A stretch of 64,000 nucleotides of DNA from an uncultured Bacteroidales bacterium (GTDB taxonomy: Bacteria; Bacteroidota; Bacteroidia; Bacteroidales; UBA10428). The DNA is taken from contig CAZDCD010000008.1 in the NCBI GenBank assembly GCA_964503885.1, positions 82,088 to 146,087 on the forward strand, read 5' to 3'. This document shows, in pieces, positions 1-64,000 of the stretch (positions are counted from its first letter, which is position 1; the number at the start of each line of letters is the position of its first letter). The notes beneath the pieces were generated by a model that saw nothing but the letters and a program-made list of their open reading frames with translations, did not search any database and was not told the DNA's origin. The translations under genes and the position numbers were made by a program.

Positions 1-165
1 TTCATTTTGTCGTGCCGTAAAATATGAAGACACTCTTTTTCGCAGGTTTTTGGCTTTACCAATATAAATAATATTCCCATGCTCATCAAAAAATTGATAG
101 ACACCCGGCGTTTCGGGTAATGCTAACGCATCTTCCCGAATAGTATTCTGTGAATTTGCAGACAC
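1..165 (-). CDS. uvrC: Excinuclease ABC subunit C, N-terminal GIY-YIG part (runs off the window start)
   Basis: Hand translation from GTG at 165: ...[34 protein letters not shown], the UvrC N-terminal signature. Not in the ORF track. Confidence 0.9.
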
Positions 166-201
166 CTGGATAACTTAATTGTCAATATTCATTTGATATG
201 A

Positions 202-217
202 TGTTCCACGTGGAACA
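202..217. promoter_or_regulatory. parS centromere-like site
   Basis: Perfect 16-bp palindrome TGTTCCACGTGGAACA matching the established parS consensus (TGTTNCACGTGAAACA type). Confidence 0.85.
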
Positions 218-240
218 ACTATCTAAAAATTGTTTCTAAG

Positions 241-256
241 TGTTCCACGTGGAACT
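241..256. promoter_or_regulatory. Second parS site, overlapping the mnmG stop codon
   Basis: TGTTCCACGTGGAACT, 15/16 identical to the site at 202-217. Confidence 0.8.
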
Positions 257-2123
257 ATCTTCCAATATGTGCCAATAAAACATTGATATCGGATGGTGAA
301 ACACCAGATATGCGAGAAGCTTGTCCTATAGTTTTTGGTTTAAATCTTTTTAATTTTTGTCGTGCCTCGGTTGATATAGCCTTTAAATTAGAAAAATCTA
401 TGCTATCATTAATTTCTACCAATTCCAATCTCTTCAGTTTTTCAGCTATAATTCTTTCCCGTTCAAAGTAACCGTTGTATTTTATCTCCGTTTCTATAGA
501 TTCGTACAGTTCTTCATGATTTCCTCCCAGTTTACTGTTTATCCCGTCAAAAATTTCTAATTCCTTTAATGCATCAGTCAATCTTACCTGGGGTCGTAAT
601 ATCAATTCTATCAGCTTTTCCTTTTGCCTGATCATTGATGTCCCTTTTCTTTCCAGGTATGGATTTATATCTTCAGGAATTACAGAATATTCCTTCAACA
701 CTTTAAATATAAGTTCTTTATTCTTCTTTTTATGAAGAAATAGCTTAAGCCTTTTTTTTTCAGCCAGTCCTATTTCAACAGAACGTTCTGTAAGTCTTTC
801 ATCTGCATTATCCTGTCTTAACAACAATCTAAATTCTGCCCTGGAAGTAAACATACGATAGGGTTCATCTACACCTTTGGTTATTAAATCATCGATTAAA
901 ACGCCAATATAGGATTCATCCCGTGCTAAAATAAATTTATTCTTATGTTGTAGTTTTAAGGCAGCATTTATTCCTGCAATAATCCCCTGGCCCGCTGCCT
1001 CCTCGTAACCGGTAGTACCATTGATCTGTCCTGCAAAAAAAAGATTTTCGATCTTTTTTGTTTCCAATGTTTCGTATAACTGATCGGGTGGATAAAAATC
1101 ATATTCTATTGCATAACCAGGTCTAAAAATTTTTATATGTTCCAAACCCTGTATACTTCTTAACGCATTATACTGAATATCCCATGGAAGCGATGATGAA
1201 AATCCGTTTACATAATATTCAATCGTATTTTCACCTTCAGGCTCCAAAAATAATTGATGTGATTCCTTTGAAGCAAAAGTTACCACTTTATCTTCAATGC
1301 TTGGACAATATCTCGGACCAATGCTATTTATAGTTCCATTATACAACGGCGAATCTTTAAAGCCTTTTTCTATAATTCTGTGCGTATTCTTGTTTGTATA
1401 TGTAATGTAACAAGAATAATTTGTTTTGATATTTTTCTCTGTCAGGTAGGAAAACTTCCCTCCATTTTCATCGCCCTTTTGTTCAATCAGTCCATTAAAC
1501 TCTATTGTTCTACCATCAATTCGTGCAGGTGTTCCTGTTTTCATTCTACCGACAATAAACCCGTTTTTCCTTAATTGCTCAGAGATTCCGTAAGATGCCT
1601 TTTCTGATATTCTTCCGCCTTTTAAGGTAGTTCTACCGATGTGAATTAATCCATTTTCAAACGTACCATTTGTTAAAATCACAAACTCAGAATAAAATTG
1701 AATTCCTGTAAGAGTTACTACTCCTTTAACAACTTCAGATTCTATAATTAATTGTTTTACAGTATCTTGCCACAAATCTATATTCCTATTTGATTCAATT
1801 ATTTTCCTCCATTCTATTGAAAACTTCATTCTGTCGCACTGAGCGCGCGGACTCCACATCGCCGGTCCTTTTGATTTGTTCAGCATCCTGAATTGAATCA
1901 TGGATCTGTCTGTTACAATTCCGGAATAACCACCCAATGCATCTATTTCTCTAACAATCTGTCCTTTTGCAATTCCACCCATAGCAGGATTGCATGACAT
2001 TCGTGCAATCTTGGTCATATCCATTGTAATCAACATAACTTTAGCACCAAGATTAGCTGCAGCGGACGCTGCCTCACACCCTGCGTGCCCTGCCCCCACA
2101 ACTATGATATCATATTTTTGCAT
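255..2123 (-). CDS. mnmG: tRNA uridine-5-carboxymethylaminomethyl(34) synthesis enzyme MnmG (GidA)
   Basis: GAGHAG FAD motif, SCNPAMGG, GPRYCPSIEDK, AGQINGTTGYEEAA, EPYRMFTSRAE. Confidence 0.98.
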   Translation of the reverse strand: MQKYDIIVVGAGHAGCEAASAAANLGAKVMLITMDMTKIARMSCNPAMGGIAKGQIVREIDALGGYSGIVTDRSMIQFRMLNKSKGPAMWSPRAQCDRMKFSIEWRKIIESNRNIDLWQDTVKQLIIESEVVKGVVTLTGIQFYSEFVILTNGTFENGLIHIGRTTLKGGRISEKASYGISEQLRKNGFIVGRMKTGTPARIDGRTIEFNGLIEQKGDENGGKFSYLTEKNIKTNYSCYITYTNKNTHRIIEKGFKDSPLYNGTINSIGPRYCPSIEDKVVTFASKESHQLFLEPEGENTIEYYVNGFSSSLPWDIQYNALRSIQGLEHIKIFRPGYAIEYDFYPPDQLYETLETKKIENLFFAGQINGTTGYEEAAGQGIIAGINAALKLQHKNKFILARDESYIGVLIDDLITKGVDEPYRMFTSRAEFRLLLRQDNADERLTERSVEIGLAEKKRLKLFLHKKKNKELIFKVLKEYSVIPEDINPYLERKGTSMIRQKEKLIELILRPQVRLTDALKELEIFDGINSKLGGNHEELYESIETEIKYNGYFERERIIAEKLKRLELVEINDSIDFSNLKAISTEARQKLKRFKPKTIGQASRISGVSPSDINVLLAHIGR

Positions 2124-2156
2124 AATTACATCTACACATGTATATACATCGATCCA

Positions 2157-2588
2157 TTAATCAGACAGCAAATTTAATTCTTTTAAATAAAAATTTTCTC
2201 TTCGCGTCATTCTATATTTTTCGTCTTCCGTATTATCTTTAAATCCGACCAGATGAAGAAAGCCATGGATTATAACTCTGTAAAACTCCTTTCCGAAATC
2301 TCCCCCGGAATAGAGCGACGAATTACTTTTAACTCTCTCAAGACTAATGAATATATTACCATCTATGCATTCCTTGAAATATTCAGGAAAAGTAATAACG
2401 TCAGTAAAATAATCGTGGTTCAGGAAATTTTTATTGATATGTCTCAGGTAAGAATCCGATGTTAAAACAATGTCGATATTGCGAAACCTTCTATTCTCAT
2501 ATTTCTCAATTGACCTGGCGATCAAGTAAATTAATTCCTTTTTAATGCCCTTTTCCTTACTTTCTATAAACGAAAAACCTATTTTCAA
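2157..2588 (-). CDS. ybeY: rRNA maturation RNase YbeY
   Basis: HDYFTDVITF and the HGFLHLVGF metal-binding motif (HxxxHxxG); TTG start; lies next to mnmG. Confidence 0.88.
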   Translation of the reverse strand: MKIGFSFIESKEKGIKKELIYLIARSIEKYENRRFRNIDIVLTSDSYLRHINKNFLNHDYFTDVITFPEYFKECIDGNIFISLERVKSNSSLYSGGDFGKEFYRVIIHGFLHLVGFKDNTEDEKYRMTRRENFYLKELNLLSD

Positions 2589-2990
2589 TCATTGTATTAA
2601 TTTAAATTCCAGTTCAACAGAGGCTCCATTGCGAGTGAATTCCATACCATCCGATAGCTTCTCCATCAAAAAAATTCCTCTTCCATTTACATTTTCTATA
2701 TTTTCCGGAGAAGTCGGATCGGGAATATTCTTATAATCAAATCCGTCTCCTTCATCATCCACCTTTATCTTAAGATTATTTCCTACCTTTTTGATAATAA
2801 TATTTACCAGCTTATTTTCATCCAGCTTATTTCCATGAAGAATAGCATTATTTGCAGCTTCTAATGCAGCAATAAGAATATTTCCGTAAATATCGGCACT
2901 TATACTCATTTCAGTAGATAAATCATCAACAAGTTTCTCAACTTTCCTAAGATTCTCTATCTTAGACGCTATCTTAAACGCTCTTTCCAT
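2589..2990 (-). CDS. RsbW/SpoIIAB-like ATP-binding protein (HATPase_c_2, anti-sigma/Ser kinase type)
   Basis: EAANNAILHG (N box), DDEGDGF (G1), GRGIFLM (G2) in a 133-aa protein. Confidence 0.85.
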   Translation of the reverse strand: MERAFKIASKIENLRKVEKLVDDLSTEMSISADIYGNILIAALEAANNAILHGNKLDENKLVNIIIKKVGNNLKIKVDDEGDGFDYKNIPDPTSPENIENVNGRGIFLMEKLSDGMEFTRNGASVELEFKLIQ

Positions 2991-3107
2991 TAATTTCTAA
3001 TTTTGGATTTTGCTAAGTATCCTTTTATACTTCAAAACGCCAAATTTGTTACTAAATTAATCAATAAAAAAATCAAATAGCCAAAAATATAATCTTTTTA
3101 ATCCCTG

Positions 3108-4331
3108 CTATTTGCTTAACCAAATTTCAGGATTATTTCTCTCTTTATCTTTCCACACCTGAAAATGAAGCACTGTTTCATTTTTATCATAGTCAGTAAA
3201 TATCTTCCCGATTTTTTGCTTTGTTGATACTTTTTCACCTTCCTTAACATATACCTTTATAAGATTATTATATAACGAATAATAATTACCATGTTTTATT
3301 AAAACCGTAAAATTTGAACCTGGAAATGAGAAAATTTTTGTAACTATTCCATCAAACACAGCCCTTGCATCCTCATTTTCAACAGTTCTGATAAATATAC
3401 CATCGTTTCGTATATCAACATTTTGAAATACCGGATGCTTTTGAATACCGAAATGACCTGTAATGATACCCTGTGCTGTTGGCCAAGGTAATTTTCCTTT
3501 ATTTTTTTCAAATTCACCTGATAAAACTTTTTCTTCCGGTGTCAAGGCTGCGAAAGAGCCAACAGTTCCTTTTTTCTTATTTTCCGCATCAATTAATCTC
3601 AGAATTTCAGCAGAAAGCAGTTCGTCGTTTCTTCGTTTTTCCTCTAACTCTTTTAATAATTCACCCTCCTTTCTTTTAAGTTTTTTTATTAAACTATCTT
3701 TTTCATTTCCTTCATTTATCAGACCAATTCTCTCTGAATCACGACTTTTTATCAATGCCTCCTTTTGATTTTTTTGAGCCTCCAGCTCATCCTGCTTTTT
3801 TACCAAAACCTTTTCATAGGCAAGAATTAGTTTTTTCTGTTTCTTTTTATATTCTGTATACATCTGTATGTATTTAGTACGTTTGTACGCCTGATTAAAA
3901 CTTTCAGATGCCAAAAGAAACATTAAAATATTTTGCTCCTTTCTGCTTTTATATGCCTGATAAATAAGCCGAGCATACTCCATTTTTAGATTTTTTAAAT
4001 CATTTCTAAGTGACGTAATTAATTTTTCATTTTCATTTTGTTCCTTTTCTATTTCCTCAATTTCCTTTGTTAATTCTTTAATGTAGGTATTTCTTAATTC
4101 TATTTTCTTCCTTATTAAATTCAACATTGAAAGGGATTCTGTCTTTTTGTTTCTTGTTTCTTCGACAAGCCTTTCAGTTATTTCAATATCCTTTCTTGTC
4201 TGGTCGCGTTGTTTCCTTAATTCCACAGATTTCTGGCAAAATGCAGTAATACAAATGGCACATAACGCAAAAAACAATGTTATCAGCCGGTATATCTTAA
4301 ATTCCGTAATTATATTCAGGAACGTACTCAT
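3108..4331 (-). CDS. EnvC-like murein hydrolase activator (coiled coil plus degenerate M23 domain)
   Basis: Signal peptide, long coiled coil, KGKLPWP, NDGIFI, ARAVFDG, YSLYNNL, LHFQVW. The zinc ligands of active M23 peptidases are absent. Confidence 0.85.
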   Translation of the reverse strand: MSTFLNIITEFKIYRLITLFFALCAICITAFCQKSVELRKQRDQTRKDIEITERLVEETRNKKTESLSMLNLIRKKIELRNTYIKELTKEIEEIEKEQNENEKLITSLRNDLKNLKMEYARLIYQAYKSRKEQNILMFLLASESFNQAYKRTKYIQMYTEYKKKQKKLILAYEKVLVKKQDELEAQKNQKEALIKSRDSERIGLINEGNEKDSLIKKLKRKEGELLKELEEKRRNDELLSAEILRLIDAENKKKGTVGSFAALTPEEKVLSGEFEKNKGKLPWPTAQGIITGHFGIQKHPVFQNVDIRNDGIFIRTVENEDARAVFDGIVTKIFSFPGSNFTVLIKHGNYYSLYNNLIKVYVKEGEKVSTKQKIGKIFTDYDKNETVLHFQVWKDKERNNPEIWLSK

Positions 4332-6058
4332 TTTTTATCTTGTAAAAGCTCAATTTGTCCTTTTATCGTGTCATTTTCTCCATCGATTTTTGAAGCCTTC
4401 CTGAAAACCTCCAATGCTTCTCTCCTTTTATTTAACTTTATCAATATTTCTCCATAATGTTGAAGAATTTCGGTATTTTGGGCCTTATTATATTTAATGG
4501 CTTTTTCAATGTAGCGTTTTGCTTGTTTAATTAATCCCATTTTAAATAAAATCCATCCGTATGTATCAAGATACGTAGAATTGTCGGGATCATTTGTTAG
4601 TGTATTTTTACTTAATTCTTTTGCCCTGAGTAAATTTACCTCTCTCAAAGACAAATAATAGCTGTAATTATTTTTAAGCAGATCGTTGTTTTTATCCGTT
4701 AAAATTGCTTTCTCAAAATAATAATCACTGCTGTCATTCTTACCCATATCTTTATAGGTTTCAGCTATAAATCCATAAATTTGCGCTCTTTTTTTAATAT
4801 CAGATGTTAATATTTCAGCCGCTTTAAAGCTCACAATTGCATCCTCCTTCTCACCCTTTCCGGCTAATGCTAATCCTTTAAAAACAAATATATTTTGATT
4901 TCCCCCAAATTTTATTGTTGCCTTATCGGAATATGCAATCACCGAATCATTTCTTCCAAGAACATTTTCAGTATAAATAATTCTTTCCCATATCGAATAT
5001 TCATCAGGATTGTTCTTTAGCAACAGTTTTAAATCTTTTGATACTATATCATAATTTTCTAATTTAGTATTCAGATCTACACTTAAAGTAATCAAATCTA
5101 TATCTTCACCATATTCCAGCTTAGCAATTTTAATATATTGTTCAATATCAAGACCCTTAGATTCCAGTTGTAAGCATTTTTCAATAAAACTATATAGAAT
5201 TCCTATTTTTTTGCTTTTTTCGATCTCCGGATCCATAAAAATTTTTTTGAATACCGAATCTGCCTTGTTGCCATTTCCTGATTGCAATAAGAAGTCTCCA
5301 TAAGATAGCAAAAGCCTGATATCTTCAGGATGATCATGTAAAACAGCAAGGTATTGCTTCTTGGCTCTACTAAAAAATCCAAGCTGAACAAAATCTTCTG
5401 CAAGCAATCCTTTAAAATCAAGGTTATCAGAATACATTTCTGAACCTTTATCCAGAATATCTATAGCTCTTTTCTTTCTTCCTAAATTTTTGTAAACATC
5501 ATGAGTTAAAAATAGTATTCGTTCATTAATTCCATATTCCTTTGTTATAGCTTTTGCTATCTTTAAAGCCTTCTTAAATTCTTTTGCTTCATTATATAAC
5601 AAAGCAAGGTTATACCAATTTTCAACATTTCCTGTATTCAGCTTCACAATTTTCCTATAAACCAATATCGTACTGTCAAGATTATGGCTAAGCTGATACA
5701 ATGAAGCAAGGTGATACAAATACCAAATATTTTGTTTATCGTTTTTAATTGCAATCCTGGCAAATACTTTGGCTGACTCAATATTGCCAGTCCTCATTAA
5801 TATATTTGAAACCTGGAAATAAGCTGCCGAATTTTTTGGATTATGTTGAATACATATCTGATACAATTTTAAGGCATCACTGAAGTCACTGAAAAGCGCC
5901 ATTTTAGTGGCTTCTGTAAATGCATAATAATATTCCAATTCCGTCACCTGATTATCAAAAGGAGATTTACTATCTTTTTGACCTCTTTTAATAACTCCGC
6001 ACCTGCAAATTATTAGTAGTAGTAGTAATAAAAATGCAATTTTTTTAATCGTTTTCAT
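4328..6058 (-). CDS. Tetratricopeptide-repeat protein, probable lipoprotein
   Basis: Signal peptide ending near Cys (IICRCG), many TPR-like helices, and the C-terminal NNYSYYL...YLDTYGWILF pattern of Bacteroidota TPR proteins next to dut. Confidence 0.8.
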   Translation of the reverse strand: MKTIKKIAFLLLLLLIICRCGVIKRGQKDSKSPFDNQVTELEYYYAFTEATKMALFSDFSDALKLYQICIQHNPKNSAAYFQVSNILMRTGNIESAKVFARIAIKNDKQNIWYLYHLASLYQLSHNLDSTILVYRKIVKLNTGNVENWYNLALLYNEAKEFKKALKIAKAITKEYGINERILFLTHDVYKNLGRKKRAIDILDKGSEMYSDNLDFKGLLAEDFVQLGFFSRAKKQYLAVLHDHPEDIRLLLSYGDFLLQSGNGNKADSVFKKIFMDPEIEKSKKIGILYSFIEKCLQLESKGLDIEQYIKIAKLEYGEDIDLITLSVDLNTKLENYDIVSKDLKLLLKNNPDEYSIWERIIYTENVLGRNDSVIAYSDKATIKFGGNQNIFVFKGLALAGKGEKEDAIVSFKAAEILTSDIKKRAQIYGFIAETYKDMGKNDSSDYYFEKAILTDKNNDLLKNNYSYYLSLREVNLLRAKELSKNTLTNDPDNSTYLDTYGWILFKMGLIKQAKRYIEKAIKYNKAQNTEILQHYGEILIKLNKRREALEVFRKASKIDGENDTIKGQIELLQDKK

Positions 6059-6061
6059 TAT

Positions 6062-6493
6062 TTATTTACCAGTATGTCCAAAGCCTCCTTCACCTCTTTG
6101 AGTTTCATCTAGAATTTGAACCGGTAACCATTCAGCCCTTTCATGCTTTGCTATAATCATCTGGCAAATTCTTTCTCCATCATTCACAACAAAACTCTCG
6201 TTTGAAAGGTTTACCAATATTACTTTAATCTCACCCCTATAATCAGCATCAATCGTACCCGGTGTATTTAATACAGAAATCCCAAATTTTATTGCCAAAC
6301 CACTTCTTGGCCTAATTTGAGCTTCAAAACCTTCAGGTAATTGAATATGAAGTCCAGTCGGAATAATAGTACGTTCAAGCGGCTTTATAACAATAGGCTC
6401 ATCGACATTTGCCCTGATATCGATTCCGGCAGCATGTATTGTGCTGTATTCCGGTAAAGGATGTTTTGATTTATTTATAATTTTAATGATCAT
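6062..6493 (-). CDS. dut: dUTP diphosphatase
   Basis: [40 protein letters not shown] motifs. Confidence 0.97.
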
Positions 6494-7967
6494 TTGTATT
6501 CCTTATGAATATTTTTATCAGTTTTTCCCTTTTTCCGATATAGTAAATAAACGGTAAAAATAGTAACGTATTTTTAATCATATTATAATACATATTCTCA
6601 ATTTTTGTTAGTTCACTAAATGCATATATAAATCCTGTAAGTACCATATATAAAAGAATTTTTTTTACCTCATAATCAATTTTAAAAAATCGTTGTCCGA
6701 TCACGTAGGATAAAATAACCATAACTGCATTACTTGCCAGTCTTGTAATAGCACATCCGTAATACCCTAGTGACGGTATTAAAACAGCATTTAATAGTAT
6801 TGTCAGCAGCGCACCGGAACCAATTATTACAATACCGTAATATGTTTTTGAAGATAATTTGTACCAAATGCTCAGGTTAAAAACCAGGCCGTTTAACACA
6901 GCAGCATACAAAACGATAGGAACTATCCGAATTCCCGAATGAAATTTCTGATCCACCAGTAGCTTAAAAATATCGATATACAGCATAACCATAAGAAAAA
7001 TAACCATGCAAAATAATACAAAATAGCGCATCACATCGGCATAAATTGTTTTTGCATTATCTGATTTATAATTTGTAAAATAAAAAGGATCAGCAGCATA
7101 TCTGAACATTTGAATAAATAAGGTCATTAACATGGCAATTCTGAAATTGGCACCATAAATTCCAAGTTCATATAATGAATCCATATTTTTCGGTAAAAAT
7201 TGTCTCAACAAAATTCTATCAATTGATTCATTAATTATCCCCGAAAGCTGGACAGCAAGTAAGGGTAAAGAATAAATCAATATTTTCTGTAATAGTTTTC
7301 TATCGAACGAAAACTTAATTTTCCTGTATTCAGTAAACAAAATAATCAATCGCACAAAACTTGCCAGAAAATTTGCAAGAAAAATATAATATACCTTTGT
7401 TCTGTATGATCCTAGAATTTTCGTCATTGAATTTGAGCTTTGTAACAATCCTGGTAATAATTCAAGAAAAAATATAACAAATACAATTGTTATTAATACA
7501 TTAAGTATCTGTACTACAACAAATTTGTAAATTCTTTCTTCTATCCTTAGTTTTGCAATAAAAAGGCTTGTTACAGCGTCAAGACCCACGATAATAAAAG
7601 CCCATCTCAAATATTCAGGGTGATTTCCATAATCCAGTAAATTTGCAATTCTTCCAGAAAAAATATAACCAATGATAATAAAACCTGCCGAACTGATGAG
7701 TAAGCTAAAACTTGTAGTACTGAACAACCGGTTTCCATCCGTATCAATTGAAAATCTGAAATAACCCGTTTCTAAACCGTATGTCATAAGTACCATAAAT
7801 ACAGAAATATATGCATATAATTCCGTAATTATACCAAATTCCTGTACTTCCAGACGCCTTGTATAATAAACTGTAAGAATAACGTAGTTTAGTATTCTGG
7901 GCACTATAGTACCCAGACCATAAATCAGTGTTTGTCCTCCTAGCTTTTTATATGGATTGTCCTTCAT
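6483..7967 (-). CDS. Polysaccharide biosynthesis / oligosaccharide flippase family membrane protein
   Basis: About 12-14 hydrophobic segments; [31 protein letters not shown]. Confidence 0.82.
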
Positions 7968-7977
7968 AATTCATCCT

Positions 7978-8826
7978 TCATACCAATGATTCAAAAGTTT
8001 CTTCTATTGACCTTTCTTTAAACATATATCCTGAATCCAATAATATTCTTGGAATAACATTCTGGCCTTCCAAAAGCATTACGGCAGCCTCACCGAAAAC
8101 CAACCTTACCAGACCGGGAGGTAGCCAAAAAAACAAAATCCCTTTTCTTTTTCGTAATAGTTTGTTGTAAAACTCTTTGTTTGATATTGTATAATTATTA
8201 ACCGCGTTTATAACTCCAACTATTTTCTTATTATTAAGTATGAAATCAACAATTCCAAATAATTCGTTTAAAGAACAAATTGGAATTAGCTGTTCCTTTC
8301 TTCCCATAATGAATATAACGCCAAATTTCATCATTGCATTTATCCATTTTAGAAAACCACCGTTTTTTCCCAAAATAATACCCATTCTAATAATAACTAA
8401 CCGTATGATATCCTTATTAGCTTTTTCTGCCATATTTTCCCATTTATTAATTATTTCTGTCAAATAATTATGTGAAAATTCCTTACTGAATTCATCATGT
8501 TTCATTTTTTTATCATAAAGTCCCACCGCAGAAGCGTTGATTAACACCTTATTCTTTCCTATACTATTTATTGCTTCTACTATTTTTTTAGTTGTATCCA
8601 GGCGGCTGTTCAATATTTTTCTTTTTCTTCTTCTTGTCCAAAATCCAAATACTGATACGCCGATAAAATTAAGAACGGCGTCAGCTTTCTCTAATTTATC
8701 CGTTAAAATATAAATATTTTCAAAGTCCTTTCGATCAATAGAAATAATCTTGTAACCCTTTCCTTTAAAAAAGGTATTCATGTTGCTTCCAATAAATCCC
8801 GTAATCCCGGCAATAGCAATTTTCAT
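7978..8826 (-). CDS. TIGR01777-type NAD-dependent epimerase/oxidoreductase (YfcH-like)
   Basis: GITGFIG Rossmann motif, NSRLDTT, INASAVGLY, RMGIILG, LLEGQNVIP...L. Confidence 0.82.
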   Translation of the reverse strand: MKIAIAGITGFIGSNMNTFFKGKGYKIISIDRKDFENIYILTDKLEKADAVLNFIGVSVFGFWTRRRKRKILNSRLDTTKKIVEAINSIGKNKVLINASAVGLYDKKMKHDEFSKEFSHNYLTEIINKWENMAEKANKDIIRLVIIRMGIILGKNGGFLKWINAMMKFGVIFIMGRKEQLIPICSLNELFGIVDFILNNKKIVGVINAVNNYTISNKEFYNKLLRKRKGILFFWLPPGLVRLVFGEAAVMLLEGQNVIPRILLDSGYMFKERSIEETFESLV

Positions 8827-8863
8827 AAATTATTTTCTAATTTTGTTTCAGATATAATACCAT

Positions 8864-9514
8864 ATGAAAATCCGATCTCTTTTTCTTTTATTACTTTTTT
8901 TCCCCGTACCCGACACACTGCCACAGCATGTTCTCATTGAAACAAATTTTGGTAATATTACTATAAAACTTTATGATGAGACACCTATGCATAAGGAAAA
9001 TTTCCTTCATCTTGTAAACAGTGGTTTTTACAATAACCTCCTTTTTCATCGTCTAATTAAAGAATTTATTATACAAACCGGTGATACAAATTCTAAAAAT
9101 GCAAAACCAGGTCAACGGTTGGGATACGGCGGTATGCAATATACTATACCGGCTGAATTCAATAAAAATTATTATCATAAGAAAGGTGCTCTTGCAGCCG
9201 CCAGACAGCCTGATAATCTAAATCCTCAAAAAGAATCTTCAGGTTCTCAATTTTATATAGTTGTAGGAAGAAAATTTACAGATGCTGAACTAAATGCCAT
9301 GGAACAAAAACAGATCCATATTCGTTTTACCGCTGAACAGCGAAAAATATATAAAACAACAGGTGGCACACCTCATCTTGATTATTCTTATACAGTTTTC
9401 GGCGAGGTTCTTTCCGGTTTTGATGTTCTTGATAAAATAGCAGCATCCAACACAGATTCCAACGACAGGCCTCTTGTAGATATTAGACTAATAAAAATGG
9501 TTGTTATTAAATAA
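8864..9514 (+). CDS. Cyclophilin-type peptidyl-prolyl isomerase, probably exported
   Basis: FHRLIKEFIIQTGD, HKKGALAAAR, SGSQFYIV, PHLDYSYTVFGEV; N-terminal signal-like segment. Confidence 0.92.
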   Translation: MKIRSLFLLLLFFPVPDTLPQHVLIETNFGNITIKLYDETPMHKENFLHLVNSGFYNNLLFHRLIKEFIIQTGDTNSKNAKPGQRLGYGGMQYTIPAEFNKNYYHKKGALAAARQPDNLNPQKESSGSQFYIVVGRKFTDAELNAMEQKQIHIRFTAEQRKIYKTTGGTPHLDYSYTVFGEVLSGFDVLDKIAASNTDSNDRPLVDIRLIKMVVIK

Positions 9515-10542
9515 TGAATGTAATGCTTGATAAGATTTCTGAAATTCATAGTGAAATTGATTCATTTACCTCAACCGATCAGGCTGAAATTGAAAAATTT
9601 CGTATTAATTATCTCGGTAAAAATGGGAAGATAACCTTTTTATTCGACGAGTTCAAGTTGATACCTCCCTCTGAAAAACGCTTGTATGGAAAACATCTTA
9701 ATGCTCTTAAAAATTTCGCATCCGGCAAGATTAAAGACCTAAAACAATTTACAGACTCCATATCAAATAAAACATCCATACTTGATCTCTCATTGCCCTC
9801 TGAATCACATATTTCAGGTTCACGACATCCTGTTTCACTAATAAGGAGAGAAATTATTGATATCTTTTCCAAAATAGGGTTTACAGTGGCTGAAGGACCT
9901 GAAATAGAGGATGACTGGCATAACTTTTCAGGTTTGAACTTTCCCAAGAATCATCCAGCCCGGGATATGCAGGATACTTTCTTTATTCTAACGAATCCTG
10001 AAATCCTTCTCAGGACTCATACTTCTTCTGTTCAGGTAAGAGTGATGGAAACTTTACAACCCCCCATACGAAATATTTTTCCCGGAAGGGTATTTCGTAA
10101 TGAGGCAATATCCGCCCGTGCCCATTGTATATTCCATCAGGTTGAAGGACTTTACATTGACAAAAATGTATCCTTCGCTGATCTTAAACAAACACTTCTT
10201 TTCTTCGCTAAGGAAATGTTTGGAGAAAAAACCGATATTCGGTTGCGTCCCAGTTTTTTTCCATTTACAGAGCCTTCAGCTGAGATGGATGTCTCTTGCA
10301 CTATTTGTGGTGGCTCCGGTTGTACTGTCTGTAAGCATACCGGTTTTGTAGAAGTTTTAGGTTGCGGTATGGTAGATCCTTCTGTTCTGGAAGCTTCCAA
10401 TATTGACAGTTCTCTTTTTACAGGATTTGCCTTTGGAATGGGAATAGAACGTACGGCCATGCTAAAATACAGGGTAAATGATCTGAGGTTGTACTTTGAA
10501 AATGATGTCCGCTTTCTACGCCAGTTTTCTTCTTTCTTTTAA
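9514..10542 (+). CDS. pheS: Phenylalanine--tRNA ligase alpha subunit
   Basis: [45 protein letters not shown]. Confidence 0.98.
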
Positions 10543-11558
10543 AATAGCAGTTCACCATCGTTAACCCTTGATTTTCCCAGATGTTTGTATGCAATATCCG
10601 TAGCTTCTCTGCCTCTCGGGGTTCTTTTTATAAATCCTTCTTTAATTAAAAAAGGTTCGTATACCTCTTCTATGGTTCCGGGATCTTCACCAACAGCTGT
10701 GGATATAGTATTCAGTCCTACCGGTCCTCCCTTGAACTTTTCTATAATTGTCATCAGTATCTTATTATCCATCTCATCCAACCCTTTTGTATCAATATTT
10801 AATGATTCAAGGGCAAATTTGGCAATATCAAGATCAATGATTCCTTTTCCTTTTACCTGCGCAAAATCCCGAACTCTTCTTAACAATGAATTCGCAATAC
10901 GTGGTGTGCCACGTGATCTTGATGAAATTTCAACCGCAGCCACATCTTCAATTTCAATATTCAGTATATCAGCAGATCGGAGTATTATCTCTTGAATAAC
11001 AATCTGATCGTAATATTCAAGGTGTGAATTAATTCCAAATCTTGAACGCAATGGACTTGTCAGCAATCCGGCTCTTGTCGTGGCCCCTATTAGTGTAAAC
11101 GGATTCAAGGTTAGTTGTACCGATCTTGCTCCCGGACCACGATCTATCAGTAAATCAATCTTATAATCTTCCATAGCCGAGTATAAAAATTCTTCAACCA
11201 CAGGACTTAACCTGTGTATTTCATCAATAAAAAGCACATCATACTTTTCCAGGTTCGTAAGAACACCTGCCAGATCACCAGCCTTTTCAAGTACAGGGCC
11301 AGAAGTTGTTTTTATGTTTGCCCTAAGTTCCCTGGATATAATGTTAGCCAATGTAGTTTTGCCAAGTCCCGGAGGCCCAGAGAGTAAAATATGATCAAGC
11401 GCTTCCTCCCGCATTTTTGCAGCCTGGACGAAAACCTTAAGATTTTCCACAATTTTATCTTGTCCTCTGAAATCTTTGAAGGAAAGAGGCCTTAGTTTTT
11501 TATCAATTTCCTGTTCAAGCTGTGATACTTGGTTTTCTCGCGGATCAAAGTCTGCCAT
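10539..11558 (-). CDS. ruvB: Holliday junction DNA helicase RuvB
   Basis: [42 protein letters not shown]. Confidence 0.98.
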
Positions 11559-11568
11559 ACTGATATGG

Positions 11569-13131
11569 TTATAACAATGGAGATTCGTTTATGCCAATCT
11601 TTTCGCCGTTAATCCTTACTTCTTCATTATCTTTATAACTAATAGTGATTATCAGGTTTCCTGCCTCATCATACTTCTTCCAGTTTTTTTCCTTAATACC
11701 CTGAATATAATATTGTTCTTCCTTCAAATTTCCGTCGGCATAATAATATTTATGTTTACCATCAGGATTTCCCTGAATATAATTCCCTTCAAATTCCAAT
11801 ACATCATTATCGTATAAATATTTCCACTTCCCGTCTCGAAGTCCATTTACATAAGCCCCTATTTCTTTATGATCATTAACAAAATAGTACCAGTCTCCTT
11901 CCTTTTCTCCATCGAAGAATTCTCCCTTCGCAATAATATTTTCTGCCTCATCATATTCCACAGACAATCCTTCCTCAACTCCGTTATAATATTCTTCCTC
12001 TTTTCGAACTTTACCGTCATCGTAGTACCAGGTCCAGGTTCCGCTATATTTACCGTTTTTATATTCTCCCGATTGTTCTCTTTTTCCGTTTCCATAAAAA
12101 AAGTTCCACTCTCCGGTTTCCAGATTATTTTGATATTTTCCTTCAGATCTAAGTGTTCCCGTATCATAAAAATATTTCCATTTTCCTTCCTTTTTTCCAT
12201 CCTTATCAACAATGCCAACAGCTATCCTGATTCCATTTTCATTGTATATTTCAGAACCTATGACTTCTCCTTCATTGTCAAATGTTCTGTGTATACCTAC
12301 AGGAATGTTGTTTTTGTAAGTACCACTAAAAATCAAAAATCCTTCATCATTATACTTGTTTCTTACTTCCACACTATCTTCATTATTACTTTCATCTTCA
12401 GCGAGCTTGTCATTTTTATAATTCAGCACTAATGAAAGTTCTCCCTGACTGTTGTATTCTTTATAATTCCCATCCATTAGACCCTTTGAATAATTTATTT
12501 CTCGTCTAACTAAATAATTATCATCAAATTCCAACCATTTCCCCTCTTTTCGATTCTCCTCATCAAATCTGTTTATTTTTATTCGTTCTGCAAGTATGCC
12601 TTTGCTATAGATCAGAATAGTAATCACAATTCCATCTTCGTTATACTCATATACATTTCCATCGATTTTATTATCATTGTATTCCTCCACCCTTCTTAAG
12701 GTACCATTATTATAATACTGGTAAGCCTTTCCTTCTTTTTTATCATTTACATACAATATCCTAGATACTATATTTCCAATATATTCAGGCTTATCGTTTC
12801 TATTGCCATTGTATGTGTATGTATATCCGTTTCGCTTACCGTACAAATAATTGATTTTTTCCACGGTATCTCCATACACCGAATAAAATACCCAGGTACT
12901 GTCCAGAAGAAAATTTGTTCTCTTTCCTTCTGCTTTCAGAGTACCACTTAAATGATAAGTTTTCCAGAAACCATCTGGTTTACCGTTTCTCATGTATCCT
13001 TCACTTGAAATAATACCGTTTTTATAATAAAAAATGTTGTAACCGTTTGGATTTATAGTATCCTGGCTGTTAACGCGTAAAAACATAAAACAGGTCAAGA
13101 ATAATATGTTATAGATTATGTATTTTTTCAT
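11569..13131 (-). CDS. Exported MORN-variant repeat protein (YwqK-like)
   Basis: Signal peptide followed by many ~23-aa repeats of the type GxWkyyYxnGxlxxEGxYxxG. Confidence 0.8.
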
Positions 13132-14119
13132 TTTTATTTCCTGCTGAAATATCCAACATTCTTTTAATTGGTGAATAGGCTTTTCTTATCAATTCATCAT
13201 TCAGTAAAATTTCAGGTCCTTCATATTTTAACGCCAGATATATTTTTTCTATTGTGTTTAATTTCATAAAATTACAATCATTGCATCCGCATGTTGAATC
13301 TTTAGGTGGTGCAGGAATAAATGTTTTTTCCGGACAAACCTTTTTCATTTGATGAAGTATTCCTGATTCGGTTGCAACGATGAATTTTTCTGCTTCATCT
13401 TTTTGAACAAATTTCAACAAAGCGGAAGTTGATCCTATATAATCAGAAACGATCAAAACTGGTTTTTCGCATTCAGGATGAGCAATTATTTTAGCATCCT
13501 TATTTTCATGTTTAATTTCCAATATTCTTTCCAGTGAAAATTTTTCATGTACATGACAGGCGCCATTCCATATCACCATTTCTCTTCCTGTAACAGACTT
13601 TATATAATTTCCCAAATTCTTATCCGGAGCAAAAATTATTCCCTTTTCATTTTTCACACTATTTACTATATTCATGGCATTTGAAGAAGTGCATATTATA
13701 TCAGAAAATGCCTTTATCTCAGCGGTTGTATTTATATAACTTATTACTATATGATCGGGATAATTCCCTATAAAACTGCTAAATTCATCTGTTGGACATG
13801 ATTCTGCAAGCGAACATCCTGCATACAGATCAGGTATCAACACCCTTTTTGAAGGATTTATAATTTTTACGGTTTCAGCCATAAAGTGAACTCCAGCCAT
13901 AAGTATAACATCAGCCTTTGTTTTTTCAGCATATTGCGCTAATGCTAGACTGTCACCTACAAAATCAGCTATGTCCTGAATGTTACTTTCCTGGTAATAA
14001 TGAGATAATATTACTGCATTCTTATTCCTGCGAAGAATTTCTATCTCCTTTTGTATATCTGTATTTTTATCAATCTTCTTTTGAAAAAATCCATATTTTA
14101 ACAGATTGTCTTTATTCAT
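13109..14119 (-). CDS. nadA: Quinolinate synthase A
   Basis: ILSHYYQ, GDSLALA, GVHFMAET, AGCSLA, SYINT, CHVHE, AHPEC, CNFMKLN. Confidence 0.97.
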   Translation of the reverse strand: MNKDNLLKYGFFQKKIDKNTDIQKEIEILRRNKNAVILSHYYQESNIQDIADFVGDSLALAQYAEKTKADVILMAGVHFMAETVKIINPSKRVLIPDLYAGCSLAESCPTDEFSSFIGNYPDHIVISYINTTAEIKAFSDIICTSSNAMNIVNSVKNEKGIIFAPDKNLGNYIKSVTGREMVIWNGACHVHEKFSLERILEIKHENKDAKIIAHPECEKPVLIVSDYIGSTSALLKFVQKDEAEKFIVATESGILHQMKKVCPEKTFIPAPPKDSTCGCNDCNFMKLNTIEKIYLALKYEGPEILLNDELIRKAYSPIKRMLDISAGNKNEKIHNL

Positions 14120-14555
14120 ATATATTATTGATTATAAAAATATAATTAATGATGTAATTACGCGGTTAATTTTGTTAAAAAAAAATATCCTTTAAAATTG
14201 ACATTTACGTTATTAAAAGTTTATGAAGAATTTATGAACAGCAAAAATAATATATTTTAATTGATATACAGGCAATTACTTTATTTTTAACATGTTGTTA
14301 ATTCGTCCTGTCATGTAAAAATACTTAGAAAAATAGTGACAATTGATTGTTTAAATGGTGTTTATTTTTTAAAGTTAAAACTGCCGTGATTAATTTTGAA
14401 ATTTTCAGATAATTTATATACAACCGACTTATAGAAAAAATCAATGTTTTTTTATGAATACTTATAAAATGAATTAACAAAGAATCAACATAGTCTTGTT
14501 GAAAATATAGGTATCAAAATGCATTACACGCTAAATATTTTATCTTTGTTGAAAA
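14120..14555. other. Candidate chromosomal replication origin (oriC)
   Basis: Very AT-rich spacer between divergent nadA and rpiB. DnaA-box-like 9-mers of type TTWTNAACA/TTWTNNACA at 14173-14181 (rc TTTTTAACA), 14232-14240 (TTATGAACA), 14284-14292 (TTTTTAACA), 14414-14422 (TTATATACA), 14497-14505 and 14547-14555 (both rc TTTTCAACA). Gene orientation and G/C bias change here; parS pair 14 kb away. Confidence 0.6.
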
Positions 14556-14563
14556 GATTAAAT

Positions 14564-14998
14564 ATGAAGATAGGACTGGCAGCTGATCATGCAGGATTTG
14601 AATACAAGGAAAAATTGAAAAAATACCTTATTGATAAAGGATTCACTGTGGAGGATTTTGGTACTGATAGTGCTGAAAGTTGTGATTATGCTGATTTCGC
14701 CCATCCTATGGCATATTCTGTTGAATCGGGTAACAATGAATTTGGTATTTCGTTATGCGGAAGCGGCAACGGCATAAATATGACGGTTAACAAACACAAG
14801 AAAATTCGTTCGGCATTATGCTGGAATACTAAAATTGCAGACCTCGCGCGGCGGCATAATGATGCAAATGTTTGTGCATTACCGGCCAGGTTTATTTCTT
14901 ACAGGATGGTAAGAAAAATTGTTGATATATTTTTACATACTCCTTTCGATGAAGGAAGGCACAGGCGAAGGATAGAGAAAATACCTATCAAATCATAA
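14564..14998 (+). CDS. rpiB: Ribose 5-phosphate isomerase B
   Basis: AADHAGF, CDYADFA, CGSGNG, ARRHNDANV, FDEGRHRRR. Start moved to ATG 14564 (MKIGLAA), downstream of a TATCTTTG -7 element at 14541-14548. Confidence 0.96.
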   Translation: MKIGLAADHAGFEYKEKLKKYLIDKGFTVEDFGTDSAESCDYADFAHPMAYSVESGNNEFGISLCGSGNGINMTVNKHKKIRSALCWNTKIADLARRHNDANVCALPARFISYRMVRKIVDIFLHTPFDEGRHRRRIEKIPIKS

Positions 14999-15000
14999 GT

Positions 15001-15435
15001 ATGTTATCAAACACAAGTAAATACGCGATCAGAGCAGTTATTTACCTGGCCCTGGAAGCAGCCGGAAATAAAAAAGTGAGTATCAGGAAAATAGGAAGTG
15101 ATTTGCATATACCAGCTCCGTTCCTGGGTAAGATATTACAGTCACTTGCCAAACATAAACTTCTTACCTCTACAAAGGGACCTCACGGAGGTTTCGGAAT
15201 CGCTAAAGATCCTGATCAGATTACCTTATTCGATGTAGTGAATATCATTGAGGGTAATGATTTGTTTGAAAAATGCCTGATATCGATGCGGAATTGTCAT
15301 GAAGATATGAAGCCCTGTCCGCTGCATGATAGCTACGAGCTGATCAGAAACAATATCAGGGAGATGTTCAAAACACAGACTATAAAAAATCTAACACAAA
15401 ATATTGAAGGGGCGGCAGAAAGATTTATTATCTAA
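15001..15435 (+). CDS. Rrf2-family transcriptional regulator with Cys-rich C-terminus
   Basis: SKYAIRAV, FLGKILQSL, STKGPHGGF winged helix; CLISMRNCHEDMKPCPLH (3 Cys). Confidence 0.9.
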   Translation: MLSNTSKYAIRAVIYLALEAAGNKKVSIRKIGSDLHIPAPFLGKILQSLAKHKLLTSTKGPHGGFGIAKDPDQITLFDVVNIIEGNDLFEKCLISMRNCHEDMKPCPLHDSYELIRNNIREMFKTQTIKNLTQNIEGAAERFII

Positions 15436-15793
15436 GGATAACCAGTCTATATGCCAGCATTCCGGACACTGATCCTGCAGTATCGACCATAAAATCAAAA
15501 ATACTTCCTGTTCTGCCCGGTACAAACATATGCTGAATTATTTCTGTTGACATACCTGTAAAAAGGGTAATAATGACCACCAGGGTAAGTACACCTCTTA
15601 ATCCGGAACTGGGATTATTATTTAACAGATCAAGCATAAGCAGGTATGAAAAAACAAGGAATAATCCAAAATGCACTAATTTGTCGGCATGGTTAAAGAA
15701 CTGGAAGGAGTTTAAGGAGCTACCTGAAAATATAGTCAAGTAAAGGATAAGGCCAATCCATAACAATGTTTTCCAGAATCTGATAAGTGTCAT
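15428..15793 (-). CDS. VanZ-family membrane protein
   Basis: DKLVHFGLF, TEIIQH, RTGSIFDFMVDTAG. Confidence 0.85.
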   Translation of the reverse strand: MTLIRFWKTLLWIGLILYLTIFSGSSLNSFQFFNHADKLVHFGLFLVFSYLLMLDLLNNNPSSGLRGVLTLVVIITLFTGMSTEIIQHMFVPGRTGSIFDFMVDTAGSVSGMLAYRLVILR

Positions 15794-16028
15794 TCTATTT
15801 TAATTATCTGAATTACAACAATAAATTTACTAATTTGTTAATTTTTACTCAATTTTTGGTAAATTGTAAAGGTCATATATTTTCATGATTTTCCGGTAGT
15901 GCTGAAGATAAAGAATAAATCAAATTCTTATCAGATCAGTTTGCATACCGACTGGTTTTTGACACATTAATTTAACCATGCAATACCGGGAAAGTTTCAG
16001 TGCGTAAATACAATACTATTAGCAATAC

Positions 16029-19000
16029 ATGCTGAAAGGAAAAATGTCACCCGTGGAAATGATTTCCTTTATTCGAGGAGCTAAGATCAACACCTGGTTT
16101 GATCTTGGCATTTATATCGACTGGATACGTGAAAACAGAGCTACTCCGGCAATTGAATTTTCAGGCAGCTATCATGAGTTTCTTGCTCAAGAGCTTCAAC
16201 ATGGTCTCGCTTTCATCACTTTCCAGTTTTCAGTAGATGGTGTAAGTATTGAAATTGAAAAGTATGCAAAGGTTTTTCGGGAACTGATTGACGGGGTGAA
16301 GATTCATTATATAGCCGGAAAATTCTATCCCGATTCAAAAAGGAATATTCATAGTGACACGTACAAATTTGAACTTCGGGAAATTCAGGGTTTCGACAAA
16401 TGGAAATATTACCGGGATTTTTATTTTACACGGCTGGAAAGGGGAGGAGCCAGGTATAATCGACTGATCAGTGATCTGTGGCGGGATGTACTTATCATTA
16501 CGGAAAAGCTTGCCCATTATATTTACGAGCATAAAATCAATCTTCTTTTTATGGTAAATGTATGTTCCAATCCGGGAAATATTTCATTGGCTCTGGCGCT
16601 TGTTCTTATCTCTGAACTCATGGGAATTCCGGTGATCAACAATAATCATGATTTTTACTGGGAAGGTGGCAATAATCCGGCAGAAATTGAATCCAAAGGG
16701 TTAAAACCCGGACCCAGAGATTTCTTTTTCACCAATTATCATATCGGAGAGATCTTCTCACTGATTGAAATATTATTTCCCTGGGAGTCACGATCGTGGA
16801 TAAATGTCAATATCAATTGCAGTCAGTCAAAGCACCTGATCGAAAAGAAAGGGCATAATCCCGCGAATGTCACCGAGATTTGTACAGCGGTTGATACGGA
16901 TAAATTTGTCAATATCAGCAAAAGAAATAAGATAAATGCGTTTTTTCAGTTTGAAAAAATTCTGAGCCGTTATGGTAAAACATTGATCAGTTATTCAGTA
17001 GCCGATGTGATAAACAATAAACTGGTGGATCAAAAGGATCCCCGGCCTATTTTGATTGGACTGAAAACCCAGCCGCTGGTGAAGTTTTTAACCGAAAATA
17101 TTATTTTTCTTCAACCCACCAGGGTTATTTCAAGAAAGAAAATAGAGCTTGGATTTAAGTTAATCAGGCACTTGTTCGGCAATTCAAGCTTCACCGACAG
17201 GTTTAAACACACACCAAATCTCAAGGTTACGATTCTGGTTACCGGCCCGATAGCATCAGGGCATTTTGATTATTTTCATAAACTGATTTCCGATTTTGCC
17301 AGTTTGCTTAAATCGCTTGATGTTTCTTTGCGTGAGCGTGTTTTTCTGGCATTTTTATACAGTGAACTTGATAAAGAAAACTTTAAAAACAGGTTTAAAG
17401 AACCTGTTGGAATTCCGGAACTTTACAATATTTCCTCGCTGGTGCTGCTTCCGAGCAGAACAGAAGGACGCGGGCTTCCGATTATAGAAGCATCTGCTTG
17501 CGGAACACCCATATTGTGCAGACGGTATTTTCCCGAAAACGTTTATTCAGAAGTAATAGGGGAGCAATTGCCTGAAAATGAACGGCTGAAAGTATTGGAA
17601 TTCAACGGGAAAAAAATAACTGCAAAACATGCATTCAAGGTTCTTGAACGGGTGTTGTTTCCGCATAAATTTACCCATGAGGTTCTTCATAACAAAATGG
17701 CAGTCCAAAAAAGATTTAGCCTTAAGGCATTAACAAAAAATATTGAAGACATTTTGCTGCAGACTTATCACCAGGTAAAAAGGAATGAAAATTCCATGCG
17801 GATTACAGGTGAAATGGTAAGAAAGTATCTTACCCTTAATAATCAGGAGATTCCGTTATTATATACCATACTGAAAACAGATAATAGACAGTATCTGGCA
17901 GGCTACGGAAAGTTAAAGTACATGCTAAACTTAAAATCCCTGATCGATCCGAGTGCATTCAGGAACGAAGAACAACAAATCAAGGGATATATTTTCTCAT
18001 ATGCCCAATCGCTGGTAAAAAAAGGGAATACCAAATTACTTAAACGAATTCACATATTTTATAATGCAGTCGCCAATATTTTTATCTATCGGAAAGGAAA
18101 AGTGAAAATCCGTCATGATCATTCCTTTGCATACAGGCACAGGAATGAAAACCATTATCCTTACCAGGAGTTTACCCTTCAGGAATTGACAGGGCTTGTT
18201 AACATGCTGTATATTAGATTAGTCGGAAATCATCCTTCAAGAAGGATTGATGAGAGTTCACATTTTTTTACCGACTGGGATCTTGCGTTGGGACAAATGA
18301 CATCGAGCATTTATATTGCGATTGACGACCGCAAGATACTGATCAATAAAATGCAGTCGAATGTACCCGTTGGAATTTTCCCAGGAGATTATGTGAAATA
18401 TGAGCTTGAATTTTTTGCATTGCAGGCAATACGCTCAAGATTAAAACTAAAGATCGAAGATGAGTTGACGGAAGATATGATACTGGAACATCGCGATACT
18501 CTTGCTAAAATTTATTTATTTGCCCAGTCAGTTACGATAGGACGCTGGTTTAATGTGGATGAGATAAAGGAGTATATTGAGCATGGGCATGAAAATGAAT
18601 TATTTCTGTTATATAAACACGGAGTACTAAGAATTATTGAGACCCACCAGTGGTGCCTGGGTATCCATTTTTGCCAGATCGGCGAAAATGCACTGAAGGC
18701 CCTGAATGCCATTCATGAGCAGGATGGTTTTATCATTTCAAGCAGAATCGATGCCGCCATGATGACCGATATTGTAGATCTCGATAAATTTCATATCGGA
18801 CAAGCCGGCGATCCGGTTACGGCCAGCATGATGGGTATCGACAAGGGTGCCGGCTATATTCAATTTGTACCTGCAGGTATCAGAACCACACTGGCGTATC
18901 CCACACCTGTGCAAACTGCCAGGGACTTTCACAAGACACTTCACAGTGAATCATTCAGGAAGTTCGAATTAAAATATGGTGAAAAATACCTGTTTGATTT

Positions 19001-20207
19001 CATAAAAAAGGAATCGGAAGAGAATGGAACACCTGTAAATCAAATTCTTAGAATGATCAATGATGACAAGTCAGAAATTTCGCCGATTGATAACGGGTTT
19101 ATAAACGGACTGTATGAAGATGGAAATCCTTACAGCGGAGCATACGCCAAAGTTCGCATGCACAAAAACAACGGAAAATGGATTTTCAGGACCATTTCAA
19201 CAATGTCCAGACCTATGCAGGTTACCGAATTTGTTAAAAATTTCGAATTTACCAGCGGCAATTCAGTAAATATAGCCTGGAACGGAGGGTATATTCTAAA
19301 TAATGAGCTTGTTGGAAAGCTGGGTTTACCAGAATCATATATTGGTTCACCGTTAGGATTGCTTATTTCTGAGGGTATTTTACTGTGTCCGCCTTTATTC
19401 AATAAAGCAGCCATGCTTGTTGGTGCCGATAGCAAGGTGACAATACGAAAAGTCAATGTAAGAAAAGGAATCATAATCCGATGCAAAGATACGATTCTGA
19501 AAATGAGTGCTGAGCAGTATAATTTGCCCTCTCCGCCTGAAGGAGTCCCATGTTATTATGATCTGCTTTTTCCGGGGAATGAACTCGTTTCGAAAAACAG
19601 GGTAATCATCAGGCTTGCAGGCAACAAAATTAAAGAAGTCATATGGCCGCAGAATTCGAACTATGTGCGGATTATACCGGTCGGATTAACCCTATCCCTT
19701 CCTCTTGATCAGGTTCATGATGATCTGCTAAAGATCGAGGAGGAAATTATCATTGAGGTTTCAGGACTTGAAAATATCGTTCATGCTACCGGAGCCGGTC
19801 CCTTGCTTGTAAACAACGGAAGAATCTCTATCAATATGAAAGATGAAGGGTGGATGAGTGTAAACTCCATCAATACTCAGGCTGCCAGAATTGATTATAC
19901 CAACATGAGGGGACCAAAGATTGCTGCCGGAATTGATGATCAGGGAAATATTATTGTATTGGCTATCAATGGCAGAATTCGTGAATCTGTTGGAGCAACT
20001 CATCACGAGATGGCAGAAATTCTAATCGGAATGGGTGTTCAATCTGCAATGGGTTTTGATCCCGGAGGGAGCAGTACCCTCGTGGCTAATCATGAAGTAT
20101 TGAACATATCTCCATATAATCCCGATTACGATAAAAATATATATGCATTGCCACCACAGCCACGAGCTGTATCAAATGCAATCCTCGGCTATTTTAAGCA
20201 TAAGTAA
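16029..20207 (+). CDS. Large fusion protein: MggS-like GT4 glycosyltransferase, uncharacterised middle domain, and C-terminal NAGPA-like phosphodiester glycosidase domain
   Basis: N-terminal VDGVSIEIEK, NHDFYWEG, QPTRVISRK, SRTEGRGLPIIEA (GT4 ExxGxxxxEA). C-terminal NGGYILN, GAGPLLVNNG, GPKIAAG, AINGR...SVGAT, GFDPGGSSTL (compare NAGPA LDGGGSS). Start could be a downstream Met. Confidence 0.8.
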   Translation: MLKGKMSPVEMISFIRGAKINTWFDLGIYIDWIRENRATPAIEFSGSYHEFLAQELQHGLAFITFQFSVDGVSIEIEKYAKVFRELIDGVKIHYIAGKFYPDSKRNIHSDTYKFELREIQGFDKWKYYRDFYFTRLERGGARYNRLISDLWRDVLIITEKLAHYIYEHKINLLFMVNVCSNPGNISLALALVLISELMGIPVINNNHDFYWEGGNNPAEIESKGLKPGPRDFFFTNYHIGEIFSLIEILFPWESRSWINVNINCSQSKHLIEKKGHNPANVTEICTAVDTDKFVNISKRNKINAFFQFEKILSRYGKTLISYSVADVINNKLVDQKDPRPILIGLKTQPLVKFLTENIIFLQPTRVISRKKIELGFKLIRHLFGNSSFTDRFKHTPNLKVTILVTGPIASGHFDYFHKLISDFASLLKSLDVSLRERVFLAFLYSELDKENFKNRFKEPVGIPELYNISSLVLLPSRTEGRGLPIIEASACGTPILCRRYFPENVYSEVIGEQLPENERLKVLEFNGKKITAKHAFKVLERVLFPHKFTHEVLHNKMAVQKRFSLKALTKNIEDILLQTYHQVKRNENSMRITGEMVRKYLTLNNQEIPLLYTILKTDNRQYLAGYGKLKYMLNLKSLIDPSAFRNEEQQIKGYIFSYAQSLVKKGNTKLLKRIHIFYNAVANIFIYRKGKVKIRHDHSFAYRHRNENHYPYQEFTLQELTGLVNMLYIRLVGNHPSRRIDESSHFFTDWDLALGQMTSSIYIAIDDRKILINKMQSNVPVGIFPGDYVKYELEFFALQAIRSRLKLKIEDELTEDMILEHRDTLAKIYLFAQSVTIGRWFNVDEIKEYIEHGHENELFLLYKHGVLRIIETHQWCLGIHFCQIGENALKALNAIHEQDGFIISSRIDAAMMTDIVDLDKFHIGQAGDPVTASMMGIDKGAGYIQFVPAGIRTTLAYPTPVQTARDFHKTLHSESFRKFELKYGEKYLFDFIKKESEENGTPVNQILRMINDDKSEISPIDNGFINGLYEDGNPYSGAYAKVRMHKNNGKWIFRTISTMSRPMQVTEFVKNFEFTSGNSVNIAWNGGYILNNELVGKLGLPESYIGSPLGLLISEGILLCPPLFNKAAMLVGADSKVTIRKVNVRKGIIIRCKDTILKMSAEQYNLPSPPEGVPCYYDLLFPGNELVSKNRVIIRLAGNKIKEVIWPQNSNYVRIIPVGLTLSLPLDQVHDDLLKIEEEIIIEVSGLENIVHATGAGPLLVNNGRISINMKDEGWMSVNSINTQAARIDYTNMRGPKIAAGIDDQGNIIVLAINGRIRESVGATHHEMAEILIGMGVQSAMGFDPGGSSTLVANHEVLNISPYNPDYDKNIYALPPQPRAVSNAILGYFKHK

Positions 20208-20253
20208 TTTATGCAACCCATATGCATTCATCCGGATACTTGCAGGATTGCTC

Positions 20254-20292
20254 TAAAAAAATACCCCCGTCCAATTCATGAACAGGGGTATT
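20254..20292 (-). terminator. Probable intrinsic terminator downstream of the receiver-only gene
   Basis: AATACCCC (20260-20267) pairs with GGGGTATT (20285-20292). The adjacent A run gives a U tract on the minus strand. Confidence 0.5.
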
Positions 20293-20409
20293 ACAACACA
20301 ATTAATCCGCACTAATCAAAGACTCTGTAAAAGATGTACTAAAATATACATTTTTTTTATAATATTTAATAAAATCTATTCTTTCTTTTTCCCGGAAACC
20401 TGATATTTA

Positions 20410-20790
20410 TCAATATGAGTATTCTATTGAAATGGCTTTTTCCAGTGATTCTTTGCTGATCTCATCTTTAATGATGTAGCTTCGGGCGCCGGCTTCGATC
20501 ATCTGCACAATATATTTCATTTCGGAATGAAACGATACTGCCACGATCACCAGATTCCTGTAAAGCATTGTGGCTTCGCGTGTGGCTTCAATACCATTCA
20601 GACCGGGCATATTTATATCCATAAAAACAATGTCATACAATTTACTTTTAAGCACTTCCAGGCAATCCCTGCCGTCATTTACTGCACTGATGGTATCGAT
20701 TTTATCCTCAAAAGAATCTGTTAACATGAATTTTAATGCATTGCAGAAATGTGGATTATCATCTACTATCAATACTTTAAGCTTCTTCAT
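20410..20790 (-). CDS. Stand-alone response regulator receiver domain (NarL-type REC, no output domain)
   Basis: VLIVDD, FMDINMPGLNG (phospho-Asp), VAVSF, SYIIKD. Start set at ATG 20790 because the -7 element lies at 20806-20813. Confidence 0.9.
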   Translation of the reverse strand: MKKLKVLIVDDNPHFCNALKFMLTDSFEDKIDTISAVNDGRDCLEVLKSKLYDIVFMDINMPGLNGIEATREATMLYRNLVIVAVSFHSEMKYIVQMIEAGARSYIIKDEISKESLEKAISIEYSY

Positions 20791-20805
20791 ATAGGGAATT
20801 TTATA

Positions 20806-20920
20806 CAAATATACCCGGTTTGCTTAATTTAAGATAGAGTTAATGTACGCAATTATAGGATTTTTCTACGTAAATTTTGAGGTAGTAAATACCTATATTG
20901 CTCTGAGTATTTTCCGACAT
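20806..20920 (-). promoter_or_regulatory. Promoter P1 with four-site regulator array (drives the receiver-only gene)
   Basis: -7 TATATTTG (rc, 20806-20813). Plus-strand TACGCAATT at offset 40, TACGTAAA at 61, TACCTA at 84, inverted GTATTTTCCGAC at 101. Confidence 0.7.
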
Positions 20921-21019
20921 GATGATAAAAGTGTACTGATTTTAATCCAGCTACTTAACCAATGAGAGTGTAAAATAAAAAAAGCATATAGTTACAGTTA
21001 AGGGTTTTATATAAAGTCA

Positions 21020-21048
21020 AACGGGATGTCATTTTTTGGCATCCCGTT
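21020..21048 (-). terminator. Hairpin ending the candidate sRNA
   Basis: AACGGGATGTCA-TTTTT-TGGCATCCCGTT (12 bp with one imperfect pair); the U tract is weak. Confidence 0.5.
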
Positions 21049-21142
21049 ATCCCACCTAAATCCAACCAAACCCTAAAACTAGCTAAACCCTTTTTAACTT
21101 TAAAAACCCTGTATTCTTAACACTTAAATATGAAAATCTTTA
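21020..21142 (-). ncRNA. Candidate ~120-nt small RNA with three AGGGUUU repeats
   Basis: Own -7 element (21148-21155) and regulator array, no credible ORF, AAACCCT x3 on the plus strand (21068, 21085, 21104), and a closing 12-bp hairpin at 21020-21048. The ends are estimates. Confidence 0.5.
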
Positions 21143-21147
21143 GGATA

Positions 21148-21262
21148 CAAAAATAAAGTGTATATGATGCTAAAATGATAGTGGAAATACCTAATTTTCA
21201 AGAAATATTACCCAAAACCCGGTAGGTAATAACCTCCATGAATATTGCGTATTTTCCGACAT
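21148..21262 (-). promoter_or_regulatory. Promoter P2 with four-site regulator array (drives the candidate sRNA)
   Basis: -7 TATTTTTG (rc, 21148-21155). TACCTAATT at offset 40, TACCCAAA at 61, AACCTC at about 83, and GTATTTTCCGACAT at 101 (14-bp identity with P1 at the same offset). Confidence 0.7.
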
Positions 21263-21558
21263 TATTTCCGTACTATTTTAAGCAATTCAAAGTTGCGGTT
21301 TTTCTTTTCTTCCAGAAACTCTCTGATATATTTATCATTCAATCCGTTTGAATATTTCTGGATCCGGATAATATCATCATTTATTTTTTGAACATCAGGT
21401 ATACCCGGATTGCTCACGAGAAGGCTGTTAAAATTCTTTTTAAGCAAATTCAAAATTTCCATTTTTGAATGATCCTTATTAGCCTTACTGAGCAAATGAA
21501 AAACCTCTCTTCTTATTTTATATGAAAGATCGTTATCGTATTGCACAAGCGCTTCCAT
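21262..21558 (-). CDS. Small hypothetical helical protein (98 aa)
   Basis: ATG-started ORF with a charged, amphipathic composition, preceded by promoter P3. No family recognised. Confidence 0.6.
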   Translation of the reverse strand: MEALVQYDNDLSYKIRREVFHLLSKANKDHSKMEILNLLKKNFNSLLVSNPGIPDVQKINDDIIRIQKYSNGLNDKYIREFLEEKKNRNFELLKIVRK

Positions 21559-21639
21559 AATGTTGATTCAAAAGTTGCCGCAGATAATGAAGTTAAGATT
21601 CCGTGTCAAATCCTTTTCGATATTCGTATTTTCTGCAAT

Positions 21640-21755
21640 CAAAATTAGTTCAACAATTATGGCAGAAGCACCGCGCTAACTACTCAATTTTCATGAAAAA
21701 ATACGCAAATATATCTGGCGGTTTTTACGCATAATATCATGTGTAAAAACCGCCA
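21640..21755 (-). promoter_or_regulatory. Promoter P3 with four-site regulator array (drives the 98-aa ORF)
   Basis: -7 TAATTTTG (rc, 21640-21647). TACTCAATT at offset 41, TACGCAAA at 62, TACGCA at 86, inverted GTAAAAACCGCC at 103. The last two form a near-perfect 17-bp inverted repeat at 21716-21755. Confidence 0.68.
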
Positions 21756-21835
21756 AAATTTTGTTGAATACCAATTGAAGACAGTACCATTGGTAATGAT
21801 TACAGCCCTGGCATAAAACCCTATGAAATGAAGAT

Positions 21836-22471
21836 TCAGATGGAAACAAGCTTGTTCTTAATGGCATATACGACCAGACTGATCGAATTTTTTGATTCGG
21901 TTTTCTGCAATAAGCTTGATCGATGTCTTTCCACTGTTCGCTGACTGATGAACAGCGTATTGGAGATTTGCTGGTTTGAATACCCTTTGCAGATCAGTTC
22001 AAGCACTTCCTTTTCTCTCCGGGTTAAAGGGATAGCCTGATCAGATGATTTATCTTTAATCAGGTTAAGTAACAGTTCCTGTGAAAAAAAATTGCCGCCA
22101 TTGGTAACTTTGAGGATGGCATCGTGCAATTCATTGTTATCAATATCCTTCAGAATAAAGCCTTTAACACCCATATCAATCATTGTATTGTAATATTTGG
22201 TATCGCCAAACATAGATAGGACGAGGATGTTTAATTGCGGGTATTTCTGAAGTGCCAGTTGAGCTGCTTCAACGCCATTCATTACCGGCATATTGATATC
22301 CAGCAATACCACATCAGGAAGCCCATAAGTGAGAAGCTCGAGAAACTCTTTCCCGTTGGATGCTTCTCCTATTACTTCCAGGTCATCGGATTCGTTTAAA
22401 ATAAACTTTAAACCGCTTCTGAAAAGCTGGTGGTCATCCACGATAATTAGTTGCTTCCTTTTCATTGCCAT
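21836..22471 (-). CDS. NarL/FixJ-family DNA-binding response regulator (REC plus LuxR HTH)
   Basis: IVDDHQLFRSG, LLDINMPVMNG, GFILKD, LTRREKEVLELICKGYSNQQIS...RTVERHR. Confidence 0.95.
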   Translation of the reverse strand: MAMKRKQLIIVDDHQLFRSGLKFILNESDDLEVIGEASNGKEFLELLTYGLPDVVLLDINMPVMNGVEAAQLALQKYPQLNILVLSMFGDTKYYNTMIDMGVKGFILKDIDNNELHDAILKVTNGGNFFSQELLLNLIKDKSSDQAIPLTRREKEVLELICKGYSNQQISNTLFISQRTVERHRSSLLQKTESKNSISLVVYAIKNKLVSI

Positions 22472-22660
22472 GAAATGAGTAACAGTATTGCTGCGTTAAT
22501 TGTGGTTTAGTCTCACCAGCTTCAAAGCGTTTTTCTTATTCAACACTCTGTGATATCTTATTTCGAATGACCTGATCCGTTGTTTACTGGTCCGATTGCT
22601 GTGAATTTTGAATATCCGAAATTACTAAAATAATCTCTATTCCTCAATTTACTGAGGTGA

Positions 22661-25600
22661 TTAAACAGGAATATTCAATTCAAATGACATCCCTTTACCT
22701 GGTTCTGAAAGATAGGAATACCTTCCTTTTAAGGATCTTACGCGGCTTATAATATTTGAAATACCCATCCCGAGAGTAACTTTCTGATCGAAATTTACAT
22801 AATCAAAGCCAACGCCATTATCTTTAAAATTCAACCTGAGGTTTTTACCTTCGAGCACTATTCTTAATTGTATTTCTGCAGCTCCGGCATGTTTTATGGT
22901 ATTATTGATCAACTCTTTGATGATCCTGTATAATGAGGTTTCAATTTCATCTGAAAACCGGTTATCGGCAATGTTGCTTTGAAATTTGATAACTATGTGC
23001 TCTTCCACATTTCTGGCAAATGACTCTATGGATGCATAAAGGCCATAGTTTTTCAGAATGTGCGGGCTCAGATCATTTGAAATTTCTTTTGTGCTCTGAA
23101 TGGCTTCCTTAACAATTTCATTCAACTGGTCGATAATAAATTTCTGTTTTTCTATTTCCTGAATGCTATCAATGGTATTAACATACATTTTAATACTCGA
23201 CAGGAGAGGACCCAGATCGTCATGCAGGTTTTTAGCAAATTTTTCCCTTTCTTTTTCTTCTGTTCTTATTATTGCATCAAGTATTTTTTTCTCCATAAAT
23301 TTCATCTCGGTGATGTCTTCATAGGTGCCAAGAACTCCTATTGTACTCCCTGTAGCATTCTTAAGGGGAATTTTACTTGTTTTAAGCCATATCTTGTGAC
23401 CATCGGGTGTGGTTTGAGGTTCCTCATAATTCATGATTGAAACAGCATCTGACAATACCTTCCTGTCGTCGGCACGATACAGATCTGCCTCCGATTTCCA
23501 CGAAAGCTGGTAATCGTCCATTCCGATTATTTTAAACGGATCGTCAAAACCTGCATCCTGGGCAAAAAGTTTATTACAGCCAAGGTATTTGAATTCACTG
23601 TTTTTCCAAAATACCCTCACAGGAATTGTATTCAGGATTATCTGCAACATACTGTTGGCTTCAGCAAGCTGTGCTTCCCTTTCATATAGCGCGTTTTCAG
23701 CGGCTTTTCTGGAGGTAATATCCCGCACTATTGCCTGCAGGTATATTTCTCCGGAAAACTCAATTCTTTGTAAGGCAACTTCGGCATCGAAGTGCACCCC
23801 ATCGAATTTGATATGCTGCCATTCGAAAAACTGGGGAACCCCGTCATATGCCGCTTTAATTTTCTCCATACCTTTTTCAAGTGAATCTCTTCCGTCGGGT
23901 TGTTTCTGCGGTGAAAACCTGAACGGGGTCTGGTTAAGGATTTCTTCCCTACTGCACCCATACATTTTTAATGTTGCACTATTGCAATCCACAAACTTAT
24001 TTTCCTTCATCATAAAAATGGCATCGCTGGCAGATTCAAAGAGCAACCTGAATTTTTGTTCACTTTCCACAAGGGCTCTTTCAGATAGCTTTCTTTCGGT
24101 AATATCTCTGAATAATGCCTGTAAACGACCGTCTGCGAGCATTTTAGTGTTCATTTCCACTTCGATGCTTTTACCATCTTTTCGTGTAAGATACCGCTCA
24201 TTGATCACATTTTGGCCTGATCTTACAAGGTCATAGCGCAACGGTTTTGCTTTTATTTCATTATTCCGGAAAAGCATTTCGATTTTTTGGTTAATCAATT
24301 CGTTTTTTTCAAACCCCGATATTTTGCACATGCTTGAGTTTGCATTGGTAATGATACCATCTTCATTTCCCACAAGAATACCGTCGGCAGCCTGTTCGAA
24401 TAAAGTGCGGTATCGTTCCTCACTTTCCATCAAAGCATGTTGCGATAGTTTGCGTTCAGTTACTTCATAAACCGAAGCCAGGAGCTTTGAGGGATTCCCG
24501 TCTTTATTGTATTCAAAGATTATGGCCGAAACAGATACCCAGATCATTTTGTTATCTTTCCTTGTTAACCTGAGTTCAAACTCAAAGGTCTTGTCTTTCA
24601 CATTGTTTTTTAAACCTGAAACAGTATTGATTACCAGGTTAAAATCTTCAGGATGTATTATTTCTTTGAGATTATCTTTTAACCGGTATATCTCTTCACT
24701 GGTATAACCGGTTATACCAGTAATCTTTTCAGAGACATAAGAAATACTAAGGCATTCAAGATCGAAAATTACAAAAACAGTGGGCGAGGTATTTATAATA
24801 CCCTGCAGGTATTTATTTGTATTCTTCAGCTCTTCCTCGGCTTTAATTCGTTCCGATATATTTTCAAATGCCACTCCGACCCTGTTTCTTGGAAGTGGAA
24901 ATGCCTTGACTGAAAATGCTCCTGAAATGACCCTCTCATCGGAATAATAAATATCACTGATTTCAATGGGGATTTTTGTTTGAACGACATCGAAATATTT
25001 TTGCGGAATGCCTTTTTCACGCAGTCCCGGAAAATTCTCATCGAGTGTTTTTCCGATGATCTCACCAACCGGAACACCGGTTAATTTTTCTGTGGCAGGA
25101 TTTGCAGCGATCATCCTCAATGTTTTATTGTCGTCCGGATCCTCCAATTCATAGATATGAATTCCTGTCTGTATGTTTTCAAACAGGTCGGCTGCCTGCT
25201 GCAACACCTCTTCGGTCTTTTTTCTTTCGGAAATATCACGAATAACTGCCAAAACGCGCTTGCTACCTGCGATATGAGCACTTTTTAAGGATACTTCAGT
25301 CCAAAATGTTGACCCATCTTTTCTTTTACTCATCCACTTAAAAATCTGAGGCCGTTTGGTGGCTGCTTTTTTCACCAGGGCTAAAGCTTTCCTGCTGGTT
25401 TCTTCTGACTTTCCGGCGCTTAAATCGCCGGCCCGGTTGCCGATTATTTCGTCATAGCTGTAACCAAACATATCAAGAGTTGCCTTATTCACGTCAAGGA
25501 TTTTACCGGTATCGATCTCATGAATAAATATTGATTCCGATGTGGCGTTAAAGATCTCTCTATAATTCTGTTCACTTTTCATCAACGAGATCAGGGAATT

Positions 25601-26722
25601 CTTCCGGTTCAATGCATTGACGAATATCTGGCCGGCCATTTTTAGCAGGTAGAAATCAGTATCCGTCTTTTCAGATAATTTCTTCGTAGAATTAAAACAA
25701 AGCAGGGCCAGAGGAAAACCTTGCAGGGTGATTTGCATAATTATGCCTGCATTCAATCCCAGCTCTTTCATAGTGATTTTTAGTTTATTTGCTGTCTGGG
25801 GTATATGATTTAACGAAGGAATAAATACAATTTCATGATCAATCAATTCATTATTCATCCACGGGATTTCATCCGGATTTATCGAACACAATTTTTTAGT
25901 ATTAAAAGTTTCTTCCTTTTTAATCCATTGATGAGTGATCATAAACTTGTCATGCTCATAGTCAAACATCAGGATATGTCCTTCATCGCAATCTATAAAT
26001 CCGGCGATTTCACCAAGGGCCTTAACAATCTCGTTATCCACATTCTCAGGTGGAATATTAATAAATTGCGTGGATATCCCGGAAAGCAGTCTTTCAAAAT
26101 GATTCCTGTATAACAGATCGTTCTCGATTTTTTTTACAGCAGTTATATCTCTCTGTGTGCTCCAGATGCCGGTAAGTTTATTGCCGAGGATTATGCCTAC
26201 GGAATTGTTTAATATATACACCGTGTCTCCATCATCATTTACACTTTCCAAAAAAAGGTTCGTAATTTTATATCCTGAATGAACAAAATCTGTGATCAGT
26301 TTCTTTATATTACCGCAGTCTTCTTTTTTCAGGATTGTCCGGACAGGTGTGCCGATAAGATCTTCTTTATGCTTATACCCCAAACGTTGGGCATAAGCAA
26401 GGTTACATTCTGCAAAAAAACTTTCGTTAAAAATTTCCTGTACCTGTTTTTTTTCAGAATATTCAAGAGAGACAGGTTTCCCAAATTCAATCATGAATAT
26501 GGATTCACTGCTTCTTTCAACGAATATCCTGTATTTTGATTCACTCTGCTTCAATTCATTTGATCGTTCATTAACCAGCAGTTCGAGGTAGTCTCTGTAT
26601 TTCTCAAGTTCTTCCACGGAAAACGATCCGGCTTTTTTATGCCGCTTTTTCAACATTTGGTTTTCCTTTTCGAGAAATTTAATCCTTGAAGTCAGCTCTG
26701 AATAGGAAACTCGATTTTCCAT
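22661..26722 (-). CDS. Soluble multi-PAS/GAF sensor histidine kinase (HisKA_3 type)
   Basis: About seven PAS/PAC repeats ending in RDITERK-like motifs, one GAF-like segment, H box [35 protein letters not shown]. No transmembrane segment seen. Confidence 0.93.
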
Positions 26723-26840
26723 GTTGTTAATTTTTTATACAACAAAGCGTAACATATAAAGTTATTAAAATTTTAGGAGGATTGTTTTCGAAAATTGCTG
26801 AATAATCCATTATTTTAGTGAACATTATATTCTGTGAATA

Positions 26841-27971
26841 GTGGCTGGAATTTACATACATATACCGTTATGCAGAACAATCTGTCATTATTGTGATTTT
26901 TTCAGAACTACTGAAATTCACAGGAAAAATGAGCTGCTGGATTGTATGTTAAAAGAGCTGGAAATTACCCATGATTTTCTTGAAAATGAGCCTGTAAATA
27001 CCATTTACTTTGGTGGGGGCACGCCATCTGTGCTTACCGGTCATGAAATCAGCCTGTTGACTGAACAGGTAATTGCCATGCACCCTGTTACTGACAATGC
27101 TGAAATAACGCTGGAAGCAAATCCGGATGATCTTACTGATGACTATCTGAAGAGGCTAAAGGATAATACAAGAATTAACAGGTTGAGCATTGGGATACAA
27201 TCATTCATCGACCGTGATCTGAAACTGATGAACCGGAGACATAATGCCGGAAAGGCCCGGGAATCTGTAAACAACAGTCTTGCTTTGGGTTTTTCAAATA
27301 TCAGCATTGACCTGATCTATGGAATACCGGGAATGTCGCTTGCAGATTGGGAATATTCATTAAAAAAAGCATTTTCACTAAGGATCAGCCATCTTTCCGC
27401 GTATCACTTAACCATAGAAAAGGGAACGGTATTCTATGATCTCATGTGTCAAAACAAACTCAGTAAGGAAAGCGAGGACGACAGCCTTGATCAGTTTCGC
27501 ATGTTGATAAAAACTGCTCGCCGATATGATTTTATGCAGTACGAAATATCCAATTTCGCCAGGGATGGCATGTATTCGGTGCATAACTCAAATTACTGGA
27601 AAAGGGTAAAATACCTTGGCATCGGACCTTCGGCACATTCTTATAATATTGGCAGCAGACGCTGGAATGTATCCGATAACCACGAATATATAAGTAAAAT
27701 TACTCGGGGTGAACCTTTTTTCGAATCCGAAATACTCGATGAAACAACCCGTTACAATGAATATGTCATGACCGGTTTGCGCACGATGTGGGGGATCAAA
27801 CTGAATGAAGTGCATGCCATTTTTGGTCAGAAATTCTATGATCACCTGCTTACCGGTTTACAAAAATTTCTTTCAGGGGGAGAGGTGACAGAGAACGGAG
27901 AGGTGCTTTTGCTATCAGAAAAAGGCAAGTTTATTTCTGACTACATTATTTCAGAATTGCTTGTTACGTAA
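26841..27971 (+). CDS. hemW: Radical SAM family heme chaperone HemW (HemN-like)
   Basis: GIYIHIPLCRTICHYCDF, YFGGGTPS, EANP, SIGIQSF, DLIYGIP, YEISNFA, HNSNYW. GTG start. Confidence 0.9.
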   Translation: MAGIYIHIPLCRTICHYCDFFRTTEIHRKNELLDCMLKELEITHDFLENEPVNTIYFGGGTPSVLTGHEISLLTEQVIAMHPVTDNAEITLEANPDDLTDDYLKRLKDNTRINRLSIGIQSFIDRDLKLMNRRHNAGKARESVNNSLALGFSNISIDLIYGIPGMSLADWEYSLKKAFSLRISHLSAYHLTIEKGTVFYDLMCQNKLSKESEDDSLDQFRMLIKTARRYDFMQYEISNFARDGMYSVHNSNYWKRVKYLGIGPSAHSYNIGSRRWNVSDNHEYISKITRGEPFFESEILDETTRYNEYVMTGLRTMWGIKLNEVHAIFGQKFYDHLLTGLQKFLSGGEVTENGEVLLLSEKGKFISDYIISELLVT

Positions 27972-27974
27972 GGA

Positions 27975-29264
27975 TCAGGCTAGTTTTAACACTTTGACCA
28001 TCAACTCGTTAAGCTTTTCCTCAAGTGTTTCGTAGGAGAACAGTTTTTTTCCAAGGTAGTAGTTGAATTCACCGATCTCACGGTTAAGCTTCTCATTATA
28101 AATTATTTCTTTCATCTGTTCGATGGCCTTGTCAGTCAGCTGGCTTTCTTCAATCATCACCGTTTTAAAACCCTTGCTTCCGATATCAGGCCAGTAAACC
28201 GGCTTATAATTGTTCACGAATATGGGGCGTTTGGCCAGCACAGCCTCAACAAAGGCATTTCCAAATCCCTCGTAGGTGCTGAAATAGGTGCAAGCCCTTG
28301 CCTGGGCATAGGCATCGGAGAGTGAATAGTTCAAATCACCTGAATGTGAAGTAAGTCCCTTATTGTTAAAAAGATGATAAGCAAACGAAACCTGGTCACC
28401 TAATTTAAGTGTGTGTATCAATTCCACAAGCTCCATATAGTATTTGCTTCCAGCATCATCGTTATAATTACCTGTAATAATAAGCTTTACTCGCTTATCA
28501 TTAAGTTTGTCCATCAACTGAATAGCCGTTTCAATGCCTTTTCTCCCCACAACCCGGGTTACCTGAAAAAGAAGAATATCATCACAATTGAATCCCAGAT
28601 TCAGGTGCAGGTATTTATTTCTTTCGGTAACTTCTCCGAATGGCTGATCAAAATCCATTACATTCGGTACAATGATCGAATCGCGGTTAAATTTCTCTTT
28701 AAGTGTATGCTGAGCGGGCGTATTAATTACTGCATGAACAGAATTGGGTAACCTGAGCGGGAAAGTATTATTGATGAACTGGTTGATCTTGAAATAAGGT
28801 GATTCATATCTGTTGCCCCTTTCCCATGCAAAATCGTGATCATGGGTTATTGTCGGCAGACCGAGTTTTTCAACCGCCTTTTTTATGGCCAGCCCCATTT
28901 CAAGGTGTGAAGGAAGCGCCGAGGCATTTTCGGATATCAGCAATTCAATTTTCCGGGCATGAACCCAATCTATTATTTTTTTGTAAATAACTTTTGAATA
29001 CAGGTCGATATGTTCGAGCAATTCATCTTCGTTTGAATCGGGATGAAAAAATGCTTTTTTCTGTCCCCAGTAGCTTTCGGGTGAGAAAAAAGACATCTCC
29101 ATTACCAGTGTTTCATATTTGGAGTCCATCGCTCTTTCCTCAAACTGACCGGATATTATAAACACTTCGTGTCCCATTCTTCTAAGTACTTCAATCCATT
29201 TTTCGGTTTCAAGAGCAACCCCGTCGACACCTCCGATTCTGCCAATAATAATGCCTATTTTCAT
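27975..29264 (-). CDS. GT4 glycosyltransferase, mannosylglucosylglycerate synthase (MggS)-like
   Basis: VDGVALETEKW...MGHEV, HDHDFAWER, QVTRVVGRKGIE, STYEGFGNAFVEA. Confidence 0.82.
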   Translation of the reverse strand: MKIGIIIGRIGGVDGVALETEKWIEVLRRMGHEVFIISGQFEERAMDSKYETLVMEMSFFSPESYWGQKKAFFHPDSNEDELLEHIDLYSKVIYKKIIDWVHARKIELLISENASALPSHLEMGLAIKKAVEKLGLPTITHDHDFAWERGNRYESPYFKINQFINNTFPLRLPNSVHAVINTPAQHTLKEKFNRDSIIVPNVMDFDQPFGEVTERNKYLHLNLGFNCDDILLFQVTRVVGRKGIETAIQLMDKLNDKRVKLIITGNYNDDAGSKYYMELVELIHTLKLGDQVSFAYHLFNNKGLTSHSGDLNYSLSDAYAQARACTYFSTYEGFGNAFVEAVLAKRPIFVNNYKPVYWPDIGSKGFKTVMIEESQLTDKAIEQMKEIIYNEKLNREIGEFNYYLGKKLFSYETLEEKLNELMVKVLKLA

Positions 29265-29372
29265 ATAAAACGGTAATTTTCTTCACTTTAAAAGTAGTAA
29301 AATAATCAGGGCTGTGCAAGAATTTATGTGGCGGCCTACCCGTTTCGGGAAACCTCGTTACTTGGGAATGTG

Positions 29373-29549
29373 TTATTTTTCTGCATATTCAGCAAGGCAA
29401 GCCGGACAGAGACAATCATTGAAGTTCTCAATGATCTTCAACATTTCGGGTTTATGTATCTGAACATTTTCGCACCAGCAATCTGCATCACCAAAACACT
29501 GGAATGATGCACCGCATTTCGGACATTTTTTGGTCATTCCTTTTTTCAT
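29373..29549 (-). CDS. Cysteine-rich CWC family small protein (58 aa)
   Basis: Hand translation MKKGMTKKCPKCGASFQCFGDADCWCENV...DCLCPACLAEYAEK. The ATG abuts the folB stop; the ORF is below the track cutoff. Confidence 0.85.
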   Translation of the reverse strand: MKKGMTKKCPKCGASFQCFGDADCWCENVQIHKPEMLKIIENFNDCLCPACLAEYAEK

Positions 29550-29900
29550 TCAGCCTGTAACTGTTACGCTTACAGAATCCATAATGCCTCCCATCGGAGG
29601 ATTTAGCTTGGAGACTTTTACAGTAATGGAACTGATATTATTAAAATTAAGGTGGATTGCATCAATTATACGTTGTGCAATGTTTTCTAAAAGATGTGAT
29701 TTATTTTTCATCTCACCCTTCACAATATCGTATATCGAACAGTAATTTATGGTATCTTCGAGTTTATCTGAACCTGCGGCCTTCTTTAGATCGGCTTCAA
29801 TGGTAAGATTTACCCTGAATTTATTCCCGATTTTTTGCTCTTCTTCAAAATGCCCGTGGTAAGCATAGAATTCCATATTTTCAAGATGTATCAATCCCAT
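29550..29900 (-). CDS. folB: Dihydroneopterin aldolase
   Basis: FYAYHG, EQKIGNKF, DTINY, LLENIA, VSKLNPPMGG. Confidence 0.95.
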   Translation of the reverse strand: MGLIHLENMEFYAYHGHFEEEQKIGNKFRVNLTIEADLKKAAGSDKLEDTINYCSIYDIVKGEMKNKSHLLENIAQRIIDAIHLNFNNISSITVKVSKLNPPMGGIMDSVSVTVTG

Positions 29901-29964
29901 TTTTTTATGCTATTAACAGTACAACTGTAAAAGTCCATTTTTTTTCAAAGATGCAAAAAAATGA

Positions 29965-29993
29965 TTGCAAATAGTATTTTATACTTACTTTTG
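29965..29993 (+). promoter_or_regulatory. Housekeeping sigma promoter for glnS
   Basis: TTG at 29965-29967 and TACTTTTG at 29986-29993 (Bacteroidota -33/-7). Confidence 0.55.
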
Positions 29994-30071
29994 TGATCGT
30001 ATGCAAAAATCATCAACATTACTGATTTTATTGCACTTATAGTGTTTCCCGGGAAATTAGTTAAGGAAAAT

Positions 30072-31778
30072 ATGGAATCGGCAGAGAATAGTAAACCCCT
30101 GAATTTTATAGAGGAAATTATTGAGGCAAACCTGAAGACCGGAAAGCACGGGCGTAATATTTTAACACGTTTTCCACCTGAACCAAACGGATACCTGCAT
30201 ATCGGCCATGCCAAGTCGATATGCCTGAATTTCGGTATGGCACTTAAGTACAACGGGAAATGCAATTTACGGTTTGATGATACCAACCCGGTTACCGAAG
30301 AAATAGAATATGTAGAATCCATCAAAAACGATATCCGCTGGCTCGGTTTCGATTGGGAAGGCCGTGAATTCTATGCCTCGGATTATTTTGAGCAGCTTTA
30401 TCAGTGGGCAGTCCTTTTAATCAAAAAAGGACTGGCATATGTTGATGATTGCAGTGCCGATGAGGCTTCGGTCATGAGAGGCGGTCCGACCCAGCCGGGA
30501 AAAGAAAGTCCTTACAGAAAGCGTACACCCGAAGAGAATACCGACCTGTTCGAACAGATGAAAAACGGAAAGTTCCCTGACGGCGCCAAGGTTCTCAGGG
30601 CAAAGATAGATATGGCATCACCCAATATGCATATGCGTGATCCTGTAATGTACAGGATTAAACATGCGCAGCACCACAGGACAGGTAACAAATGGTGCAT
30701 TTACCCGATGTATGACTATGCACATGGCCAGTCTGACTTTATCGAAGGGATCACACACTCATTCTGTACCCTGGAATTTGAGGTGCACAGACCGTTATAC
30801 GACTGGTTCCTGGATAATATTATCGACGATGAGAAGGTTAACAAAAGCAGAACCAGGCAATATGAATTTGCCCGTCTGAACCTCAATTATACCGTTATGA
30901 GCAAACGTATGCTCCTGAAACTGGTTAAAGAAAAATATGTGAACGGGTGGGATGATCCCCGTATGCCAACCATCTCGGGTTTACGCAGACGCGGATATAC
31001 TCCCGATTCTATTAGAAATTTTGCCGACAGGGTAGGAGTGGCCAAACGTGAAAACGTGATTGATATGGGACTGCTTGAATTCTGTATTCGTGAAGACCTG
31101 AACAGAAAGGCACAACGAATTATGGGGGTTGTTAATCCGCTTAAAATCATTATTGAAAATTATCCCGAAGGTATGACCGAAGAGCTTGAAGCCATAAATA
31201 ATCCTGAAGATGAAAGCATGGGCGCAAGGAAAATCGTTTTTTCACGCGAGATTTATATTGAACAGGATGACTTTATGGAGGATCCGCCTAAAAAGTTTTT
31301 CAGGCTGTCGCCGGGAACCGAGGTACGTCTCAGGTATGCTTATTTTATCAGGTGCAACAACATTGTCCGGGATACAACCGGTAAAATAACGGAATTGCGC
31401 TGCAGCTATGATCCGGAATCGAAGGGAGGAAAATCACCCGATGGCAGAAAGGTGAAAAGCACTATCCACTGGGTTTCGGTTCAGCATGCAGTTCAGGCAG
31501 AAATAAGGCTTTATGACCGCCTGTTCCTGAATGCTGACCCGACTGCAGTTGCAGAGGAGAAAACATTTCTTGATGACTTAAATCCTGATTCATTGAAAAC
31601 AGTAACGGGGTTTGTTGAACCCTTTGTGAAGGCTGCCCGCCCGCTTCAGAAATTCCAGTTTGAAAGAGTGGGGTATTTTTGTGTTGACCCCGACTCCACT
31701 GAAAAAAAAATAATCTTAAACAGGACAGTTCCTTTGAAAGATACGTGGGCTAAAATTTCGGCAAAGGAAAACCAGTAA
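30072..31778 (+). CDS. glnS: Glutamine--tRNA ligase
   Basis: [17 protein letters not shown] (HIGH), [31 protein letters not shown]. Start set at ATG 30072. Confidence 0.97.
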
Positions 31779-31797
31779 AAACTACAGAGAAACAGTC

Positions 31798-33033
31798 ATG
31801 CTTTTTGTTTATTACCTGGGAATCAGAATATATTACCTGGCCATCTGTATCGCATCAGCTTTTAACGGTAAAGCCCGGCAATGGTTATCAGGGCGTAAAG
31901 GTCTTTTTCAGCTGGTAAAACAACGCATGACACCGCATGAAAAAATTCTATGGTTTCATGTGGCCTCACTTGGTGAATTCGAACAGGGAAGACCTGTTAT
32001 CGAAGCCATCCGCAAAAAACATACGGAATATAAAATCCTGATCACCTTTTTTTCACCATCGGGTTATGAAATACGAAAAAACTATGCAGGGGCTGATTAT
32101 GTCTTCTATCTTCCGCTTGACACATTGAGAAATGCGAGGAAATTCGTGGAGCTGCTGCAACCCGAAAAGGTTTTTTTTGTAAAATATGAATTCTGGTTTA
32201 ATTTCCTCAGGGTTCTGCATCAAAAAAAAATACCGGTATACCTGATCTCGGGAATATTCCGTAAAAATCACTTGTTTTTCAGATGGTATGGCAAAGGTTA
32301 CGGCAACATATTGGGTTTTTTTACCCATTTTTATGTCCAGAACAGGGAATCCTATCAGTTACTCACAGAAAGAGGATTTAATAATGTCACCCTATCGGGC
32401 GATACCCGTTTCGACCGGGTAACGCAGATTGCCTCGGATGCACGGGAGACCGGAATAGCAGAACGGTTTGTGAAAGGATCGCCTGTAGTCATTTGCGGCA
32501 GTACATGGGATCGGGATGAGGAATTGCTGATGCAATATATCAACGATTGCGATGAACAGGTAAAATTCATTATTGCCCCGCATGAAATTCACGAATCACA
32601 TATCCTTAATATTGTTGCGGGTTTGAAAATTACCCCGGTCAGATATTCGCAGGCGGATTCACAACCCCTTGAGGGAAGAAGGGTTTTGATCATTGATAAT
32701 ATTGGTTTGCTTTCCACATTGTATAAATATGGAGATATCGCATATATTGGCGGCGGCTTTGGTGCCGGCATTCACAATATTCTTGAAGCGGCAGCATTCG
32801 GACTTCCTATAGTTTTCGGGCCAAATTACCGGAAATTTACGGAAGCATACGATCTTATCGGTATGAAAGGGGCGTTCAGCATAAGCACATTTCCGGAACT
32901 CCGGAAAATCCTGGATTTATTATTAAAAAGCCGGCAGGAAAAGGAAAAAGCTGGAAGAACTGCACAAAAATATGTGGCTGAACATCAGGGTGCAACATCC
33001 AAAATACTGCGTGACCTTTTTAATGCAACTTAA
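31798..33033 (+). CDS. waaA: 3-deoxy-D-manno-octulosonic acid (Kdo) transferase
   Basis: WFHVASLGEFEQG, TFFSPSGY, YLPLD, KYEFW, GDTRFDRV, GIHNILEAA. Confidence 0.95.
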   Translation: MLFVYYLGIRIYYLAICIASAFNGKARQWLSGRKGLFQLVKQRMTPHEKILWFHVASLGEFEQGRPVIEAIRKKHTEYKILITFFSPSGYEIRKNYAGADYVFYLPLDTLRNARKFVELLQPEKVFFVKYEFWFNFLRVLHQKKIPVYLISGIFRKNHLFFRWYGKGYGNILGFFTHFYVQNRESYQLLTERGFNNVTLSGDTRFDRVTQIASDARETGIAERFVKGSPVVICGSTWDRDEELLMQYINDCDEQVKFIIAPHEIHESHILNIVAGLKITPVRYSQADSQPLEGRRVLIIDNIGLLSTLYKYGDIAYIGGGFGAGIHNILEAAAFGLPIVFGPNYRKFTEAYDLIGMKGAFSISTFPELRKILDLLLKSRQEKEKAGRTAQKYVAEHQGATSKILRDLFNAT

Positions 33034-33082
33034 TACAGCAACGTTGTAAATAACCTCTTAACCATTTAAAATACAATTAGAA

Positions 33083-33508
33083 ATGAATGCAATTGTCGTA
33101 TACCACAGCAGAACAGGCATTACACAAAAGTATGGAAATGAAATCCATGATTTTTTAAAAAACAATAACCTGACATCTAAGGTATTGCCGATAACCGAAG
33201 TGAAACCGGCAGATGTGGAAGAAGCCGAGATTGTACTTCTGGGTTGCTGGACCAGCGGTCTGTTTTTTTTCCTGCAGCATCCCGATAAAATCTGGAAGAA
33301 GCATGCCCTCGAATTGCCTGACATGAAAAACAAAAAAGTTGGGTATTTCACAACTTATAAAACAGCTGCCGGGAGCATGTTTAAAAACATGAGCAGGGTA
33401 GTAGCCGGAAAACTATCAGGGCCTGTTAACCTAATGCTTAAATCGAGAAACGGAAGTCTTTCTGAGGAAAATAAAAAGCTTTTGAATGAATTTATTGGAA
33501 TTGCCTAG
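33083..33508 (+). CDS. Flavodoxin-like protein
   Basis: VYHSRTGITQK FMN phosphate loop, LLGCWT, VGYFTT. Confidence 0.75.
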   Translation: MNAIVVYHSRTGITQKYGNEIHDFLKNNNLTSKVLPITEVKPADVEEAEIVLLGCWTSGLFFFLQHPDKIWKKHALELPDMKNKKVGYFTTYKTAAGSMFKNMSRVVAGKLSGPVNLMLKSRNGSLSEENKKLLNEFIGIA

Positions 33509-33537
33509 GTCGTGCAGGATAAAAGTACTTTGTGTTC

Positions 33538-34290
33538 TTATTTGAAGCCATATCCCAGTCCGGCCTTAATCCTCAATCCCAACTGATAATAGTTTCTCCG
33601 AAAATCCATATCATAGTAATATCCCGCATATGGTGCGAAATCAACAAATAGCCATTTATTGATACGGGTATTTATTCCCCAGGATAAAGCAAATCCCGGA
33701 TAGAAGCTCAGATTATTATCTGAAGCAGGATTAATAGTTATGCTGTCGGTTAGGCTTTTAAGCTTCATGGAATGGAACCTTAATCCTGATAACGACAAAC
33801 CTATGTAACTCCCGTTGAAATTGTTTGCACTGATCTTGTTCCTGATTTCTGTTTTTTTACCATAGAAATATCTGAAAATAAGATTGGTGCTTGTAGTAAA
33901 GGAGTTATAGTAATCACCATTTTTTTGAAAAGAAAAGCTATTGGTTAATCCTGCAGACCAACAAGGATTTATCTTATGTTCAAAACTTAAACCGCTGGAG
34001 ATCAGAAAAACAGAATTTATCTTATCGGTAACTAATCGATACACATCATTATTCAAACCATAAATATAGCTTAAACCTATGAAATCGAGAGTTAACAGAT
34101 TTTTTTCTTCCACAAGGTTGTTGTTCAAATATTTATATTTCAACTTGTAGGTATAACCTGAAGAATCTACCGACACCTGGGTATATTCGAAAATTACCGT
34201 ATCATTTTGTGCTGACAAATTGCATAATATACTGCTGTTCATTATCAGGATTCCTGCTATGAAATAAATGTTGTATAGTTTCCTTTTCAT
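33538..34290 (-). CDS. Putative outer-membrane beta-barrel protein (DUF3575-like)
   Basis: Signal peptide, alternating aromatic/Gly beta-strand pattern, C-terminal LGLRIKAGLGYGF. ATG at 34290 overlaps the upstream stop. Confidence 0.6.
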   Translation of the reverse strand: MKRKLYNIYFIAGILIMNSSILCNLSAQNDTVIFEYTQVSVDSSGYTYKLKYKYLNNNLVEEKNLLTLDFIGLSYIYGLNNDVYRLVTDKINSVFLISSGLSFEHKINPCWSAGLTNSFSFQKNGDYYNSFTTSTNLIFRYFYGKKTEIRNKISANNFNGSYIGLSLSGLRFHSMKLKSLTDSITINPASDNNLSFYPGFALSWGINTRINKWLFVDFAPYAGYYYDMDFRRNYYQLGLRIKAGLGYGFK

Positions 34291-35186
34291 TTGTTGATTG
34301 AATTTATAGTAATTGGACAATATGATGTTTCAATAGTCATCGATGGATTTGACGGACTGAATGTAAGATAAAACCTTTGAATTTTAGATTCTCTGATTAT
34401 TTTCCCGGAATAATTACCAGGAAGATTTAACGAAGAATTTTGGGTTAACAGGGAATACGAATATTTGTCGAAACGGTCAACATTAATCGCTATTTCTGTT
34501 CTTGATGATTTAATCGTAAGTTTTTTCAGGTATATACCGGGATTAAAAGCAATATTCCCATAACTTGAAGTTATATCTACCGTATTGGAAATAACGCTGA
34601 AGTACAACTCAGAATTATCAGCTTTACATACAATTTTTGCATCACAACCTGAAAGTCGTGAGTCTGCATAATATGCGGTTAAATAAAGGGTGCCTTTAAT
34701 ATTGTTTAAAAAAACTTCACCGAAAGAATTTTTAACTGTACTTTCCTGATTGAGATTACTTATAGTGATATTACCGTAAAGATTTTCTACCTTAACTATG
34801 GATTGTTCAGGGAGATGCACAATGAATTTTACACTAAGATTACTGGTAATTCTGACATTATGCGTGGATAGAAATGAATTCGACAGCATTATTTTGTTGT
34901 CTTTTTTAACTAAAGTATAGTTCATAAATTGGATATCTTTTTCAGCTTTAACTTTTTCGGGATTTTTAGCAATCAGCTGGATCTCTATTTTAACACTATT
35001 ATTCTTCCAGCCTGTTAGAATTATATCCGATTTTTCACCTTTGATCTGTAAATACGGTATTTCGGAAATGGCATATTCTTTACTTATGATCTTTTTCAGC
35101 ACATGAATTTTTTCCTGTGCAAAAATATTTACACCGGTATTCACAAGAGCTGCAGTAATCACCAAATAATTTAAGTAATTTCTCAT
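34287..35186 (-). CDS. Exported beta-strand-repeat protein (DUF4097/adhesin-like)
   Basis: Signal peptide; repeated NxYGNITI / NSFGEV / SSYGNI strands. Confidence 0.62.
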   Translation of the reverse strand: MRNYLNYLVITAALVNTGVNIFAQEKIHVLKKIISKEYAISEIPYLQIKGEKSDIILTGWKNNSVKIEIQLIAKNPEKVKAEKDIQFMNYTLVKKDNKIMLSNSFLSTHNVRITSNLSVKFIVHLPEQSIVKVENLYGNITISNLNQESTVKNSFGEVFLNNIKGTLYLTAYYADSRLSGCDAKIVCKADNSELYFSVISNTVDITSSYGNIAFNPGIYLKKLTIKSSRTEIAINVDRFDKYSYSLLTQNSSLNLPGNYSGKIIRESKIQRFYLTFSPSNPSMTIETSYCPITINSINK

Positions 35187-35782
35187 GACCGTATGGTTTT
35201 GAGTACATCCTTGATCAGGCCTGCTCGCTGATTTTCCATTTTAATCAGTGTCTTGATCAATGAAGAAGACTCTCCGTAATTGAGCATAATATTGTTAATG
35301 CGTCTGATTTCGGCATTCAGTTCATCGATTTTCTGCATTTTAAATGATGTAACAGGATCACTGCAATTATTTGCCGACCGTGCACACCATTTTTGTAGAA
35401 AATCAGCCGGATTATCAACTCCCTGTGTTATTTGACAGGGTTCGGAAACTATATATTCTTCGCTGTAAAGTGTTTTGGTATTTGCCTGATTTTTAAAAAG
35501 GTAGAAAGAAATAATCAGCAATAAAGTTACTGCCGCACTCAGAGAAGTGACGGACAGATAGATTCTTTTTCTTTTTAGCTGAACATGTGGAACTATTCCC
35601 TTTTCAATATTAGCCCATAGATCCGGGCTATAATTTACCCATGTGGATTCTTTTGCTTTTATTTTAAGGGTTTCATCAAAATCAAGCCAATCCGATATTT
35701 TTTCCCACAGATTTTCATCCGGAGTATAGCCATGCAAAGCCTTTCTTACCTGTACAAGTTTAGATTCAAAATTATCTTTCAT
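35183..35782 (-). CDS. Putative membrane anti-sigma factor
   Basis: Overlaps the ECF sigma gene; cytoplasmic PDENLWEKI-type repeats, one transmembrane helix, C-terminal helical domain. Confidence 0.65.
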   Translation of the reverse strand: MKDNFESKLVQVRKALHGYTPDENLWEKISDWLDFDETLKIKAKESTWVNYSPDLWANIEKGIVPHVQLKRKRIYLSVTSLSAAVTLLLIISFYLFKNQANTKTLYSEEYIVSEPCQITQGVDNPADFLQKWCARSANNCSDPVTSFKMQKIDELNAEIRRINNIMLNYGESSSLIKTLIKMENQRAGLIKDVLKTIRS

Positions 35783-36299
35783 ATCCGTACATTTCTTTCA
35801 GATATTTCTTTAGTAGCTTTTTTGCGTAAAAGAGTTGAGATTTTGAAGTTCCATCTGATATTTCAAGCATATTTGCTACTTCTTTATGTTTATACCCCTC
35901 TACCTCAACGAGTAAAAAAATTGTCCTGTTCCCTGTCGGTAAAGAGCTGATTGCCTTATCCAGGTCTTCTGCTGTAAATTCCTGATTGAATTTGGGTTCG
36001 CTTACATGATGGTTGGTTTCTATCAACTCGAATTTTTTTACCGTTTTCAGGTGTCTTATGGTTTTTCTTATAACAATGGTTTTCATCCAGCTATATAGCG
36101 AACTCTCATTTCTGAAATCCTTCAGGTCCCTGAATATTTCAATAAAACTATCCTGAATAATATCATGAGCCTGATCATAATCATTAAGCATCCGAAATGC
36201 AACAGTATACATTGCTTTGGCATACTTATCAAATAATGCTTTTTGGGCTAACCGGTTATTGCTGATGCATTCTCTTATGATCAACCTGTCTTCAGACAT
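35772..36299 (-). CDS. ECF-type RNA polymerase sigma-70 factor
   Basis: AQKALFDKY, DIIQDSFIEIF, SWMKTIV, RTIFLLVEVEGYKHKEVA, GTSKSQL. Confidence 0.93.
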   Translation of the reverse strand: MSEDRLIIRECISNNRLAQKALFDKYAKAMYTVAFRMLNDYDQAHDIIQDSFIEIFRDLKDFRNESSLYSWMKTIVIRKTIRHLKTVKKFELIETNHHVSEPKFNQEFTAEDLDKAISSLPTGNRTIFLLVEVEGYKHKEVANMLEISDGTSKSQLFYAKKLLKKYLKEMYGYER

Positions 36300-36510
36300 T
36301 ACAAAAGCTCTTTTAACAACAGGGTATAATTTTATTAAAAAGGTTGTAAATGAAAGCAGAAATCCGATAAAAAAACCTGATTATGAAGAAAAACTGGTAA
36401 AATAAATGGTATATATTATCGAAAAATAAGAAAGAAGGATAAAAATTAAAAGGTCAAAAGAAAATCAGCAGATTTCGAAGTAACCTCAATTCTGGAGGTT
36501 TCAGTTCAGG

Positions 36511-37701
36511 TTAATCAATTACATTTAATTCTTTCCCGATTTTAATAAAACCGTTTACCGCCTTGTCAAGATGCGTTCTTTCATGGGCAGCAGAGAGCTG
36601 CACTCTTATCCGGGCCTGGTCTTTTGGCACTACAGGGTAAAAGAATCCGGTTACATAAATACCCTCTTCAAGCAGCCTGGCAGCAAATTCCTGTGACAAT
36701 GCCGCATCATAAAGCATGATGGCTACAATAGCCGATTGAGTTGGTTTTATGTCGAAACCGGCATGCTGCATTTTTCCTGTGAAGTATGCTGTATTTTCAT
36801 GAAGCTTTTCCTGCAGCTCAGTAGTTTGGTTCATCATTTCAAACATCCTGATCCCTGCATTTACTACCATTGGAGGAAGGGAATTTGAAAACAGGTAAGG
36901 TCGTGATCGCTGACGCAACATTTCGATGATTTCCCGGCGCCCGGTGGTAAATCCTCCAATTGCTCCGCCAAATGCTTTACCCAGAGTGCCGGTAATGATA
37001 TCCACTTTACCCCGCACATTGAAGAGCTCGGTAACCCCCCTGCCGGTTTTTCCGACTACTCCGGCAGAATGGCTTTCATCAATCATCACCAGGGTTTCGT
37101 ATTTTTCAGCCAGTTCAACGATTCTGCTGACCGGTGCAACATTGCCGTCCATTGAAAATACGCCGTCGCTGACTATAATCCTGAAACGCTGATCCCGCGA
37201 TTCCTTTAGCTTCTCCTCCAGGTCGCCCATATCGGCATTTTCATACCTGAATCGTTTGGCTTTGCAGAGCCTCACCCCATCAATGATCGATGCATGGTTC
37301 AACGCATCAGAAATGATTGCATCCTCTTCTCCGAGCAAAGGTTCAAACAGTCCCCCGTTTGCGTCAAAGCAGGCGGCATACAAAATAGAATCTTCCGTAC
37401 CGAAAAATGCAGCAGTCATCTTCTCCAGTTTTTTATGCAGGTCGCTAGTACCGCAGATAAATCGTACCGATGACATGCCGTATCCATGTGAAGCCAGTGC
37501 TTCTTTAGCGGCTTCAACCAGAATAGCGGATGATGATAAACCCAGGTAGTTATTGGCGCAAAAATTAAGTACCTCTTTGCCATCTGCCAGAGTAATCTGT
37601 GCTCCCTGTGCAGAAGTAATGATCCTTTCGTTTTTAAACAAACCGGCATTTTTTATTTCTGCCAGCTGATCGATAAGATGTGGTTTCATGTTGTCAAACA
37701 T
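36511..37701 (-). CDS. kbl: Glycine C-acetyltransferase (2-amino-3-ketobutyrate CoA ligase)
   Basis: FCANNYLGL, SSVRFICGT, LNHASIIDG, GTLGKA (PLP Lys), RPYLFSNS, ARIRVQLSA. Confidence 0.96.
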   Translation of the reverse strand: MFDNMKPHLIDQLAEIKNAGLFKNERIITSAQGAQITLADGKEVLNFCANNYLGLSSSAILVEAAKEALASHGYGMSSVRFICGTSDLHKKLEKMTAAFFGTEDSILYAACFDANGGLFEPLLGEEDAIISDALNHASIIDGVRLCKAKRFRYENADMGDLEEKLKESRDQRFRIIVSDGVFSMDGNVAPVSRIVELAEKYETLVMIDESHSAGVVGKTGRGVTELFNVRGKVDIITGTLGKAFGGAIGGFTTGRREIIEMLRQRSRPYLFSNSLPPMVVNAGIRMFEMMNQTTELQEKLHENTAYFTGKMQHAGFDIKPTQSAIVAIMLYDAALSQEFAARLLEEGIYVTGFFYPVVPKDQARIRVQLSAAHERTHLDKAVNGFIKIGKELNVID

Positions 37702-37839
37702 AGCTTTCGGTATTCATGTCAATCTGTATCATGCAATGGTTTCCTTATATATATTAATAAAACCCCTGTCCGGTTTATCGGATGAATACTCCGGAAAGGG
37801 TTAATCGTTGAACAGTTTTCATTGCGGCAATACGGTTTT

Positions 37840-38790
37840 TTATTCACTTTTGGCTTTTATTCCCGCAATCATTGTATTCGTAATTTTTTTCAGATCATAT
37901 TCCGGCTTCCAGTGATCATGCCGGCGTGCAATGTTGTCATCCACACTTTCCGGCCATGTTTCGGCAATATTTTGCCTGAAATCAGGCTCATAAGCTATAG
38001 TAAATGAGGGGATATGCCTTTTAATGTCTTCTGTCGCTTCTTCGGGACTCAGGCTGAGCCCTGCGATATTATATGCCGAATGCAGACTGATCTCAGCACG
38101 TTCGAGTTCCATAAGGTTTATGGTAGCTTTAATGGCATCGGTCATATACATCATGGGTAACCTGGTACCGGCTTTGAGAAAACATGTATATTTCCCTTTT
38201 CTAACAGCTTCGTTATAAATTTCAACCGCCCAGTCGGTAGTACCGCCGCCCGGTTCGGTTTTATAACTGATGAGACCCGGGTACCGGAGGCTTCTGACAT
38301 CCACATTATACCGCTTAAAATAATATTCGCACCAGCGTTCGCCTGCAAGTTTGCTTATACCATAAACGGTTCCCGGTTCCATGACGGTAGTCTGAGGTGC
38401 CATAATACGTGGTGTGGTGGGACCAAATACAGCAATTGAACTGGGCCAGAAAACTTTTTTTATGTCCTCAACGAGCTTGGCGATTTCGAGAATGTTCATC
38501 AGGCTTTCCATGTTGATATGCCAGGCGGCGTTTGGCAGCTTTTCGGCATTGCCTGAAAGTACGGCGGCAAGATGATAGATCTGGGTAATTTTATGGCGGA
38601 TCACAAAATGAATGAGGTGTTTGTCATCCATTACATCCAGCAATTGAAACGGACCGCCTTCACGGATATCCGGAGGTGCATCTTTTATGTCGGTGGCAAA
38701 AACACGACTGTTGCCATAAATTTTCCTGAGTTCAAGGGTGAGTTCGGAACCAATTTGTCCGGCTGCTCCGATGATGAGTATGTTATCCAT
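37840..38790 (-). CDS. SDR-type NAD-dependent epimerase/dehydratase, probable L-threonine 3-dehydrogenase
   Basis: GAAGQIG, HLAAVLS, PSSIAVFG, YGISK, GGGTTD; co-oriented upstream of kbl. Confidence 0.88.
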   Translation of the reverse strand: MDNILIIGAAGQIGSELTLELRKIYGNSRVFATDIKDAPPDIREGGPFQLLDVMDDKHLIHFVIRHKITQIYHLAAVLSGNAEKLPNAAWHINMESLMNILEIAKLVEDIKKVFWPSSIAVFGPTTPRIMAPQTTVMEPGTVYGISKLAGERWCEYYFKRYNVDVRSLRYPGLISYKTEPGGGTTDWAVEIYNEAVRKGKYTCFLKAGTRLPMMYMTDAIKATINLMELERAEISLHSAYNIAGLSLSPEEATEDIKRHIPSFTIAYEPDFRQNIAETWPESVDDNIARRHDHWKPEYDLKKITNTMIAGIKAKSE

Positions 38791-38935
38791 TCTTTATACC
38801 GAATTACGAGTAAGCGAAATTAACGCATATCAGGGAGTGAAAAAATGATATTCAACAGAAGAATTGTGATCGTTATTTTGCGAAGAAGTTAAATGCTATC
38901 AGGGCATGCCACCAGATTTTCAGTGAACCGATTTT

Positions 38936-40045
38936 TTAGCCTATCTTCTTGTACACTTTCCCGGGCAGACATCTGATAAGTCCGTTAAATTCAAGATTAA
39001 TTAAGATGTAAGCGATCTTGCTCACCGGCAGATTGCATTGAATGGCGATCTGATCTATGGTCAGGTCGTTTTTCACTGCAAGCGCATCCACCACCATTTT
39101 TTCATCTTCGGATAATTCAATGAAGAGTATTGATTGAGCAGGTGCTGATTTACTGTCAATCTGCCAGCCCATGATATATTCGAGGTCGGTCACATCCTCA
39201 ATCAGGGCTGCTTTATTTGTTTTGATAAGTTTATTACAACCTGCCGAGTATTTGTCTTTTATCCTGCCCGGGAATGCAAATACATCACGGTTGTAAGAAT
39301 TGGCCAGGTCGGCGGTAATGAGCGCTCCCCCTTTTTCACCTGATTCAACAACCACGGTTGCATCGCACAAACCCGCGATTATGCGGTTCCGCTTTACAAA
39401 ATTCGGGGGCTCGGGGGTTTCATCATGTAGAAATTCGGAAACTAGAGCCCCGTTTTCTATAATTGATTGGGCTGTGCTTTTATGCAGCGAGGGATACAGT
39501 GAATTTAAGCCATGCCCTAACACGGCAACAGTTTCAAAGTTGTTTTTCAGTGCTGCCTTATGAGCACAAATGTCAATACCATATGCCAATCCACTGACTA
39601 TTACAATATCGTGTCCTCTGGCAGAAAGATTCTCCACGAGGGTGTTGCACATGCGGCGCCCGTATTCGGTAGCACTTCGGGTCCCCACTATACCAATGAC
39701 TTTGGGACAATTGAAACGCGCATTTCCTTCTTCGTAAAGCACAACCGGCGCATCTTCACATTGTTTCAACCGGTGCGGATAGTTGTCATCGAGGTAAAAA
39801 AGTGTGCGAATGGCACTTCGTTCTAAATATTCAATTTCCCGGTCGGCCTTGTCGAGCATAATGTCCGGATTGAGGTTGCCGATCAGTTTTTCTCCGATTC
39901 CCGGTATTTTCAACAGGTTTTTCTTTTTTTCATGAAATACCCCCTCCAGTCCGCCACAATAGGCGATCAACCGTTTTGCAAGAACAGGACCGATTTTAGG
40001 AATTAAACTGATGCCGATTTTATATCTCAATAACGGGTCAGGCAT
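38936..40045 (-). CDS. dprA: DNA-processing protein DprA
   Basis: YPHRL, IVGTR, VSGLAYGID, VLGHG, FVKRNRIIAG, GGALITA, C-terminal winged helix. Start set at ATG 40045. Confidence 0.96.
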   Translation of the reverse strand: MPDPLLRYKIGISLIPKIGPVLAKRLIAYCGGLEGVFHEKKKNLLKIPGIGEKLIGNLNPDIMLDKADREIEYLERSAIRTLFYLDDNYPHRLKQCEDAPVVLYEEGNARFNCPKVIGIVGTRSATEYGRRMCNTLVENLSARGHDIVIVSGLAYGIDICAHKAALKNNFETVAVLGHGLNSLYPSLHKSTAQSIIENGALVSEFLHDETPEPPNFVKRNRIIAGLCDATVVVESGEKGGALITADLANSYNRDVFAFPGRIKDKYSAGCNKLIKTNKAALIEDVTDLEYIMGWQIDSKSAPAQSILFIELSEDEKMVVDALAVKNDLTIDQIAIQCNLPVSKIAYILINLEFNGLIRCLPGKVYKKIG

Positions 40046-40052
40046 ATAAAGA

Positions 40053-40919
40053 CTAAGGATTTTCCGATGATTTTTCAATTAACGTGATAATTTTCTCATA
40101 TTGACCGGCAATTTTTTTTCTTTTTCTGGCTATTGCTATTTTTTCTGCATTCTGATACCCCCCCTGGTAATATCTCTGAAACCAGGGTAATACCGATATG
40201 CCTGCATCTATAAACGTATAATGCGCTGCAGTATTGATGAACAAAAAAATCAATCCCCCGGTCAGTAAAAATGAGTTTAGCGCCCCTTTGAAATCTCCGT
40301 ACACCAGTTGCCCGGTTCCGGGAATGATCATACTTAATGTGCGTGCAGTCTTGGGATTGTATCTTTTTGTATATTTTTTAAGATCATCAAATGCCTGCGT
40401 TAATTTTTCAATAGTCTGTGCATCATTTGAATCAATACATGCTTTAAACCAGTTAAGTGACTCATCAAAATCTTCTTTCTGATAGAAGGCGATGCCCAGG
40501 TAAAATGATTTTCTCTTGCGGAAGTAATCATCCTCAGGATTTTTCATGCCATACAATTCTACCAATGCATAATTGTATTGCCCATCCAGCAGATATAACG
40601 AAGAAGTATACAATGAAAGTTCGTGCCTGATGCTGTCGGAAGATGTAAGATTATATGCCATCTTGAGAAATTCTCTCGCTTTGGTAAAATCCGAATTGGA
40701 TACATAACAATAAGCAAGTTTTTCGCAGGCTTCGAATGTATTTGAGCGTATGGTATCGAAGAAAAGCACACGGTGGTAAGCGGCAATGGCCTCGTCAATA
40801 TTTCCCTGGGCCATCTGGGCATTAGCCAGATGCAAAGTCTGCCAGGCATTTTGTGCCTGTGAAACCTGTACTAATAACAGGATTATAATACTATTCAAAA
40901 GAATTGAATACGTCTTCAA
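40053..40919 (-). CDS. TPR protein with C-terminal membrane hairpin (DUF5683/TM2-like)
   Basis: Signal peptide, TPR helices, LSMIIPGTGQLVYG followed by two hydrophobic segments. TTG start. Confidence 0.7.
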   Translation of the reverse strand: MKTYSILLNSIIILLLVQVSQAQNAWQTLHLANAQMAQGNIDEAIAAYHRVLFFDTIRSNTFEACEKLAYCYVSNSDFTKAREFLKMAYNLTSSDSIRHELSLYTSSLYLLDGQYNYALVELYGMKNPEDDYFRKRKSFYLGIAFYQKEDFDESLNWFKACIDSNDAQTIEKLTQAFDDLKKYTKRYNPKTARTLSMIIPGTGQLVYGDFKGALNSFLLTGGLIFLFINTAAHYTFIDAGISVLPWFQRYYQGGYQNAEKIAIARKRKKIAGQYEKIITLIEKSSENP

Positions 40920-41727
40920 CCTGATGATGCAATTTATGTCTGAATTCTACATTGTGCTGATTTGCTGCTTTTCCCGAACCGTATATATTCCCGATGTAAA
41001 AACCGAATGCAAGACCTCCGAATATCCAGCCATAGGCACTTTCAATACCGTTTTTATCAAATCCACGGTATGATTGAAAGCCAAATGCTCCGACAAATAA
41101 CAGCGACATTAAACCGTCTTTCCAGTATCCCGAATATATTTTCCCGGTGCCCGGTATTATGGCAGACATTAAAACACTTAGTCCCGGGCTCTTGTAGTTA
41201 AAGTTGTTTTCCTCATCAAGCAATACTGAATACGGAGCAATAAAATAACCTTCTGTCACCTTGTTTTGCTGTATCAATTCACGAGATGACTGGTACTTTT
41301 CAGATAGCATCAGGTTTGACAGGTTAAGGAATACCTTTTCGGTATGATCGAGATTCCCGTTCAATGTAATGAACTGATCAGCTTTATCAAATTCTTTATC
41401 TGCAATAAGAAGTTTTCCATATTCAATTGAAAATCCGGTCGGGATCTCTGATGCTGAAGGGTAAAACGATTCCGTTTTCTGAATTCCTGTTTTCAGTTTG
41501 CCTGAAAGCCTGTACGTGCGAATCAGAAGCAGCCGTGCTTCGATGTTTGAGCTGTCGAGAAAAATAATCCGTTCCAGTTCACTGGCAGCCAGGTCATATT
41601 CATGTGCTGTAAACAGGTAACCGGCAAATTTCATTGAATTTTCAAGATTATAAAGATCCTGTCCCGTAGCAGACAAAACAGGAAACATCAGCAGTATCAA
41701 AATTCCAAGCTTATTTAAGGATTTCAT
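40891..41727 (-). CDS. TPR protein with C-terminal membrane hairpin (DUF5683/TM2-like), paralog of the adjacent gene
   Basis: Signal peptide, TPR helices, KSPGLSVLMSAIIPGTGKIYSG plus two hydrophobic segments. Start set at ATG 41727. Confidence 0.7.
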   Translation of the reverse strand: MKSLNKLGILILLMFPVLSATGQDLYNLENSMKFAGYLFTAHEYDLAASELERIIFLDSSNIEARLLLIRTYRLSGKLKTGIQKTESFYPSASEIPTGFSIEYGKLLIADKEFDKADQFITLNGNLDHTEKVFLNLSNLMLSEKYQSSRELIQQNKVTEGYFIAPYSVLLDEENNFNYKSPGLSVLMSAIIPGTGKIYSGYWKDGLMSLLFVGAFGFQSYRGFDKNGIESAYGWIFGGLAFGFYIGNIYGSGKAANQHNVEFRHKLHHQVEDVFNSFE

Positions 41728-42124
41728 ATTTAAAATTCCTCGGAGGGTCAATGAGAACGTGGTGTTCAATATCAATATCATAATTTTCGGGACTCAATCC
41801 ATTGCACCGGGAAAACCGGTCGAAGAAGTTTATTGTGCCAATGATGGCTCCCTGCTTCTTAATCGATAACATGGCATACTCTGAACAGGATGGGGTAAAC
41901 GTACAGGAACTGGCGTCCTGTGAGGAAATGAAATTCTTATAAAATAAGAACAGCCGCGTAAAAATAAACTCTACTTCATTTTTAAAGGTCCGTGCATATT
42001 CATATTTATTCGCCGTACCAACAGATTGATATAGATTCTTGAATTTATCAATATCTTCTGCGGTCTGGGAGTGAACCGTAAAACTAATAAGCAGGAACAG
42101 GGAAATCGTAATAATATTTTTCAT
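41711..42124 (-). CDS. YidD-like protein (membrane protein insertion efficiency factor / haemolytic domain) with N-terminal signal peptide
   Basis: CTFTPSCSEYA...G...RFSRCN matches the YidD three-Cys pattern; N-terminus MKNIITISLFLLISFTVHSQ. Confidence 0.8.
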   Translation of the reverse strand: MKNIITISLFLLISFTVHSQTAEDIDKFKNLYQSVGTANKYEYARTFKNEVEFIFTRLFLFYKNFISSQDASSCTFTPSCSEYAMLSIKKQGAIIGTINFFDRFSRCNGLSPENYDIDIEHHVLIDPPRNFKYEILK

Positions 42125-42764
42125 TCAGGTTATTCAGTTTAATGTTTTCAAAGGTAGTAACCTGGTAGGTTTTTTGCTCGCCTGTATACGAAATTTTTAT
42201 CATTTTGGTGGGGAAATCAATTCCGTTGATGATTTTGTAATCCTCAAAAAACTGTTTACCAACGATTTGACCTTCAGGGCTATAGAATATAATGCCGAAT
42301 AACCTGTTCTCTTTGGATGACAACATCACTTTCCCAAAGTGTTTACTGAATCTCTTCCCGGGTACCCAGGTGGAGATCACCATGCCACCATCGTTTTCCA
42401 CATTGTCGATCTTATAAAATGAATTATCAAGCCCGTAATTGCTCAATTTATTGCTGAGTGTGAGATAAAAAATGGAAAATTTTGTCAGATCAACGCTGCG
42501 AGTGCGGCTTGCCAGTGTATCTCCCAAAAAATAGTACAATACAGTATCCTTTGAAACGACCACCTGTTTTTCAGGAAAGGAAATAGCATACACAAGCTTA
42601 CCGATATTTTTATCATAATAAAACCGGCCGATGGTTAATTGAGATTGCATTTCGGTCTTTTCTTTTACAGAAATATCGCCCTCAATCCTAAAAAAATGTT
42701 GCCCAAAAGCAATTTTGGGCAACACCATTAAAAAAATATAAATGAATAAAATTCTGTAAATCAT
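42084..42764 (-). CDS. Exported beta-rich protein, possibly LolA-like fold
   Basis: Signal peptide (start ATG 42764), ~200-aa mature domain of alternating beta strands, C-terminal Y..IxGIxFPT...IS...TTFENIKLN...YYDF pattern. The fold call is inference. Confidence 0.5.
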   Translation of the reverse strand: MIYRILFIYIFLMVLPKIAFGQHFFRIEGDISVKEKTEMQSQLTIGRFYYDKNIGKLVYAISFPEKQVVVSKDTVLYYFLGDTLASRTRSVDLTKFSIFYLTLSNKLSNYGLDNSFYKIDNVENDGGMVISTWVPGKRFSKHFGKVMLSSKENRLFGIIFYSPEGQIVGKQFFEDYKIINGIDFPTKMIKISYTGEQKTYQVTTFENIKLNNLNEKYYYDFPVPAY

Positions 42765-42768
42765 CTTT

Positions 42769-43227
42769 TTAGACAGCCCATAACCCGGCATTTCCAAAGA
42801 TCCACACATAGAATGCAACATAAAAGACAATTACAATCAGGTAGCCGACAACACAACCTTTGAAAGCCGTCATGGTTTCATCTTTGTCATCAGCAACGAA
42901 ATAAACGAGGGCAACTCCGAATACACCGAATACACAGCCCCACCAGAATGAACCTATTCCGAGAGGCGGTTCTCCGAAGGGAATAGCACTGGACAAAGGA
43001 TTGTTGACAGTGATTCCGGCAATCAACGGATTATTTTGTGCCAGCAGGTTGGTTAGTGTAACACCATCGTTACTTTTAACATAATTTTCCAGCAACGATA
43101 AGTTTGTGAACTCTTTATTCAGTTCATCCTTATCATAGCTGAACAAATCAGCATTGCCGGCAAATAAATTCCCTGCCGCAATCAGAACAATAAAGATCGA
43201 AGAAAGTAGGATTTTTTTCATAGCCAT
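42769..43227 (-). CDS. Hypothetical exported membrane protein with two C-terminal transmembrane segments
   Basis: Signal peptide, soluble N-terminal part, FWWGCVFGVFGVALVYFV and GCVVGYLIVIVFYVAFYVW. Confidence 0.75.
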   Translation of the reverse strand: MAMKKILLSSIFIVLIAAGNLFAGNADLFSYDKDELNKEFTNLSLLENYVKSNDGVTLTNLLAQNNPLIAGITVNNPLSSAIPFGEPPLGIGSFWWGCVFGVFGVALVYFVADDKDETMTAFKGCVVGYLIVIVFYVAFYVWIFGNAGLWAV

Positions 43228-43412
43228 GATTATTAATTAATAACCCTCAAATTTAATATTTTTCAGGAATTATACACATAATCAGGAAATTTTAGAACGA
43301 TTTTAAATTAATCCGATAATTTTTTTTAACTAAAAATGTAACTTATTTTTAAAATTCCCATATAACACGTAGTAATTCATTTTTAACTGGTTATTAATTT
43401 AAATTTTTGAGT

Positions 43413-43955
43413 ATGAAAAAAATTACTATGAAATTATTAGTTGTGATTGCCGGGCTTGTGATTAGCTGCTCGATTTTCGCACAGAAAAAAAATGCCATCA
43501 AAGTGAATATTTTTAGTCCGATTGTAAGAACCGGTTCGTTTTTTTATGAAAGGGCTTTAAGCGATGGAGCAAGTGCACAGTTAGGATTTTTTTATACCGG
43601 CTATAAAGTTTCTGACACTAAATTTTCAGGGTATGGTATTACACCTGAATTCCGGTTTTACCCTTCCAGGAATGAAGATATGAAAGGTTTTTACCTGGCT
43701 CCTTTCTTGCGTTATCAAAGCTTTAGCCTTTCAGATGAGTTAAACAATGAAGCTACCTTTTCATCATTTGGCGGCGGCGTGTTAATCGGAGGCCAGTTTT
43801 TATTTGGAAATATTGTAACACTAGATATATTTATAGGTCCTGCATACAACTCCGGGAGTACCAAGGTTAAATCAGGAAGTGCAGATACTTTCTCACTCGG
43901 ATCTTTTGATGGCTTTGGTGTAAGGCCAGGAGTCACTGTTGGTATTGCATTTTAA
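43413..43955 (+). CDS. Small outer-membrane beta-barrel protein (DUF3575-like)
   Basis: Signal peptide, AIKVNIFSP, YERAL, PEFRFY, GFYLAPF, C-terminal GVTVGIAF. Confidence 0.75.
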   Translation: MKKITMKLLVVIAGLVISCSIFAQKKNAIKVNIFSPIVRTGSFFYERALSDGASAQLGFFYTGYKVSDTKFSGYGITPEFRFYPSRNEDMKGFYLAPFLRYQSFSLSDELNNEATFSSFGGGVLIGGQFLFGNIVTLDIFIGPAYNSGSTKVKSGSADTFSLGSFDGFGVRPGVTVGIAF

Positions 43956-43978
43956 GAAAAAACATAATTTTGAATAGT

Positions 43979-44012
43979 AAAACCATGAGTTATATGACTC
44001 ATGGTTTTTTTT
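43979..44012 (+). terminator. Intrinsic terminator, probably bidirectional
   Basis: AAAACCATGAGT-TATATG-ACTCATGGTTTT-TTTT between convergent genes. Confidence 0.85.
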
Positions 44013-44095
44013 ATTCATAAACATATTTAATTCTGCGTTATTCCCAAGATAAACCTGAAAATTCTATTTCCTTTAATACCATAGAGACCATGAAA

Positions 44096-44749
44096 TCATT
44101 TCTTTAACAGTTTAAATCCATGTGACCATTCATTGTGAAGAATTCCCGGAATACACCATAAAATACATAGGGGTTCCAGGGCCCTGGCAGCTTCAACACC
44201 ACCCATATCTGCCACGCCGAGACCAAAAAGGTGAACAATATCGGCTACTTTCTTCTTTGCATTGTTGTTATTACCGGCAATGAACATGGTGGGTTTTTCA
44301 CCTCCGAAATCAGGATTGACCATAAAATGGCTTCCGATGGAGTTGAATGCCTTAACAAAATGCACATCTTTAAATTCCGACTGCAGCTCCTCCATAAGCG
44401 ATTTATCCAGTGTAGTAAAAAATTTCAGCACACCGTTTTCGGGGGGGGCGTCGGCAATGGGATTTGTTGTATCGATGACAATTTTACCCGACAAATTTTC
44501 GTGTCCGCAGGCACGCAATACGTCTCCGGCGACATTTCCCTTTACGGCAAGCACGAGAATCTCCCCGAAGCGGGCAGCATCTTTGAATGTTCCTGTTGAT
44601 GCATTGCTCCCCGATGTGTCTTTCCATTCCTTAAGTTTTTCAGGAGTTCTTGAACCGAGCATTACGGTATAGCCATTTTTTATGAACCCGTTGCCCAGGG
44701 CCTGCGCAACAGGACCAGATCCCAGTATTCCGATATTTTTTGTTTCCAT
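44096..44749 (-). CDS. NADPH-dependent F420 reductase-like dinucleotide-binding oxidoreductase
   Basis: GILGSGPVA, GSRTP, VIDTTNP, VKAFNSIG, MFIAGN, DMGG. Start set at ATG 44749. Confidence 0.82.
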   Translation of the reverse strand: METKNIGILGSGPVAQALGNGFIKNGYTVMLGSRTPEKLKEWKDTSGSNASTGTFKDAARFGEILVLAVKGNVAGDVLRACGHENLSGKIVIDTTNPIADAPPENGVLKFFTTLDKSLMEELQSEFKDVHFVKAFNSIGSHFMVNPDFGGEKPTMFIAGNNNNAKKKVADIVHLFGLGVADMGGVEAARALEPLCILWCIPGILHNEWSHGFKLLKK

Positions 44750-45169
44750 AGTTATCATGTATGTTTATGAATATAATACATACACAACAAAGATAACGCT
44801 GACTTTGTTGACCGTCTGGATCATAACTTCATGCCAGGCTGAAATAATACCCCATAATAGTACATCTGTAGTAAGGGCATCAATAAAAAATAATTAATTC
44901 GTCCGGGAAACCCATGTAGCAAATAGCTCTTTTATTTTTATAATGCGACACCGCAAAAGCTTCAAAAACATATACAGCAGCATTGCATCTCAAACAAAGA
45001 CCACTCGGAAGTTGATAAATACAGCCGTTATTTCGTGGGAAGAATTTTTGGTATGTGGGAAGATTATAAAGTTGATCAACGAAACAGTAAAAGGGTTGAA
45101 TCATTCTCCGTTTGTCAATCTTTAGCTGGTATTGAAAGCTGCACCGCTGCTGATCAACGCTGAAATAGA

Positions 45170-45487
45170 TTACAACATTCCCAGTTCAAGCCTGGCCTCA
45201 TCTGACAGCATGGACTGGTCCCACGGAGGATCAAAAACCAGTTCAACTTCTGCACCGTTCACACCGTCAAGGGCAGCGACCTTTTCCTTAACCTCCAAGG
45301 GAAGCTGATCGGCGACCGGACAATTGGGAGCGGTTAAGGTCATGGTTATCCTGGCTGTATTGTTTTCGTCAAGCTCAATATCATACACCAGCCCCAGGTC
45401 GTAAATATTCACCGGGATCTCAGGGTCATAGATGTTTTTAAGCACCTGAACTATATCGGTTTCTATCTGAAGAAGATTGTTTTCCAT
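45170..45487 (-). CDS. sufT: SufT/DUF59 Fe-S cluster assembly protein
   Basis: YDPEIPVNIYDLGLVY, MTLTAPNCP, VFDPPW. Start set at ATG 45487. Confidence 0.9.
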   Translation of the reverse strand: MENNLLQIETDIVQVLKNIYDPEIPVNIYDLGLVYDIELDENNTARITMTLTAPNCPVADQLPLEVKEKVAALDGVNGAEVELVFDPPWDQSMLSDEARLELGML

Positions 45488-45500
45488 ACTCCTTTCCTTT

Positions 45501-45938
45501 TCACTTTTCCGACTTATTATACTTGGTATCATAGGCTATAGCATACAGCTTCATTTGTTTGATCATTGCAAGCAAACCGTTCGACCGGGTAGGCGAAAGA
45601 TTCTGACGCAGGCCAATTCTTTCTATAAAATAAAGATCGGAGTTCATGATCTCCCCGGGTTTTCTGCCGGACAATACTCGTATCAGCAAGCTAATTATGC
45701 CTTTGGTGATTATGGCATCGCTGTCAGCAGTAAATCTCACAATACCGTCATCGAATTCGGCATTTAACCATACTTTCGACTGGCAACCGTTAATAAGGTA
45801 TTCGTTGTTCTTATATTTCGGATCGATAAGGGGCAGATCATTACTCAGTTCAATCAGGTAATTGTATTTATCCATCCAATCGTCAAATACCTCGAATTCA
45901 GCTATAATATCATTCTGTATATCGTTCAATTCCTTCAC
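45501..45938 (-). CDS. sufE: Cysteine desulfuration protein SufE
   Basis: DWMDKYNYLI, GCQSKVW, ADSDAIITKGI, LSPTRSNGL. GTG start at 45938 is inferred. Confidence 0.92.
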   Translation of the reverse strand: MKELNDIQNDIIAEFEVFDDWMDKYNYLIELSNDLPLIDPKYKNNEYLINGCQSKVWLNAEFDDGIVRFTADSDAIITKGIISLLIRVLSGRKPGEIMNSDLYFIERIGLRQNLSPTRSNGLLAMIKQMKLYAIAYDTKYNKSEK

Positions 45939-46001
45939 CTGGTTTAACAATGATAATATAAACAAGTTCGAATTTAATGAAAAAAATTCACAGGGTTTCA
46001 T

Positions 46002-47225
46002 TCAGCCCAGCATCTGTTTCACTTTTGCCAAAGCGCGTATAAGGGCATCGATATCTTCTTTGTTATTGTATAACGCAATAGAAGCACGAATGTTTCCCTG
46101 GATACCATAGTGTTGCATCAGAGGCTGAGCGCAATGGGTACCGGTCCTCACTGCAACACCCATTTTATCCATGATCATTCCTGCATCAAGAGGGTGAATA
46201 GTTCCGATAAGAAACGAGAGAATAGACGATTTATGTGCTGATCTGCCGAAAATCCGAATGTCACCGAATTCATCGAGCCTTGAGGTAGCGTAATCCAATA
46301 TGTTGGTTTCATGGGCTGATATATTTTTGAGGCCAAGGTTCAATAGATAATCAATGGCAACACCCAGTCCTATGGCACCCACAAAATTCATGGTTCCGGC
46401 TTCAAACTTAAAGGGAATCTGGTTATAGGTGGTTTTTTCAAAGGTTACCACATCCACCATATCACCTCCCCCCTGGTATGGAGGCAATTCTTCGAGCCAT
46501 TTTTCTTTTCCATAAAGTACGCCGATACCTGTGGGACCATACATTTTATGGCCTGAAAAAACCAGGAAATCACACCCGGTTTTTAACACGTCAAGAGGCA
46601 TGTGCTGAACAGACTGTGCCGCATCAATAAGCACCGGTATATTATAACGGTGTGCAACCGCAATGATTTCTTCAATAGGATTAATCGTACCTAAAACATT
46701 TGAGACATGAATCACCGAAACCAGCTTTGTTTTTTTTGATATCAGCTTTTCAAATTCGTCCATCATCAGGTCCCCGTCATCGGTTATCGGTGTAATCCTG
46801 AGCCGTGCACCTTTACGTTCACAGAGCATCTGCCATGGAACAATATTGGCATGGTGTTCCATTGCCGAAACAATAATCTCATCTCCTTCATGAATATACT
46901 TTTCCCCGAACGAAAAGGCCAGCGCATTTATCGAACCGGTAGCGCCACTGGTAAATACTATTTCATGAGAATTGGCAGCGCCGATGTATTTCTGTACTTT
47001 TGAACGGGCATTTTCATAATCTTCGGTAGCCAGCTCGCTCAGATGATGAACACCCCTGTGGATGGTGCTGTAATGTTTCCGGTGGTATTCATTTATTATG
47101 TTGATCACAGGCAGAGGTTTCTGTGTAGTTGCACCGTTATCGAGGTAAACAAGCGGATAATTATAGATTTTTTCCTGAAGTATGGGAAAATCTTTTCGTA
47201 TCTCAGTCACATTGAAGTTCACCAC
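46002..47225 (-). CDS. sufS: Cysteine desulfurase SufS
   Basis: YLDNGATTQKP, EHHANIVPW, DAAQ, FSGHKMYGPTG, EAGT, RTGTHCAQP. Confidence 0.96.
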   Translation of the reverse strand: MVNFNVTEIRKDFPILQEKIYNYPLVYLDNGATTQKPLPVINIINEYHRKHYSTIHRGVHHLSELATEDYENARSKVQKYIGAANSHEIVFTSGATGSINALAFSFGEKYIHEGDEIIVSAMEHHANIVPWQMLCERKGARLRITPITDDGDLMMDEFEKLISKKTKLVSVIHVSNVLGTINPIEEIIAVAHRYNIPVLIDAAQSVQHMPLDVLKTGCDFLVFSGHKMYGPTGIGVLYGKEKWLEELPPYQGGGDMVDVVTFEKTTYNQIPFKFEAGTMNFVGAIGLGVAIDYLLNLGLKNISAHETNILDYATSRLDEFGDIRIFGRSAHKSSILSFLIGTIHPLDAGMIMDKMGVAVRTGTHCAQPLMQHYGIQGNIRASIALYNNKEDIDALIRALAKVKQMLG

Positions 47226-47245
47226 TTTTTAATTAGAAATTAACA

Positions 47246-48610
47246 TTAACCGCAACTGATTTCACAATCGTTGCACTTCGACAATTCACCGCGTAATCGT
47301 TTATCTACCAAATCGATAATCCTGTCTTTAAGATGCGGTGTGGTGATTTTGCTGATCACTTCGTTTGCAAACGCATACATCAGGAGATGCCGTGCTTCTT
47401 TTTCGGGAATCCCCCTGCTCCGGAGATAAAACAGTGAATCGGAATCGAGCTGTCCGACAGTAGCTCCGTGACTGCATTTCACATCATCGGCATAAATCTC
47501 AAGCTGAGGTTTTGAATTCATCCTGGCCGAAGGTGAAAGCAGTATATTCTGGTTTTTCTGGTATGCGATTGTTTTTTGGGCATCCTGGCTTACGTATATT
47601 TTCCCGTTAAAAGCACCTGATGCATTTTCATTCAGAATTCCTTTGAACAGCTGGTTACTCTGGCAGTTCGGTCTGGCATGATTTACCAGTGTATAATTTG
47701 AAACATGTTGATTGCCGTCACCGATAAATAATCCGTATGTGTGGTTTTCCGCCCCCTCACCATCTAGCTTTACCACCACATTGTTCCGGATAAATCCTCC
47801 GTGAAGCGATAAAATATTGGTGATCACATTGCTGTATTTTTCCTGGTGAATATGGGAATGAGTGATTTGTGAAGATTGATTGTTCTCATTCTGCAGCCTG
47901 GTAAGGTCAATTCTGGCATTTTCTCCTGCAACTATTTCCGTCAGCGAATTAGTCAGGTAACTTCTGTTGCAAAGGGTATGGTCACAGATCAGCAGTTGCA
48001 GGTCAGATCCTGGGCCGCCGATGACAAGATTTCTTCGGGTTATCCTCAGATCCCTGAATGTATAACAAAGGTTAATGACCTGAATGGGTTTTTTCAACTG
48101 CACATTTTCAGGGATATAGATAAATACGCCATCCTGTGCAAAGAATGTATTCAATGCAGCGATACTGTCTCCCGAGGTCTCAGCATATTTCCCGTAATGC
48201 GCATTAAAAAGATCTGGATAATTTACCGAGGCATTGGCAAGACTGGTAACAATAACCCCTTCGGGTAATCCCGATAATACGTTGTCATGGTAATAAAATC
48301 CGTTAAGGACTAAAACCGTGTAAGTATCGAGCTCGGGTACTTCGCATTTGAAGATATCCTCGAGTTTTATTTTTAAAAGCTCCGGTGTAAATTCGGTAGA
48401 ATATTCACCGGCCAGTATGGGCTCAAGATTTGTATATTTGTACGATTCGGCCTTACGGGTTGGGATTCCTAAACGGTCGAAATCGGCCAGAGCTTTATTC
48501 CTGAGCTTACTGATCCCTTTCCCCACCTGATTGTCGATCGAAATCTTATTTTCCTGGTAGAGCCTTATCAGATCGGACTTAACTTTATCCAGTGTACTGA
48601 CCTTTTCCAT
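47246..48610 (-). CDS. sufD: Fe-S cluster assembly protein SufD
   Basis: ESYKYT, AFNGKIYV, KPQLEIYADDVKCSHGATVG, FYLRSRGI. Confidence 0.95.
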   Translation of the reverse strand: MEKVSTLDKVKSDLIRLYQENKISIDNQVGKGISKLRNKALADFDRLGIPTRKAESYKYTNLEPILAGEYSTEFTPELLKIKLEDIFKCEVPELDTYTVLVLNGFYYHDNVLSGLPEGVIVTSLANASVNYPDLFNAHYGKYAETSGDSIAALNTFFAQDGVFIYIPENVQLKKPIQVINLCYTFRDLRITRRNLVIGGPGSDLQLLICDHTLCNRSYLTNSLTEIVAGENARIDLTRLQNENNQSSQITHSHIHQEKYSNVITNILSLHGGFIRNNVVVKLDGEGAENHTYGLFIGDGNQHVSNYTLVNHARPNCQSNQLFKGILNENASGAFNGKIYVSQDAQKTIAYQKNQNILLSPSARMNSKPQLEIYADDVKCSHGATVGQLDSDSLFYLRSRGIPEKEARHLLMYAFANEVISKITTPHLKDRIIDLVDKRLRGELSKCNDCEISCG

Positions 48611-48622
48611 GAGCAGTCATTA

Positions 48623-49372
48623 TTATTCCGTTTCCGATTCGATCCATTCGTATCCCTTTTCCTCGAGCTCCAATGCCAGCTCCTTCCCGCTCGATTTCAC
48701 TATTTTTCCCTTATACAGTACATGCACGTAATCGGGAATAATATATTCAAGCAACCGCTGGTAATGCGTAATTACAATGGTCGCTTTTTTAGCATTCCTC
48801 ATTTTGTTTACGCCGTTTGCTACCACTTTAAGTGCATCGATATCGAGTCCCGAATCGGTTTCATCCAATATCGAGAGTTGAGGTTCGAGCATGGCCATCT
48901 GGAATATCTCGTTTTTCTTTTTTTCCCCTCCTGAAAATCCTTCATTGACCGACCGGTTTGTCAGGTTTGAATGCAAGCCGACAAGCTCCTGTTTTTCGCG
49001 CAGATGTCTTAAAAAATCAGAAGCCGACAACGGTTTCAGGTTGCGGTATTTTCGCTGTTCATTGATGGCTGTTTTCAGGAAGTTAACCATAGTTACACCG
49101 GGGATTTCGACAGGATACTGGAAGCCGAGAAAAATTCCCTTGTGCGCCCTTTCCTCGGGGCTCATTTCAAGCAGATCTTCTCCGTTATAATGCACCCTGC
49201 CATGAGTAACAGTATATGTATCCTTTCCTGCCAGAACGGCAGCAAGGGTACTTTTCCCGGAGCCGTTGGGGCCCATAATGGCATGAATTTCACCGGCATT
49301 AACTGAGAGACTAATTCCTTTCAGGATCTCCTTCCCGTCAATTTCAACTACAAGATCTTCAATGTTTAACAT
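48623..49372 (-). CDS. sufC: Fe-S cluster assembly ATPase SufC
   Basis: GPNGSGKST, FQYPVEIPG, NEGFSGGEKK, LDETDSGLDID, ITHY. Start set at ATG 49372. Confidence 0.97.
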   Translation of the reverse strand: MLNIEDLVVEIDGKEILKGISLSVNAGEIHAIMGPNGSGKSTLAAVLAGKDTYTVTHGRVHYNGEDLLEMSPEERAHKGIFLGFQYPVEIPGVTMVNFLKTAINEQRKYRNLKPLSASDFLRHLREKQELVGLHSNLTNRSVNEGFSGGEKKKNEIFQMAMLEPQLSILDETDSGLDIDALKVVANGVNKMRNAKKATIVITHYQRLLEYIIPDYVHVLYKGKIVKSSGKELALELEEKGYEWIESETE

Positions 49373-49398
49373 AACCAAATTTATTTTTTATCAATGGT

Positions 49399-50847
49399 TC
49401 AGCCGACACTCCCTTCAAGGCTGATCTGCAATAATTTTTGTGCTTCAACGGCAAATTCCATAGGGAGCTTGTTCAGCACTTCCCGTGCATAACCGTTCAC
49501 GATAAGTCCGATGGCGGTTTCAGTATCTATTCCCCGCTGATTGCAGTAAAATATCTGGTCTTCGCCTATTTTTGATGTGGTAGCTTCATGTTCAATAACA
49601 GCAGTTTCATTATCAACCTCGAGATACGGAAACGTGTGTGCTCCGCACCGGTCACCCAGCAACAGCGAATCGCACTGTGAAAAATTCCTCACATTGGAGG
49701 CATTTTTAGAAACCTTAACCAGTCCCCTGTAACTGTTCTGACTCTTGCCGGCGGCAATACCTTTTGAGATCACGGTACTTTTTGAGTTTTTCCCGATATG
49801 GATCATTTTGGTACCGGTATCGGCCTGCTGGTGATTATTGGTGACCGCCACCGAATAAAATTCGCCGACCGTATTGTTACCTTTCAGGATGCAACTCGGA
49901 TATTTCCAGGTGATTGCTGAACCTGTTTCAACCTGGGTCCACGATATCTTGGCATTATCACCCTTGCATATTCCCCGTTTGGTCACAAAATTGTAAACGC
50001 CGCCTTTTCCATTCTTATCACCGGGATACCAGTTTTGCACGGTGGAGTATTTCACCTCGGCATTTTCAAGGGCAATAATCTCTACAACCGCAGCATGCAA
50101 TTGATTCTCATCACGCCTTGGAGCCGTGCAACCCTCGAGATAACTTACGTATGCGTCTTCTTCGGCGATAATCAGTGTTCGTTCGAATTGTCCGGTGTTT
50201 GCAGCATTTATTCTGAAATAGGTAGACAATTCCATCGGACTTCTTACCCCTCTGGGAATAAAGCAAAACGATCCATCGCTGAAGACCGCGGAATTCAGTG
50301 AAGCGAAAAAGTTATCGGTATAGGGAACAACAGATCCCATATATTTTTTTACCAGATCGGGGTATTCGCGCAAAGCTTCGCTAAACGAACAGAATATTAT
50401 GCCCAGTTCGGCAAGCGTTTCACGAAAAGTGGTTTTAACCGATATGCTGTCCATTACCGCATCAACCGCCACCCCGGTCAGATGTTTTTGTTCCTCGAGC
50501 GGAATGCCAAGCCTTTCGAAAGTTTTCAGCAATTCAGGATCAACTTCATCAAGACTTGCCGGACCGATTTTCTGCCTGGGAGCAGCGTAGTAAATTATAT
50601 CCTGGTATCTGATCTCAGGAATGGTAAGATGGGCCCATTCGGGCATTTTCATGGTCTGCCAGTGCCGGAAAGCTTTAAGACGGAATTCAAGCATAAATTC
50701 AGGTTCGTTCTTTTTAGCCGAAATCATCCTGACTACATCCTCGTTCAGTCCTTTTGGGATGGTATCGATCTCAATATCGGTAATAAATCCGTATTTATAA
50801 TCGCTTTCTGTAAGTTCAGTCAATATTTTATCTTGTTCCTGTTCCAT
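49399..50847 (-). CDS. sufB: Fe-S cluster assembly protein SufB
   Basis: [48 protein letters not shown]. Start set at ATG 50847. Confidence 0.97.
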
Positions 50848-50893
50848 GATCTGCAAAATTATAAATAATCAATCTCTCCTTTATTCACAAATC

Positions 50894-50926
50894 TTATTTA
50901 GATTAATTCTAAATAATGCAAATATA
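50894..50926 (-). promoter_or_regulatory. suf promoter -7 element with an adjacent palindromic operator
   Basis: TTATTTAGA-N5-TCTAAATAA (50894-50916) directly downstream of rc TATATTTGCA (50917-50926). Confidence 0.7.
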
Positions 50927-50987
50927 CAAAAACTATTTCAATTAATCCTGATATTTGTCCGGGCTTTAACAATGATTTACAACCCCG

Positions 50988-52019
50988 ATGGATCCTGCAA
51001 AAGATACTATTTCGAGTATTGGTGAATTTGGTCTGATCCGGAGACTTACTAAGAATATTGTACTCAAAAATAAAAGCTCCGTAACCGGTGCAGGAGACGA
51101 TGCAGCAGTACTTGATTATAAAGGCAGAAGTATTGTGGTGACCACCGATCTGCTGACCGAGGGCATTCATTTCAACCTGGTGTATACGCCGCTGAAACAT
51201 CTGGGCTATAAGGCTGCAGTGGTGAATTTTTCAGATGTTTTTGCCATGAATGCTTTGCCACGACAAATGCTTGTATCTATGGCCCTGTCAGCAAAATTCA
51301 GTATCGGAATGGTCGACGAAATTTATGAGGGATTGCAATTAGCATGTGAAAGGTTTGGTGTGGATCTTATCGGTGGCGATACCACTTCGTCTGTAACCGG
51401 TATGACATTATCCATTACCGCCATTGGAGAATCTGCCGCGGAAGACCTTGTTTACAGGAACGGGGCCCGGATAAACGACCTGATCTGTGTTACGGGTAAT
51501 TTGGGAGCTGCATATATGGGGTTGCAGCTTCTTGAACGTGAACGAAAAATATTCGAGAGCACCGGCAGTCAGCCCGAACTTGCAGGATTTGAATACCTGG
51601 TTGGACGTCAGCTGAAACCCGAACCCCGCGGGGATATCATACAGTATTTCAGGGAACAGAAGATAAAGCCCACCTCAATGATCGATATATCCGACGGATT
51701 ATCTTCCGAACTTCTTCACATCTGTTATAATTCGGGAAAAGGATGTAAAATTTATGCATCAAAAATTCCTGTTGATCCGGAAACTGCGAAACTGGCAGCA
51801 GAACTGCATATAGGTTCCATGGTGGCTGCAATGAATGGAGGGGAAGACTATGAACTTCTTTTCACAGTTTCTTTGGAAGAGTACAAAAGGATTAGTGAAA
51901 AACCGGGAATCAGCATTATAGGGCATGTTGTTGACGAATCCGAAGGAAAACTGCTCATTGATGATGATGGAAAGGCTGTGGAATTGACTGCACAAGGATG
52001 GAATAGTTTTAATGAATAG
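50988..52019 (+). CDS. thiL: Thiamine-monophosphate kinase
   Basis: GEFGLI, GDDAAV, TDLLTEGIHF, NFSDVFAM, GGDTT, IDISDGL, GGEDYELLF. Confidence 0.96.
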   Translation: MDPAKDTISSIGEFGLIRRLTKNIVLKNKSSVTGAGDDAAVLDYKGRSIVVTTDLLTEGIHFNLVYTPLKHLGYKAAVVNFSDVFAMNALPRQMLVSMALSAKFSIGMVDEIYEGLQLACERFGVDLIGGDTTSSVTGMTLSITAIGESAAEDLVYRNGARINDLICVTGNLGAAYMGLQLLERERKIFESTGSQPELAGFEYLVGRQLKPEPRGDIIQYFREQKIKPTSMIDISDGLSSELLHICYNSGKGCKIYASKIPVDPETAKLAAELHIGSMVAAMNGGEDYELLFTVSLEEYKRISEKPGISIIGHVVDESEGKLLIDDDGKAVELTAQGWNSFNE

Positions 52020-52116
52020 CTAAAATTTCCGGTAACTGACCAGAAATAGCAGCGATCTGTTACTTGAGGGCGCCCCCAATACCTTGTAATCCGTGTAATC
52101 CTGGTTTATCGCCGGA

Positions 52117-52908
52117 CTAATCTTCGGTATCATCGAAATAGCCCCGGATGATCCCGCGTTTCGAATTTCTCACAAAAACAATAACTTCATCTCTTTCATC
52201 AGAGGCCGGAAGATTGGCTTCAATAAAATCAGTGGCATCTGAATTGTTCAGTCCCCGCTGATAGATTATCCTGTATAGTTCCTGTATTTCATTGATCTTT
52301 TCGTTGGAGAAATTCCTGCGGCGCAGTCCTATTGAATTTATTCCGGCGAAGGAGAGCGGTTCCCTGCCTGCCTTAATATACGGAGGAACGTCTTTACCCA
52401 CTTTGCTCATGGCCTGAATGAATGCATGGGTTCCAATGTGTACAAACTGGTGTACGCCCGACATCGGGCTGATGGTGGCAAAATCGTCGATAACCACTTC
52501 ACCTGCCAGACCGATACTGTTACCCAGAATAACATTATTACCCACAGTGCAGTCATGCGCCACATGTGCATAAGCCATGATCAGGCAACCTTTCCCGATA
52601 ACTGTTTTACCTTTTGCCACTGTTCCCCTGTTTATTGTTACACATTCACGGATAACACTATGATCTCCGATTTCGGCAGTGGTTTTTTCACCTTTGAATT
52701 TCAGATCCTGTGGTATGCCTGAAATTACCGCACCCGGGAAAATTTTACAATTTTTACCGATACGGGCTCCTTCCATAATGATTACATTCGGACCTATCCA
52801 GGTCCCTTCATCGATCTCCACATCTTTTGCGATGGTTACAAAAGGTTCAATAACTACATTATCAGCAATTACGGCTTCAGGATGTACGTATGATAAAGGT
52901 TGATTCAT
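52117..52908 (-). CDS. lpxA: UDP-N-acetylglucosamine O-acyltransferase
   Basis: Hexapeptide repeats, PQDLKF, RECVTINRGT, HVAHDC, VHQF. Start set at ATG 52908. Confidence 0.96.
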   Translation of the reverse strand: MNQPLSYVHPEAVIADNVVIEPFVTIAKDVEIDEGTWIGPNVIIMEGARIGKNCKIFPGAVISGIPQDLKFKGEKTTAEIGDHSVIRECVTINRGTVAKGKTVIGKGCLIMAYAHVAHDCTVGNNVILGNSIGLAGEVVIDDFATISPMSGVHQFVHIGTHAFIQAMSKVGKDVPPYIKAGREPLSFAGINSIGLRRRNFSNEKINEIQELYRIIYQRGLNNSDATDFIEANLPASDERDEVIVFVRNSKRGIIRGYFDDTED

Positions 52909-52947
52909 ATGTTGCATATTATTATGAAAAATAAAATAAGCAGTAAT

Positions 52948-54360
52948 TTATACGTTGGTTGAGCTGGTTGTTTTATTCGCCAACTGGGCCATGAATTCTC
53001 CTTCAATCACCAGTTTATTTCCGACAAAGCCCTGACCTTTGGTTAGGGCTATTCCTCTTTTTATGGGACCGGTAAGGATCATCCGTATGTTGAGCGTATC
53101 GCCCGGAACTACTTTATGCTTGAATTTTATGTTTTCTATCTTTAGGAAATAGGTCAGGTAGTTTTCGGGGTCGGGAACCTTGCTGGTCAGCAGTACTGCA
53201 CCTACCTGGGCCATCGCCTCGATTTGCAGAACGCCGGGCATAATGGGTTCATCCGGGAAATGCCCGAGAAACTGGGCTTCATTCATGGTCACATTCTTCA
53301 CGCCGCAAACCACCCACTCGTCCATATATGTGATCTTATCAACCATAAGAAAGGGATAACGGTGGGGTATCCGTCGCATGATTTCCCTGAGATCGAACAA
53401 CGGTTCTTTATTCGGATCGTATTCCGGTGGGCTCGGTTTCAGCATTTCCAGTTTCGCTTCTTTCCGGATCATTTTTGCAAATTCGGTATTGGCATAATGG
53501 CCCGGTTTGTTTGCAATGATTTTGCCCTTAAGCCTCATGCCGACAAGTGCCAGGTCGCCGACGATATCGAGCAGTTTATGACGCGCAGGTTCATTGCTGA
53601 AGTAGAGATCGATATTGTTCAGCACTCCTTCAGATTTAACCTTAATCTTGGGCTTATTAAACAGTTCTGCAAGCCTGTCAAGTTCCTCCTGCGATACCTT
53701 TCTGTCCATTATCACAATAGCATTATTCAGATCACCCCCTTTTATGAGGTTATTCTTCAGCAATAATTCGAGTTCGTGCAGGAACACAAAAGTCCTGCAG
53801 GGAGCTATCTGGTCCTTGAATTCCTTCAGATCATTAAGCCTGGCGAACTGATTGTTCAGTACCCTGGAATTAAAATCAATATGGGCATCGATACTGAACA
53901 AATCGTCGGGATAACCCACAACTTCGATACCCTTGGATTTGTCGCGAAAAACCATTTTTTCCTTTATCTGGAAATATTTACGTTCGGCTTTCTGTTCGGT
54001 ATTGCCTGCCTTTTCCAGGGCTTCAACAATGAATTTTGCACTTCCGTCGAGAATCGGTATTTCGGGACCGTTCAGCTCAATCAACGCATTATCGATGTCC
54101 AATGCATACAGTGATGCCAGCAAATGCTCTATGGTGGATATCCTGACATGATTTTCTTCGATGGTGGTTCCTCTATCGGTTGTTACCACATTGTCTGCTA
54201 TTGCCCTTACCAAAGGATGTCCTTCTATATCTGTCCGCTTGAATACATATCCATGATTTACCGGTGCGGGTTCTATTTTTAACTGAACATTTTTCCCGCT
54301 GTGAAGTCCTAATCCACTGAGAGTTATTGATTTTGCAACCGTTCTCTGCTTATCAGTCAT
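52948..54360 (-). CDS. lpxC-fabZ: Bifunctional UDP-3-O-acyl-GlcNAc deacetylase / 3-hydroxyacyl-ACP dehydratase (LpxC-FabZ)
   Basis: GLHSG, TIEHLL, EPARHKLLD (LpxC); PHRYPFLMVD, GHFPDEPIMPGVLQIEAMAQ (FabZ). Confidence 0.97.
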   Translation of the reverse strand: MTDKQRTVAKSITLSGLGLHSGKNVQLKIEPAPVNHGYVFKRTDIEGHPLVRAIADNVVTTDRGTTIEENHVRISTIEHLLASLYALDIDNALIELNGPEIPILDGSAKFIVEALEKAGNTEQKAERKYFQIKEKMVFRDKSKGIEVVGYPDDLFSIDAHIDFNSRVLNNQFARLNDLKEFKDQIAPCRTFVFLHELELLLKNNLIKGGDLNNAIVIMDRKVSQEELDRLAELFNKPKIKVKSEGVLNNIDLYFSNEPARHKLLDIVGDLALVGMRLKGKIIANKPGHYANTEFAKMIRKEAKLEMLKPSPPEYDPNKEPLFDLREIMRRIPHRYPFLMVDKITYMDEWVVCGVKNVTMNEAQFLGHFPDEPIMPGVLQIEAMAQVGAVLLTSKVPDPENYLTYFLKIENIKFKHKVVPGDTLNIRMILTGPIKRGIALTKGQGFVGNKLVIEGEFMAQLANKTTSSTNV

Positions 54361-54430
54361 TGTTCGTTAAAAAATTAATTTTGAGTAATTTAATCGCGAA
54401 AGGTATAAAAAATTACTAAACCGGAAATGA

Positions 54431-55483
54431 TCAAATGTCATTTAACTCGTTTTTCTTTAACTTCTGAATTTCTTTTTCGAGCACGTTAAAGCGTTTGTAA
54501 ATCGACGGCAGTTGCTTTGCAACAGCTATTTCCCGCTTCTTTTCACCCGCATAGTATGCAGGTGATCCCAACACAATGTCTCCTTCCTTTTCAATATTGT
54601 TTGTGACACCTGACTGGGCTCCGACGATCACCTTATCTGCAATTCTCAGGTGTCCTACTATACCGGCCTGGGCTGCAATAATGCAGTTTTTCCCGATTTT
54701 TGTCGATCCTGCAATTCCTGCCTGGGCTATGATCACCGTATTTTCACCTATTTCAACGTTGTGTGCAACCTGGATCAGGTTATCGAGCTTGACTCCCCTG
54801 CCGATAACTGTTGACCCGATTGTAGCCCGGTCTATTGCTACGTTCGCGCCGATTTCCACATCATCCTTGATGATCACATTCCCGATCTGGGGTATTTTTT
54901 TATAATTGCTGCTTTCCTGAGGGGCAAAACCGAAACCGTCGCTGCCGATTACCGTACCGGCATGGATTATACAAGATGAACCTACAATACAATCGTGGTA
55001 GATCTTCACTCCCGGATAAAGTATGGTGTTGTCACCCAGAGATACATTGTCACCCAGATAAACCTGAGGATATATCCTGACATTATTTCCTATCTTAACA
55101 TTTTCTCCCAAGTATGCGAAGGCACCGATATAAATGTTTTCGCCAAGGCGGCATGAACTGCTTACAAACGAAGGGTTGTCGATTCCTGCCTTTTGCGGAA
55201 CAGCCTGGTTGTATAAATCAAGCAAACTGGCGAATGCCTGGTATGCATCATCAACCCTGATGAGTGTCGGAGAAACTTTTTTTTCAAGCTCCATATCTTT
55301 GTTAATCAGCACAATGCTAGCTTCAGTTGTATAGATATATTTGCTGTATTTTGGATTGGCCAGGAAAGACAGCGTTCCTTTCTTACCTTCTTCAATTCGC
55401 GATATATCATATACCTTAACTTCAGGGTCGCCTTCAACCTCACCTTTCAGATAACTGGCTATGGCTTTTGCTGTAAATTCCAT
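54431..55483 (-). CDS. lpxD: UDP-3-O-acylglucosamine N-acyltransferase
   Basis: [40 protein letters not shown]. Confidence 0.97.
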
Positions 55484-55579
55484 ACGAATAGTATTAGTGT
55501 TCTTGACTGGGATTAAATCAGTTTTTCGTTGAATCCGGCATGTAAAAATTTGGGCACAAAACTAATCAAAAAAAATTGG

Positions 55580-56863
55580 TTAGTACATTATGTTACAATT
55601 TTTAGGGTAGCACAGGAAATATTTCTTCTCTGATTTAAACAATACATCCACATTAAAAATATCCGAAGCTCTGGAAATATCTTCAAGTTCACCGGTATTG
55701 TGAAGAATTTTTATGGTGTCGTTCTCTTCGCTATATGCATAATTCAATATAGTGTCTGTAAACACAAGATAATCAATATCTTTCTCTGGCCAATTCAACT
55801 CTTTTCTTACCTGCTCCCGGATCTGCTTTAAGGATTTCTCATAAAAAGGACCTTTCTGTATTTTTATTTTGGGTAAAACCCTGTTGATAAGATTCCCGGC
55901 GAGCATTGACAGGATCCGGTCGTGATGGAGTGACCAGCTTTTTGCCGATACCATGATATCATCGTCGTCCAATGAAATAAACTGTCCAATGATCTCAGAT
56001 GTATTGGTTATCAGGTCATTTTTAGATACCGAATTTTCGAGGAAGTACTGCAATGCATGTGTTGAAAAAAGTTTTTCACCTTCCAGAACAAGTTTTTTGG
56101 CACGCTGCAACAATTTTACCATAAGTATTTCCGCCGCAATGACCGTTTTATGAAAATATACCTGCCAGTACATCAGTCTGCGGGCAATAAGGAATTTCTC
56201 AATGGAGTAGATTCCCTTTGCCTCAACAACAAGCTGATCATCAACAACATTAAGCATTTTTATAATGCGATCGGATCCGATTATACCTTCGGTTACTCCT
56301 GTATAAAAGCTGTCACGGCGCAGATAGTCCATACGGTCCATATCGAGCTGGCTTGATACAAGCTGGTGAAGAAAATTCTTTTTATACTTGTTGTTGAATA
56401 TCTTGATCGCCAGGGTAAGTTTACCGTCATACTCTTTATTCAGCATGTGCATAATGATATCCGACAAGTCTTCATGGCTGAGCTTTTCAATGATGCTTTC
56501 TTCAAGTGCATGGGAAAAGGGTCCGTGCCCGATATCGTGCAGAAGGATAGCAATCAGCGCTGCCTCTGATTCTTCTTCGGTAATTTCCATTCCCTTTAGC
56601 CTTATATCTTGTATTGCAAGGTCCATCAGATGAGCTGCGCCTATAGCATGCTGAAAACGGGTATGCATGGCGCCCGGATATACATAATGGGTTAATCCCA
56701 ACTGCTTGATCCTGCGAAGCCTTTGAAAAACCGGGTGTGCAATAAGATCGTACACCAGCTCTGACGGGATTTTGATAAATCCATATACAGGATCATTTAT
56801 GATTTTCAGTTTACTTTTCACCGGGCTCAATATGCTGAATGTAGAATTATCGATCGGTTTCAA
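55580..56863 (-). CDS. HD-domain phosphohydrolase (dNTPase-like)
   Basis: DPVYG, QRLRRIKQLG, HTRFQH, LLHDIGHGPFSH, DMDRMDYL, VYFHK. TTG start. Confidence 0.9.
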   Translation of the reverse strand: MKPIDNSTFSILSPVKSKLKIINDPVYGFIKIPSELVYDLIAHPVFQRLRRIKQLGLTHYVYPGAMHTRFQHAIGAAHLMDLAIQDIRLKGMEITEEESEAALIAILLHDIGHGPFSHALEESIIEKLSHEDLSDIIMHMLNKEYDGKLTLAIKIFNNKYKKNFLHQLVSSQLDMDRMDYLRRDSFYTGVTEGIIGSDRIIKMLNVVDDQLVVEAKGIYSIEKFLIARRLMYWQVYFHKTVIAAEILMVKLLQRAKKLVLEGEKLFSTHALQYFLENSVSKNDLITNTSEIIGQFISLDDDDIMVSAKSWSLHHDRILSMLAGNLINRVLPKIKIQKGPFYEKSLKQIREQVRKELNWPEKDIDYLVFTDTILNYAYSEENDTIKILHNTGELEDISRASDIFNVDVLFKSEKKYFLCYPKNCNIMY

Positions 56864-56936
56864 GGTGCAAAGTAAAGTACAAAAAAGGGAATTTACTAAC
56901 AGGATGTTAAATTAGCGTATTTTAACCAAAACTTAT

Positions 56937-56967
56937 TTTGTGTTTTAAAGGATTATTTATAGCTTTG
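56937..56967 (+). promoter_or_regulatory. Housekeeping promoter of rimP-nusA-infB
   Basis: TTTG (56937-56940), 19-nt spacer, TAGCTTTG (56960-56967): canonical Bacteroidota -33/-7. Confidence 0.75.
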
Positions 56968-56990
56968 CATTCAAGTATGAACTAAACGTT

Positions 56991-57017
56991 ATAGGGGACA
57001 AAAGTCCCCTATTTTGT
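56991..57017 (+). promoter_or_regulatory. rimP leader hairpin (candidate attenuator)
   Basis: ATAGGGGAC-AAAA-GTCCCCTAT followed by TTTGTT, between the promoter and the start codon. Confidence 0.65.
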
Positions 57018-57031
57018 TACTTGTATGTTCC

Positions 57032-57496
57032 ATGATCACCATTGAAAGATTAAAAAATATTGTAGACGGTGAACTTAAAAAGAAGGATTTACACTGTATT
57101 GACCTGTCGGTAAGCAGAGGAAACAAAATAATGCTATATATCGACAGTTCAAAAGGCGTAACGATTGATGAATGTGCTGAAATAAGCCGGTTTTTAGAAG
57201 ATGAACTCAACAGGGATGAGGAGGACTTCGAACTTGAAGTTTCCTCACCCGGGCTTGACAAACCGTTGAAGCTGCCCTTTCAGTACATGAAGAATATAGG
57301 CAGAAATATCGATGTTGTGATTACGGACGGGCAAAAGATCAGGGGTAAACTTATTGAAGCCGGCGAAAATAAAATAGTTCTGGAGGTAGTAAGGAAAGTA
57401 CACCTGCCAGGTAAAAAGAAAAAAACAGAGACAAAAAAGGAAGTTTCACTTGATTATACATCGATTAAATCGACCAAAGTGATTATAATTTTTTAA
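57032..57496 (+). CDS. rimP: Ribosome maturation factor RimP
   Basis: GVTIDECAEISR, FELEVSSPGLDKPL; upstream of nusA. Start set at ATG 57032. Confidence 0.94.
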   Translation: MITIERLKNIVDGELKKKDLHCIDLSVSRGNKIMLYIDSSKGVTIDECAEISRFLEDELNRDEEDFELEVSSPGLDKPLKLPFQYMKNIGRNIDVVITDGQKIRGKLIEAGENKIVLEVVRKVHLPGKKKKTETKKEVSLDYTSIKSTKVIIIF

Positions 57497-57507
57497 ACAA
57501 GTTAAGA

Positions 57508-58746
57508 ATGGAAAACATTAATCTTATCGAAACATTTTCGGAATTCAAGGAATTAAAGAGCATTGACAGGACCACAATGATGAGTGTTATTGAGGATGTA
57601 TTCAGAAATCTGCTCATCAAAATGTTTGGTACCGATGAAAATTTTGATATCATTATAAATATTGACAAGGGAGATTTTGAGATCTGGAGGAATAGGGAAG
57701 TGGTAGAAGATGGCAACGTTGAGGATCCGAATCTGCAGATTTCACTAACCGAAGCAAAAACCATAGATGAAGATTATGAGGTTGGAGAAGATGTTACTGA
57801 TGAAGTTAAGCTGATCGATTTTGGCAGAAGGGCCATACTGGCACTCCGTCAAAATCTTACCGCACGTATCCTCGACCTTGAAAAAAACAATGTATACCTG
57901 AAATACCGTGACAAGATCGGGGATATCGTTACAGGTGAAGTATACCAGGTATGGAAAAGAGAAATTTTGGTGCTTGATGAGGAAGGCAATGAGCTGATCA
58001 TGCCCAAAACAGACCAGATACCATCGGACTATTTCAGAAAAGGCGATACCATAAGGGCTGTGGTCATCAAAGTGGAAATGAAGAACAATACACCGCTGAT
58101 CATCCTTTCCCGTACTTCGCCGGTCTTCCTCGAACGACTTTTTGAACTGGAAGTGCCCGAAATCTTTGACGGCCTGATAACAATTAAAAGAATTGTGCGG
58201 GTACCGGGTGAACGGGCAAAAGTTGCCGTTGAATCGTATGACGAGCGCATCGACCCGGTAGGAGCATGTGTGGGAATGAAGGGATCACGTATCCATGGTA
58301 TAGTCAGGGAATTGAAGAACGAAAATATTGACGTCATAAATTATACCACAAACCTGCAGTTATACATCACACGTGCATTGAGCCCGGCTAAAATTTCTTC
58401 AATCACCCTCGACCAGGAAAATATGAGGGCCGAAGTATACCTTAAACCGAATGAAGTATCTCTGGCTATTGGTAAAGGTGGATTGAACATAAAACTGGCA
58501 AGTCAGTTAACAGGATATGAAATAGATGTATTCCGTGAAACCGATACGGTAGATGAAGAAGATGTAAGCCTTGAAGAATTTGTTGATGAGATCGACGGAT
58601 GGATCATCGATGAACTGAAGGCAATAGGTTGCGATACTGCCAAAAGTGTTCTTGCATTATCGGTTGATGATCTGGTGAAACGAACTGATCTTGAAGAAGA
58701 AACTATTAAAGAAGTAATTAAAATTTTGCAATCTGAATTTGAATAA
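57508..58746 (+). CDS. nusA: Transcription termination/antitermination protein NusA
   Basis: FGRRAI, S1 domain, RVPGERAKVAV, DPVGACVG, AIGKGGLNIKLA. Confidence 0.98.
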   Translation: MENINLIETFSEFKELKSIDRTTMMSVIEDVFRNLLIKMFGTDENFDIIINIDKGDFEIWRNREVVEDGNVEDPNLQISLTEAKTIDEDYEVGEDVTDEVKLIDFGRRAILALRQNLTARILDLEKNNVYLKYRDKIGDIVTGEVYQVWKREILVLDEEGNELIMPKTDQIPSDYFRKGDTIRAVVIKVEMKNNTPLIILSRTSPVFLERLFELEVPEIFDGLITIKRIVRVPGERAKVAVESYDERIDPVGACVGMKGSRIHGIVRELKNENIDVINYTTNLQLYITRALSPAKISSITLDQENMRAEVYLKPNEVSLAIGKGGLNIKLASQLTGYEIDVFRETDTVDEEDVSLEEFVDEIDGWIIDELKAIGCDTAKSVLALSVDDLVKRTDLEEETIKEVIKILQSEFE

Positions 58747-58808
58747 TATAAGCTAATAATCATATATTAGCCATTTTACAAGGCAAAGAAATAACTTTAA
58801 CGTTAGAT

Positions 58809-61742
58809 ATGTCAGATATTAAAGCTACAAGACTAAGTAAAATTGCGAGGGAATTGAATGTAGGAATTTCAACCATTGTAGATTTTCTGCATAAAAAGGG
58901 ATTTAAGATTGACTCCAATCCTAACACTAAGGTTACACCCGATCAATACGATATACTGTTGCAGGAATTCAGCAATGATCTGAGCGTTAAAAAGGAATCT
59001 GAAAGGCTAAATCTCAGGCATTTACGTGAAAAACTAGAGACGGTTACCATCAATGATATTTCGGAAGAAGCTGAAAGCGACAACCAGGAGTATGATGAGT
59101 TATTGATTAAAGATGCTAATGTAAAATCCACTCCGTTTGAAACAGATACTGAAAAGAAAATTGAAAAGGGAGATAACATCAGGCTAAATATTCTGGGTAA
59201 AATTGAGATTGAAAAACAGGAAAAAAAGGAAGCCGAAGAAAAAGAGCATAAGACAGCAGAAGAAAAAGCCAAAGCCGAAGTAAAACCCGGCAAGAAAACC
59301 CCGGTTGCCAAAGATGAAGACGAGGTTACAGATGTAAAAGACCTTGAGGATATTGAAGAGGAAATTATAGAGGAAGAGGAGGTTATAAGGCCCGATATTA
59401 AAGAAGTGGATGTTAAAGTCGTAGGAAGGATTGACCTGGATTCAATGAATCAGCGTACAAGACCTCCGAGAAAATCGCGTGAAGAAAAAGAAAAAGAAAG
59501 ACAGGCCAGAATTGCAGGCAGGCACAGGGAATCTGGTGAGGCCAGAACAAGGCATGGTGAAGGAACTAATGAAGCATTTGATTCCGAACCGGATGAAGGG
59601 GAGATCATTCCCACCAAATTCCGAAAACTTTCCGGTCCTGTTGTAGTCGGAAAAATGGACCTGCCATTTTCCGAAGACGATGCCGAATCGCTCAGGGGCG
59701 ATAAGAAGAAACGTAAGAGAATCAAGATAGATAAGGAGAGGGTTAAATTCGAAGAGCCAAAAGAAGTACGCAAGACTGATGAATCGAAAACCAAAGCGAC
59801 CGGTAAAAAGAAAAAGCACAGAAAGGGACTTAAATTTGAGATCAGTGAAGATGAAGTCGATAAACAGATCAAAGATACTATGTCGCGTCTTGCTCCCAAA
59901 GGAAAATCCAAAGGTTCAAAATACAGACGGGAAAAACGTGATCTTATAAGTCAGAAACTGCAGGCGGAAGAGCAGAAAAAAATCGATGAAAAAAACATCC
60001 TTAAGGTAACCGAATTTGTATCAGTGAATGAACTGGCTAATATGATGAATGTTCCTGTGAATGAGATAATTGCAACATGCATGAACATTGGTCTTTTCGT
60101 TTCGATCAATCAGCGGCTTGATGCCGAAACCATGGCATTTGTGGCTGATGAGTTCAACTATAAAGTAGAATTTGTAAGTGCCGATCTGCAGGATACTATA
60201 CCCGAAGAAGAAGACGAGGAAGAAAATCTTACACCCAGGCCTCCCATTGTCACTGTAATGGGACATGTCGATCACGGTAAGACAAAATTGCTCGATTATA
60301 TCCGTAAAACGAATGTGATAGCCGGCGAAGCCGGTGGAATTACCCAGCATATAGGTGCTTATGGCGTTGAACTGGCCGGGGGTAAACAAATAACCTTCCT
60401 CGATACTCCGGGGCATGAGGCTTTTACGGCAATGAGGGCCAGGGGTGCCCAGATTACCGATGTGGCCATTATTGTTGTTGCGGCCGATGACGGCGTGATG
60501 CCACAAACGGTTGAAGCTATCAATCACGCACAGGCCGCAGGTGTACCTATGGTTTTTGCGATCAATAAAATCGATAAGCGCGAAGCAAATCCTGAAAAGA
60601 TCAAGGAGTCTTTGGCAAATATGAATATACTGGTTGAAGACTGGGGCGGGAAGTACCAGTCTCAGGAAATTTCAGCAAAAAGCGGTATAAATATTGATGA
60701 ACTGCTTGAAAAAGTACTTCTCGAAGCCGAGTTGCTGGATCTGAAAGCCAATTCCGGTAAAAATGCTGTCGGTACTGTGATTGAATCCTCCCTGGATAAA
60801 GGCAGGGGTTATGTGGCTACGCTGCTTGTTCAGGCAGGCACATTGCATATCAGCGATATTGTGCTTGCGGGTACGCACACTGGCAGGGTGAAAGCGATGT
60901 TCAATGAACGCGGCAAAAAAATAGATGAAGCGGGACCTTCGGCACCGGTGATGCTCCTCGGGCTGGACGGAGCGCCTCAGGCAGGAGATAAGTTTAATGT
61001 GATGGACAATGAGCGCGAAGCCAAAGAAATTGCTGTAAAACGCAATCAGTTGCAGCGTGAACAGGGACTGAGGTCACAAAAACACATCACACTCGATGAA
61101 ATTGGCAGACGTATTGCCATTGGTAACTTCCAGGAACTTGATATCATTGTGAAAGGAGATGTCGATGGATCTGTGGAAGCGTTATCGGATTCCCTGATCA
61201 AACTTTCTACTCCTGAAATTCAGGTAAATATAATTCATAAGGCGGTAGGCCAGATTTCTGAAGGCGATGTTTTGCTGGCTGCAGCTTCGAATGCCATTAT
61301 AGTAGGATTTCAGGTCCGTCCTTCAATGCAGGCGCGCAGGCTTGCTGAAAAAGAAGAGATCGAGATACGTCTTTATTCAGTGATATATGATGCCATAGAA
61401 GAAGTAAGGGCCGCCATGGAGGGAATGCTTTCACCTGAAATCAGGGAAGAAATTGTGTCCACACTTGAAGTGATCGAAACGTTTAAAATTACTAAGGTTG
61501 GTACCATAGCCGGATGTATGGTGAAGGAAGGGAAAATAAAACGCGATACCAAAATCAGGATTATCCGAGAGGGAATTGTGGTATATACCGGCGAACTGGG
61601 ATCTTTAAAACGATTCAAGGACGAAGTAAAGGAAGTTGTAAGCGGACTGGAATGTGGGCTGAACATAGCCAATTTTAACGACCTGAAAGTAGGGGACATC
61701 ATTGAGGGTTATGAAATACGTGAAATCAAGAAAAAACTGTAG
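58809..61742 (+). CDS. infB: Translation initiation factor IF-2
   Basis: [46 protein letters not shown]. Confidence 0.98.
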
Positions 61743-61903
61743 CCTTCCTCCTCACCACTCCGGCGCAAACTGATAAAGCAACATTCAGGTGCAGTTCATT
61801 TTCTTTCAGGTAATGGTGAAACCTTTTAGTGACCTGCTTGTTTCTGTCAGCTTTGTTAAAAATACTGCATCTCCTGTTCCGGCTTTAAAATTCAGGTACC
61901 GTT

Positions 61904-62830
61904 ATGCATTCCTCAATATCGAAATCTGAGCAGATAAGAACAGAGGCTATACGCCTTGGCTTTAATGACTGTGGTTTTTCAAAAGCAGGCAGACTTGAAG
62001 AAGATGCAGGTCATCTGAAAACCTGGCTTGACCGAGGACTTCACGGGACCATGAGCTATATGGAAACCCATTTCGATAAACGGGTGGATCCACGCAATCT
62101 GCTGCAGGGTGCTAAATCGGTAATATCCGTTATTTTAAGTTATCATTCCACACAGACACAATATGATAAAACTGCCCCGGTACTGTCGAAATATGCATAT
62201 AATAAAGATTACCACAAGGTACTTAAGAAACGACTCAGGCTCCTGTTAAAATTCATAAAATCTGAAATTTCCGAATGCAATGCCCGTATTTTTGTCGATT
62301 CTGCACCTGTTCTCGAAAGGGCATGGGCTGCCAGGGCAGGATTAGGGTGGATCGGGAAGAATTCTAACCTGATTTCACCAAAATTCGGTTCGTTTGTGTT
62401 CATCGGTTCCCTCATTACAGATCTTGAACTTGAATACAGTACGGCAATTAAAGACATGTGCGGAGGATGCACCAAATGCCTGACATCATGCCCCACTGGC
62501 GCCATAATCCGTCCTAAGATCATCGATGCTGCAAAATGCATTTCATATTTTACCATAGAATATAAGGGGGAACTGCCCCAGCTTCTGAATGAAAAATTTC
62601 AGAACCGGGTATTCGGCTGTGACATATGCCAGGATGTATGCCCATGGAACAGGAATGCTCCGGTGCATGATGTGGATGAATTCAAACCGGCAGATGGCCT
62701 GATGACAATGACAAAAGAACAGTGGAAAAACCTTAATGAAGAGGAATACGTCAGGATCTTTTCCGGATCGGCGGTAAAAAGGGCAGGATTCAACGGACTG
62801 AAAAGAAATATCGATTTTATCTTTTTCTGA
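61904..62830 (+). CDS. queG: Epoxyqueuosine reductase
   Basis: DYHKV, FVDSAPVLERAWA, GWIGKN, CGGCTKCLTSCPTGA, CISYFTIE, FGCDICQDVCPWN. Confidence 0.96.
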   Translation: MHSSISKSEQIRTEAIRLGFNDCGFSKAGRLEEDAGHLKTWLDRGLHGTMSYMETHFDKRVDPRNLLQGAKSVISVILSYHSTQTQYDKTAPVLSKYAYNKDYHKVLKKRLRLLLKFIKSEISECNARIFVDSAPVLERAWAARAGLGWIGKNSNLISPKFGSFVFIGSLITDLELEYSTAIKDMCGGCTKCLTSCPTGAIIRPKIIDAAKCISYFTIEYKGELPQLLNEKFQNRVFGCDICQDVCPWNRNAPVHDVDEFKPADGLMTMTKEQWKNLNEEEYVRIFSGSAVKRAGFNGLKRNIDFIFF

Positions 62831-62859
62831 AAGCCGGCTGTGTATAATTCCGAAATCGG

Positions 62860-63264
62860 TCAGGCTCTGTAAAGCGTTACCACAATATTTCTCACCTGCC
62901 GTGGACCATCGAATTCACAGAGAAAAATATTCTGCCATGTGGATAATCCCAGCTGACCGTCAACAACGGGTATCGTTTCACCCGGACCTACAAGTCCTGC
63001 TTTTAAATGCGCATCGCCGTTATTGTCCTGGTGGTCATGCTGCCAAATCCCATGAGGAATAAGCTTGTTCAGCAGGGTTATCACATCATTTTGTACCGAG
63101 TCATCCCAGTTTTCCTGGATCATTATTGCCGCTGTGGCTCCCTGAACATACACATGTACAAAACCGGTGAGGATTTTGGTCTCTTTCACGATATCCCTTA
63201 TATGGCGGGTGATATCATACAGTCCGTTATGTTTATCGGTAGGTATTTGTATAAATCTTTGCAT
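62860..63264 (-). CDS. yjbQ: YjbQ/UPF0047 family protein (secondary thiamine-phosphate synthase family)
   Basis: GATAAIMIQEN, NGDAHLKA, LGLSTWQNIFLCEFDGPR. Confidence 0.9.
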   Translation of the reverse strand: MQRFIQIPTDKHNGLYDITRHIRDIVKETKILTGFVHVYVQGATAAIMIQENWDDSVQNDVITLLNKLIPHGIWQHDHQDNNGDAHLKAGLVGPGETIPVVDGQLGLSTWQNIFLCEFDGPRQVRNIVVTLYRA

Positions 63265-63381
63265 TTTTGTACTTTTGTACGTTTTAAAAAGCTGATTTAT
63301 AAAAATTTAAAAAAACAGTGATCATGTTTTTTTTACGAATTTAAGGTTCAATGTTGAATAAACCACTTATTTTATAGAAAA

Positions 63382-64000
63382 ATGCACAGGGAAGAGTTGG
63401 TGCAACTGAAAGAAGAGATCATAACAGATTATTTTCAGTGGCAAACATTTGACGGACTAAAGTTGTGGGGAATGTACCGGAAATTACACCAGGACGTAAA
63501 TGCAGTAATAATTTTTGTTCACGATCTGGGAGAACATGGTGAAAGATACCTGAACTGGACCGGGAAATTCGTCAACAACGGATACATTGTCGGTTCTTAT
63601 GATCTCAGAGGACATGGAAGATCGGAGGGGAAAAGAGGATATGCTTCGACATACAGGAAGCACATTAAAGACCTGCTTGGCTTTCTGGAGAGAACAAGAT
63701 CAGAATTTCCCGAAATTCCGGTGATCCTTTATGGGCATGGTCTGGGGGGGAATATAATAACGAACTGTGTAATTTCAAATAAAGTAAATGTTGCCGGTTT
63801 GATCATCGCATCGCCGTGGTTCGAATTTGCACTTCATCCTTCGAGGATCAAATTCATACTTGCAGGTATTGTTAAAAATATAATTCCCGGACTGATAACC
63901 AGAACAGGCTTAAACGCCGTTCACCTGTCAAGAAATACCGATGTTGTACGCGGTTATGTGAATGATCCCCTTGTGCATGACAAAATATCACTTAGACTTT
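63382..64000 (+). CDS. Alpha/beta hydrolase, lysophospholipase/monoacylglycerol lipase family, apparently lacking the catalytic Ser (runs off the window end)
   Basis: Hand translation from ATG 63382: FVHDLGEHGERY, YDLRGHGRSEGKRG, ILYGHGLGGN, ASPW, LSRN...YVNDPLVH. Not in the ORF track. Confidence 0.88.
   Translation, partial: MHREELVQLKEEIITDYFQWQTFDGLKLWGMYRKLHQDVNAVIIFVHDLGEHGERYLNWTGKFVNNGYIVGSYDLRGHGRSEGKRGYASTYRKHIKDLLGFLERTRSEFPEIPVILYGHGLGGNIITNCVISNKVNVAGLIIASPWFEFALHPSRIKFILAGIVKNIIPGLITRTGLNAVHLSRNTDVVRGYVNDPLVHDKISLRL

What the first reader, a model, noticed from the sequence alone, without database searches (positions are those of the whole stretch)
16029..20207. 1392-aa glycosyltransferase-phosphodiester glycosidase fusion: a possible make-and-cleave enzyme
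Seen: GT4 motifs in roughly residues 55-575 (VDGVSIEIEK near 16236, SRTEGRGLPIIEA near 17454), a ~450-aa middle region I cannot assign, and a NAGPA-like C-terminus with altered signature residues (PKIAAG for PRTAIG; FDPGGSS near 20055 for LDGGGSS). No signal peptide or transmembrane segment. Established: MggS-type GT4 enzymes make glycosylglycerate compatible solutes; NAGPA-family enzymes cleave sugar-1-phosphodiesters and are usually exported. Inference: a cytoplasmic enzyme that adds a sugar and then uncaps or recycles a sugar-phosphodiester, i.e. an undescribed solute or glycan pathway. The altered residues could instead mean a binding-only domain.
Basis: partly seen in the sequence, partly recalled or inferred. 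Interest (0 to 1): 0.75.

Follow-up and report, generated by a model that had tools for sequence, protein, structure and literature searches.

The report
Three-domain cytoplasmic sugar enzyme, function unknown
The 1392-residue gene is real and conserved in over 500 mostly marine or anaerobic Bacteroidales-type species; it joins a sugar-adding enzyme to a phosphatase-like domain (newly identified here) and a sugar-phosphate-cleaving domain, and nobody has studied this combination.

Summary
ORF 16029..20207 (+) encodes 1392 aa with no signal peptide or transmembrane segment. It has a GT4 glycosyltransferase N-terminus with an intact EX7E motif. Its C-terminus is NAGPA-family, with DPGGS in place of the motif DGGGS.

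New here: the unassigned middle (aa ~587-1012) is a divergent DUF89/ARMT1-like "damage-control phosphatase" domain. Foldseek matches PH1575 at E 4.5e-8, and one divergent family member passes Pfam PF01937. In the window protein, however, the canonical DUF89 nucleophile and metal motifs are lost.

The architecture is not an artefact. Full-length relatives occur in 526 species genomes, including cultured Marinifilum and Ancylomarina, with conserved gene order. More distant full-length members (21-43% identity) also exist.

No conserved partner gene points to a pathway, and no paper on the fusion was found in the searched library. The MggS label is not supported (47 bits against a cutoff of 640).

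Best reading, with moderate confidence: a self-contained cytoplasmic enzyme of soluble sugar-phosphate or glycoside metabolism. An active retaining GT4 would be coupled to a rigid C-terminal module that binds, and probably cleaves, a sugar-phosphate linkage on a sugar other than GlcNAc. A purely regulatory C-terminal module remains a serious rival.

The parts
16029..20207 (+). Whole ORF, 1392 aa plus stop. The start codon is uncertain among codons 1, 6 and 11.
16200..17777 (+). GT4-type retaining glycosyltransferase domain with a GT-B fold (aa ~58-583). It is preceded by a ~57-aa helical N-terminal extension.
   Evidence: AF2 model with pLDDT 87. Foldseek matches GlgM, MshA, HepE, SPS and BshA at E ~1e-13. 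Pfam PF00534 and PF13692.
17463..17489 (+). EX7E motif of GT4 enzymes (E479-GRGLPII-E487). It is invariant in the Bacteroidales relatives and >=90% conserved in the divergent set.
17787..19064 (+). Divergent DUF89/ARMT1-like domain (aa ~587-1012): a helical bundle followed by a Rossmann-like alpha/beta part.
   Evidence: Foldseek matches 2g8l at E 4.5e-8 (TM 0.63), 1xfi at 2e-7 and 2ffj at 1e-5. PF01937 scores 37.8 bits in family member P0180 and gives weak hits in 3 more members. The window protein itself has no Pfam hit here.
18114..18143 (+). Invariant but flexible loop H-D-H-S-F-A-Y-R-H-R (aa 696-705). D697 is invariant across the whole family, including the outgroup. Possibly equivalent to the mobile lid of DUF89 enzymes.
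   Evidence: pLDDT below 50 at model residues 111-120. Conservation. Lid Asp described in PMC9062747.
18378..18392 (+). Position of the canonical DUF89 'DNxGxE' nucleophile and metal motif. Here it reads F-P-G-D-Y and D787 is not conserved. Member P0180 keeps FCDGAGE...ENDIT.
19086..20204 (+). NAGPA-fold (phosphodiester glycosidase, PF09992) domain, aa ~1020-1392, with an inserted beta-rich segment.
   Evidence: Foldseek matches 5h3k at E 5.5e-23, 6ozd, 6pkg/6pki/6pku/6pky and 3ohg. Pfam 73 bits. PDB sequence hits.
20058..20072 (+). D1344-P-G-G-S1348, the counterpart of the DGGGS motif of NAGPA. The Asp and Ser are kept and the first Gly is replaced by Pro.
   Evidence: PMC13474241
20163..20165 (+). 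R1379, invariant in the Bacteroidales relatives. It is the likely counterpart of the phosphate-binding Arg316 of human NAGPA, assigned by position only.
20260..20292 (.). GC-rich hairpin between the convergent ends of this gene and the response-regulator gene. Terminator-like, scored on the minus strand.
27975..29264 (-). Stand-alone 429-aa GT4, MggS-like at 209 bits (below the 640 cutoff). It is a distant paralogue (21% identity) of the N-terminal domain and lies nearby in 40 of 49 relatives that have enough flank. Any functional link is unproven.

Best explanation
Shown: this is a real, soluble, cytoplasmic three-domain protein. The domains are (i) a retaining GT4 glycosyltransferase with intact catalytic motifs, (ii) a divergent DUF89/ARMT1-like phosphatase-fold domain, and (iii) a NAGPA-fold domain of the family that cleaves the sugar-C1-O-phosphate bond.

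Inferred: it works as a self-contained enzyme of soluble sugar-phosphate or glycoside metabolism.
- The GT4 domain transfers a sugar from an NDP-sugar to a small acceptor, probably phosphorylated or a sugar-1-phosphate. GlgM, MshA and sucrose-phosphate synthase work this way.
- The rigid DUF89-like/NAGPA-like module then binds the phosphorylated product and removes the phosphate-linked part.
- The NAGPA-like site keeps its Asp, its Ser and probably its Arg. It has lost the contacts that recognise the N-acetyl group, so its sugar is probably not GlcNAc.
- The DUF89-like domain has lost the canonical aspartyl nucleophile. If it is catalytic, it must use its own conserved residues (D697, D766, D914, R952). 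Otherwise it serves as a phosphate-binding or lid module for its neighbour.
For: - Architecture and conservation: 784 homologues, the best 120 all full length, and 526 species genomes. Divergent full-length members at 21-43% identity keep all three domains.
- GT4: GT-B fold. EX7E (E479/E487) and the QPTR-x3-RK segment are invariant in the close relatives (R365 also across the divergent set).
- NAGPA: Pfam 73 bits and Foldseek E 5.5e-23 to ~3e-12. D1344, G1346, G1347, S1348 and R1379 are conserved. Human D286 and R316 are essential (PMC13474241).
- DUF89: fold match and PF01937 above threshold in P0180.
- Rigid module: the DUF89-like and NAGPA-like domains are modelled together with pTM 0.87. 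The many invariant His/Asp/Arg residues in the middle domain argue for a functional site.
- No partner genes: context differs between lineages and is mostly housekeeping, which fits a pathway carried in one polypeptide.
- Precedent for NAGPA fused to a phosphoesterase: ShfP-family calcineurin-like proteins (PMC11488536).
- Precedent for synthase-plus-phosphatase logic: MggA/MggB (PMC3736172 abstract).
Against: - No activity, substrate or expression data exist, and no RNA run was found.
- The DUF89 nucleophile and metal motifs (DN...ND) are absent from the window protein and from nearly all members.
- The DGGGS motif is described as strictly invariant, and G287A impairs human NAGPA. Here that position is Pro.
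- Four divergent members have lost the Asp-containing motif altogether (P0124, P0133, P0180, P0215), so NAGPA-type catalysis is not essential everywhere in the family.
- The Foldseek GT4 hits do not separate soluble from lipid acceptors; WaaG and PimB' score almost as well.
Confidence: 0.4

Rival explanations
1. Only the GT4 domain is catalytic. The DUF89-like and NAGPA-like domains are degenerate pseudo-enzyme modules that bind a sugar phosphate and regulate or scaffold the transferase. The non-catalytic SPP-like domain of many sucrose-phosphate synthases is the comparison (from my own knowledge, not checked here).
For: - The canonical DUF89 nucleophile and metal ligands are lost.
- The DGGGS motif is altered to DPGGS.
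- Several divergent members have lost the motif Asp altogether yet keep the rest of the domain, including GRIRESVGAT.
- The two domains are modelled as one rigid unit.
Against: - D1344, S1348 and R1379 are conserved in most members.
- The middle domain has a dense set of invariant His/Asp/Arg residues, more than a scaffold would need.
- A secreted outgroup keeps the same tandem with a canonical DGGGS motif (P0211).
Confidence: 0.3
2. The protein works at the cytoplasmic face of the membrane on polyprenyl-phosphate-linked sugars, which are themselves sugar-1-phosphodiesters. The GT4 domain would extend a lipid-linked glycan. The NAGPA-like and DUF89-like domains would cleave or recycle dead-end lipid-linked intermediates to free the carrier lipid.
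For: - Many GT4 enzymes use lipid-linked acceptors, and WaaG and PimB' are good fold matches.
- NAGPA chemistry fits sugar-1-P-OR bonds.
- The divergent VanZ-family neighbour is adjacent in 48 of 61 relatives.
- A GT2 gene lies next to one distant member.
Against: - There is no transmembrane or obvious membrane-anchoring segment.
- No polysaccharide or LPS gene cluster surrounds it in any lineage examined.
- The neighbours are mostly housekeeping genes.
Confidence: 0.12
3. One reading: an MggS-type synthase of glycosylglycerate compatible solutes (mannosylglucosylglycerate or similar), fused to an enzyme that recycles the solute.
For: - MggS (NF041101) is the best NCBIfam hit for the N-terminal domain.
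- A closer MggS-like paralogue lies 8 kb away.
- The organism comes from salt marsh, and many relatives are marine.
Against: - The score is 47.5 bits against an equivalog cutoff of 640.
- Identity to the MggS-like paralogue is only 21%.
- No gpgS, gpgP or glycerate genes were seen nearby.
- Relatives also live in non-saline habitats.
- Glycosylglycerates contain no phosphodiester for a NAGPA-type enzyme to cleave.
Confidence: 0.05
4. The long ORF is an assembly or gene-calling artefact that joins separate genes.
For: None found.
Against: - The same architecture occurs in 526 species genomes, including isolates.
- Contigs from independent runs span both domain junctions at 100% identity.
- The AF2 models are confident across the junction.
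Confidence: 0.01

Closest known systems
NAGPA / uncovering enzyme (Pfam PF09992, phosphodiester glycosidase; structures 6PKG, 6PKU; bacterial 5H3K Slr0280, 6OZD, 3OHG)
   Same: Same fold (Foldseek E 5.5e-23 to ~3e-12) and the same family motifs: NGG-aromatic, GP-x-L, (D/N)GR-x3-S-x-G, and D-x-GGS. The motif Asp and Ser are kept, and an Arg ~35 residues downstream is kept.
   Different: This protein is cytoplasmic rather than luminal or exported. The first Gly of DGGGS is Pro, so the backbone NH that binds the N-acetyl group is missing. The E226/T227 sugar loop is replaced by TQAAR, and PRTAIG becomes PKIAAG. It is fused behind two other domains. No bacterial member of the family appears to have a characterised substrate in the literature searched.
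DUF89 / ARMT1-like damage-control phosphatases (PF01937; PH1575 2G8L, At2g17340 1XFI, AF1104 2FFJ; S. pombe Duf8901)
   Same: Same two-part fold of a helical bundle plus a Rossmann-like domain. Sequence homology is significant in family member P0180. A conserved Asp sits in a mobile loop. A D914...R952 pair has the same 38-residue spacing as D363...K401 of Duf8901 (an inference from spacing alone).
   Different: The aspartyl nucleophile and Asn (DN) and the third metal ligand (ND) are absent from the window protein. It has its own conserved motifs: HDHSxxYRHR, ID(D/N)R and FVPAGxR. It is never found free-standing; it occurs only inside this ~1400-aa architecture.
GT4 synthases of phosphorylated glycosides paired with a phosphatase (sucrose-phosphate synthase + SPP, MshA + MshA2, MggA + MggB, GlgM)
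   Same: Retaining GT-B GT4 fold with EX7E. These are the top structural matches. They share the logic of a synthase coupled to a phosphate-removing step (otherwise established knowledge).
   Different: The attached phosphatase-like domain is DUF89-type, not HAD-type. A third, NAGPA-like domain is present. Donor and acceptor are unknown.
ShfP-family extracellular calcineurin-like phosphoesterases fused to NAGPA (PMC11488536)
   Same: A phosphoesterase domain and a NAGPA domain in one polypeptide.
   Different: Those proteins sit at the cell surface with adhesion domains, have a different phosphoesterase fold, and carry no glycosyltransferase.

Membership tests
GT4 retaining glycosyltransferases (Pfam Glycos_transf_1) | GT-B fold of two Rossmann domains | tested here: met
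   AF2 model with pLDDT 87. Foldseek prob 1.0, E ~1e-13, TM 0.63-0.73 to GlgM, MshA, HepE and BshA.
GT4 retaining glycosyltransferases (Pfam Glycos_transf_1) | EX7E motif and a basic residue pair for the NDP phosphates | tested here: met
   E479...E487 and R365, R369 and K370 are invariant in 32 and 57 relatives. E479 and E487 are >=90% conserved, and R365 conserved in at least 33 of 34, in the divergent set.
GT4 retaining glycosyltransferases (Pfam Glycos_transf_1) | Pfam gathering score | tested here: met
   PF00534 33.5 bits against 26.4, and PF13692 27.3 against 27. Only the 42-47 residue core around EX7E is matched.
Mannosylglucosylglycerate synthase MggS (NCBIfam NF041101 equivalog) | Score at or above the curated cutoff of 640 bits | tested here: not met
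   47.5 bits. Even the neighbouring stand-alone GT4 reaches only 209 bits.
NAGPA / phosphodiester glycosidase (PF09992) | Pfam gathering score and fold | tested here: met
   73.1 bits against 25. Foldseek E 5.5e-23 to ~3e-12 against all solved members.
NAGPA / phosphodiester glycosidase (PF09992) | DGGGS motif, reported as strictly invariant | tested here: not met
   The motif reads D1344-P-G-G-S, with Pro invariant in the close relatives. Motif definition from PMC13474241.
NAGPA / phosphodiester glycosidase (PF09992) | Essential Asp (human D286) and phosphate-binding Arg (human R316) | tested here: inconclusive
   D1344 aligns directly.
NAGPA / phosphodiester glycosidase (PF09992) | GlcNAc N-acetyl recognition (E226, T227, G287 backbone NH) | tested here: not met
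   The aligned residues are T1283, Q1284 and P1345.
NAGPA / phosphodiester glycosidase (PF09992) | Hydrolysis of a sugar-1-phosphodiester | not testable with these tools
   Needs an enzyme assay.
DUF89 / ARMT1-like metal-dependent phosphatases (PF01937) | Fold | tested here: met
   Foldseek matches 2g8l at E 4.5e-8 (TM 0.63), 1xfi at 2e-7 and 2ffj at 1e-5.
DUF89 / ARMT1-like metal-dependent phosphatases (PF01937) | Pfam gathering score | tested here: not met
   No hit in the window protein even at E 10. It is met only in divergent member P0180 (37.8 bits against 25), with weak hits in P0178, P0215 and P0154.
DUF89 / ARMT1-like metal-dependent phosphatases (PF01937) | Asp nucleophile plus Asn (DN) and a third Asp ligand (ND) that bind the metal | tested here: not met
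   The window protein has F-P-G-D787-Y, with D787 unconserved, and no ND motif. P0180 keeps FCDGAGE...ENDIT. Residue roles from PMC9062747.

The most novel reading that the evidence does not exclude
All three domains are active and form a one-polypeptide pathway for a so far undescribed cytoplasmic sugar-phosphate or sugar-phosphodiester metabolite, such as a compatible solute or storage glycoside of marine and anaerobic Bacteroidales. The glycosyltransferase would build it. A NAGPA-type domain with a new (non-GlcNAc) specificity would cleave the sugar-1-phosphate bond. A DUF89-fold domain with a relocated active site would remove the phosphate. This would be the first cytoplasmic function, and the first defined bacterial substrate, for the NAGPA family.
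Probability: 0.2. Interest if true: 0.75.

Novelty: new variant of a known kind. Interest (0 to 1): 0.55.

Why it matters
NAGPA-family proteins are common in bacteria, but the only well-understood member is the animal lysosomal uncovering enzyme. In the literature searched here, no bacterial substrate is known.

This family places a NAGPA-type domain in the cytoplasm and ties it physically to a sugar-adding enzyme and a phosphatase-fold domain. It is conserved in hundreds of Bacteroidales-type species from sediments, salt marshes and digesters.

Because the three modules sit in one protein and no partner genes are needed, a few in vitro assays on one recombinant protein could reveal a new piece of sugar-phosphate metabolism. 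Such assays would also show how two well-known catalytic motifs (DGGGS in NAGPA, DN...D in DUF89) can be rewritten. If the C-terminal half turns out to be inert, this would instead be a clear case of pseudo-enzyme domains recruited to regulate a glycosyltransferase.

Tried and rejected
- **Sequence searches of the middle region.** Pfam at E 10, a family profile against PDB sequences, and phmmer of P0178 and of the P0180 middle domain against PDB gave nothing. Only the structure comparison and Pfam scans of divergent members identified the domain.
- **Gene neighbourhood as a functional clue.** The strong synteny in Bacteroidales (ruvB, MORN, nadA, rpiB, Rrf2, vanZ | gene | hemW, GT4, unknown) consists of housekeeping genes. 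It is best explained by shared ancestry. Distant lineages have different neighbours: phaE-phaC, guaA, and ribosomal genes with prs and a GT2. No conserved partner emerged.
- **Expression.** No RNA run holds the sequence.
- **Assembly artefact.** Rejected.
- **MggS identity.** Rejected on score.
- **Residue-level superposition of the model on DUF89 and NAGPA structures.** Not possible, because model coordinates are not exposed. The catalytic-residue mapping for R1379, D914 and R952 therefore rests on alignment and spacing only.
- **Literature.** Searches for DUF2233, PF09992, 'phosphodiester glycosidase', and NAGPA with DUF89 found no paper on this fusion.

Full report
**1. The observation**

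The window holds one uninterrupted ORF at 16029..20207 on the + strand, 1392 codons plus stop.
- VDGVSIEIEK at aa 69-78
- SRTEGRGLPIIEA at aa 476-488
- PKIAAG at aa 1296-1301
- FDPGGSS at aa 1343-1349

Pfam reports the following:
- NAGPA (PF09992) at aa 1248-1385, 73 bits against a cutoff of 25
- Glycos_transf_1 at aa 459-500, 33.5 bits against 26.4

The region between the two has no Pfam match even at E = 10. A hydropathy scan finds no signal peptide and no credible transmembrane helix. The most hydrophobic 19-mer (aa 185-203) lies inside the Rossmann core of the transferase. The start codon is uncertain among codons 1, 6 and 11; the public gene call for this same sequence begins at M11 (P0001).

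**2. The gene is real and the fusion is conserved**

- A search of 5.8 billion proteins gave 784 hits. The best 120 are all 1302-1419 aa, cover 93-100% of the query at 52-63% identity, and carry the same Pfam domains. Where named, they are called 'phosphodiester glycosidase family protein' or 'glycosyltransferase', from Bacteroidales or Bacteroidota MAGs.
- A scan of one genome per species found relatives in 526 genomes. These include the isolates Marinifilum fragile JCM 15579, Marinifilum sp. RC60d5 and Ancylomarina longa.
- The window sequence itself is present in several salt-marsh metagenome runs. Contigs from independent runs span both domain junctions without a single difference.
- An assembly artefact is therefore excluded.

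**3. The N-terminal domain**

An AlphaFold2 model of aa 1-610, built with 56 relatives, has mean pLDDT 87. It matches retaining GT-B glycosyltransferases of family GT4 at E ~1e-13 and TM 0.63-0.73. The matches include GlgM (maltose-1-phosphate synthase), MshA, HepE, sucrose-phosphate synthases, BshA, WaaG and PimB'.

The EX7E motif (E479...E487) and the QPTR-x3-RK segment (R365, R369, K370) are invariant in the close relatives; EX7E and R365 are also conserved in the divergent set, while R369 and K370 are not. The domain therefore looks catalytically competent.

The MggS label is not justified. NF041101 scores 47.5 bits against a cutoff of 640. Identity to the stand-alone MggS-like GT4 eight kilobases away (27975..29264, minus strand; 209 bits) is only 21%.

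**4. The middle domain: the new finding**

A model of aa 586-1392 has pLDDT 86 and pTM 0.87. Besides NAGPA structures, it matches three DUF89 proteins:
- PH1575 (2g8l): E 4.5e-8, TM 0.63
- At2g17340 (1xfi): E 2e-7
- AF1104 (2ffj): E 1e-5

The predicted secondary structure of aa ~587-1012 is a helical bundle followed by an alpha/beta domain and closing helices. This is the DUF89 layout.

An exhaustive HMMER search with this region found only 107 clusters among 1.84 billion representatives. Nearly all are in proteins of ~1380-1560 aa or in fragments of them. The domain is therefore essentially confined to this architecture.

Scanning 29 divergent members against Pfam gave PF01937 (ARMT1-like / DUF89) in four of them. 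P0180 scored 37.8 bits, above the cutoff of 25, at E 1.6e-9. Homology to DUF89 thus rests on both fold and sequence.

The catalytic machinery, however, is not kept. DUF89 phosphatases use these residues (PMC9062747):
- an Asp nucleophile and an Asn (DN) after one strand
- a further Asp (ND) after the next strand
- a lid Asp
- a general acid/base Asp
- a Lys

P0180 keeps 'FCDGAGE...ENDIT'. The window protein reads F784-P-G-D-Y at that site, with D787 unconserved, and has no ND. Almost all other members have Gly or Ser there.

The family has its own strictly conserved residues:
- H696-D697-H698-S-x-x-Y-R-H-R, in a loop that AlphaFold models with pLDDT below 50
- I-D766-(D/N)-R after the first strand of the alpha/beta domain
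- E792/E794
- D914, D919, H922
- P948-A-G-x-R952

The spacing D914...R952 is 38 residues, equal to D363...K401 in Duf8901, and D697 sits in a mobile loop like the lid Asp. These equivalences are inferences from spacing.

**5. The C-terminal domain**

Residues ~1020-1392 adopt the NAGPA fold:
- 5h3k Slr0280: E 5.5e-23
- 6ozd: E 6.6e-16
- the vertebrate uncovering enzymes: E 3e-14 to ~3e-12
- 3ohg: E 2.7e-12

A 2026 structural paper (PMC13474241) supplies the reference points:
- DGGGS is described as strictly invariant from bacteria to man.
- D286 and R316 are essential.
- The backbone NH of G287, together with E226 and T227, holds the N-acetyl group of GlcNAc.

Here the motif is D1344-P-G-G-S. 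The Asp, two Gly and the Ser are kept, and the Pro is invariant among close relatives. An invariant Arg (R1379) lies 35 residues downstream, where R316 would be expected. The sugar loop reads T1283-Q1284 in place of E226-T227.

The site therefore looks able to cleave a sugar-1-phosphate bond but not built for GlcNAc. Two cautions apply:
- Four divergent members (P0124, P0133, P0180, P0215) have lost the motif Asp altogether.
- A secreted outgroup (P0211 and P0218) has a signal peptide and a different N-terminal region without GT4. P0211 lies on a contig with chlamydial-type neighbours. This outgroup carries the same DUF89-like/NAGPA tandem with canonical DGGGS in P0211 and DGGSS in P0218.

**6. 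Genomic context**

In Bacteroidales relatives the gene order is strikingly conserved:

ruvB, MORN-repeat protein, nadA, rpiB, Rrf2 regulator, vanZ (divergent) | this gene | hemW, stand-alone GT4 (opposite strand), a coiled-coil protein

- In about 50 of 60 loci, hemW starts within roughly 30 nt of the stop codon.
- In the window, a 6.5-kb block lies between this gene and hemW (20410..26722, minus strand). It holds two response regulators, a small ORF and a 1353-aa multi-PAS histidine kinase.
- A hairpin follows the gene, so here it is monocistronic.
- These neighbours are housekeeping genes, and all these loci come from one order, so the synteny says little about function.
- In distant lineages the neighbours differ: phaE-phaC upstream with an SSF transporter and a Ser/Thr kinase downstream, guaA, or ribosomal genes with prs and a GT2.
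- No partner is conserved across lineages, which fits an enzyme that carries its pathway in one chain.

**7. Mechanism**

Shown:
- three domains, a cytoplasmic location and family-wide conservation
- an intact GT4 motif set
- a partly intact NAGPA motif set
- a DUF89 fold without the canonical nucleophile

Inferred:
- The GT4 domain transfers a sugar from an NDP-sugar to a small, probably phosphorylated acceptor. Its closest structural relatives GlgM, MshA and SPS do this.
- The rigid C-terminal module binds the phosphorylated product and cleaves the sugar-phosphate linkage.
- The DUF89-like domain acts either through a relocated acidic site or as a phosphate-binding lid.
- The pairing of a NAGPA domain with a phosphoesterase has a precedent in extracellular ShfP-family proteins (PMC11488536).
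- The pairing of a glycoside-phosphate synthase with a phosphatase is the standard route to sucrose, mycothiol precursors and mannosylglucosylglycerate (and established knowledge).

I put 0.4 on this reading. The main rival (0.3) is that the C-terminal half is a pseudo-enzyme used for ligand sensing, like the inactive SPP-like domain of many sucrose-phosphate synthases (my own knowledge).

**8. Novelty and verdict**

Each domain belongs to a known family. The three-domain architecture, the cytoplasmic NAGPA domain with DPGGS, and the rewritten DUF89 domain are not described in any paper I could find.

I class it as a new variant of known kinds. It is of moderate to good interest because it is widespread, self-contained and directly testable with one recombinant protein from a cultured Marinifilum or Ancylomarina strain.

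Noticed in passing
window 27975..29264 (-): Stand-alone 429-aa GT4 that resembles mannosylglucosylglycerate synthase over its full length (209 bits, cutoff 640). It is a 21%-identical paralogue of the big protein's N-terminal domain. It lies downstream in 40 of 49 relatives with enough flank. There it is usually followed by an uncharacterised ~297-aa protein with a predicted N-terminal membrane helix and coiled coil; that protein is absent from the window.
   Followed up: partly
window 20410..26722 (-): A block lies between the big gene and hemW: a CheY-like receiver, a 98-aa ORF, a LuxR-type response regulator and a 1353-aa multi-PAS histidine kinase. In about 50 of 60 related loci, hemW starts within ~30 nt of the big gene's stop. 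The block therefore looks like a lineage-specific insertion (also seen in L001 and L004) that breaks a likely operon.
   Followed up: partly
P0211 and P0218 (L092:8001-12680): Outgroup proteins of 1559-1562 aa. P0211 has an N-terminal signal-peptide-like sequence; both have a ~640-aa N-terminal region without GT4 or any Pfam hit, then the same DUF89-like domain, and a NAGPA domain with canonical DGGGS (P0211) or DGGSS (P0218). The P0211 contig has chlamydial-type neighbours (Chlam_OMP6, CLIPPER). This suggests the DUF89-like/NAGPA tandem is older than its fusion to GT4.
   Followed up: partly
L081, L082, L085, L086, L090: In a GC-rich lineage (P0178, P0200, P0186), the orthologue sits directly downstream of phasin, MaoC, phaE and phaC (polyhydroxyalkanoate synthase), except in L090, where the gene lies at the end of the retrieved stretch and no upstream sequence was seen. 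It is followed by a small 133-193-aa ORF, an SSF transporter, a Ser/Thr kinase and a YscO-like gene. This could be a link to carbon storage or just local synteny.
   Followed up: no
L074 and L037: MAGs labelled Thiohalospira sp. and Chlorobiota carry the gene with typical Bacteroidales flanking genes and ~52-53% identity. These contigs are probably binning contamination or mislabelled bins.
   Followed up: no
window 11569..13131 (-): A 520-aa MORN-repeat protein with an N-terminal signal-like sequence. It is conserved between ruvB and nadA in most related loci, and its function is unknown.
   Followed up: no
window 16029..16061: Three in-frame ATG codons (codons 1, 6, 11). The public gene call uses the third, and relatives align from about codon 5, so the true start is unresolved.
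   Followed up: partly

Follow-up and report, generated by a model that had tools for sequence, protein, structure and literature searches.

The window, a 64,000-nucleotide stretch of DNA from an uncultured Bacteroidales bacterium, carries on its minus strand, where all features of the locus given below lie, a two-component system followed by three small candidate genes. The first gene (22661-26722) encodes a sensor histidine kinase of 1353 aa, recognised by Pfam and predicted to be soluble, in which multiple PAS domains precede HisKA_3 and HATPase_c and in which Pfam finds no receiver or Hpt domain. It is followed by the gene for a response regulator of 211 aa (21836-22471), with Pfam matches to Response_reg over residues 9-119 (2.6e-26) and to GerE over residues 148-203 (1.5e-17), and with an acidic pocket (Asp12, Asp13) and a predicted phospho-acceptor (Asp58) that can be read from the sequence. 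Its nearest solved structures, all matching over the full length, are VraR, DesR, NarL and DevR, and with a receiver, a GerE/LuxR helix-turn-helix and an adjacent HisKA_3 kinase it has every feature of the NarL/FixJ family for which we looked.

The three candidate genes correspond to the outputs named in a preliminary description of the locus, namely a 98-aa protein, an sRNA and a receiver-only protein. The 98-aa protein (21262-21558) belongs to no known family and has no Pfam match; it is predicted to be all-helical, also by AlphaFold2 run without an alignment, whose model (pLDDT 53) is of too low a quality to be compared with known folds. A word-indexed homology search returned only truncated copies of the protein itself, which could not be traced to contigs, and a homologue was found by synteny in the most closely related locus (L169), 38% identical across all 98 residues (E 9e-21). 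We take the ORF to be a real gene of narrow distribution. The receiver-only response regulator of 126 aa (20410-20790) is covered by Response_reg over residues 6-120 (Pfam, 6e-24); we rejected a TTG start at 20808 in favour of the ATG at 20790. Its catalytic residues are intact (Asp10/Asp11, Asp58 as the predicted phospho-acceptor, the Ser in VAVSFH and the Lys in YIIKD), and a search at E ≤ 1e-30 gives 332 protein clusters, almost every one of the 120 listed being 126 aa long. Its gene is followed by a terminator-like hairpin with a T run (20260-20292), which faces a convergent gene of 1392 aa.

The preliminary description had also proposed that three promoters share one blueprint, and all the positions it gave for their -7 elements and site arrays are borne out on the minus strand. 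A motif search for TAnnTTTG, the -7 consensus of the Bacteroidetes sigma-ABfr (PMC7366714), locates the boxes of P1 (TATATTTG, 20813-20806), P2 (TATTTTTG, 21155-21148) and P3 (TAATTTTG, 21647-21640), which precede the receiver-only gene, the sRNA and the 98-aa gene, respectively. All three are perfect matches to the consensus and fit the sigma-ABfr class in their -7 motif, while the -33 TTTG is absent from the region 17-23 bp upstream of each box. The corresponding arrays span 20846-20919 (P1), 21188-21261 (P2) and 21681-21755 (P3). Nearest to the -7 box is site 1 (AATTGCGTA, 20854-20846; AATTAGGTA, 21196-21188; AATTGAGTA, 21689-21681, in the order P1 to P3), and in each promoter site 2 (TTTACGTA, 20874-20867, in P1; TTTGGGTA in P2; TTTGCGTA, 21709-21702, in P3) lies 21 bp upstream of it. 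At the far end stands a distal box (TGTCGGAAAATACTCA, 20919-20904; TGTCGGAAAATACGCA, 21261-21246; TGGCGGTTTTTACACA, 21755-21740). Sites 3 and 4, listed separately in the preliminary description, are present and together form one 7-6-7 inverted repeat (TACnCAn-N6-nTGnGTA), with the qualification that site 3 of P2 is degenerate. Site 2 has an inverted TAC partner of its own in P1 and P2, with its C at offset 79 and 78, respectively: in P1 a TAC at 20887-20885 pairs with TTTACGTA, next to the distal palindrome TGTCGGAAAATACTCAG-AGCAAT-ATAGGTA (20919-20890), and P2 carries the 7-6-7 palindrome TACCTAC-CGGGTT-TTGGGTA (21228-21209). The distal palindrome of P3 is extended to 17 paired bases per arm (TGGCGGTTTTTACACAT-GATATT-ATGCGTAAAAACCGCCA, 21755-21716), and folded as RNA it would reach -26.2 kcal/mol (z = -7). 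Covariation between the palindrome arms is no greater than column composition gives, and the arms thus behave as a protein site, not as an RNA helix.

Within the window this arrangement is confined to the three promoters. Counting both strands, GTA at both 40/41 and 61/62 bp upstream is found at three of the 71 TAnnTTTG boxes, P1-P3 only, all of which additionally carry the distal TGNCGGWWWWTAC box, and the composite TTTNNGTA-N12-AATTNNGTA has three exact matches where 0.27 would be expected even with one mismatch tolerated. A weight matrix trained solely on 67 sRNA promoters of other organisms, with the -7 box left out, ranks P3 first (26.5 bits), P2 second (26.4 bits) and P1 fourth (12.7 bits) among the 128,000 window positions, against a background of -45.9 ± 14.2 bits. 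We regard one further match, at 29832 (16.2 bits), as a false positive, since it falls within a 116-aa ORF that is not annotated (29550-29900) and no -7 box accompanies it. One could speculate that the promoters resemble one another merely as remnants of a local duplication with no regulatory meaning, given that all three fall within 1 kb and that P1 and P2 have a 20-nt stretch in common at 90% identity. The spacers, however, differ between the promoters, only the half-sites and their spacing being kept, an externally trained matrix recovers all three arrays, and the same positions are conserved in the 67 foreign promoters, which contradicts such a reading; we give it almost no credence.

In those 67 distinct foreign promoters the same array stands upstream of the sRNA, with its distances to the -7 box unchanged. 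GTR occurs at -40 in 56 of the 67 (84%) and at -61/62 in 57 (85%), and TAC at 78/79 in 52 (78%), compared with a mean of 1.6% of offsets carrying GTA at 468 control -7 boxes. Although it played no part in the selection of arrays, a T located 5 bases ahead of the A in GTA is kept at site 1 in all 72 arrays and at site 2 in 70 of them. The array consensus is TGtCGGtaAATACnCA-N8-TGnGTA followed 21 bp downstream by the direct half-site AAAWTTRAGTA, and its downstream end coincides with the expected position of the -33 element, where related promoters carry CcCtT. The half-site consensus of the 72 arrays is TAC[C/G/T][C/T]A[T/A], with TACCCAT-type sites common; the heptamers are 6 bp apart (TACnCA-N8-TGnGTA) both in the window and in this consensus, with N7 in one paralogous system (L011), and the arrays also share a conserved, asymmetric TGTCGG flank. 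A strict composite scan of 1.09 Mb of loci returned 82 arrays, all of them within the module and all preceding an sRNA, a receiver-only gene, an accessory small protein or a 98-aa gene; the accessory proteins, a family of 104-133 aa, have no Pfam or PDB match and are unrelated to the 98-aa protein.

The genes recur together with the arrays. Some 80 distinct loci from metagenomes or MAGs show the succession of multi-PAS HisKA_3 kinase, NarL/LuxR regulator, array, sRNA and 126-aa receiver-only protein, and in most related loci a kinase orthologue precedes the regulator. Locus L169 carries three arrays, ordered as in the window, and arrays orthologous to P1 precede the receiver gene both there and in L166. 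These findings support the proposal of the preliminary description that a compact regulon is tied to the adjacent NarL-type regulator, and the question is whether this regulator is also the protein that occupies the arrays. It might instead be merely syntenic, the arrays being bound by an unlinked paralogous LuxR-type regulator or by a protein that recognises the TGTCGG flank, an element that NarL sites lack and that a NarL-like dimer would leave unexplained. Such a factor would also account for one sRNA subfamily (L149) and related loci, where the regulon adjoins no regulator gene, and for four MAG loci (L001-L004), in which no array or sRNA lies within ~10 kb although their regulators, at 70-73% identity, are the most similar ones of the genome collection. 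More broadly, within the loci L001-L004 and L008-L016 (regulators 43-73% identical) we found no sRNA, and an array in L011 only. That exception, however, argues for the regulator: L011 is a paralogous system with a different sensor, in which an array again directly follows the system's own regulator gene, here with cstA, a different target, behind it. Of the 53 loci with enough flank, 38 have the regulator gene directly upstream, the half-site TAC[CGT][CT]A resembles the NarL heptamer, and no other DNA-binding gene was found consistently in the module across related loci. We consider a different binding factor quite unlikely and take the adjacent regulator as the probable occupant. Neither the region 5' of the kinase gene nor the spacer between kinase and regulator contains an array, so that autoregulation is unsupported.

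The sRNA is predicted at both ends to span ~130 nt (21011-21143). Its core is a 20-base seed, GGGTTTGGTTGGATTTAGGT (21073-21054), which is invariant in 97 copies, G/U-rich and predicted to be single-stranded; the exact seed occurs in 85 metagenome stretches and three MAGs, and a seed-like repeat lies in the variable 5' part (21090-21071). Directly after the seed comes a terminator hairpin (21047-21021) with a T-rich tail. An alignment of seed and terminator by MAFFT and RNAalifold misaligned the variable hairpins and was replaced by per-sequence folding, which places a hairpin 3' of the seed in 80/80 distinct copies, the stem beginning at 25 different positions, and at least five T in the next eight bases in 59/80; the terminator is lineage-variable. 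The seed region contains stop codons and no start, hence no ORF. Across the whole window Rfam 15 yields nothing at gathering score, and cmscan at E ≤ 10 over 20900-21300 gives chance-level matches only. With a predicted promoter of its own, a seed, and a hairpin followed by a T run, the putative sRNA has the features of an intrinsically terminated trans-acting sRNA and is a candidate for a new family. A search for its targets in the window and the loci yielded none: seed duplexes with the 5' regions of the 60 window ORFs were energetically no better than those of shuffled seeds (27/100 equal), and seed-complement 10-mers numbered 25 against 17.7 expected in the 1.09 Mb of loci; a 13-nt seed-complement match in L084 was discarded, there being no credible gene start at that place.

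In 49 of 60 loci the sRNA is followed by a receiver-only gene, and in the largest subfamily (L005-type) it begins ~130-200 nt past the terminator with no array of its own, a layout that one might expect if the sRNA were chiefly a cis-acting leader or attenuator controlling read-through into that gene. Yet the receiver gene has a full array and -7 box to itself in the window, in L166 and L169 and in at least ten other loci. The sRNA, moreover, occurs in tandem copies, each behind its own array, in L113 (three copies), L134, L086, L158 and L159, occurs with no receiver gene nearby in L084, L090, L092, L121 and L135, and in L138 sits within the 3' UTR of a sigma-70 gene. An invariant 20-nt sequence across lineages with different terminators is, finally, typical of a trans-acting seed. 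A leader function is therefore unlikely, and the sRNA is most likely a trans-acting base-pairing regulator and the real output of the pathway.

Taken together, the observed sequence architecture of the arrays, their statistical specificity, their conservation and their linkage to a regulator subfamily lead us to propose, with a probability of roughly 70%, a conserved Bacteroidales signalling module in which the phosphorylated regulator activates a compact regulon of three outputs. The soluble multi-PAS HisKA_3 kinase would phosphorylate the adjacent NarL/LuxR-type regulator, which would then bind the TAC-core half-site arrays, each comprising one or two 7-6-7 inverted repeats and a direct half-site placed 21 bp, or two helical turns, further downstream, with the proximal half-site ending at the usual -33 position. 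Bound there, the regulator would recruit RNA polymerase with the Bacteroidetes primary sigma factor to the TAnnTTTG promoters, giving rise to the 98-aa helical protein, the ~130-nt sRNA and the 126-aa receiver-only protein, the last of which most likely competes for kinase phosphoryl groups as a phosphate sink or feedback branch. One may ask whether the regulator, once bound, might rather repress or loop these promoters: -7 boxes that match the consensus perfectly might fire with no activator, multiple phased sites over ~65 bp could wrap or loop the DNA, and NarL itself acts as a repressor at some promoters. The half-sites, however, all occupy the stretch between about -44 and about -110, upstream of the core promoter, and leave both the -7 box and the predicted start free. 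The lack of a -33 TTTG in all three promoters fits activator dependence, and the proximal site abuts the -33 position just as NarL site II abuts the -35 element at ogt (PMC7419079). Repression appears distinctly improbable, and activation is the reading that we retain.

If correct, the module would amount to a complete and directly testable circuit, comprising a sensor and its regulator, a precisely delimited operator, an sRNA built around an unusually invariant seed, and a receiver that may provide feedback, present in dozens to hundreds of uncultured Bacteroidales from sediment and wetland. To our knowledge, very few Bacteroidota sRNAs have a known transcriptional regulator, and Bacteroidota lack Hfq, ProQ and, as far as we know, CsrA. 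The operator motif can be used for genome-wide regulon prediction, the sRNA is a candidate for a new Rfam family, and the promoters offer a compact, presumably activator-dependent design for the TAnnTTTG class, while the array upstream of cstA in L011 may point to a connection with nutrient or carbon-starvation signalling. More tentatively, and with confidence just short of even, we envisage a master switch of environmental Bacteroidales in the style of Gac/Rsm or Qrr, in which kinase and regulator would mainly serve to transcribe the sRNA and the receiver, as a phosphate sink, would render the response transient. On this view the sRNA, whose seed is unchanged even between lineages with regulators just 54-75% identical, would control a conserved post-transcriptional regulon. 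A full-text literature search by seed sequence and keywords found no published description of the circuit, in agreement with the preliminary description, which knew of none.

Among known systems, NarX/NarL of Escherichia coli uses the same kinase (HisKA_3) and regulator families. NarL binds TAC-core 7-base elements, both as inverted repeats and singly, and activates ogt from -44.5 and -77.5 (PMC7419079); the arrays described here likewise combine inverted repeats with single TAC-core elements, agree with the TACYYMT heptamer, and have several upstream sites of which one abuts the -33 position, as at ogt the -35 (PMC7419079). Their heptamers are, however, arranged 7-6-7 (hexamers 8 bp apart) and not 7-2-7 as for NarL, and they are supplemented by a further direct half-site, placed exactly 21 bp on the downstream side, and by the TGTCGG flank. 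The promoters are of the Bacteroidetes TAnnTTTG type, the kinase is a soluble multi-PAS protein whereas NarX is a periplasmic nitrate sensor, and the regulon, very small, has an sRNA at its centre.

In this last respect the module resembles GacS/GacA-RsmX/Y/Z (BarA/UvrY-CsrB/C) of Gammaproteobacteria. GacA belongs to the NarL/FixJ family and has sRNA genes as its main direct targets, each behind a conserved palindromic upstream activating sequence (PMC2375449). A NarL-family regulator, a palindromic site 5' of the sRNA genes and an sRNA copy number that varies among lineages are common to both. The operator differs from the GacA box, though, the kinase is devoid of the receiver and Hpt domains that mark the unorthodox kinase of Gac/Rsm-type systems, and the regulon includes a receiver-only protein and small proteins. 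The RNAs differ as well: the sRNA contains only three GGA motifs and its conserved part is one long unpaired stretch of 20 nt, as opposed to the many GGA loops that titrate CsrA/RsmA.

The LuxO-Qrr system of Vibrio, in which the regulator drives one to several paralogous sRNAs, each with its own regulator site, provides a second parallel. Qrr sRNAs have in common an invariant ~20-30 nt just before the terminator, and the sRNA copies described here, putatively regulator-driven, similarly combine sites of their own with an invariant stretch in that position. LuxO, on the other hand, is an NtrC-type sigma-54 activator and not a regulator with a LuxR-type helix-turn-helix, and the two systems belong to different phyla and have no sequence relationship.

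Closest in phylum are GibS and FopS of Bacteroides thetaiotaomicron, which have a single-stranded seed, a Rho-independent terminator and sigma-ABfr promoters, are multicopy in some genomes, and whose inducing transcription factor is unknown (PMC11697453). The present sRNA resembles them as a Bacteroidota sRNA with a conserved single-stranded seed, a Rho-independent terminator and the sigma-ABfr promoter type, but cmscan against Rfam gives no match here even at E ≤ 10, and the seed, which is 5'-terminal in FopS, here follows a variable 5' part and directly precedes the terminator. It also differs from both in coming with a recognisable dedicated candidate regulator and operator.

All relevant genes of the locus lie on the minus strand of an AT-rich region (38.5% G+C across the window). 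A soluble kinase of 1353 aa with multiple PAS domains, HisKA_3 and HATPase_c (26722-22661) precedes a 211-aa regulator of the NarL/VraR/DesR family, composed of a receiver and a GerE/LuxR HTH (22471-21836), a 98-aa ORF (21558-21262), an intergenic stretch and a gene for a 126-aa receiver-only protein (20790-20410). A mechanical ORF call extends the latter to 132 aa, starting from a TTG at 20808 that overlaps the -7 box of its promoter; the homologues support the ATG at 20790 instead, which leaves a 5' UTR of just ~10 nt. Divergent from the kinase gene is a HemN-like radical-SAM gene (26841-27971, plus strand), a neighbourhood retained in L166-L168 among our comparison loci (MAG or metagenome contigs), and L005 and L001 carry a divergent ORF of matching size (376/384 aa); this neighbour possibly points to an oxygen- or redox-related setting for the PAS kinase. 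The receiver gene itself faces a convergent gene on the plus strand (16029-20207), whose 1392-aa product joins a GT4-type glycosyltransferase region to a C-terminal NAGPA (phosphodiester glycosidase) domain; this synteny is kept in L166.

The preliminary description had proposed that three promoters, P3, P2 and P1, share one array of regulator half-sites, and the offsets were found as claimed. Their TAnnTTTG boxes end at 21640, 21148 and 20806, and upstream of each lie an AATTnnGTA whose final A is at offset 40/41 (site 1), a TTTnnGTA at offset 61/62 (site 2) and a TGNCGGWWWWTACNCA box near offset 100. Among the 71 TAnnTTTG boxes of the window, GTA occurs at both offsets in these three only, and a 29-nt composite pattern has three exact matches, against 0.27 expected with one mismatch permitted. 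Site 2 has an inverted TAC partner in P1 and P2, and in P3 the distal palindrome is lengthened to 17 paired bases per arm. A TTTG element at -33 is absent from all three promoters, and the arrays end at the position expected for it. The distal operator of P3 (21716-21755) forms a 40-nt palindrome that is nearly perfect (as RNA, -26.2 kcal/mol, z = -7) and is situated ~80 nt past the regulator stop codon; similar CGGWWWWTAC...GTAWWWWCCG extensions, also directly 3' of the regulator gene, occur in L005-L007, L089 and L161. It may also serve the kinase-regulator mRNA as a terminator or stabiliser.

Since these patterns were derived from the window, we sought evidence outside it. With the regulator as query, a search of GTDB genomes led to L005-L007, three MAGs of Bacteroidales whose regulators are 62-63% identical and which contain the kinase, the regulator, the array, the intergenic element and the receiver-only gene (74% identical). 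The intergenic elements of these MAGs and the window have a 20-nt core in common at 100% identity, GGGTTTGGTTGGATTTAGGT, between flanks that differ. By scanning JGI metagenomes for exact matches to this core, the seed of the predicted sRNA, we obtained 85 stretches, one of which (L099) is the window sequence itself; by assigning to each copy the closest TAnnTTTG on its 5' side we assembled 67 distinct promoters from outside the window, chosen via the RNA core alone. Aligned on the -7 box, these show GT[AG] 56 times at offset 40 and 57 times at 61/62, with TAC present 52 times at 78/79 and CGG 41 times at 85/86; in 468 control boxes, GTA fills on average 1.6% of offsets. A weight matrix built from offsets 92-27 of the 67 promoters, leaving out the -7 box, was used to scan both strands of the window, where its best score fell on P3 (26.5 bits), followed by P2 in second place (26.4) and P1 in fourth (12.7), over a background of -45.9 +/- 14.2. 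The third-ranked position is a false positive, located inside an unannotated 116-aa ORF (29550-29900) and lacking a -7 box.

The consensus of 72 arrays reads TGtCGGtaAATAC.cAtaT.AAAtTG.GTA, ~12 nt, then aaAatTTaAGTA.TTtttCcCtT. The T that precedes the A of GTA by five bases, which was not a selection criterion, is present in 72/72 copies of site 1 and 70/72 of site 2, and thus defines the half-site as T[G/A]nGT[A/G]; read on the other strand this is TACn[C/T]A, which resembles the NarL heptamer TACYYMT. The layout is hexamer-N8-hexamer (7-6-7) with a direct half-site exactly 21 bp downstream, whereas the classical NarL operator is 7-2-7. Sites 3 and 4 of the preliminary description are present, and are better regarded as the two arms of one such inverted repeat; about a quarter of the arrays, including all three in the window, have an extra distal unit. 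No covariation was detected between the palindrome arms, their complementarity being fully accounted for by column composition, and the palindrome thus behaves like a site bound by protein, not like a conserved RNA helix.

A strict composite rule, which required two GTR half-sites and a TAC correctly spaced from a -7 box, was applied to both strands of the window and loci, 1.09 Mb, and gave 82 matches, all in front of the sRNA, the receiver-only gene, an accessory protein or the 98-aa gene. Of the 53 loci with sufficient flank, 38 have the regulator gene immediately upstream in the same orientation, and the receiver-only gene follows the sRNA within 700 nt in 49 of 60. The receiver-only family comprises 332 protein clusters at E <= 1e-30, of which 120 were listed, nearly all of 126 aa; among the matches listed, homologues with a stated taxon come from Bacteroidales or Bacteroidota MAGs. 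On the 6.2-Mb contig L166 the wider synteny of the window is repeated, including the divergent HemN-like gene and a convergent gene for a 1395-aa glycosyltransferase/NAGPA protein, and arrays precede both sRNA and receiver. The closest relative, L169 (regulator and receiver 86%, kinase 67% identical), has the same array order: array, accessory protein and 98-aa gene; array and sRNA; array and receiver. The 98-aa proteins of L169 and the window share 38% identity over their full length (E 9e-21), so the ORF proposed as an output of P3 is a real gene. The accessory gene has been lost in the window, leaving the 98-aa gene directly behind P3. The accessory family (104-133 aa, MExF/MINxFIV...), for which no Pfam or PDB match was found, has its own array between regulator and sRNA in several lineages and is absent from the window (L086:1515, L153:1372, L155:1877, L158:3089, L165:1452, L149:13035-13367, L169:5589-5990).

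NarL binds 7-base elements, both inverted and single, and activates from a site abutting the -35 as well as from sites farther upstream (PMC7419079). In the Marinilabiliaceae MAG L011 (6880-8441), a paralogous pair, whose regulator is 53% identical to that of the window and whose kinase has a periplasmic ABC_sub_bind sensor, is followed directly by TGTCGGAAAATACCCAT...ATGGGTA...ATTGGGTA before a cstA-family gene (carbon starvation transporter). The array is thus kept where sensor and target both differ, and by this sequence comparison it goes with the regulator subfamily. Two observations speak against the link: within ~10 kb of the regulators of L001-L004 (70-73% identical) no array was found, and in one sRNA subfamily (L149) the accessory-sRNA-receiver cassette is remote from any regulator gene. 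Both would be compatible with an unlinked arrangement of one system.

The window copy of the sRNA is predicted at ~21143-21011. A strong hairpin (-14 to -25 kcal/mol) stands directly 3' of the seed in every one of the 80 distinct copies, with 25 different stem starts and at least five T in the next eight bases in 59/80, a predicted intrinsic terminator signature on the sRNA strand. Towards the 5' end the copies differ in both sequence and length, the distance from -7 box to seed being 37-143 nt, and there are at least four subfamilies. A degenerate second seed, GGGTTTAGCTAGTTTTAGGG (five mismatches), stands immediately 5' of the invariant one in the window (21071-21090). Tandem copies, two or three per contig, are found in L113:420-1300, L134:2577-2790, L120:9729-9940, L086:594-1024, L158/L165 and L159; in L134 and L120 two copies 114 nt apart have a single array, and in the others several hundred nt separate the copies, most of which have their own promoter (three arrays in L113). 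Copy number thus differs between lineages, as it does for the Qrr and Rsm sRNAs. In L138 (8457-9051, minus strand), a seed and terminator copy lies ~10 nt past the stop codon of a sigma-70-family gene (Sigma70_r4 2e-14) and, having no array, resembles a 3'-UTR-derived family member. Diverged paralogues with altered or shortened seeds, such as AGGGTTTGGTTAGTTTAGGG, followed by terminators, occur at L135:~2679 and L159:~912 (opposite strand to the listed match), so the exact-match scan understates the family. Rfam holds no matching family, and the FopS/GibS family of B. thetaiotaomicron, which it includes, has an unlike layout. Searches of the window and loci identified no sRNA targets.

Beyond this architecture, we infer each step of the following mechanism. 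The kinase would phosphorylate the regulator at Asp58; regulator dimers would then sit on the phased proximal half-site and on the palindrome or palindromes, and recruit polymerase to promoters with a good -7 box and no -33 element. The sRNA would be the main effector, base-pairing via its invariant seed; the receiver-only protein could act as a competing phospho-acceptor giving feedback, and the small proteins would be further outputs. We found no earlier account of the sRNA family, the operator or the circuit in Rfam or in limited full-text searches, so all three appear undescribed, and they are relevant to Bacteroidota RNA biology and two-component signalling. Two defining features of Gac/Rsm, a GGA-rich titrating sRNA and an unorthodox kinase, are lacking here; the likeness is to GacA-Rsm (PMC2375449) and LuxO-Qrr at the level of the circuit, and to NarL at the level of the promoter.

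Follow-up and report, generated by a model that had tools for sequence, protein, structure and literature searches.

The locus lies on the minus strand of a 64,000-nt stretch of DNA from an uncultured Bacteroidales bacterium, the whole of which we call the window. Read along that strand, the order is histidine kinase, NarL-type regulator, palindrome, 98-aa ORF, candidate RNA and receiver gene. The kinase (22661–26722, 1353 aa), which Pfam resolves into multiple PAS domains and HisKA_3, is the presumed sensor of the system, and its synteny is kept among relatives. The 211-aa NarL/LuxR-type response regulator (21836–22471; Pfam Response_reg and GerE) is the presumed activator of the RNA. A 20-bp palindrome (21716–21755) separates it from the 98-aa ORF (21558–21262, minus strand), which has no Pfam match. 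On the far side of the candidate RNA lies a gene for a 126-aa receiver-only response regulator (20410–20790, minus strand), in which Response_reg is the only domain (PF00072, E = 6e-24), and beyond it a convergent, plus-strand gene for a 1392-aa glycosyltransferase/NAGPA protein.

As a route to related loci the 98-aa ORF yielded no homologs beyond itself, and relatives were therefore gathered through the regulator protein. Relatives of the latter number in the thousands, many of them at 67–86% identity in metagenome-assembled genomes (MAGs) of Bacteroidales, and orthologs at 53–86% identity lie upstream of the RNA in most of its loci.

A predicted transcript without conserved reading frames

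Between the 98-aa ORF and the receiver gene we predict a small RNA of about 130 nt (21142–21011, minus strand), its 5′ end placed from a -7 box and its 3′ end from a terminator. An earlier note on this DNA had described a promoter pointing into a stretch with no credible ORF, and the comparison bears this out: the sole ATG opens 11 codons (product MPKNDIPFDFI), the remaining ORFs of at least 20 aa start at TTG and encode 20–36 aa, and none is conserved. These short frames are what a hidden small protein gene would have in its favour. They are not conserved because relatives carry indels and stop codons in the frame: the linker differs by single-nucleotide indels (GGGATAACGGG vs GGGATAAACGGG), loop lengths and sequences are wholly different, and TAG stops fall inside or just after the conserved core described below. 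We rejected a small protein gene in the region, and give it practically no credence.

From the conserved distal -7 box, predicted transcripts of the window-like subfamily (subfamily A, defined below) measure 112–131 nt, in agreement with the length of about 120 nt proposed earlier. Taken alone, the sequence has an unremarkable folding energy (z = -1.46), so that the case for more than chance rests on conservation.

An invariant G/U-rich core

At 21050–21075 on the minus strand lies a core, TAGGGTTTGGTTGGATTTAGGT(GGGA), whose first 22 nt are invariant; as RNA this G/U-rich segment reads UAGGGUUUGGUUGGAUUUAGGU, and it stays unchanged while its surroundings diverge. Loci were chosen by their regulator protein, irrespective of the RNA, in a genome scan and in contig look-ups. 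In the loci sampled independently in this way (L081–L085, L005–7, L197, L199 and L200), TAGGGTTTGGTTGGATTTAGGT is invariant, at regulator identities of 76–86% (L081–85) and 62% (L005–7). Wherever the 126-aa receiver gene comes after a regulator ortholog, the core lies between the two genes in the same orientation (10 of 10 loci: the window, L081, L083, L084, L197, L199, L200 and L005–7), and it is absent from all six related regulator loci without a receiver gene (L001–4, L008 and L201). Where the core is invariant, the DNA of the receiver gene is only 71–78% identical and nearby intergenic DNA can barely be aligned. In the window itself, a 20-mer inside the core, allowing three mismatches or fewer, occurs once against 0.01 expected. 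Comparison of these loci shows the 22-nt core to be under very strong purifying selection.

In minimal RNAs made up of core and terminator, the core is predicted to be mostly unpaired (median unpaired probability 0.70), and we infer that it is the effector surface. In the full-length fold of the window RNA, the middle of the core is instead predicted to pair with the second AGGGUUU repeat, mostly through G.U pairs; within the 5′ leader of subfamily A, a search for conserved structure returned just this kind of G.U-rich helix, without covariation. No G-quadruplex was predicted in the core by ViennaRNA with G-quadruplex folding enabled, and paralogs break the G-tracts. On the length of the core, we observe that 22 nt without any variation exceed what most base-pairing seeds need and fit a protein-binding site about equally well.

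The earlier note had taken three AGGGUUU repeats as the defining feature of the RNA. All three are present (21110–21104, 21091–21085 and 21074–21068, minus strand), the third of them inside the core. Across the window the motif AGGGTTT is not enriched overall (14 found vs 11.5 expected), and its local cluster is real (4 copies in 110 nt vs about 0.02 expected). The fourth copy is inverted, at 21001–21007 on the plus strand; among the relatives read it occurs only in the window and in the identical contig L108, and we treat it as incidental. Repeats 1 and 2 (21085–21110, minus strand) occur in subfamily A only, not in B, C or D, and even there they are degenerate, if recognisable, in 6 of 7 members; they resemble incomplete copies of the core's 5′ end. 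Relatives keep the pairing of the terminal hairpin and the third repeat and do not in general keep repeats 1 and 2, and it is the third repeat only, as part of the core, that is generally conserved and not the set of three.

A terminator that varies in sequence and keeps its pairing

The hairpin that the earlier note had placed at the end of the RNA is there, with 12-nt arms of which 11 of 12 positions pair and a 5-nt loop. It forms the 12-bp stem of an intrinsic terminator (21048–21037 / 21031–21020, minus strand) with the T-tail TGACTTTAT (21019–21011), giving a feature of 21011–21048 that has what such terminators have, a G+C-rich stem-loop and then a T-run on the transcribed strand. A generic terminator scan missed the site, probably because the T-run is interrupted. 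In the family the terminator starts 2–8 nt after the core.

By hairpin sequence the family divides into four or more subfamilies (A, which is window-like, B, C and D) whose hairpins have no sequence in common. In an alignment of 34 family members 92% of cells are paired, and both sides vary in 11 of the 12 pairs. For covariation the alignment scores 0.651, vs 0.296 in shuffles (0 of 500 reach 0.651) and vs 0.12–0.24 when the partners are slid by 1–3 columns.

An invariant 22-mer beside a palindrome could also be an operator, and many contigs end nearby, which together would suit a protein-binding or recombination site acting at the level of DNA. Against this, the orientation to the promoter and to the T-run is fixed, the palindrome is free to change in sequence as long as pairing is kept, which is the signature of RNA structure, and pairing is kept in part through G.U and U.G pairs, which on the opposite strand are A/C mismatches. 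Because of these G.U pairs, and because the T-run lies on the minus strand only, the element acts as RNA, and we regard a DNA-level site as very improbable.

Promoters and an operator-like box shared by two units

The promoter of the RNA, which the earlier note called P2, has the -7 box TATTTTTG (21148–21155, minus strand), a fit to the Bacteroidetes consensus TAnnTTTG. It is kept as TAT(T/A)TTTGTA in 5 of 6 subfamily-A relatives and takes the form TATATTTG in subfamilies B, C and D. Starting 105 nt upstream of this -7 box is a first operator-like box (21230–21262, minus strand), made up of ATGTCGGAAAATAC and then an imperfect inverted repeat, ATACGCAA / ATGGAGGT, and this box is conserved in relatives. 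A second box, consisting of the 14-mer ATGTCGGAAAATAC and the right half TATAGGTAT, lies upstream of the receiver promoter (20889–20920, minus strand), whose -7 box TATATTTG (20806–20813, minus strand) is again 105 nt from the start of the box, as at the RNA promoter. Beyond these two copies of the 14-mer, at 21262–21249 and 20920–20907, the window has no other exact match to it.

Over 109 distinct sites the box has the consensus tGTCGGtAAATACnnAt-N6-7-TTnnGTA, laid out as GTCGG and then an inverted repeat, ATACnCAt / aTGnGTAT. In 52 of 53 loci the -7 box lies 82–83 or 103–106 nt from the start of the box, two spacing classes that differ by about two helical turns. Subfamilies A–D have the upstream layout in common: the box, a -7 box resembling TATATTTG, and a leader of 46–127 nt from the -7 box to the core.

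Within the box is a heptamer like TACYYMT, which we take to be the known NarL consensus and treat as a lead. In a Marinilabiliaceae MAG (L011), whose regulator is 53% identical, the box stands after the regulator gene and before a cstA-like transporter gene, at a locus where we found no sRNA; that the box travels with the regulator supports its being the operator of that regulator. We infer from the sequence that the NarL-type regulator binds the box and activates the RNA. The tie between the RNA and the adjacent NarL-type regulator, proposed before, gains support from the conserved box upstream, which in most loci stands beside the regulator gene.

The RNA and the receiver gene

Downstream of the terminator and ahead of the receiver ATG (20790), the window has box 2 and its -7 box TATATTTG. 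The RNA would hence be more than a leader of the receiver gene here, the receiver having a box and a -7 box of its own. A second box occupies the same position in all members of subfamily A and most of subfamily C, and in these two subfamilies the RNA and the receiver gene are probably separate, co-regulated units. Subfamilies B and D lack a second box, and in most of their members the stretch from terminator to receiver also lacks a -7 box; the terminator lies 12–150 nt before the receiver start codon, about 12–30 nt in L105 and L199. As subfamilies B and D lack a receiver promoter, the receiver would be expressed by read-through and the RNA would double as its leader.

These arrangements bear on a reading in which the element acts in cis on the receiver gene, as its leader or attenuator. 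The promoter would then drive a single transcript, most of which the terminator cuts short; the short RNA would be no more than a by-product, and the core would bind a factor that tunes read-through. Such an attenuator is expected to have no independent promoter before the gene, which describes most B and D relatives, with their missing second box, mostly missing -7 box and short gap, and does not describe the window or, in general, A and C, where a complete second box and a -7 box precede the receiver. The reading is further favoured by the perfect co-occurrence of core and receiver gene (10/10 vs 0/6) in a sample chosen independently of the core. Yet arrays of two or three units, orphan copies and copies in phage 3′ UTRs, all described below, cannot be receiver leaders. 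We found no conserved antiterminator structure, the terminator being the only helix with covariation, and no conserved competing helix is possible, because the terminator varies in sequence between subfamilies while the core is invariant. An attenuator thus seems to us unlikely as the general account.

A family of arrays, paralogs, orphans and putative phage copies

Metagenome contigs were scanned for an exact 18-mer of the core, which returned 101 stretches. In about 85 of these, (T/C)AGGG precedes the match and a G+C-rich hairpin with a T-run follows the core; the other approximately 16 have no hairpin and are, by our own rough estimate rather than a computed one, roughly the chance 18-mer matches of a large collection. 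A covariance model of the family, R1, has a single match in the window (21078–21011, 71.3 bits, E = 9e-17) and found no divergent members near the more distant regulator homologs (L001–L004 and L008–L080). The family so delineated by sequence is widespread in uncultured Bacteroidales, and wetlands and sediments are among the sources of its loci.

Some genomes hold tandem arrays: three units 114 nt apart in L151, two in L133 and, each with a promoter, three in L125; several copies are also present in L094, L177 and L178. In diverged paralogs, (A/G)G(G/A)GTTTGGTT is retained and the 3′ half of the core is altered. Orphan copies, in L098, L099, L100, L122, L152 and L160, have unrelated neighbours and no receiver gene, and the L160 core is antisense to a divergent lipoprotein gene in the 5′ UTR of the latter. 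On two contigs from IMG/VR, of 640 and 676 kb and putatively from huge phages, core and terminator come directly behind the stop codon of a sigma-70-like gene, itself a match to a phage sigma-factor family. On a metagenome contig with the terminator hairpin of the 676-kb contig, a gene for a phage-type family-B DNA polymerase adjoins the core. A search for the phage group by way of the sigma factor gave only matches at 41% identity or less.

Arrays, paralogs, orphan copies and putative phage copies are evidence that the unit is a gene in its own right. Core and terminator hence form the minimal recurring module, and they are all that the putative phage contigs carry; the 5′ leader with AGGGUUU repeats 1 and 2 would be lineage-specific, and the functional module would consist of core and terminator. 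In the window RNA, about 65 nt of 5′ leader come before the core. In subfamily C and in orphan and phage copies we find TTTG-ATG-TAGGG, that is, a -7-like TTTG four nt before the core, which suggests for these lineages a shorter RNA of about 60 nt with the core at its 5′ end.

Rfam (release 15) gave no match in the whole window at the gathering score, and at E values of up to 10 only chance-level matches in 20700–21400 and in the L151 array; a literature search for the core sequence returned unrelated primer matches only. The RNA family appears to be undescribed, while the kind of element is known: a regulator-controlled sRNA with a single-stranded effector region and an intrinsic terminator. 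We conclude that a genuine small-RNA gene of this undescribed family very probably occupies 21142–21011 on the minus strand.

What the core may bind

We consider a regulator-dependent sRNA acting in trans the best reading of the locus, and put its chance at about even. The NarL-type regulator would bind the box and, in the window, turn on both the sRNA (about 130 nt) and the receiver gene as separate units. In the least certain step, the core would pair in trans, as a seed, with C/A-rich segments of mRNAs encoded elsewhere in the genome, much as in other sRNAs under regulator control whose seeds do not vary. In lineages without a second promoter, terminator read-through would couple receiver expression to the same promoter. 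Base pairing in trans is favoured because paralogs vary the 3′ half of the core, because of the cis-antisense case in L160, and because the design is common to base-pairing sRNAs of Bacteroides (PMC11697453).

We scanned for such targets in the window and in short flanks, a scope that makes the following results weak evidence against a target. Across the whole window, ungapped complementarity to the core with G.U allowed reached a best non-self score of 34 vs a mean best of 34.6 for shuffled cores. Translation start regions of receiver and regulator genes across lineages are not enriched in complementarity to the core, and 626 start regions of flanking genes at sRNA-bearing loci show no significant excess when two trivial antisense cases are left out. 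The earlier proposal that GGGUUU seeds pair with AAACCC-type initiation regions survives in modified form: paralogs retain (A/G)G(G/A)GTTTGGTT, and targets of the AAACCC type were not found above chance in these scans.

The same note had offered, as another possibility, a protein sponge with several motifs in the manner of Gac/Rsm or Csr. This analogy fails because a single core of 22–26 nt is conserved and not several motifs. A protein may nonetheless be the partner in another way: a conserved RNA-binding protein could dock on the core, perhaps one of the RRM type given that Bacteroides lack Hfq and CsrA. The RNA would titrate this protein or use it as a scaffold, and target specificity could then sit in the variable 5′ leader rather than in the core. 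All 22 positions, U's included, are invariant down to a regulator identity of about 53%, which is more typical of a macromolecular recognition surface than of a seed, and the core can be read as five U(A/U)GG-like units, UAGG-GU-UUGG-UUGG-AUU-UAGG-U(A/G)GG. It also lies directly 5′ of the terminator, and in other sRNAs chaperone-binding modules are placed immediately 5′ of the terminator. That the scans detected no base-pairing target, and that the putative phage contigs carry core and terminator alone, points the same way. Conversely, one conserved site per RNA makes a poor sponge unless the RNA is very abundant or arrayed, the persistence of paralogs with an altered 3′ half resembles seed diversification, the target scan was limited to the window and short flanks, and we found no candidate protein. 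We hold a protein-docking core to be possible, if doubtful, and keep the trans-acting, regulator-dependent sRNA as our working reading.

Implications

To our knowledge, Bacteroidota have no Hfq, ProQ or CsrA, their post-transcriptional control is poorly mapped, and nearly all of their known sRNAs come from one gut species. The RNA described here would be a widespread sRNA family of uncultured environmental Bacteroidales. Its input would be clear, in the form of the PAS kinase and the NarL-type regulator, and its functional element is sharply delimited to 22 invariant nucleotides with a terminator. Together with natural variants (arrays, paralogs, leader-embedded forms and putative phage copies), these properties make the family directly testable, and the covariance model R1 can be used to annotate it in metagenomes. 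As the candidate main output of an uncharacterised two-component system, the RNA offers a handle on an RNA-binding partner or a regulon.

A bolder version, which we think rather improbable, has the RNA as the main post-transcriptional output of the system and a Bacteroidales counterpart of Qrr or RsmY/RsmZ, with a new RNA-binding protein, or even the single-domain receiver inherited along with the RNA, as the dedicated partner of the core, and with phages hijacking the circuit. If it were true, giant phages would have captured the core-plus-terminator module for that hijacking.

Comparison with known systems

The Qrr sRNAs of Vibrio are activated by LuxO and need sigma-54 and Hfq. As with Qrr, a response-regulator gene adjoins the sRNA gene, there are one to several paralogous copies, and a long, absolutely conserved single-stranded region precedes the terminator in what is plausibly a main signalling output. 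Unlike Qrr, the family has an unrelated sequence with no match to the Qrr model of Rfam, a Bacteroidetes promoter with a TAnnTTTG -7 box and a regulator of the NarL type; feedback pairing with the regulator mRNA, as in Qrr, was looked for at the regulator start region and not found there.

In RsmY/RsmZ and CsrB/CsrC, which are activated by GacA or UvrY, many GGA motifs in loops titrate CsrA/RsmA. The locus would resemble these systems if, as predicted, a NarL/FixJ-family regulator acts at a conserved upstream site to express a non-coding RNA that ends in a terminator. It differs from them in its single conserved core, in the lineage-specific and degenerate nature of its extra AGGGUUU copies and in having no Rfam match to them. 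Bacteroides are reported to have neither CsrA nor Hfq (PMC13370968).

Some members also recall sRNAs of the CpxQ and DapZ types, which derive from 3′ UTRs or leaders: the phage copies lie behind the stop codon of a sigma-factor gene, and copies in subfamilies B and D lie in the leader of the receiver. The window RNA is unlike these in having its own predicted promoter and terminator, with a separate promoter for the next gene.

Within the same phylum, the FopS/GibS sRNAs of Bacteroides thetaiotaomicron consist of a single-stranded 5′ stretch and then a Rho-independent terminator, are 65–70 nt long and occur in multiple copies (PMC11697453). FopS binds RbpB and targets susC-like mRNAs, and its consensus structure is reported to be deposited in Rfam (PMC11697453). 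Our family differs from FopS in the sequence of its core, which is far more strictly conserved, in its fixed place beside a two-component system with an operator-like box upstream, and, in the window, in the leader of about 65 nt before the core; nor does it match any Rfam model at E values of up to 10, in a release that may or may not include one for FopS. In local alignment the FopS consensus is not significantly similar to the window RNA (p = 0.145), and subfamily C is weakly similar in its 5′ region to the FopS 5′ consensus, at a level that is suggestive only (shuffle p = 0.003–0.017). What the two groups share, in the same phylum, is a core followed by a terminator, multicopy paralogs and promoters with a Bacteroidetes -7 box, a likeness of design that is not evidence of homology. 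If the core-adjacent -7-like box is used, the RNAs of subfamily C and of orphan and phage copies, at about 60–70 nt, would come close to FopS in length as well.

The operator-like box at the regulator locus

The operator-like box accompanies the NarL-type response regulator rather than the RNA. At L011 (L-numbers denote the loci and contigs compared with the window), from a Marinilabiliaceae metagenome-assembled genome, the box AATGTCGGAAAATACCCAT-ATCAA-ATGGGTAAT (6880-6912) lies after the orthologous regulator gene and is followed downstream by a cstA-like transporter gene (6999-8441), at a locus that carries neither the sRNA nor the receiver gene.

Within the window, a 20-bp near-perfect palindrome (21716-21755) is found a short way past the stop codon of the regulator gene, where it stands between the regulator operon and a 98-aa open reading frame (ORF; 21262-21558, minus strand) plus the sRNA. 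Its plus strand gives a terminator score, and the element appears to be bidirectional. The 98-aa ORF has no Pfam match and retrieves itself alone as a database homologue, and an ORF 37% identical to it occupies the equivalent position in L081/L082. In the window, box 1, the copy of the box that precedes the sRNA, overlaps the stop codon of the 98-aa ORF. Ahead of the same ORF there is a degenerate third box, TTGCAGAAAATAC (21626-21638, minus strand), followed by a near-consensus -7 box, AACTTTTG (21569-21576, minus strand), at a spacing of roughly 60 nt; the other promoters have 83 or 105 nt instead.

A family of small proteins of 103-133 aa with the motif ..IILDGFF.KSEIELA.. is encoded either in the interval from the regulator gene to the sRNA or immediately 5' of sRNA arrays, with members at L081 (4942-5343), L083 (4815-5216), L198 (3878-4276), L151 (2197-2508), L177 (163-546) and L133 (9331-9660). 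None of the four members scanned has a Pfam match, and no copy is detectable within the window.

The receiver side

Convergent to the receiver gene, the window encodes a giant protein of roughly 1390 aa that combines a glycosyltransferase-4 domain with a phosphodiester glycosidase (NAGPA) domain (16029-20207, plus strand). This neighbour is kept in subfamily A, the sRNA group to which the window belongs, and, beyond that group, at L113 at least (the loci listed are the window, L084, L197, L174 and L113); at L199 and L200, PagL-like and SiaC-like genes take its place on the convergent side. Immediately 3' of the sRNA terminator lies an inverted AGGGTTT (21001-21007, plus strand; AAACCCT on the RNA strand); the only relative read that shares it with the window is the identical contig L108.

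Arrays, antisense placement and putative phage loci

Units of the sRNA occur in tandem, two to four per array, at L151 (2657-2945), L133 (9808-9983), L125 (499-1290), L178 (196-956), L094 and L177. In the L151 and L133 arrays, the units are spaced at 114 nt, and the box and distal promoter belong to the first unit alone; L178 and L152 include paralogues with changed cores.

At L160, the core (987-1004) is antisense to the 5' untranslated region of a divergent 210-aa lipoprotein gene (337-969), 15 nt from its ATG, the sole case seen of a built-in target with perfect complementarity to the core.

The core and terminator are also found on two putative huge-phage contigs from IMG/VR, 640 kb and 676 kb long, coming immediately after the stop codon where a sigma-70-like gene (phrog_351) ends (L189, 2998-3067, plus strand; L190, 2490-2556, minus strand). 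On the metagenome contig L156, a phage-type family-B DNA polymerase adjoins the core (8415-8481, minus strand), and the terminator hairpin is identical to that of the 676-kb contig. This arrangement could reflect the capture of a host regulatory RNA by phage.

What the first reader, a model, noticed from the sequence alone, without database searches (positions are those of the whole stretch)
38936..43227. Six-gene coupled operon: membrane protein, LolA-like, YidD-like, two TPR-hairpin paralogs, dprA
Seen: all on the minus strand, with junction gaps of 4 and 7 bp or overlaps of 41, 17 and 29 bp. The first five products all have signal peptides, and none has an assignable catalytic function. Established: YidD assists YidC-dependent insertion, LolA folds shuttle hydrophobic cargo, DprA loads incoming ssDNA. 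Inference: a dedicated envelope assembly machine, with the 152-aa protein as possible cargo, the LolA-like and YidD-like proteins as chaperones, and the TPR-hairpin pair as scaffold or pore. It may serve DNA uptake or a surface structure.
Basis: partly seen in the sequence, partly recalled or inferred. Interest (0 to 1): 0.72.

Follow-up and report, generated by a model that had tools for sequence, protein, structure and literature searches.

The report
Conserved Bacteroidota envelope operon, unknown function
The first five genes form a self-contained, uncharacterised envelope module conserved across Bacteroidota (an abundant small membrane protein plus four low-level exported helpers: a LolA-fold protein, an exported YidD-domain protein and two TPR membrane paralogs), while dprA is only a lineage-specific neighbour.

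Summary
The six minus-strand genes and their junctions (gap 4, overlaps 41/17/29, gap 7) are exactly as described. Fold or family calls hold: the g2 AlphaFold model matches LolA-superfamily structures, g3 passes the YidD models, g4/g5 are true paralogs, and g6 is dprA.

In 80 related loci from several Bacteroidota orders, g1-g5 stay colinear. g2-g5 are nearly always overlap-coupled. dprA follows in only 7 of 63 loci, so the DNA-uptake idea is unsupported.

New observations:
- The small protein gene is often present in two or three tandem copies. In a paralogous second system, small TM2-domain proteins that share its N-terminal motif take its place.
- A terminator-like hairpin with a T-run follows the small gene in 45 of 56 loci. 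In the window it lies inside the g2 coding sequence, and its stem shows compensatory changes.
- In six metatranscriptomes of a relative, only g1 RNA is recovered at appreciable depth.

Best reading: g1 is an abundant client or major subunit, and g2-g5 are a dedicated, ATP-independent periplasmic-side assembly machine. No name or paper that I could search assigns a function. The mechanism is inferred, not shown.

The parts
43248..43255 (-). TAAATTTG, a match to the Bacteroidetes -7 promoter consensus TAnnTTTG, 21 nt upstream of the g1 ATG in the AT-rich divergent intergenic region
   Evidence: One search gives the position. The motif is not enriched in the window (71 found, 75.8 expected), so this is only suggestive. 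The consensus itself is from my own knowledge.
42769..43227 (-). g1: a 152-aa small envelope protein with a signal peptide, an acidic periplasmic N-domain of about 60 aa (family mean net charge -8.5) and a Gly-rich two-helix membrane hairpin (PLGIPSFxWGC...TDxDxxETKKALxGC). It is the proposed abundant client or major subunit.
   Evidence: No Pfam or NCBIfam family matches. There are 503 representative clusters at 50 % identity; the 150 listed are 103-214 aa and match over nearly their full length. Copy number is 1-3 per locus.
42686..42726 (-). Terminator-like RNA hairpin (13-14 bp stem, loop UUGC) followed by a U-run. It lies inside the g2 coding sequence (codons 13-26, ...LPKIAFGQHFFR). It is the proposed partial terminator or mRNA boundary that sets g1 far above g2-g5.
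   Evidence: dG -19.9 kcal/mol, z = -5.0, 0 of 200 shuffles fold as well. An equivalent hairpin occurs in 45 of 56 loci, against 8 of 56 shuffled segments and 0-3 at the other junctions. Six of 13 stem pairs show compensatory changes and 97 % of cells are paired. RNA boundary seen in a relative.
42084..42764 (-). g2: a 226-aa exported protein with the LolA fold. It has no lipobox, so it should be soluble in the periplasm.
   Evidence: AlphaFold2 model, pLDDT 90.3. Foldseek hits: 3buu (LolA superfamily) E = 2.5e-11, then 4z48, 9tp6 (LolA3 of P. gingivalis), LolA, LolB and RseB. Sequence hits to LolA_like and DUF4292 are all below cut-off.
41711..42124 (-). g3: a 137-aa exported YidD-domain protein, built as signal peptide, about 30-aa linker, then a complete YidD core with the three Cys (C74, C80, C107).
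   Evidence: Its start overlaps the g2 end in 55 of 64 loci. The highest hydrophobic-moment stretch (residues 41-66, muH 0.41-0.47) lies at the start of the YidD core.
40891..41727 (-). g4: a 278-aa protein with a signal peptide, a TPR-like periplasmic domain and a C-terminal PGxGK motif followed by two Gly/aromatic-rich membrane segments (DUF5683-like).
40053..40919 (-). g5: a 288-aa paralog of g4 with a signal peptide, four TPR-like helix pairs, a PGxGQ motif, one clear membrane helix (210-233) and a long basic C-terminal helix.
   Evidence: AlphaFold2 model pLDDT 95.1. Only generic TPR matches in the PDB.
38936..40045 (-). dprA (369 aa; HhH, DprA Rossmann-like and winged-helix domains). Probably co-transcribed here (7-bp gap), but it is a lineage-specific neighbour and not part of the conserved module.

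Best explanation
g1-g5 form a self-contained extracytoplasmic module of Bacteroidota. dprA is a neighbour only.

Shown:
- The five genes are colinear across several orders.
- g2-g5 are overlap-coupled.
- g2 has a LolA fold.
- g3 is a complete YidD domain behind a signal peptide.
- g4 and g5 are TPR paralogs with a DUF5683-like membrane end.
- The small-protein gene varies in copy number and in type: either g1-type or TM2-type, and the two types share an N-terminal motif.
- A conserved terminator-like hairpin follows the small-protein gene.
- In a relative, g1 RNA far exceeds RNA of the other four genes.

Inferred:
- g1 is made in large excess and is the client or major subunit.
- After Sec export, the periplasmic TPR domains of a membrane-anchored g4/g5 pair capture the acidic N-terminal helix of g1.
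- The LolA-fold protein shields hydrophobic surface, either the Gly-rich hairpin of g1 or lipid.
- The exported YidD-domain protein works on a membrane surface from the periplasmic side, helping the hairpin to insert, leave or oligomerise.
- None of the five proteins matched an ATPase, transporter or enzyme family, so the process would be chaperone-like and driven by binding.
- The end product is an abundant small-protein assembly in the envelope. Whether that is the inner membrane, the outer membrane or the surface is unknown.
For: - Conservation: a scan seeded with g3 found 558 relatives. The best 80 loci come from Bacteroidales, Chitinophagales, Cytophagales, Flavobacteriales, Saprospiraceae and 'Chlorobiota' MAGs. 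Of these, 54 carry all five genes and 66 carry g2-g5 in order. Most loci that seem to lack g1 have a divergent small gene of the same build, a signal peptide plus a hairpin, just upstream.
- Coupling: overlaps occur at g2/g3 in 55 of 64 loci, g3/g4 in 48 of 69 and g4/g5 in 67 of 72.
- Flanks are not conserved.
- Folds. Families.
- A paralogous second system (g2'-g3'-g4', plus g5' wherever the contig reaches it) lies in the same loci as TM2-domain small proteins in L017, L040, L049 and L060; in L060 the TM2 gene sits immediately upstream of g2'.
- g1-type and TM2-type small proteins share the motif right after the signal peptide. hhalign gives probability 97 % with signal peptides and 88-91 % (E about 1e-6) without them.
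- Hairpin.
- RNA, from L038 (a Jiulongibacter sp. MAG): six of six metatranscriptome runs hold g1 contigs at depth 2.4-13. Four of these end at the same base, 12 nt past the stop codon. g2 appears weakly in one run and g3-g5 in none. DNA runs assemble straight through the region.
Against: - No interaction, localisation or phenotype data exist for any member.
- No multimer prediction was possible.
- The RNA evidence comes from one distant relative and from assembled contigs, whose depth is a poor measure of expression.
- The common RNA end lies 8 nt upstream of the hairpin, not after the U-run. The boundary may therefore reflect processing or a cDNA limit rather than termination.
- The membrane segments of g4 are only weakly hydrophobic, so its location is uncertain.
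- Profile comparison found no homology between the small-protein hairpins and the g4/g5 membrane ends.
- LolA folds also bind lipids and pigments, so g2 need not bind protein.
Confidence: 0.45

Rival explanations
1. The module traffics a lipid or other hydrophobic small molecule. The LolA-fold protein would carry a lipid, pigment or lipoprotein acyl chains between the membranes. The YidD-domain protein would extract or insert it at the membrane surface. The TPR pair would serve as the dock. g1 would be an abundant membrane receptor or structural partner rather than cargo.
For: - g2 matches LolA, LolB, LolA3, DUF1329 and ependymin-type lipid binders.
- In Flavobacterium johnsoniae, the LolA2/LolB2 paralogs sit in the flexirubin operon, and LolA3 has no Lol function (PMC11885536; PMC13103446).
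- The module has no energy source, as expected of passive carriers.
Against: - No biosynthetic, acyltransferase or transporter gene is conserved next to the module.
- This reading does not explain why the small hairpin proteins vary in copy number and type together with the machine.
- It does not explain why they are set apart by a conserved hairpin and expressed in excess.
Confidence: 0.15
2. One reading: a six-gene DNA-uptake (competence) apparatus. g1-g5 would build an envelope conduit or surface structure for incoming DNA, and DprA would load the single strand.
For: In the window, dprA starts 7 bp after g5 with no terminator-like site between them. The same adjacency occurs in close relatives L001, L002 and L081/L082. 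In L058, L061, L062 and L078 the accessory comp4 gene lies between g5 and dprA; in L064 the 849-bp gap was not examined.
Against: - dprA lies within 2.5 kb downstream in only 7 of 63 loci. It was not found within 2.5 kb in any locus labelled Cytophagales, Chitinophagales, Flavobacteriales or 'Chlorobiota'.
- No competence-pilus, ComEC or ComEA-like gene is linked.
- dprA is widespread in bacteria, including species not known to be transformable (my own knowledge).
Confidence: 0.04
3. The module is an envelope-stress sensor or regulatory device. A LolA/RseB-like protein would sense mislocalised lipid or protein, the TPR membrane proteins would transmit the signal, and g1 would be a regulated effector.
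For: RseB is among the fold matches of g2. An ECF sigma factor gene lies 2.6 kb downstream in the window (35772-36299).
Against: - No sigma, anti-sigma, kinase or protease gene is conserved with the module.
- The ECF sigma factor is not linked in other loci.
- None of the five proteins has a cytoplasmic signalling domain.
Confidence: 0.05
4. One stable hetero-oligomeric envelope complex in which g1 is simply the most numerous subunit, for example a ring or pore of Gly-rich hairpins held by the TPR pair. g2 and g3 would be permanent subunits rather than transient assembly factors.
For: The evidence is the same as for the best explanation. Overlap coupling of g2-g5 suggests fixed stoichiometry. 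Excess g1 would fit a homo-oligomeric core.
Against: With the present data this cannot be told apart from the client-and-machine model. g2 lacks any membrane anchor.
Confidence: 0.25

Closest known systems
Lol pathway carriers LolA/LolB, including the Bacteroidota paralogs LolA2/LolB2 (flexirubin operon) and LolA3 (function unknown)
   Same: g2 has the same unclosed beta-barrel fold with internal helices (Foldseek E from 2.5e-11 to 1e-6, TM-score 0.4-0.6). It has a type I signal peptide, as LolA does.
   Different: - Sequence identity is 8-19 %.
- No LolA Pfam or NCBIfam model is passed.
- A PDB profile search finds no LolA hit.
- No LolCDE gene is nearby.
- The partner genes (an exported YidD-domain protein and a TPR pair) are unknown for any Lol protein.
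- g2 is not an ortholog of LolA3 (10-11 % identity).
YidD, the membrane protein insertion efficiency factor of the rnpA-yidD-yidC operon in E. coli (Yu et al. 2011, listed in PMC8082313)
   Same: g3 contains the full YidD domain with its three conserved cysteines and passes PF01809 and TIGR00278.
   Different: - Canonical YidD is about 70-100 aa and acts at the cytoplasmic face of the inner membrane next to Sec/YidC (my own knowledge).
- g3 is 137 aa and has a cleavable-looking signal peptide with an invariant Gln at +1.
- g3 sits in a different, conserved gene context.
- It is therefore a paralog placed on the other side of the membrane. Public records name it YidD, which is probably misleading.
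YfgM-PpiD, membrane-anchored periplasmic chaperones at the SecYEG translocon (PMC8082313)
   Same: Like YfgM, g4 and g5 are membrane-anchored proteins with a TPR-like periplasmic domain and no enzymatic domain. g5 gives weak hits to the YfgM-type TPR_21 family (E = 1.8e-4 for the window protein; best 3.6e-6 among relatives).
   Different: - The anchor is C-terminal, behind a cleaved signal peptide, not an N-terminal transmembrane helix.
- There are two paralogs.
- The DUF5683-like membrane end has no counterpart in YfgM.
- No PpiD-like partner is present.
- Homology was not established.
Operons in which a highly expressed structural or precursor gene is separated from its assembly genes by a leaky terminator or mRNA boundary, such as pap/fim pilus operons and lantibiotic nisA-nisB (my own knowledge)
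   Same: The architecture is the same: one or more copies of a small gene, then a hairpin with a U-run, then tightly coupled machinery genes. RNA of the first gene is in large excess.
   Different: No component is homologous to those systems. In several lineages, including the window, the hairpin lies inside the coding sequence of the next gene. Termination itself has not been shown.
DUF5683 (PF18935) and TM2 (PF05154) membrane domains
   Same: The C-terminal ends of g4 and g5 carry the PGxGQxY-type motif. 30 of 44 g5 relatives and 7 of 46 g4 relatives hit DUF5683 at E < 0.01. The alternative small proteins are bona fide TM2 domain proteins.
   Different: The window proteins are below the DUF5683 cut-off (14.6 and 15.3 bits against 26.7). 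Both families are themselves of unknown function. No profile-level homology was found between the small-protein hairpins and the g4/g5 membrane ends.

Membership tests
LolA superfamily (fold level) | Unclosed antiparallel beta-barrel of about 11 strands with helices plugging a hydrophobic cavity | tested here: met
   AlphaFold2 model with pLDDT 90.3, 13 strands and central helices. Foldseek against the PDB: 93 matches at E <= 1e-3; the 50 listed are nearly all LolA, LolB, RseB, DUF1329 and related lipid-binding folds, with a top E of 2.5e-11.
LolA, the lipoprotein carrier (functional family) | Passes a curated LolA or LolA_like sequence model | tested here: not met
   PF17131 scores 16.7-17 bits against a cut-off of 30. 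No LolA model is hit in Pfam or NCBIfam. The PDB profile search finds no LolA.
LolA, the lipoprotein carrier (functional family) | Works with LolCDE and LolB; binds lipoprotein acyl chains | not testable with these tools
   No lolCDE or lolB gene lies in the 80 loci. Binding can only be tested experimentally.
YidD domain (PF01809 / TIGR00278) | Passes the curated models; three conserved cysteines | tested here: met
   63.3 bits (cut-off 27) and 56.7 bits (cut-off 40). C74, C80 and C107 are invariant in 28 relatives.
Canonical YidD ortholog (insertion efficiency factor) | Short protein of about 70-100 aa without a signal peptide, encoded in rnpA-yidD-yidC synteny | tested here: not met
   g3 is 137 aa with an N-terminal signal peptide and an invariant Q20. 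Its neighbours are g2 and g4 in the great majority of the 80 loci; no rnpA or yidC family recurs among the flanking genes.
TPR proteins | Tandem helix-turn-helix repeats that pass TPR models | tested here: met
   g5 scores 41.8 bits on TPR_2 (cut-off 27), and 37 of 44 relatives hit the model. The g5 model shows paired helices over residues 25-159. g4 is below cut-off alone but is a paralog of g5.
DUF5683 (PF18935) | Passes the Pfam gathering score | tested here: inconclusive
   The window g4 and g5 score 15.3 and 14.6 bits against a cut-off of 26.7. Many relatives carry a precomputed PF18935 hit, and 30 of 44 g5 relatives hit at E < 0.01.
DprA (TIGR00732) | Passes the equivalog model; has the DprA Rossmann-like and winged-helix domains | tested here: met
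   230.9 bits (cut-off 191.15); PF02481 E = 1.1e-75; DprA_WH E = 2e-9.
Competence / DNA-uptake machinery | Conserved co-occurrence of g1-g5 with dprA or other competence genes | tested here: not met
   dprA lies within 2.5 kb in 7 of 63 loci. No other competence gene recurs.
Intrinsic (factor-independent) terminator | GC-containing stem-loop followed directly by a U-run, conserved in position | tested here: met
   45 of 56 loci against 8 of 56 shuffled segments. Covariation in 6 of 13 stem pairs.
Intrinsic (factor-independent) terminator | Transcripts actually end in the U-run | tested here: inconclusive
   In L038 the RNA contigs end 8 nt before the hairpin rather than after it, and downstream RNA is scarce. 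Only contig data were available, not Term-seq.
Known anti-phage defence systems (PADLOC) | Any of g1-g5 matches a defence-system model | tested here: not met
   No match for g1-g4; g5 gives only a chance-level hit (Csn2, E = 5e-3). DprA matches the DprA-like ShosA and PsyrA models, as expected.

The most novel reading that the evidence does not exclude
The module is a new route of envelope protein biogenesis. Abundant small alpha-helical hairpin proteins (g1-type or TM2-type) would be recognised through a shared N-terminal helix. A LolA-fold chaperone together with a periplasm-facing YidD-domain protein would keep them out of, or extract them from, the inner membrane. They would then be installed in the outer membrane or in a surface layer. 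This would be a Lol-like pathway for helical membrane proteins rather than lipoproteins, and it would give the enigmatic YidD fold and bacterial TM2 domains a first testable role.
Probability: 0.12. Interest if true: 0.85.

Novelty: new variant of a known kind. Interest (0 to 1): 0.62.

Why it matters
- All five proteins are built from recognisable folds, yet this combination is not described in any paper or annotation I could search.
- An exported YidD domain contradicts the only role proposed for that family, which is at the cytoplasmic face next to YidC. Public records give these proteins the YidD name.
- The module links four orphan items: a new LolA-fold branch, the YidD fold, DUF5683-type membrane ends and bacterial TM2 proteins. 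They fall into one genetically defined unit that occurs in cultured species (Marivirga, Cyclobacterium, Emticicia, Jiulongibacter), in which gene knockouts could be attempted.
- The unit has a clear experimental handle: g1 is abundant and its fate can be followed.
- The terminator-like hairpin, maintained by compensatory changes inside a signal-peptide coding region, is an unusual regulatory solution in its own right.
- If the module handles helical membrane proteins on the periplasmic side, it would bear on how Bacteroidota build their envelope.

Tried and rejected
- **Defence system:** PADLOC found nothing for g1-g5.
- **Riboswitch or known RNA upstream or within:** Rfam returned only a chance snoRNA hit.
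- **g2 as an ortholog of Bacteroidota LolA3:** rejected. Identity to 9tp6 is 10-11 % and there is no sequence-profile hit.
- **g4/g5 membrane ends and the small-protein hairpins share a fold (a 'nucleator' idea):** hhalign probabilities are 8-18 % for the membrane parts, so this is not supported.
- **g1 as a T4SS-type pilin:** only 3 of 50 relatives give weak PF18895 hits (best E = 1.5e-3), typical of hydrophobic low-complexity matches.
- **Solved structures for g1 or g3 families:** none found.
- **Specific fold partner for g5:** only generic TPR matches.
- **Literature on DUF5683, YidD-like proteins, and the YidD, LolA, TM2 and YozV search terms:** nothing relevant.
- **RNA runs for the window itself and for a lineage with the hairpin inside the coding sequence (L012):** none available.
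- **Sigma-70-type promoter scan:** uninformative for Bacteroidota.
- **The accessory sixth gene ('comp4') and a second paralogous system:** both absent from the 64-kb window.

Full report
**Observation**

The window carries six consecutive minus-strand ORFs between 43227 and 38936. I read the junctions base by base.
- g1: 43227-42769.
- g2: ATG at 42764, ends 42084; gap of 4 bp after g1.
- g3: 42124-41711; 41-bp overlap with g2.
- g4: ATG at 41727, ends 40891; 17-bp overlap.
- g5: TTG at 40919, ends 40053; 29-bp overlap.
- dprA: ATG at 40045, ends 38936; gap of 7 bp.

The start choices for g2, g4 and g5 match what family alignments require. The public gene call for g2 (245 aa) starts further upstream and is probably too long.

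Upstream of g1 lies a 180-bp AT-rich divergent region, followed by a DUF3575 outer-membrane-barrel gene on the other strand. Downstream of dprA there is a 145-bp gap, then an epimerase-family gene and a class I/II aminotransferase gene.

**What the proteins are**

- **g3** passes the YidD models (PF01809 at 63.3 bits, TIGR00278 at 56.7 bits). It is 137 aa long. Its N-terminal hydrophobic segment ends in an invariant Gln. A linker of about 30 aa follows, then the full YidD core with three invariant cysteines.
- **g2** has only sub-threshold LolA_like and DUF4292 hits. Its AlphaFold2 model (pLDDT 90.3) nevertheless matches LolA-superfamily structures. The best hit is 3buu (E = 2.5e-11), followed by DUF1329, LolA3 of P. 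gingivalis, LolA, LolB and RseB. It is not an ortholog of LolA3, whose function is itself unknown.
- **g4 and g5** are true paralogs (hhalign probability 99.9 %, E = 4e-31).
- **g5** models at pLDDT 95.1. The model shows four TPR-like helix pairs, a short helix carrying the invariant PGxGQ motif, one clear membrane helix (210-233) and a 50-residue basic C-terminal helix. The PDB offers only generic TPR matches.
- **The membrane ends of g4 and g5** are DUF5683-like. The window proteins fall below the cut-off. However, 30 of 44 g5 relatives and 7 of 46 g4 relatives match at E < 0.01.
- **g1** has a signal peptide, a strongly acidic N-domain of about 60 aa (family mean net charge -8.5) and a Gly-rich two-helix hairpin. 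It belongs to no described family. It forms a compact family of 503 representative clusters; the 150 listed are small proteins of 103-214 aa.
- **g6** is a bona fide dprA.

Gln at +1 is conserved or the consensus residue in g2, g3, g4 and g5. That agrees with the Bacteroidetes Q-rule for signal peptidase I substrates (PMC5837995). No signal-peptide predictor was available.

**Conservation**

I scanned one genome per GTDB species with an alignment of long YidD relatives. It found at least 558 loci, of which the best 80 were kept. They come from the following groups:
- Bacteroidales, including MAGs labelled Porphyromonadaceae, Rikenellaceae, Lentimicrobiaceae and Marinilabiliales.
- Chitinophagales and Saprospiraceae.
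- Cytophagales: Marivirga, Cyclobacterium, Emticicia, Lacihabitans, Marinoscillum, Jiulongibacter, Leadbetterella and Algoriphagus.
- Flavobacteriales.
- Two 'Chlorobiota' MAGs.

tblastn with the window proteins shows g1-g2-g3-g4-g5 in the same order and strand in nearly all of them. Of the 80 loci, 54 have all five genes and 66 have g2-g5. Of the 26 incomplete loci, I examined 13 that keep upstream DNA: eight of these carry a divergent small gene of the same build just upstream. Several others are cut by contig ends.

Overlaps are conserved: g2/g3 in 55 of 64 loci, g3/g4 in 48 of 69 and g4/g5 in 67 of 72. The g1-g2 spacer has a median of 71 bp. Flanking genes differ from locus to locus.

dprA lies within 2.5 kb downstream of g5 in only 7 of 63 loci. 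In four of these, an accessory gene of about 300 aa (signal peptide plus helical repeats, here called 'comp4') sits in between. comp4 follows g5 in 21 of 67 loci and is absent from the window. The unit is therefore five genes, and dprA is a lineage-specific neighbour.

**The small protein is the variable part**

- g1 is present in one to three tandem copies.
- Some loci carry a variant hairpin type (FxWxxFAWGFCCxPVGFF).
- Four loci (L017, L040, L049, L060) hold a second, divergent set (g2'-g3'-g4', plus g5' in the three where the contig reaches that far), with the same gene order and overlaps.
- Small proteins with a signal peptide and a TM2 domain (PF05154, E down to 1.4e-8) lie in all four of those loci. 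They also occur in L030, L036 and L061. L033 has a longer TM2-like protein upstream of g3.
- The g1-type and TM2-type proteins share the segment right after the signal peptide (ADLFxYDxxxLxxEFxxLxxLE against KYKIxDxxVDxMFxxAxEV). hhalign gives 97 % with signal peptides and 88-91 % (E about 1e-6) without them.
- Their membrane hairpins differ, and neither resembles the g4/g5 membrane end at profile level.

A constant four-gene machine with an exchangeable, multi-copy small partner carrying a common N-terminal tag fits a client (or major subunit) and its assembly factors.

**A conserved RNA hairpin after the small gene**

The terminator scan found a 14-pair stem with a T-run at 42726-42695, inside codons 13-26 of g2. 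It folds at -19.9 kcal/mol, with z = -5.0 against shuffles.

| Segment scanned | Loci with a hairpin plus T-run | Of these, dG <= -14 |
|---|---|---|
| After the small gene (g1 to g2) | 45 of 56 | 35 |
| Same segments, dinucleotide-shuffled | 8 of 56 | 0 |
| g2/g3 junction | 0 of 55 | 0 |
| g3/g4 junction | 3 of 66 | 0 |
| g4/g5 junction | 2 of 70 | 0 |
| After g5 | 9 of 74 | 1 |

Where the spacer is long, the hairpin is intergenic. Where it is short (the window, L001, L002, L081, L004, L010, L012, L019, L007, L011), the hairpin lies inside the part of g2 that encodes the signal-peptide cleavage region. There the T-run is read as Phe-Phe-Arg.

An alignment of eight such sequences has 97 % of stem cells paired and compensatory double changes in 6 of 13 pairs. 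Slid controls give 35-48 % paired. In several multi-copy arrays (L040, L077, L017) only the last small gene carries the hairpin, in others more than one copy does, and it also follows TM2-type small genes.

**RNA evidence**

No RNA run holds the window itself, which comes from salt-marsh metagenomes.

For the relative L038 (a Jiulongibacter sp. MAG), the layout is: g1 at 4803-5246, hairpin at 5267-5298, U-run at 5301-5305 and the g2 ATG at 5312.
- Six of six metatranscriptome runs contain contigs of g1 at depth 2.4-13.
- Four of these contigs end at the same base, 5258. In one run, adapter sequence follows directly.
- g2 is seen weakly in one run (depth 4.5 and 2.3).
- g3-g5 are not seen at all.
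- Two DNA runs assemble through the hairpin in contigs of about 180 kb, so the break is not an assembler artefact.

Contig depth is a poor measure of expression, and this is one species. Still, the result agrees with g1 RNA being far more abundant and bounded at the hairpin region.

The common end lies 8 nt before the stem, which I cannot explain. It could be a processing site, or it could mark the limit of cDNA priming on a structured 3' end.

**Mechanism**

Shown:
- A conserved, coupled five-gene unit.
- All products have export signals.
- None of the five matched an ATPase, transporter or enzyme family.
- A LolA fold, a YidD domain and a TPR pair.
- A variable, highly expressed small partner.

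Inferred:
- After Sec export, the g4/g5 pair holds its TPR domains in the periplasm and binds the acidic N-terminal helix of g1.
- g2 shields hydrophobic surface.
- g3 keeps the amphipathic start of the YidD core (hydrophobic moment 0.41-0.47 at residues 41-66). It acts on a membrane surface from the periplasmic side.
- The result is an abundant assembly of small proteins somewhere in the envelope.

I give this model 0.45. A stable complex with g1 as its most numerous subunit gets 0.25 and cannot yet be told apart from it. Lipid or pigment trafficking gets 0.15, a sensor 0.05 and DNA uptake 0.04.

**Comparison and novelty**

The nearest known systems each share one feature and lack the rest:
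- Lol carriers share the fold only.
- Canonical YidD shares the domain only, and sits on the opposite side of the membrane.
- YfgM-PpiD shares the general idea only.
- Structural-gene-plus-attenuator operons share the architecture only.

Source names for homologs are 'hypothetical', 'TPR repeat protein', 'TM2 domain-containing protein YozV' and 'YidD'. Eight full-text literature searches found nothing on this unit.

I rate it a new variant of a known kind: a dedicated envelope assembly operon made from known folds in an undescribed combination. Its function is unproven.

Noticed in passing
window 42686-42726 (minus strand); equivalents in L001, L002, L004, L007, L010, L011, L012, L019, L081: A terminator-like hairpin with a U-run lies inside the g2 coding sequence, at the signal-peptide cleavage region. 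The U-run is read as Phe-Phe-Arg. Compensatory base changes maintain the stem across orders. In other lineages the same element is intergenic.
   Followed up: yes
L038:5258 (hairpin at 5267-5298): RNA contigs from four independent metatranscriptomes all end at the same base, 12 nt after the g1 stop codon and 8 nt before the hairpin. One has adapter sequence directly behind. I cannot say whether this is a processing site or a cDNA limit at a structured 3' end.
   Followed up: partly
L017:9690-12357, L049:1792-4764, L040:120-2323, L060:7728-10634: A second, divergent paralogous set (g2'-g3'-g4', with g5' where the contig extends far enough) sits in the same loci as the main system, alongside small TM2-domain proteins. 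The window (64 kb) has no such second set.
   Followed up: partly
For example L006:8222-9154, L007:8040-8972, L061:8024-8959: An accessory sixth gene of about 300 aa (signal peptide, helical, weak TPR hits) directly follows g5 in 21 of 67 loci. It sits between g5 and dprA in four of the seven loci that have dprA. It is absent from the window.
   Followed up: partly
window 43407-43955 (+): A divergently transcribed DUF3575 outer-membrane beta-barrel protein (E = 4e-11). A homolog lies upstream on the opposite strand in L002. Unrelated small beta-barrel-like proteins lie near the module in six other loci. The link is probably local synteny only.
   Followed up: partly
window 42764-42830; public protein P0121: The public gene call for g2 is 245 aa and starts inside g1. 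Family alignments support the ATG at 42764 (226 aa). Public records name g3-type proteins 'membrane protein insertion efficiency factor YidD', although they carry a signal peptide and have a different gene context.
   Followed up: yes
L081:8285-8809: In a relative whose g3 is 74 % identical (6.2-Mb contig), a NusG-family paralog lies 100 bp upstream of g1. It could be a dedicated antiterminator, which would be interesting given the hairpin. No such gene sits immediately upstream of g1 in the window, where the neighbour is the divergent DUF3575 gene.
   Followed up: no
window 42149-42156 (minus strand): A second TAnnTTTG match lies about 25 nt upstream of the g3 start, inside the g2 3' end. It could be an internal promoter or chance, since the motif is not enriched in the window.
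   Followed up: no
window 33538-36299 (minus strand): An ECF-type sigma factor gene (35772-36299) is followed by three ORFs without Pfam matches. This may be a sigma/anti-sigma unit. It is not linked to the module in other loci.
   Followed up: no
window 45170-47225 (minus strand): Fe-S assembly genes (FeS_assembly_P, SufE and a SufS-like class V aminotransferase) lie upstream of the module. They are ordinary housekeeping context.
   Followed up: no
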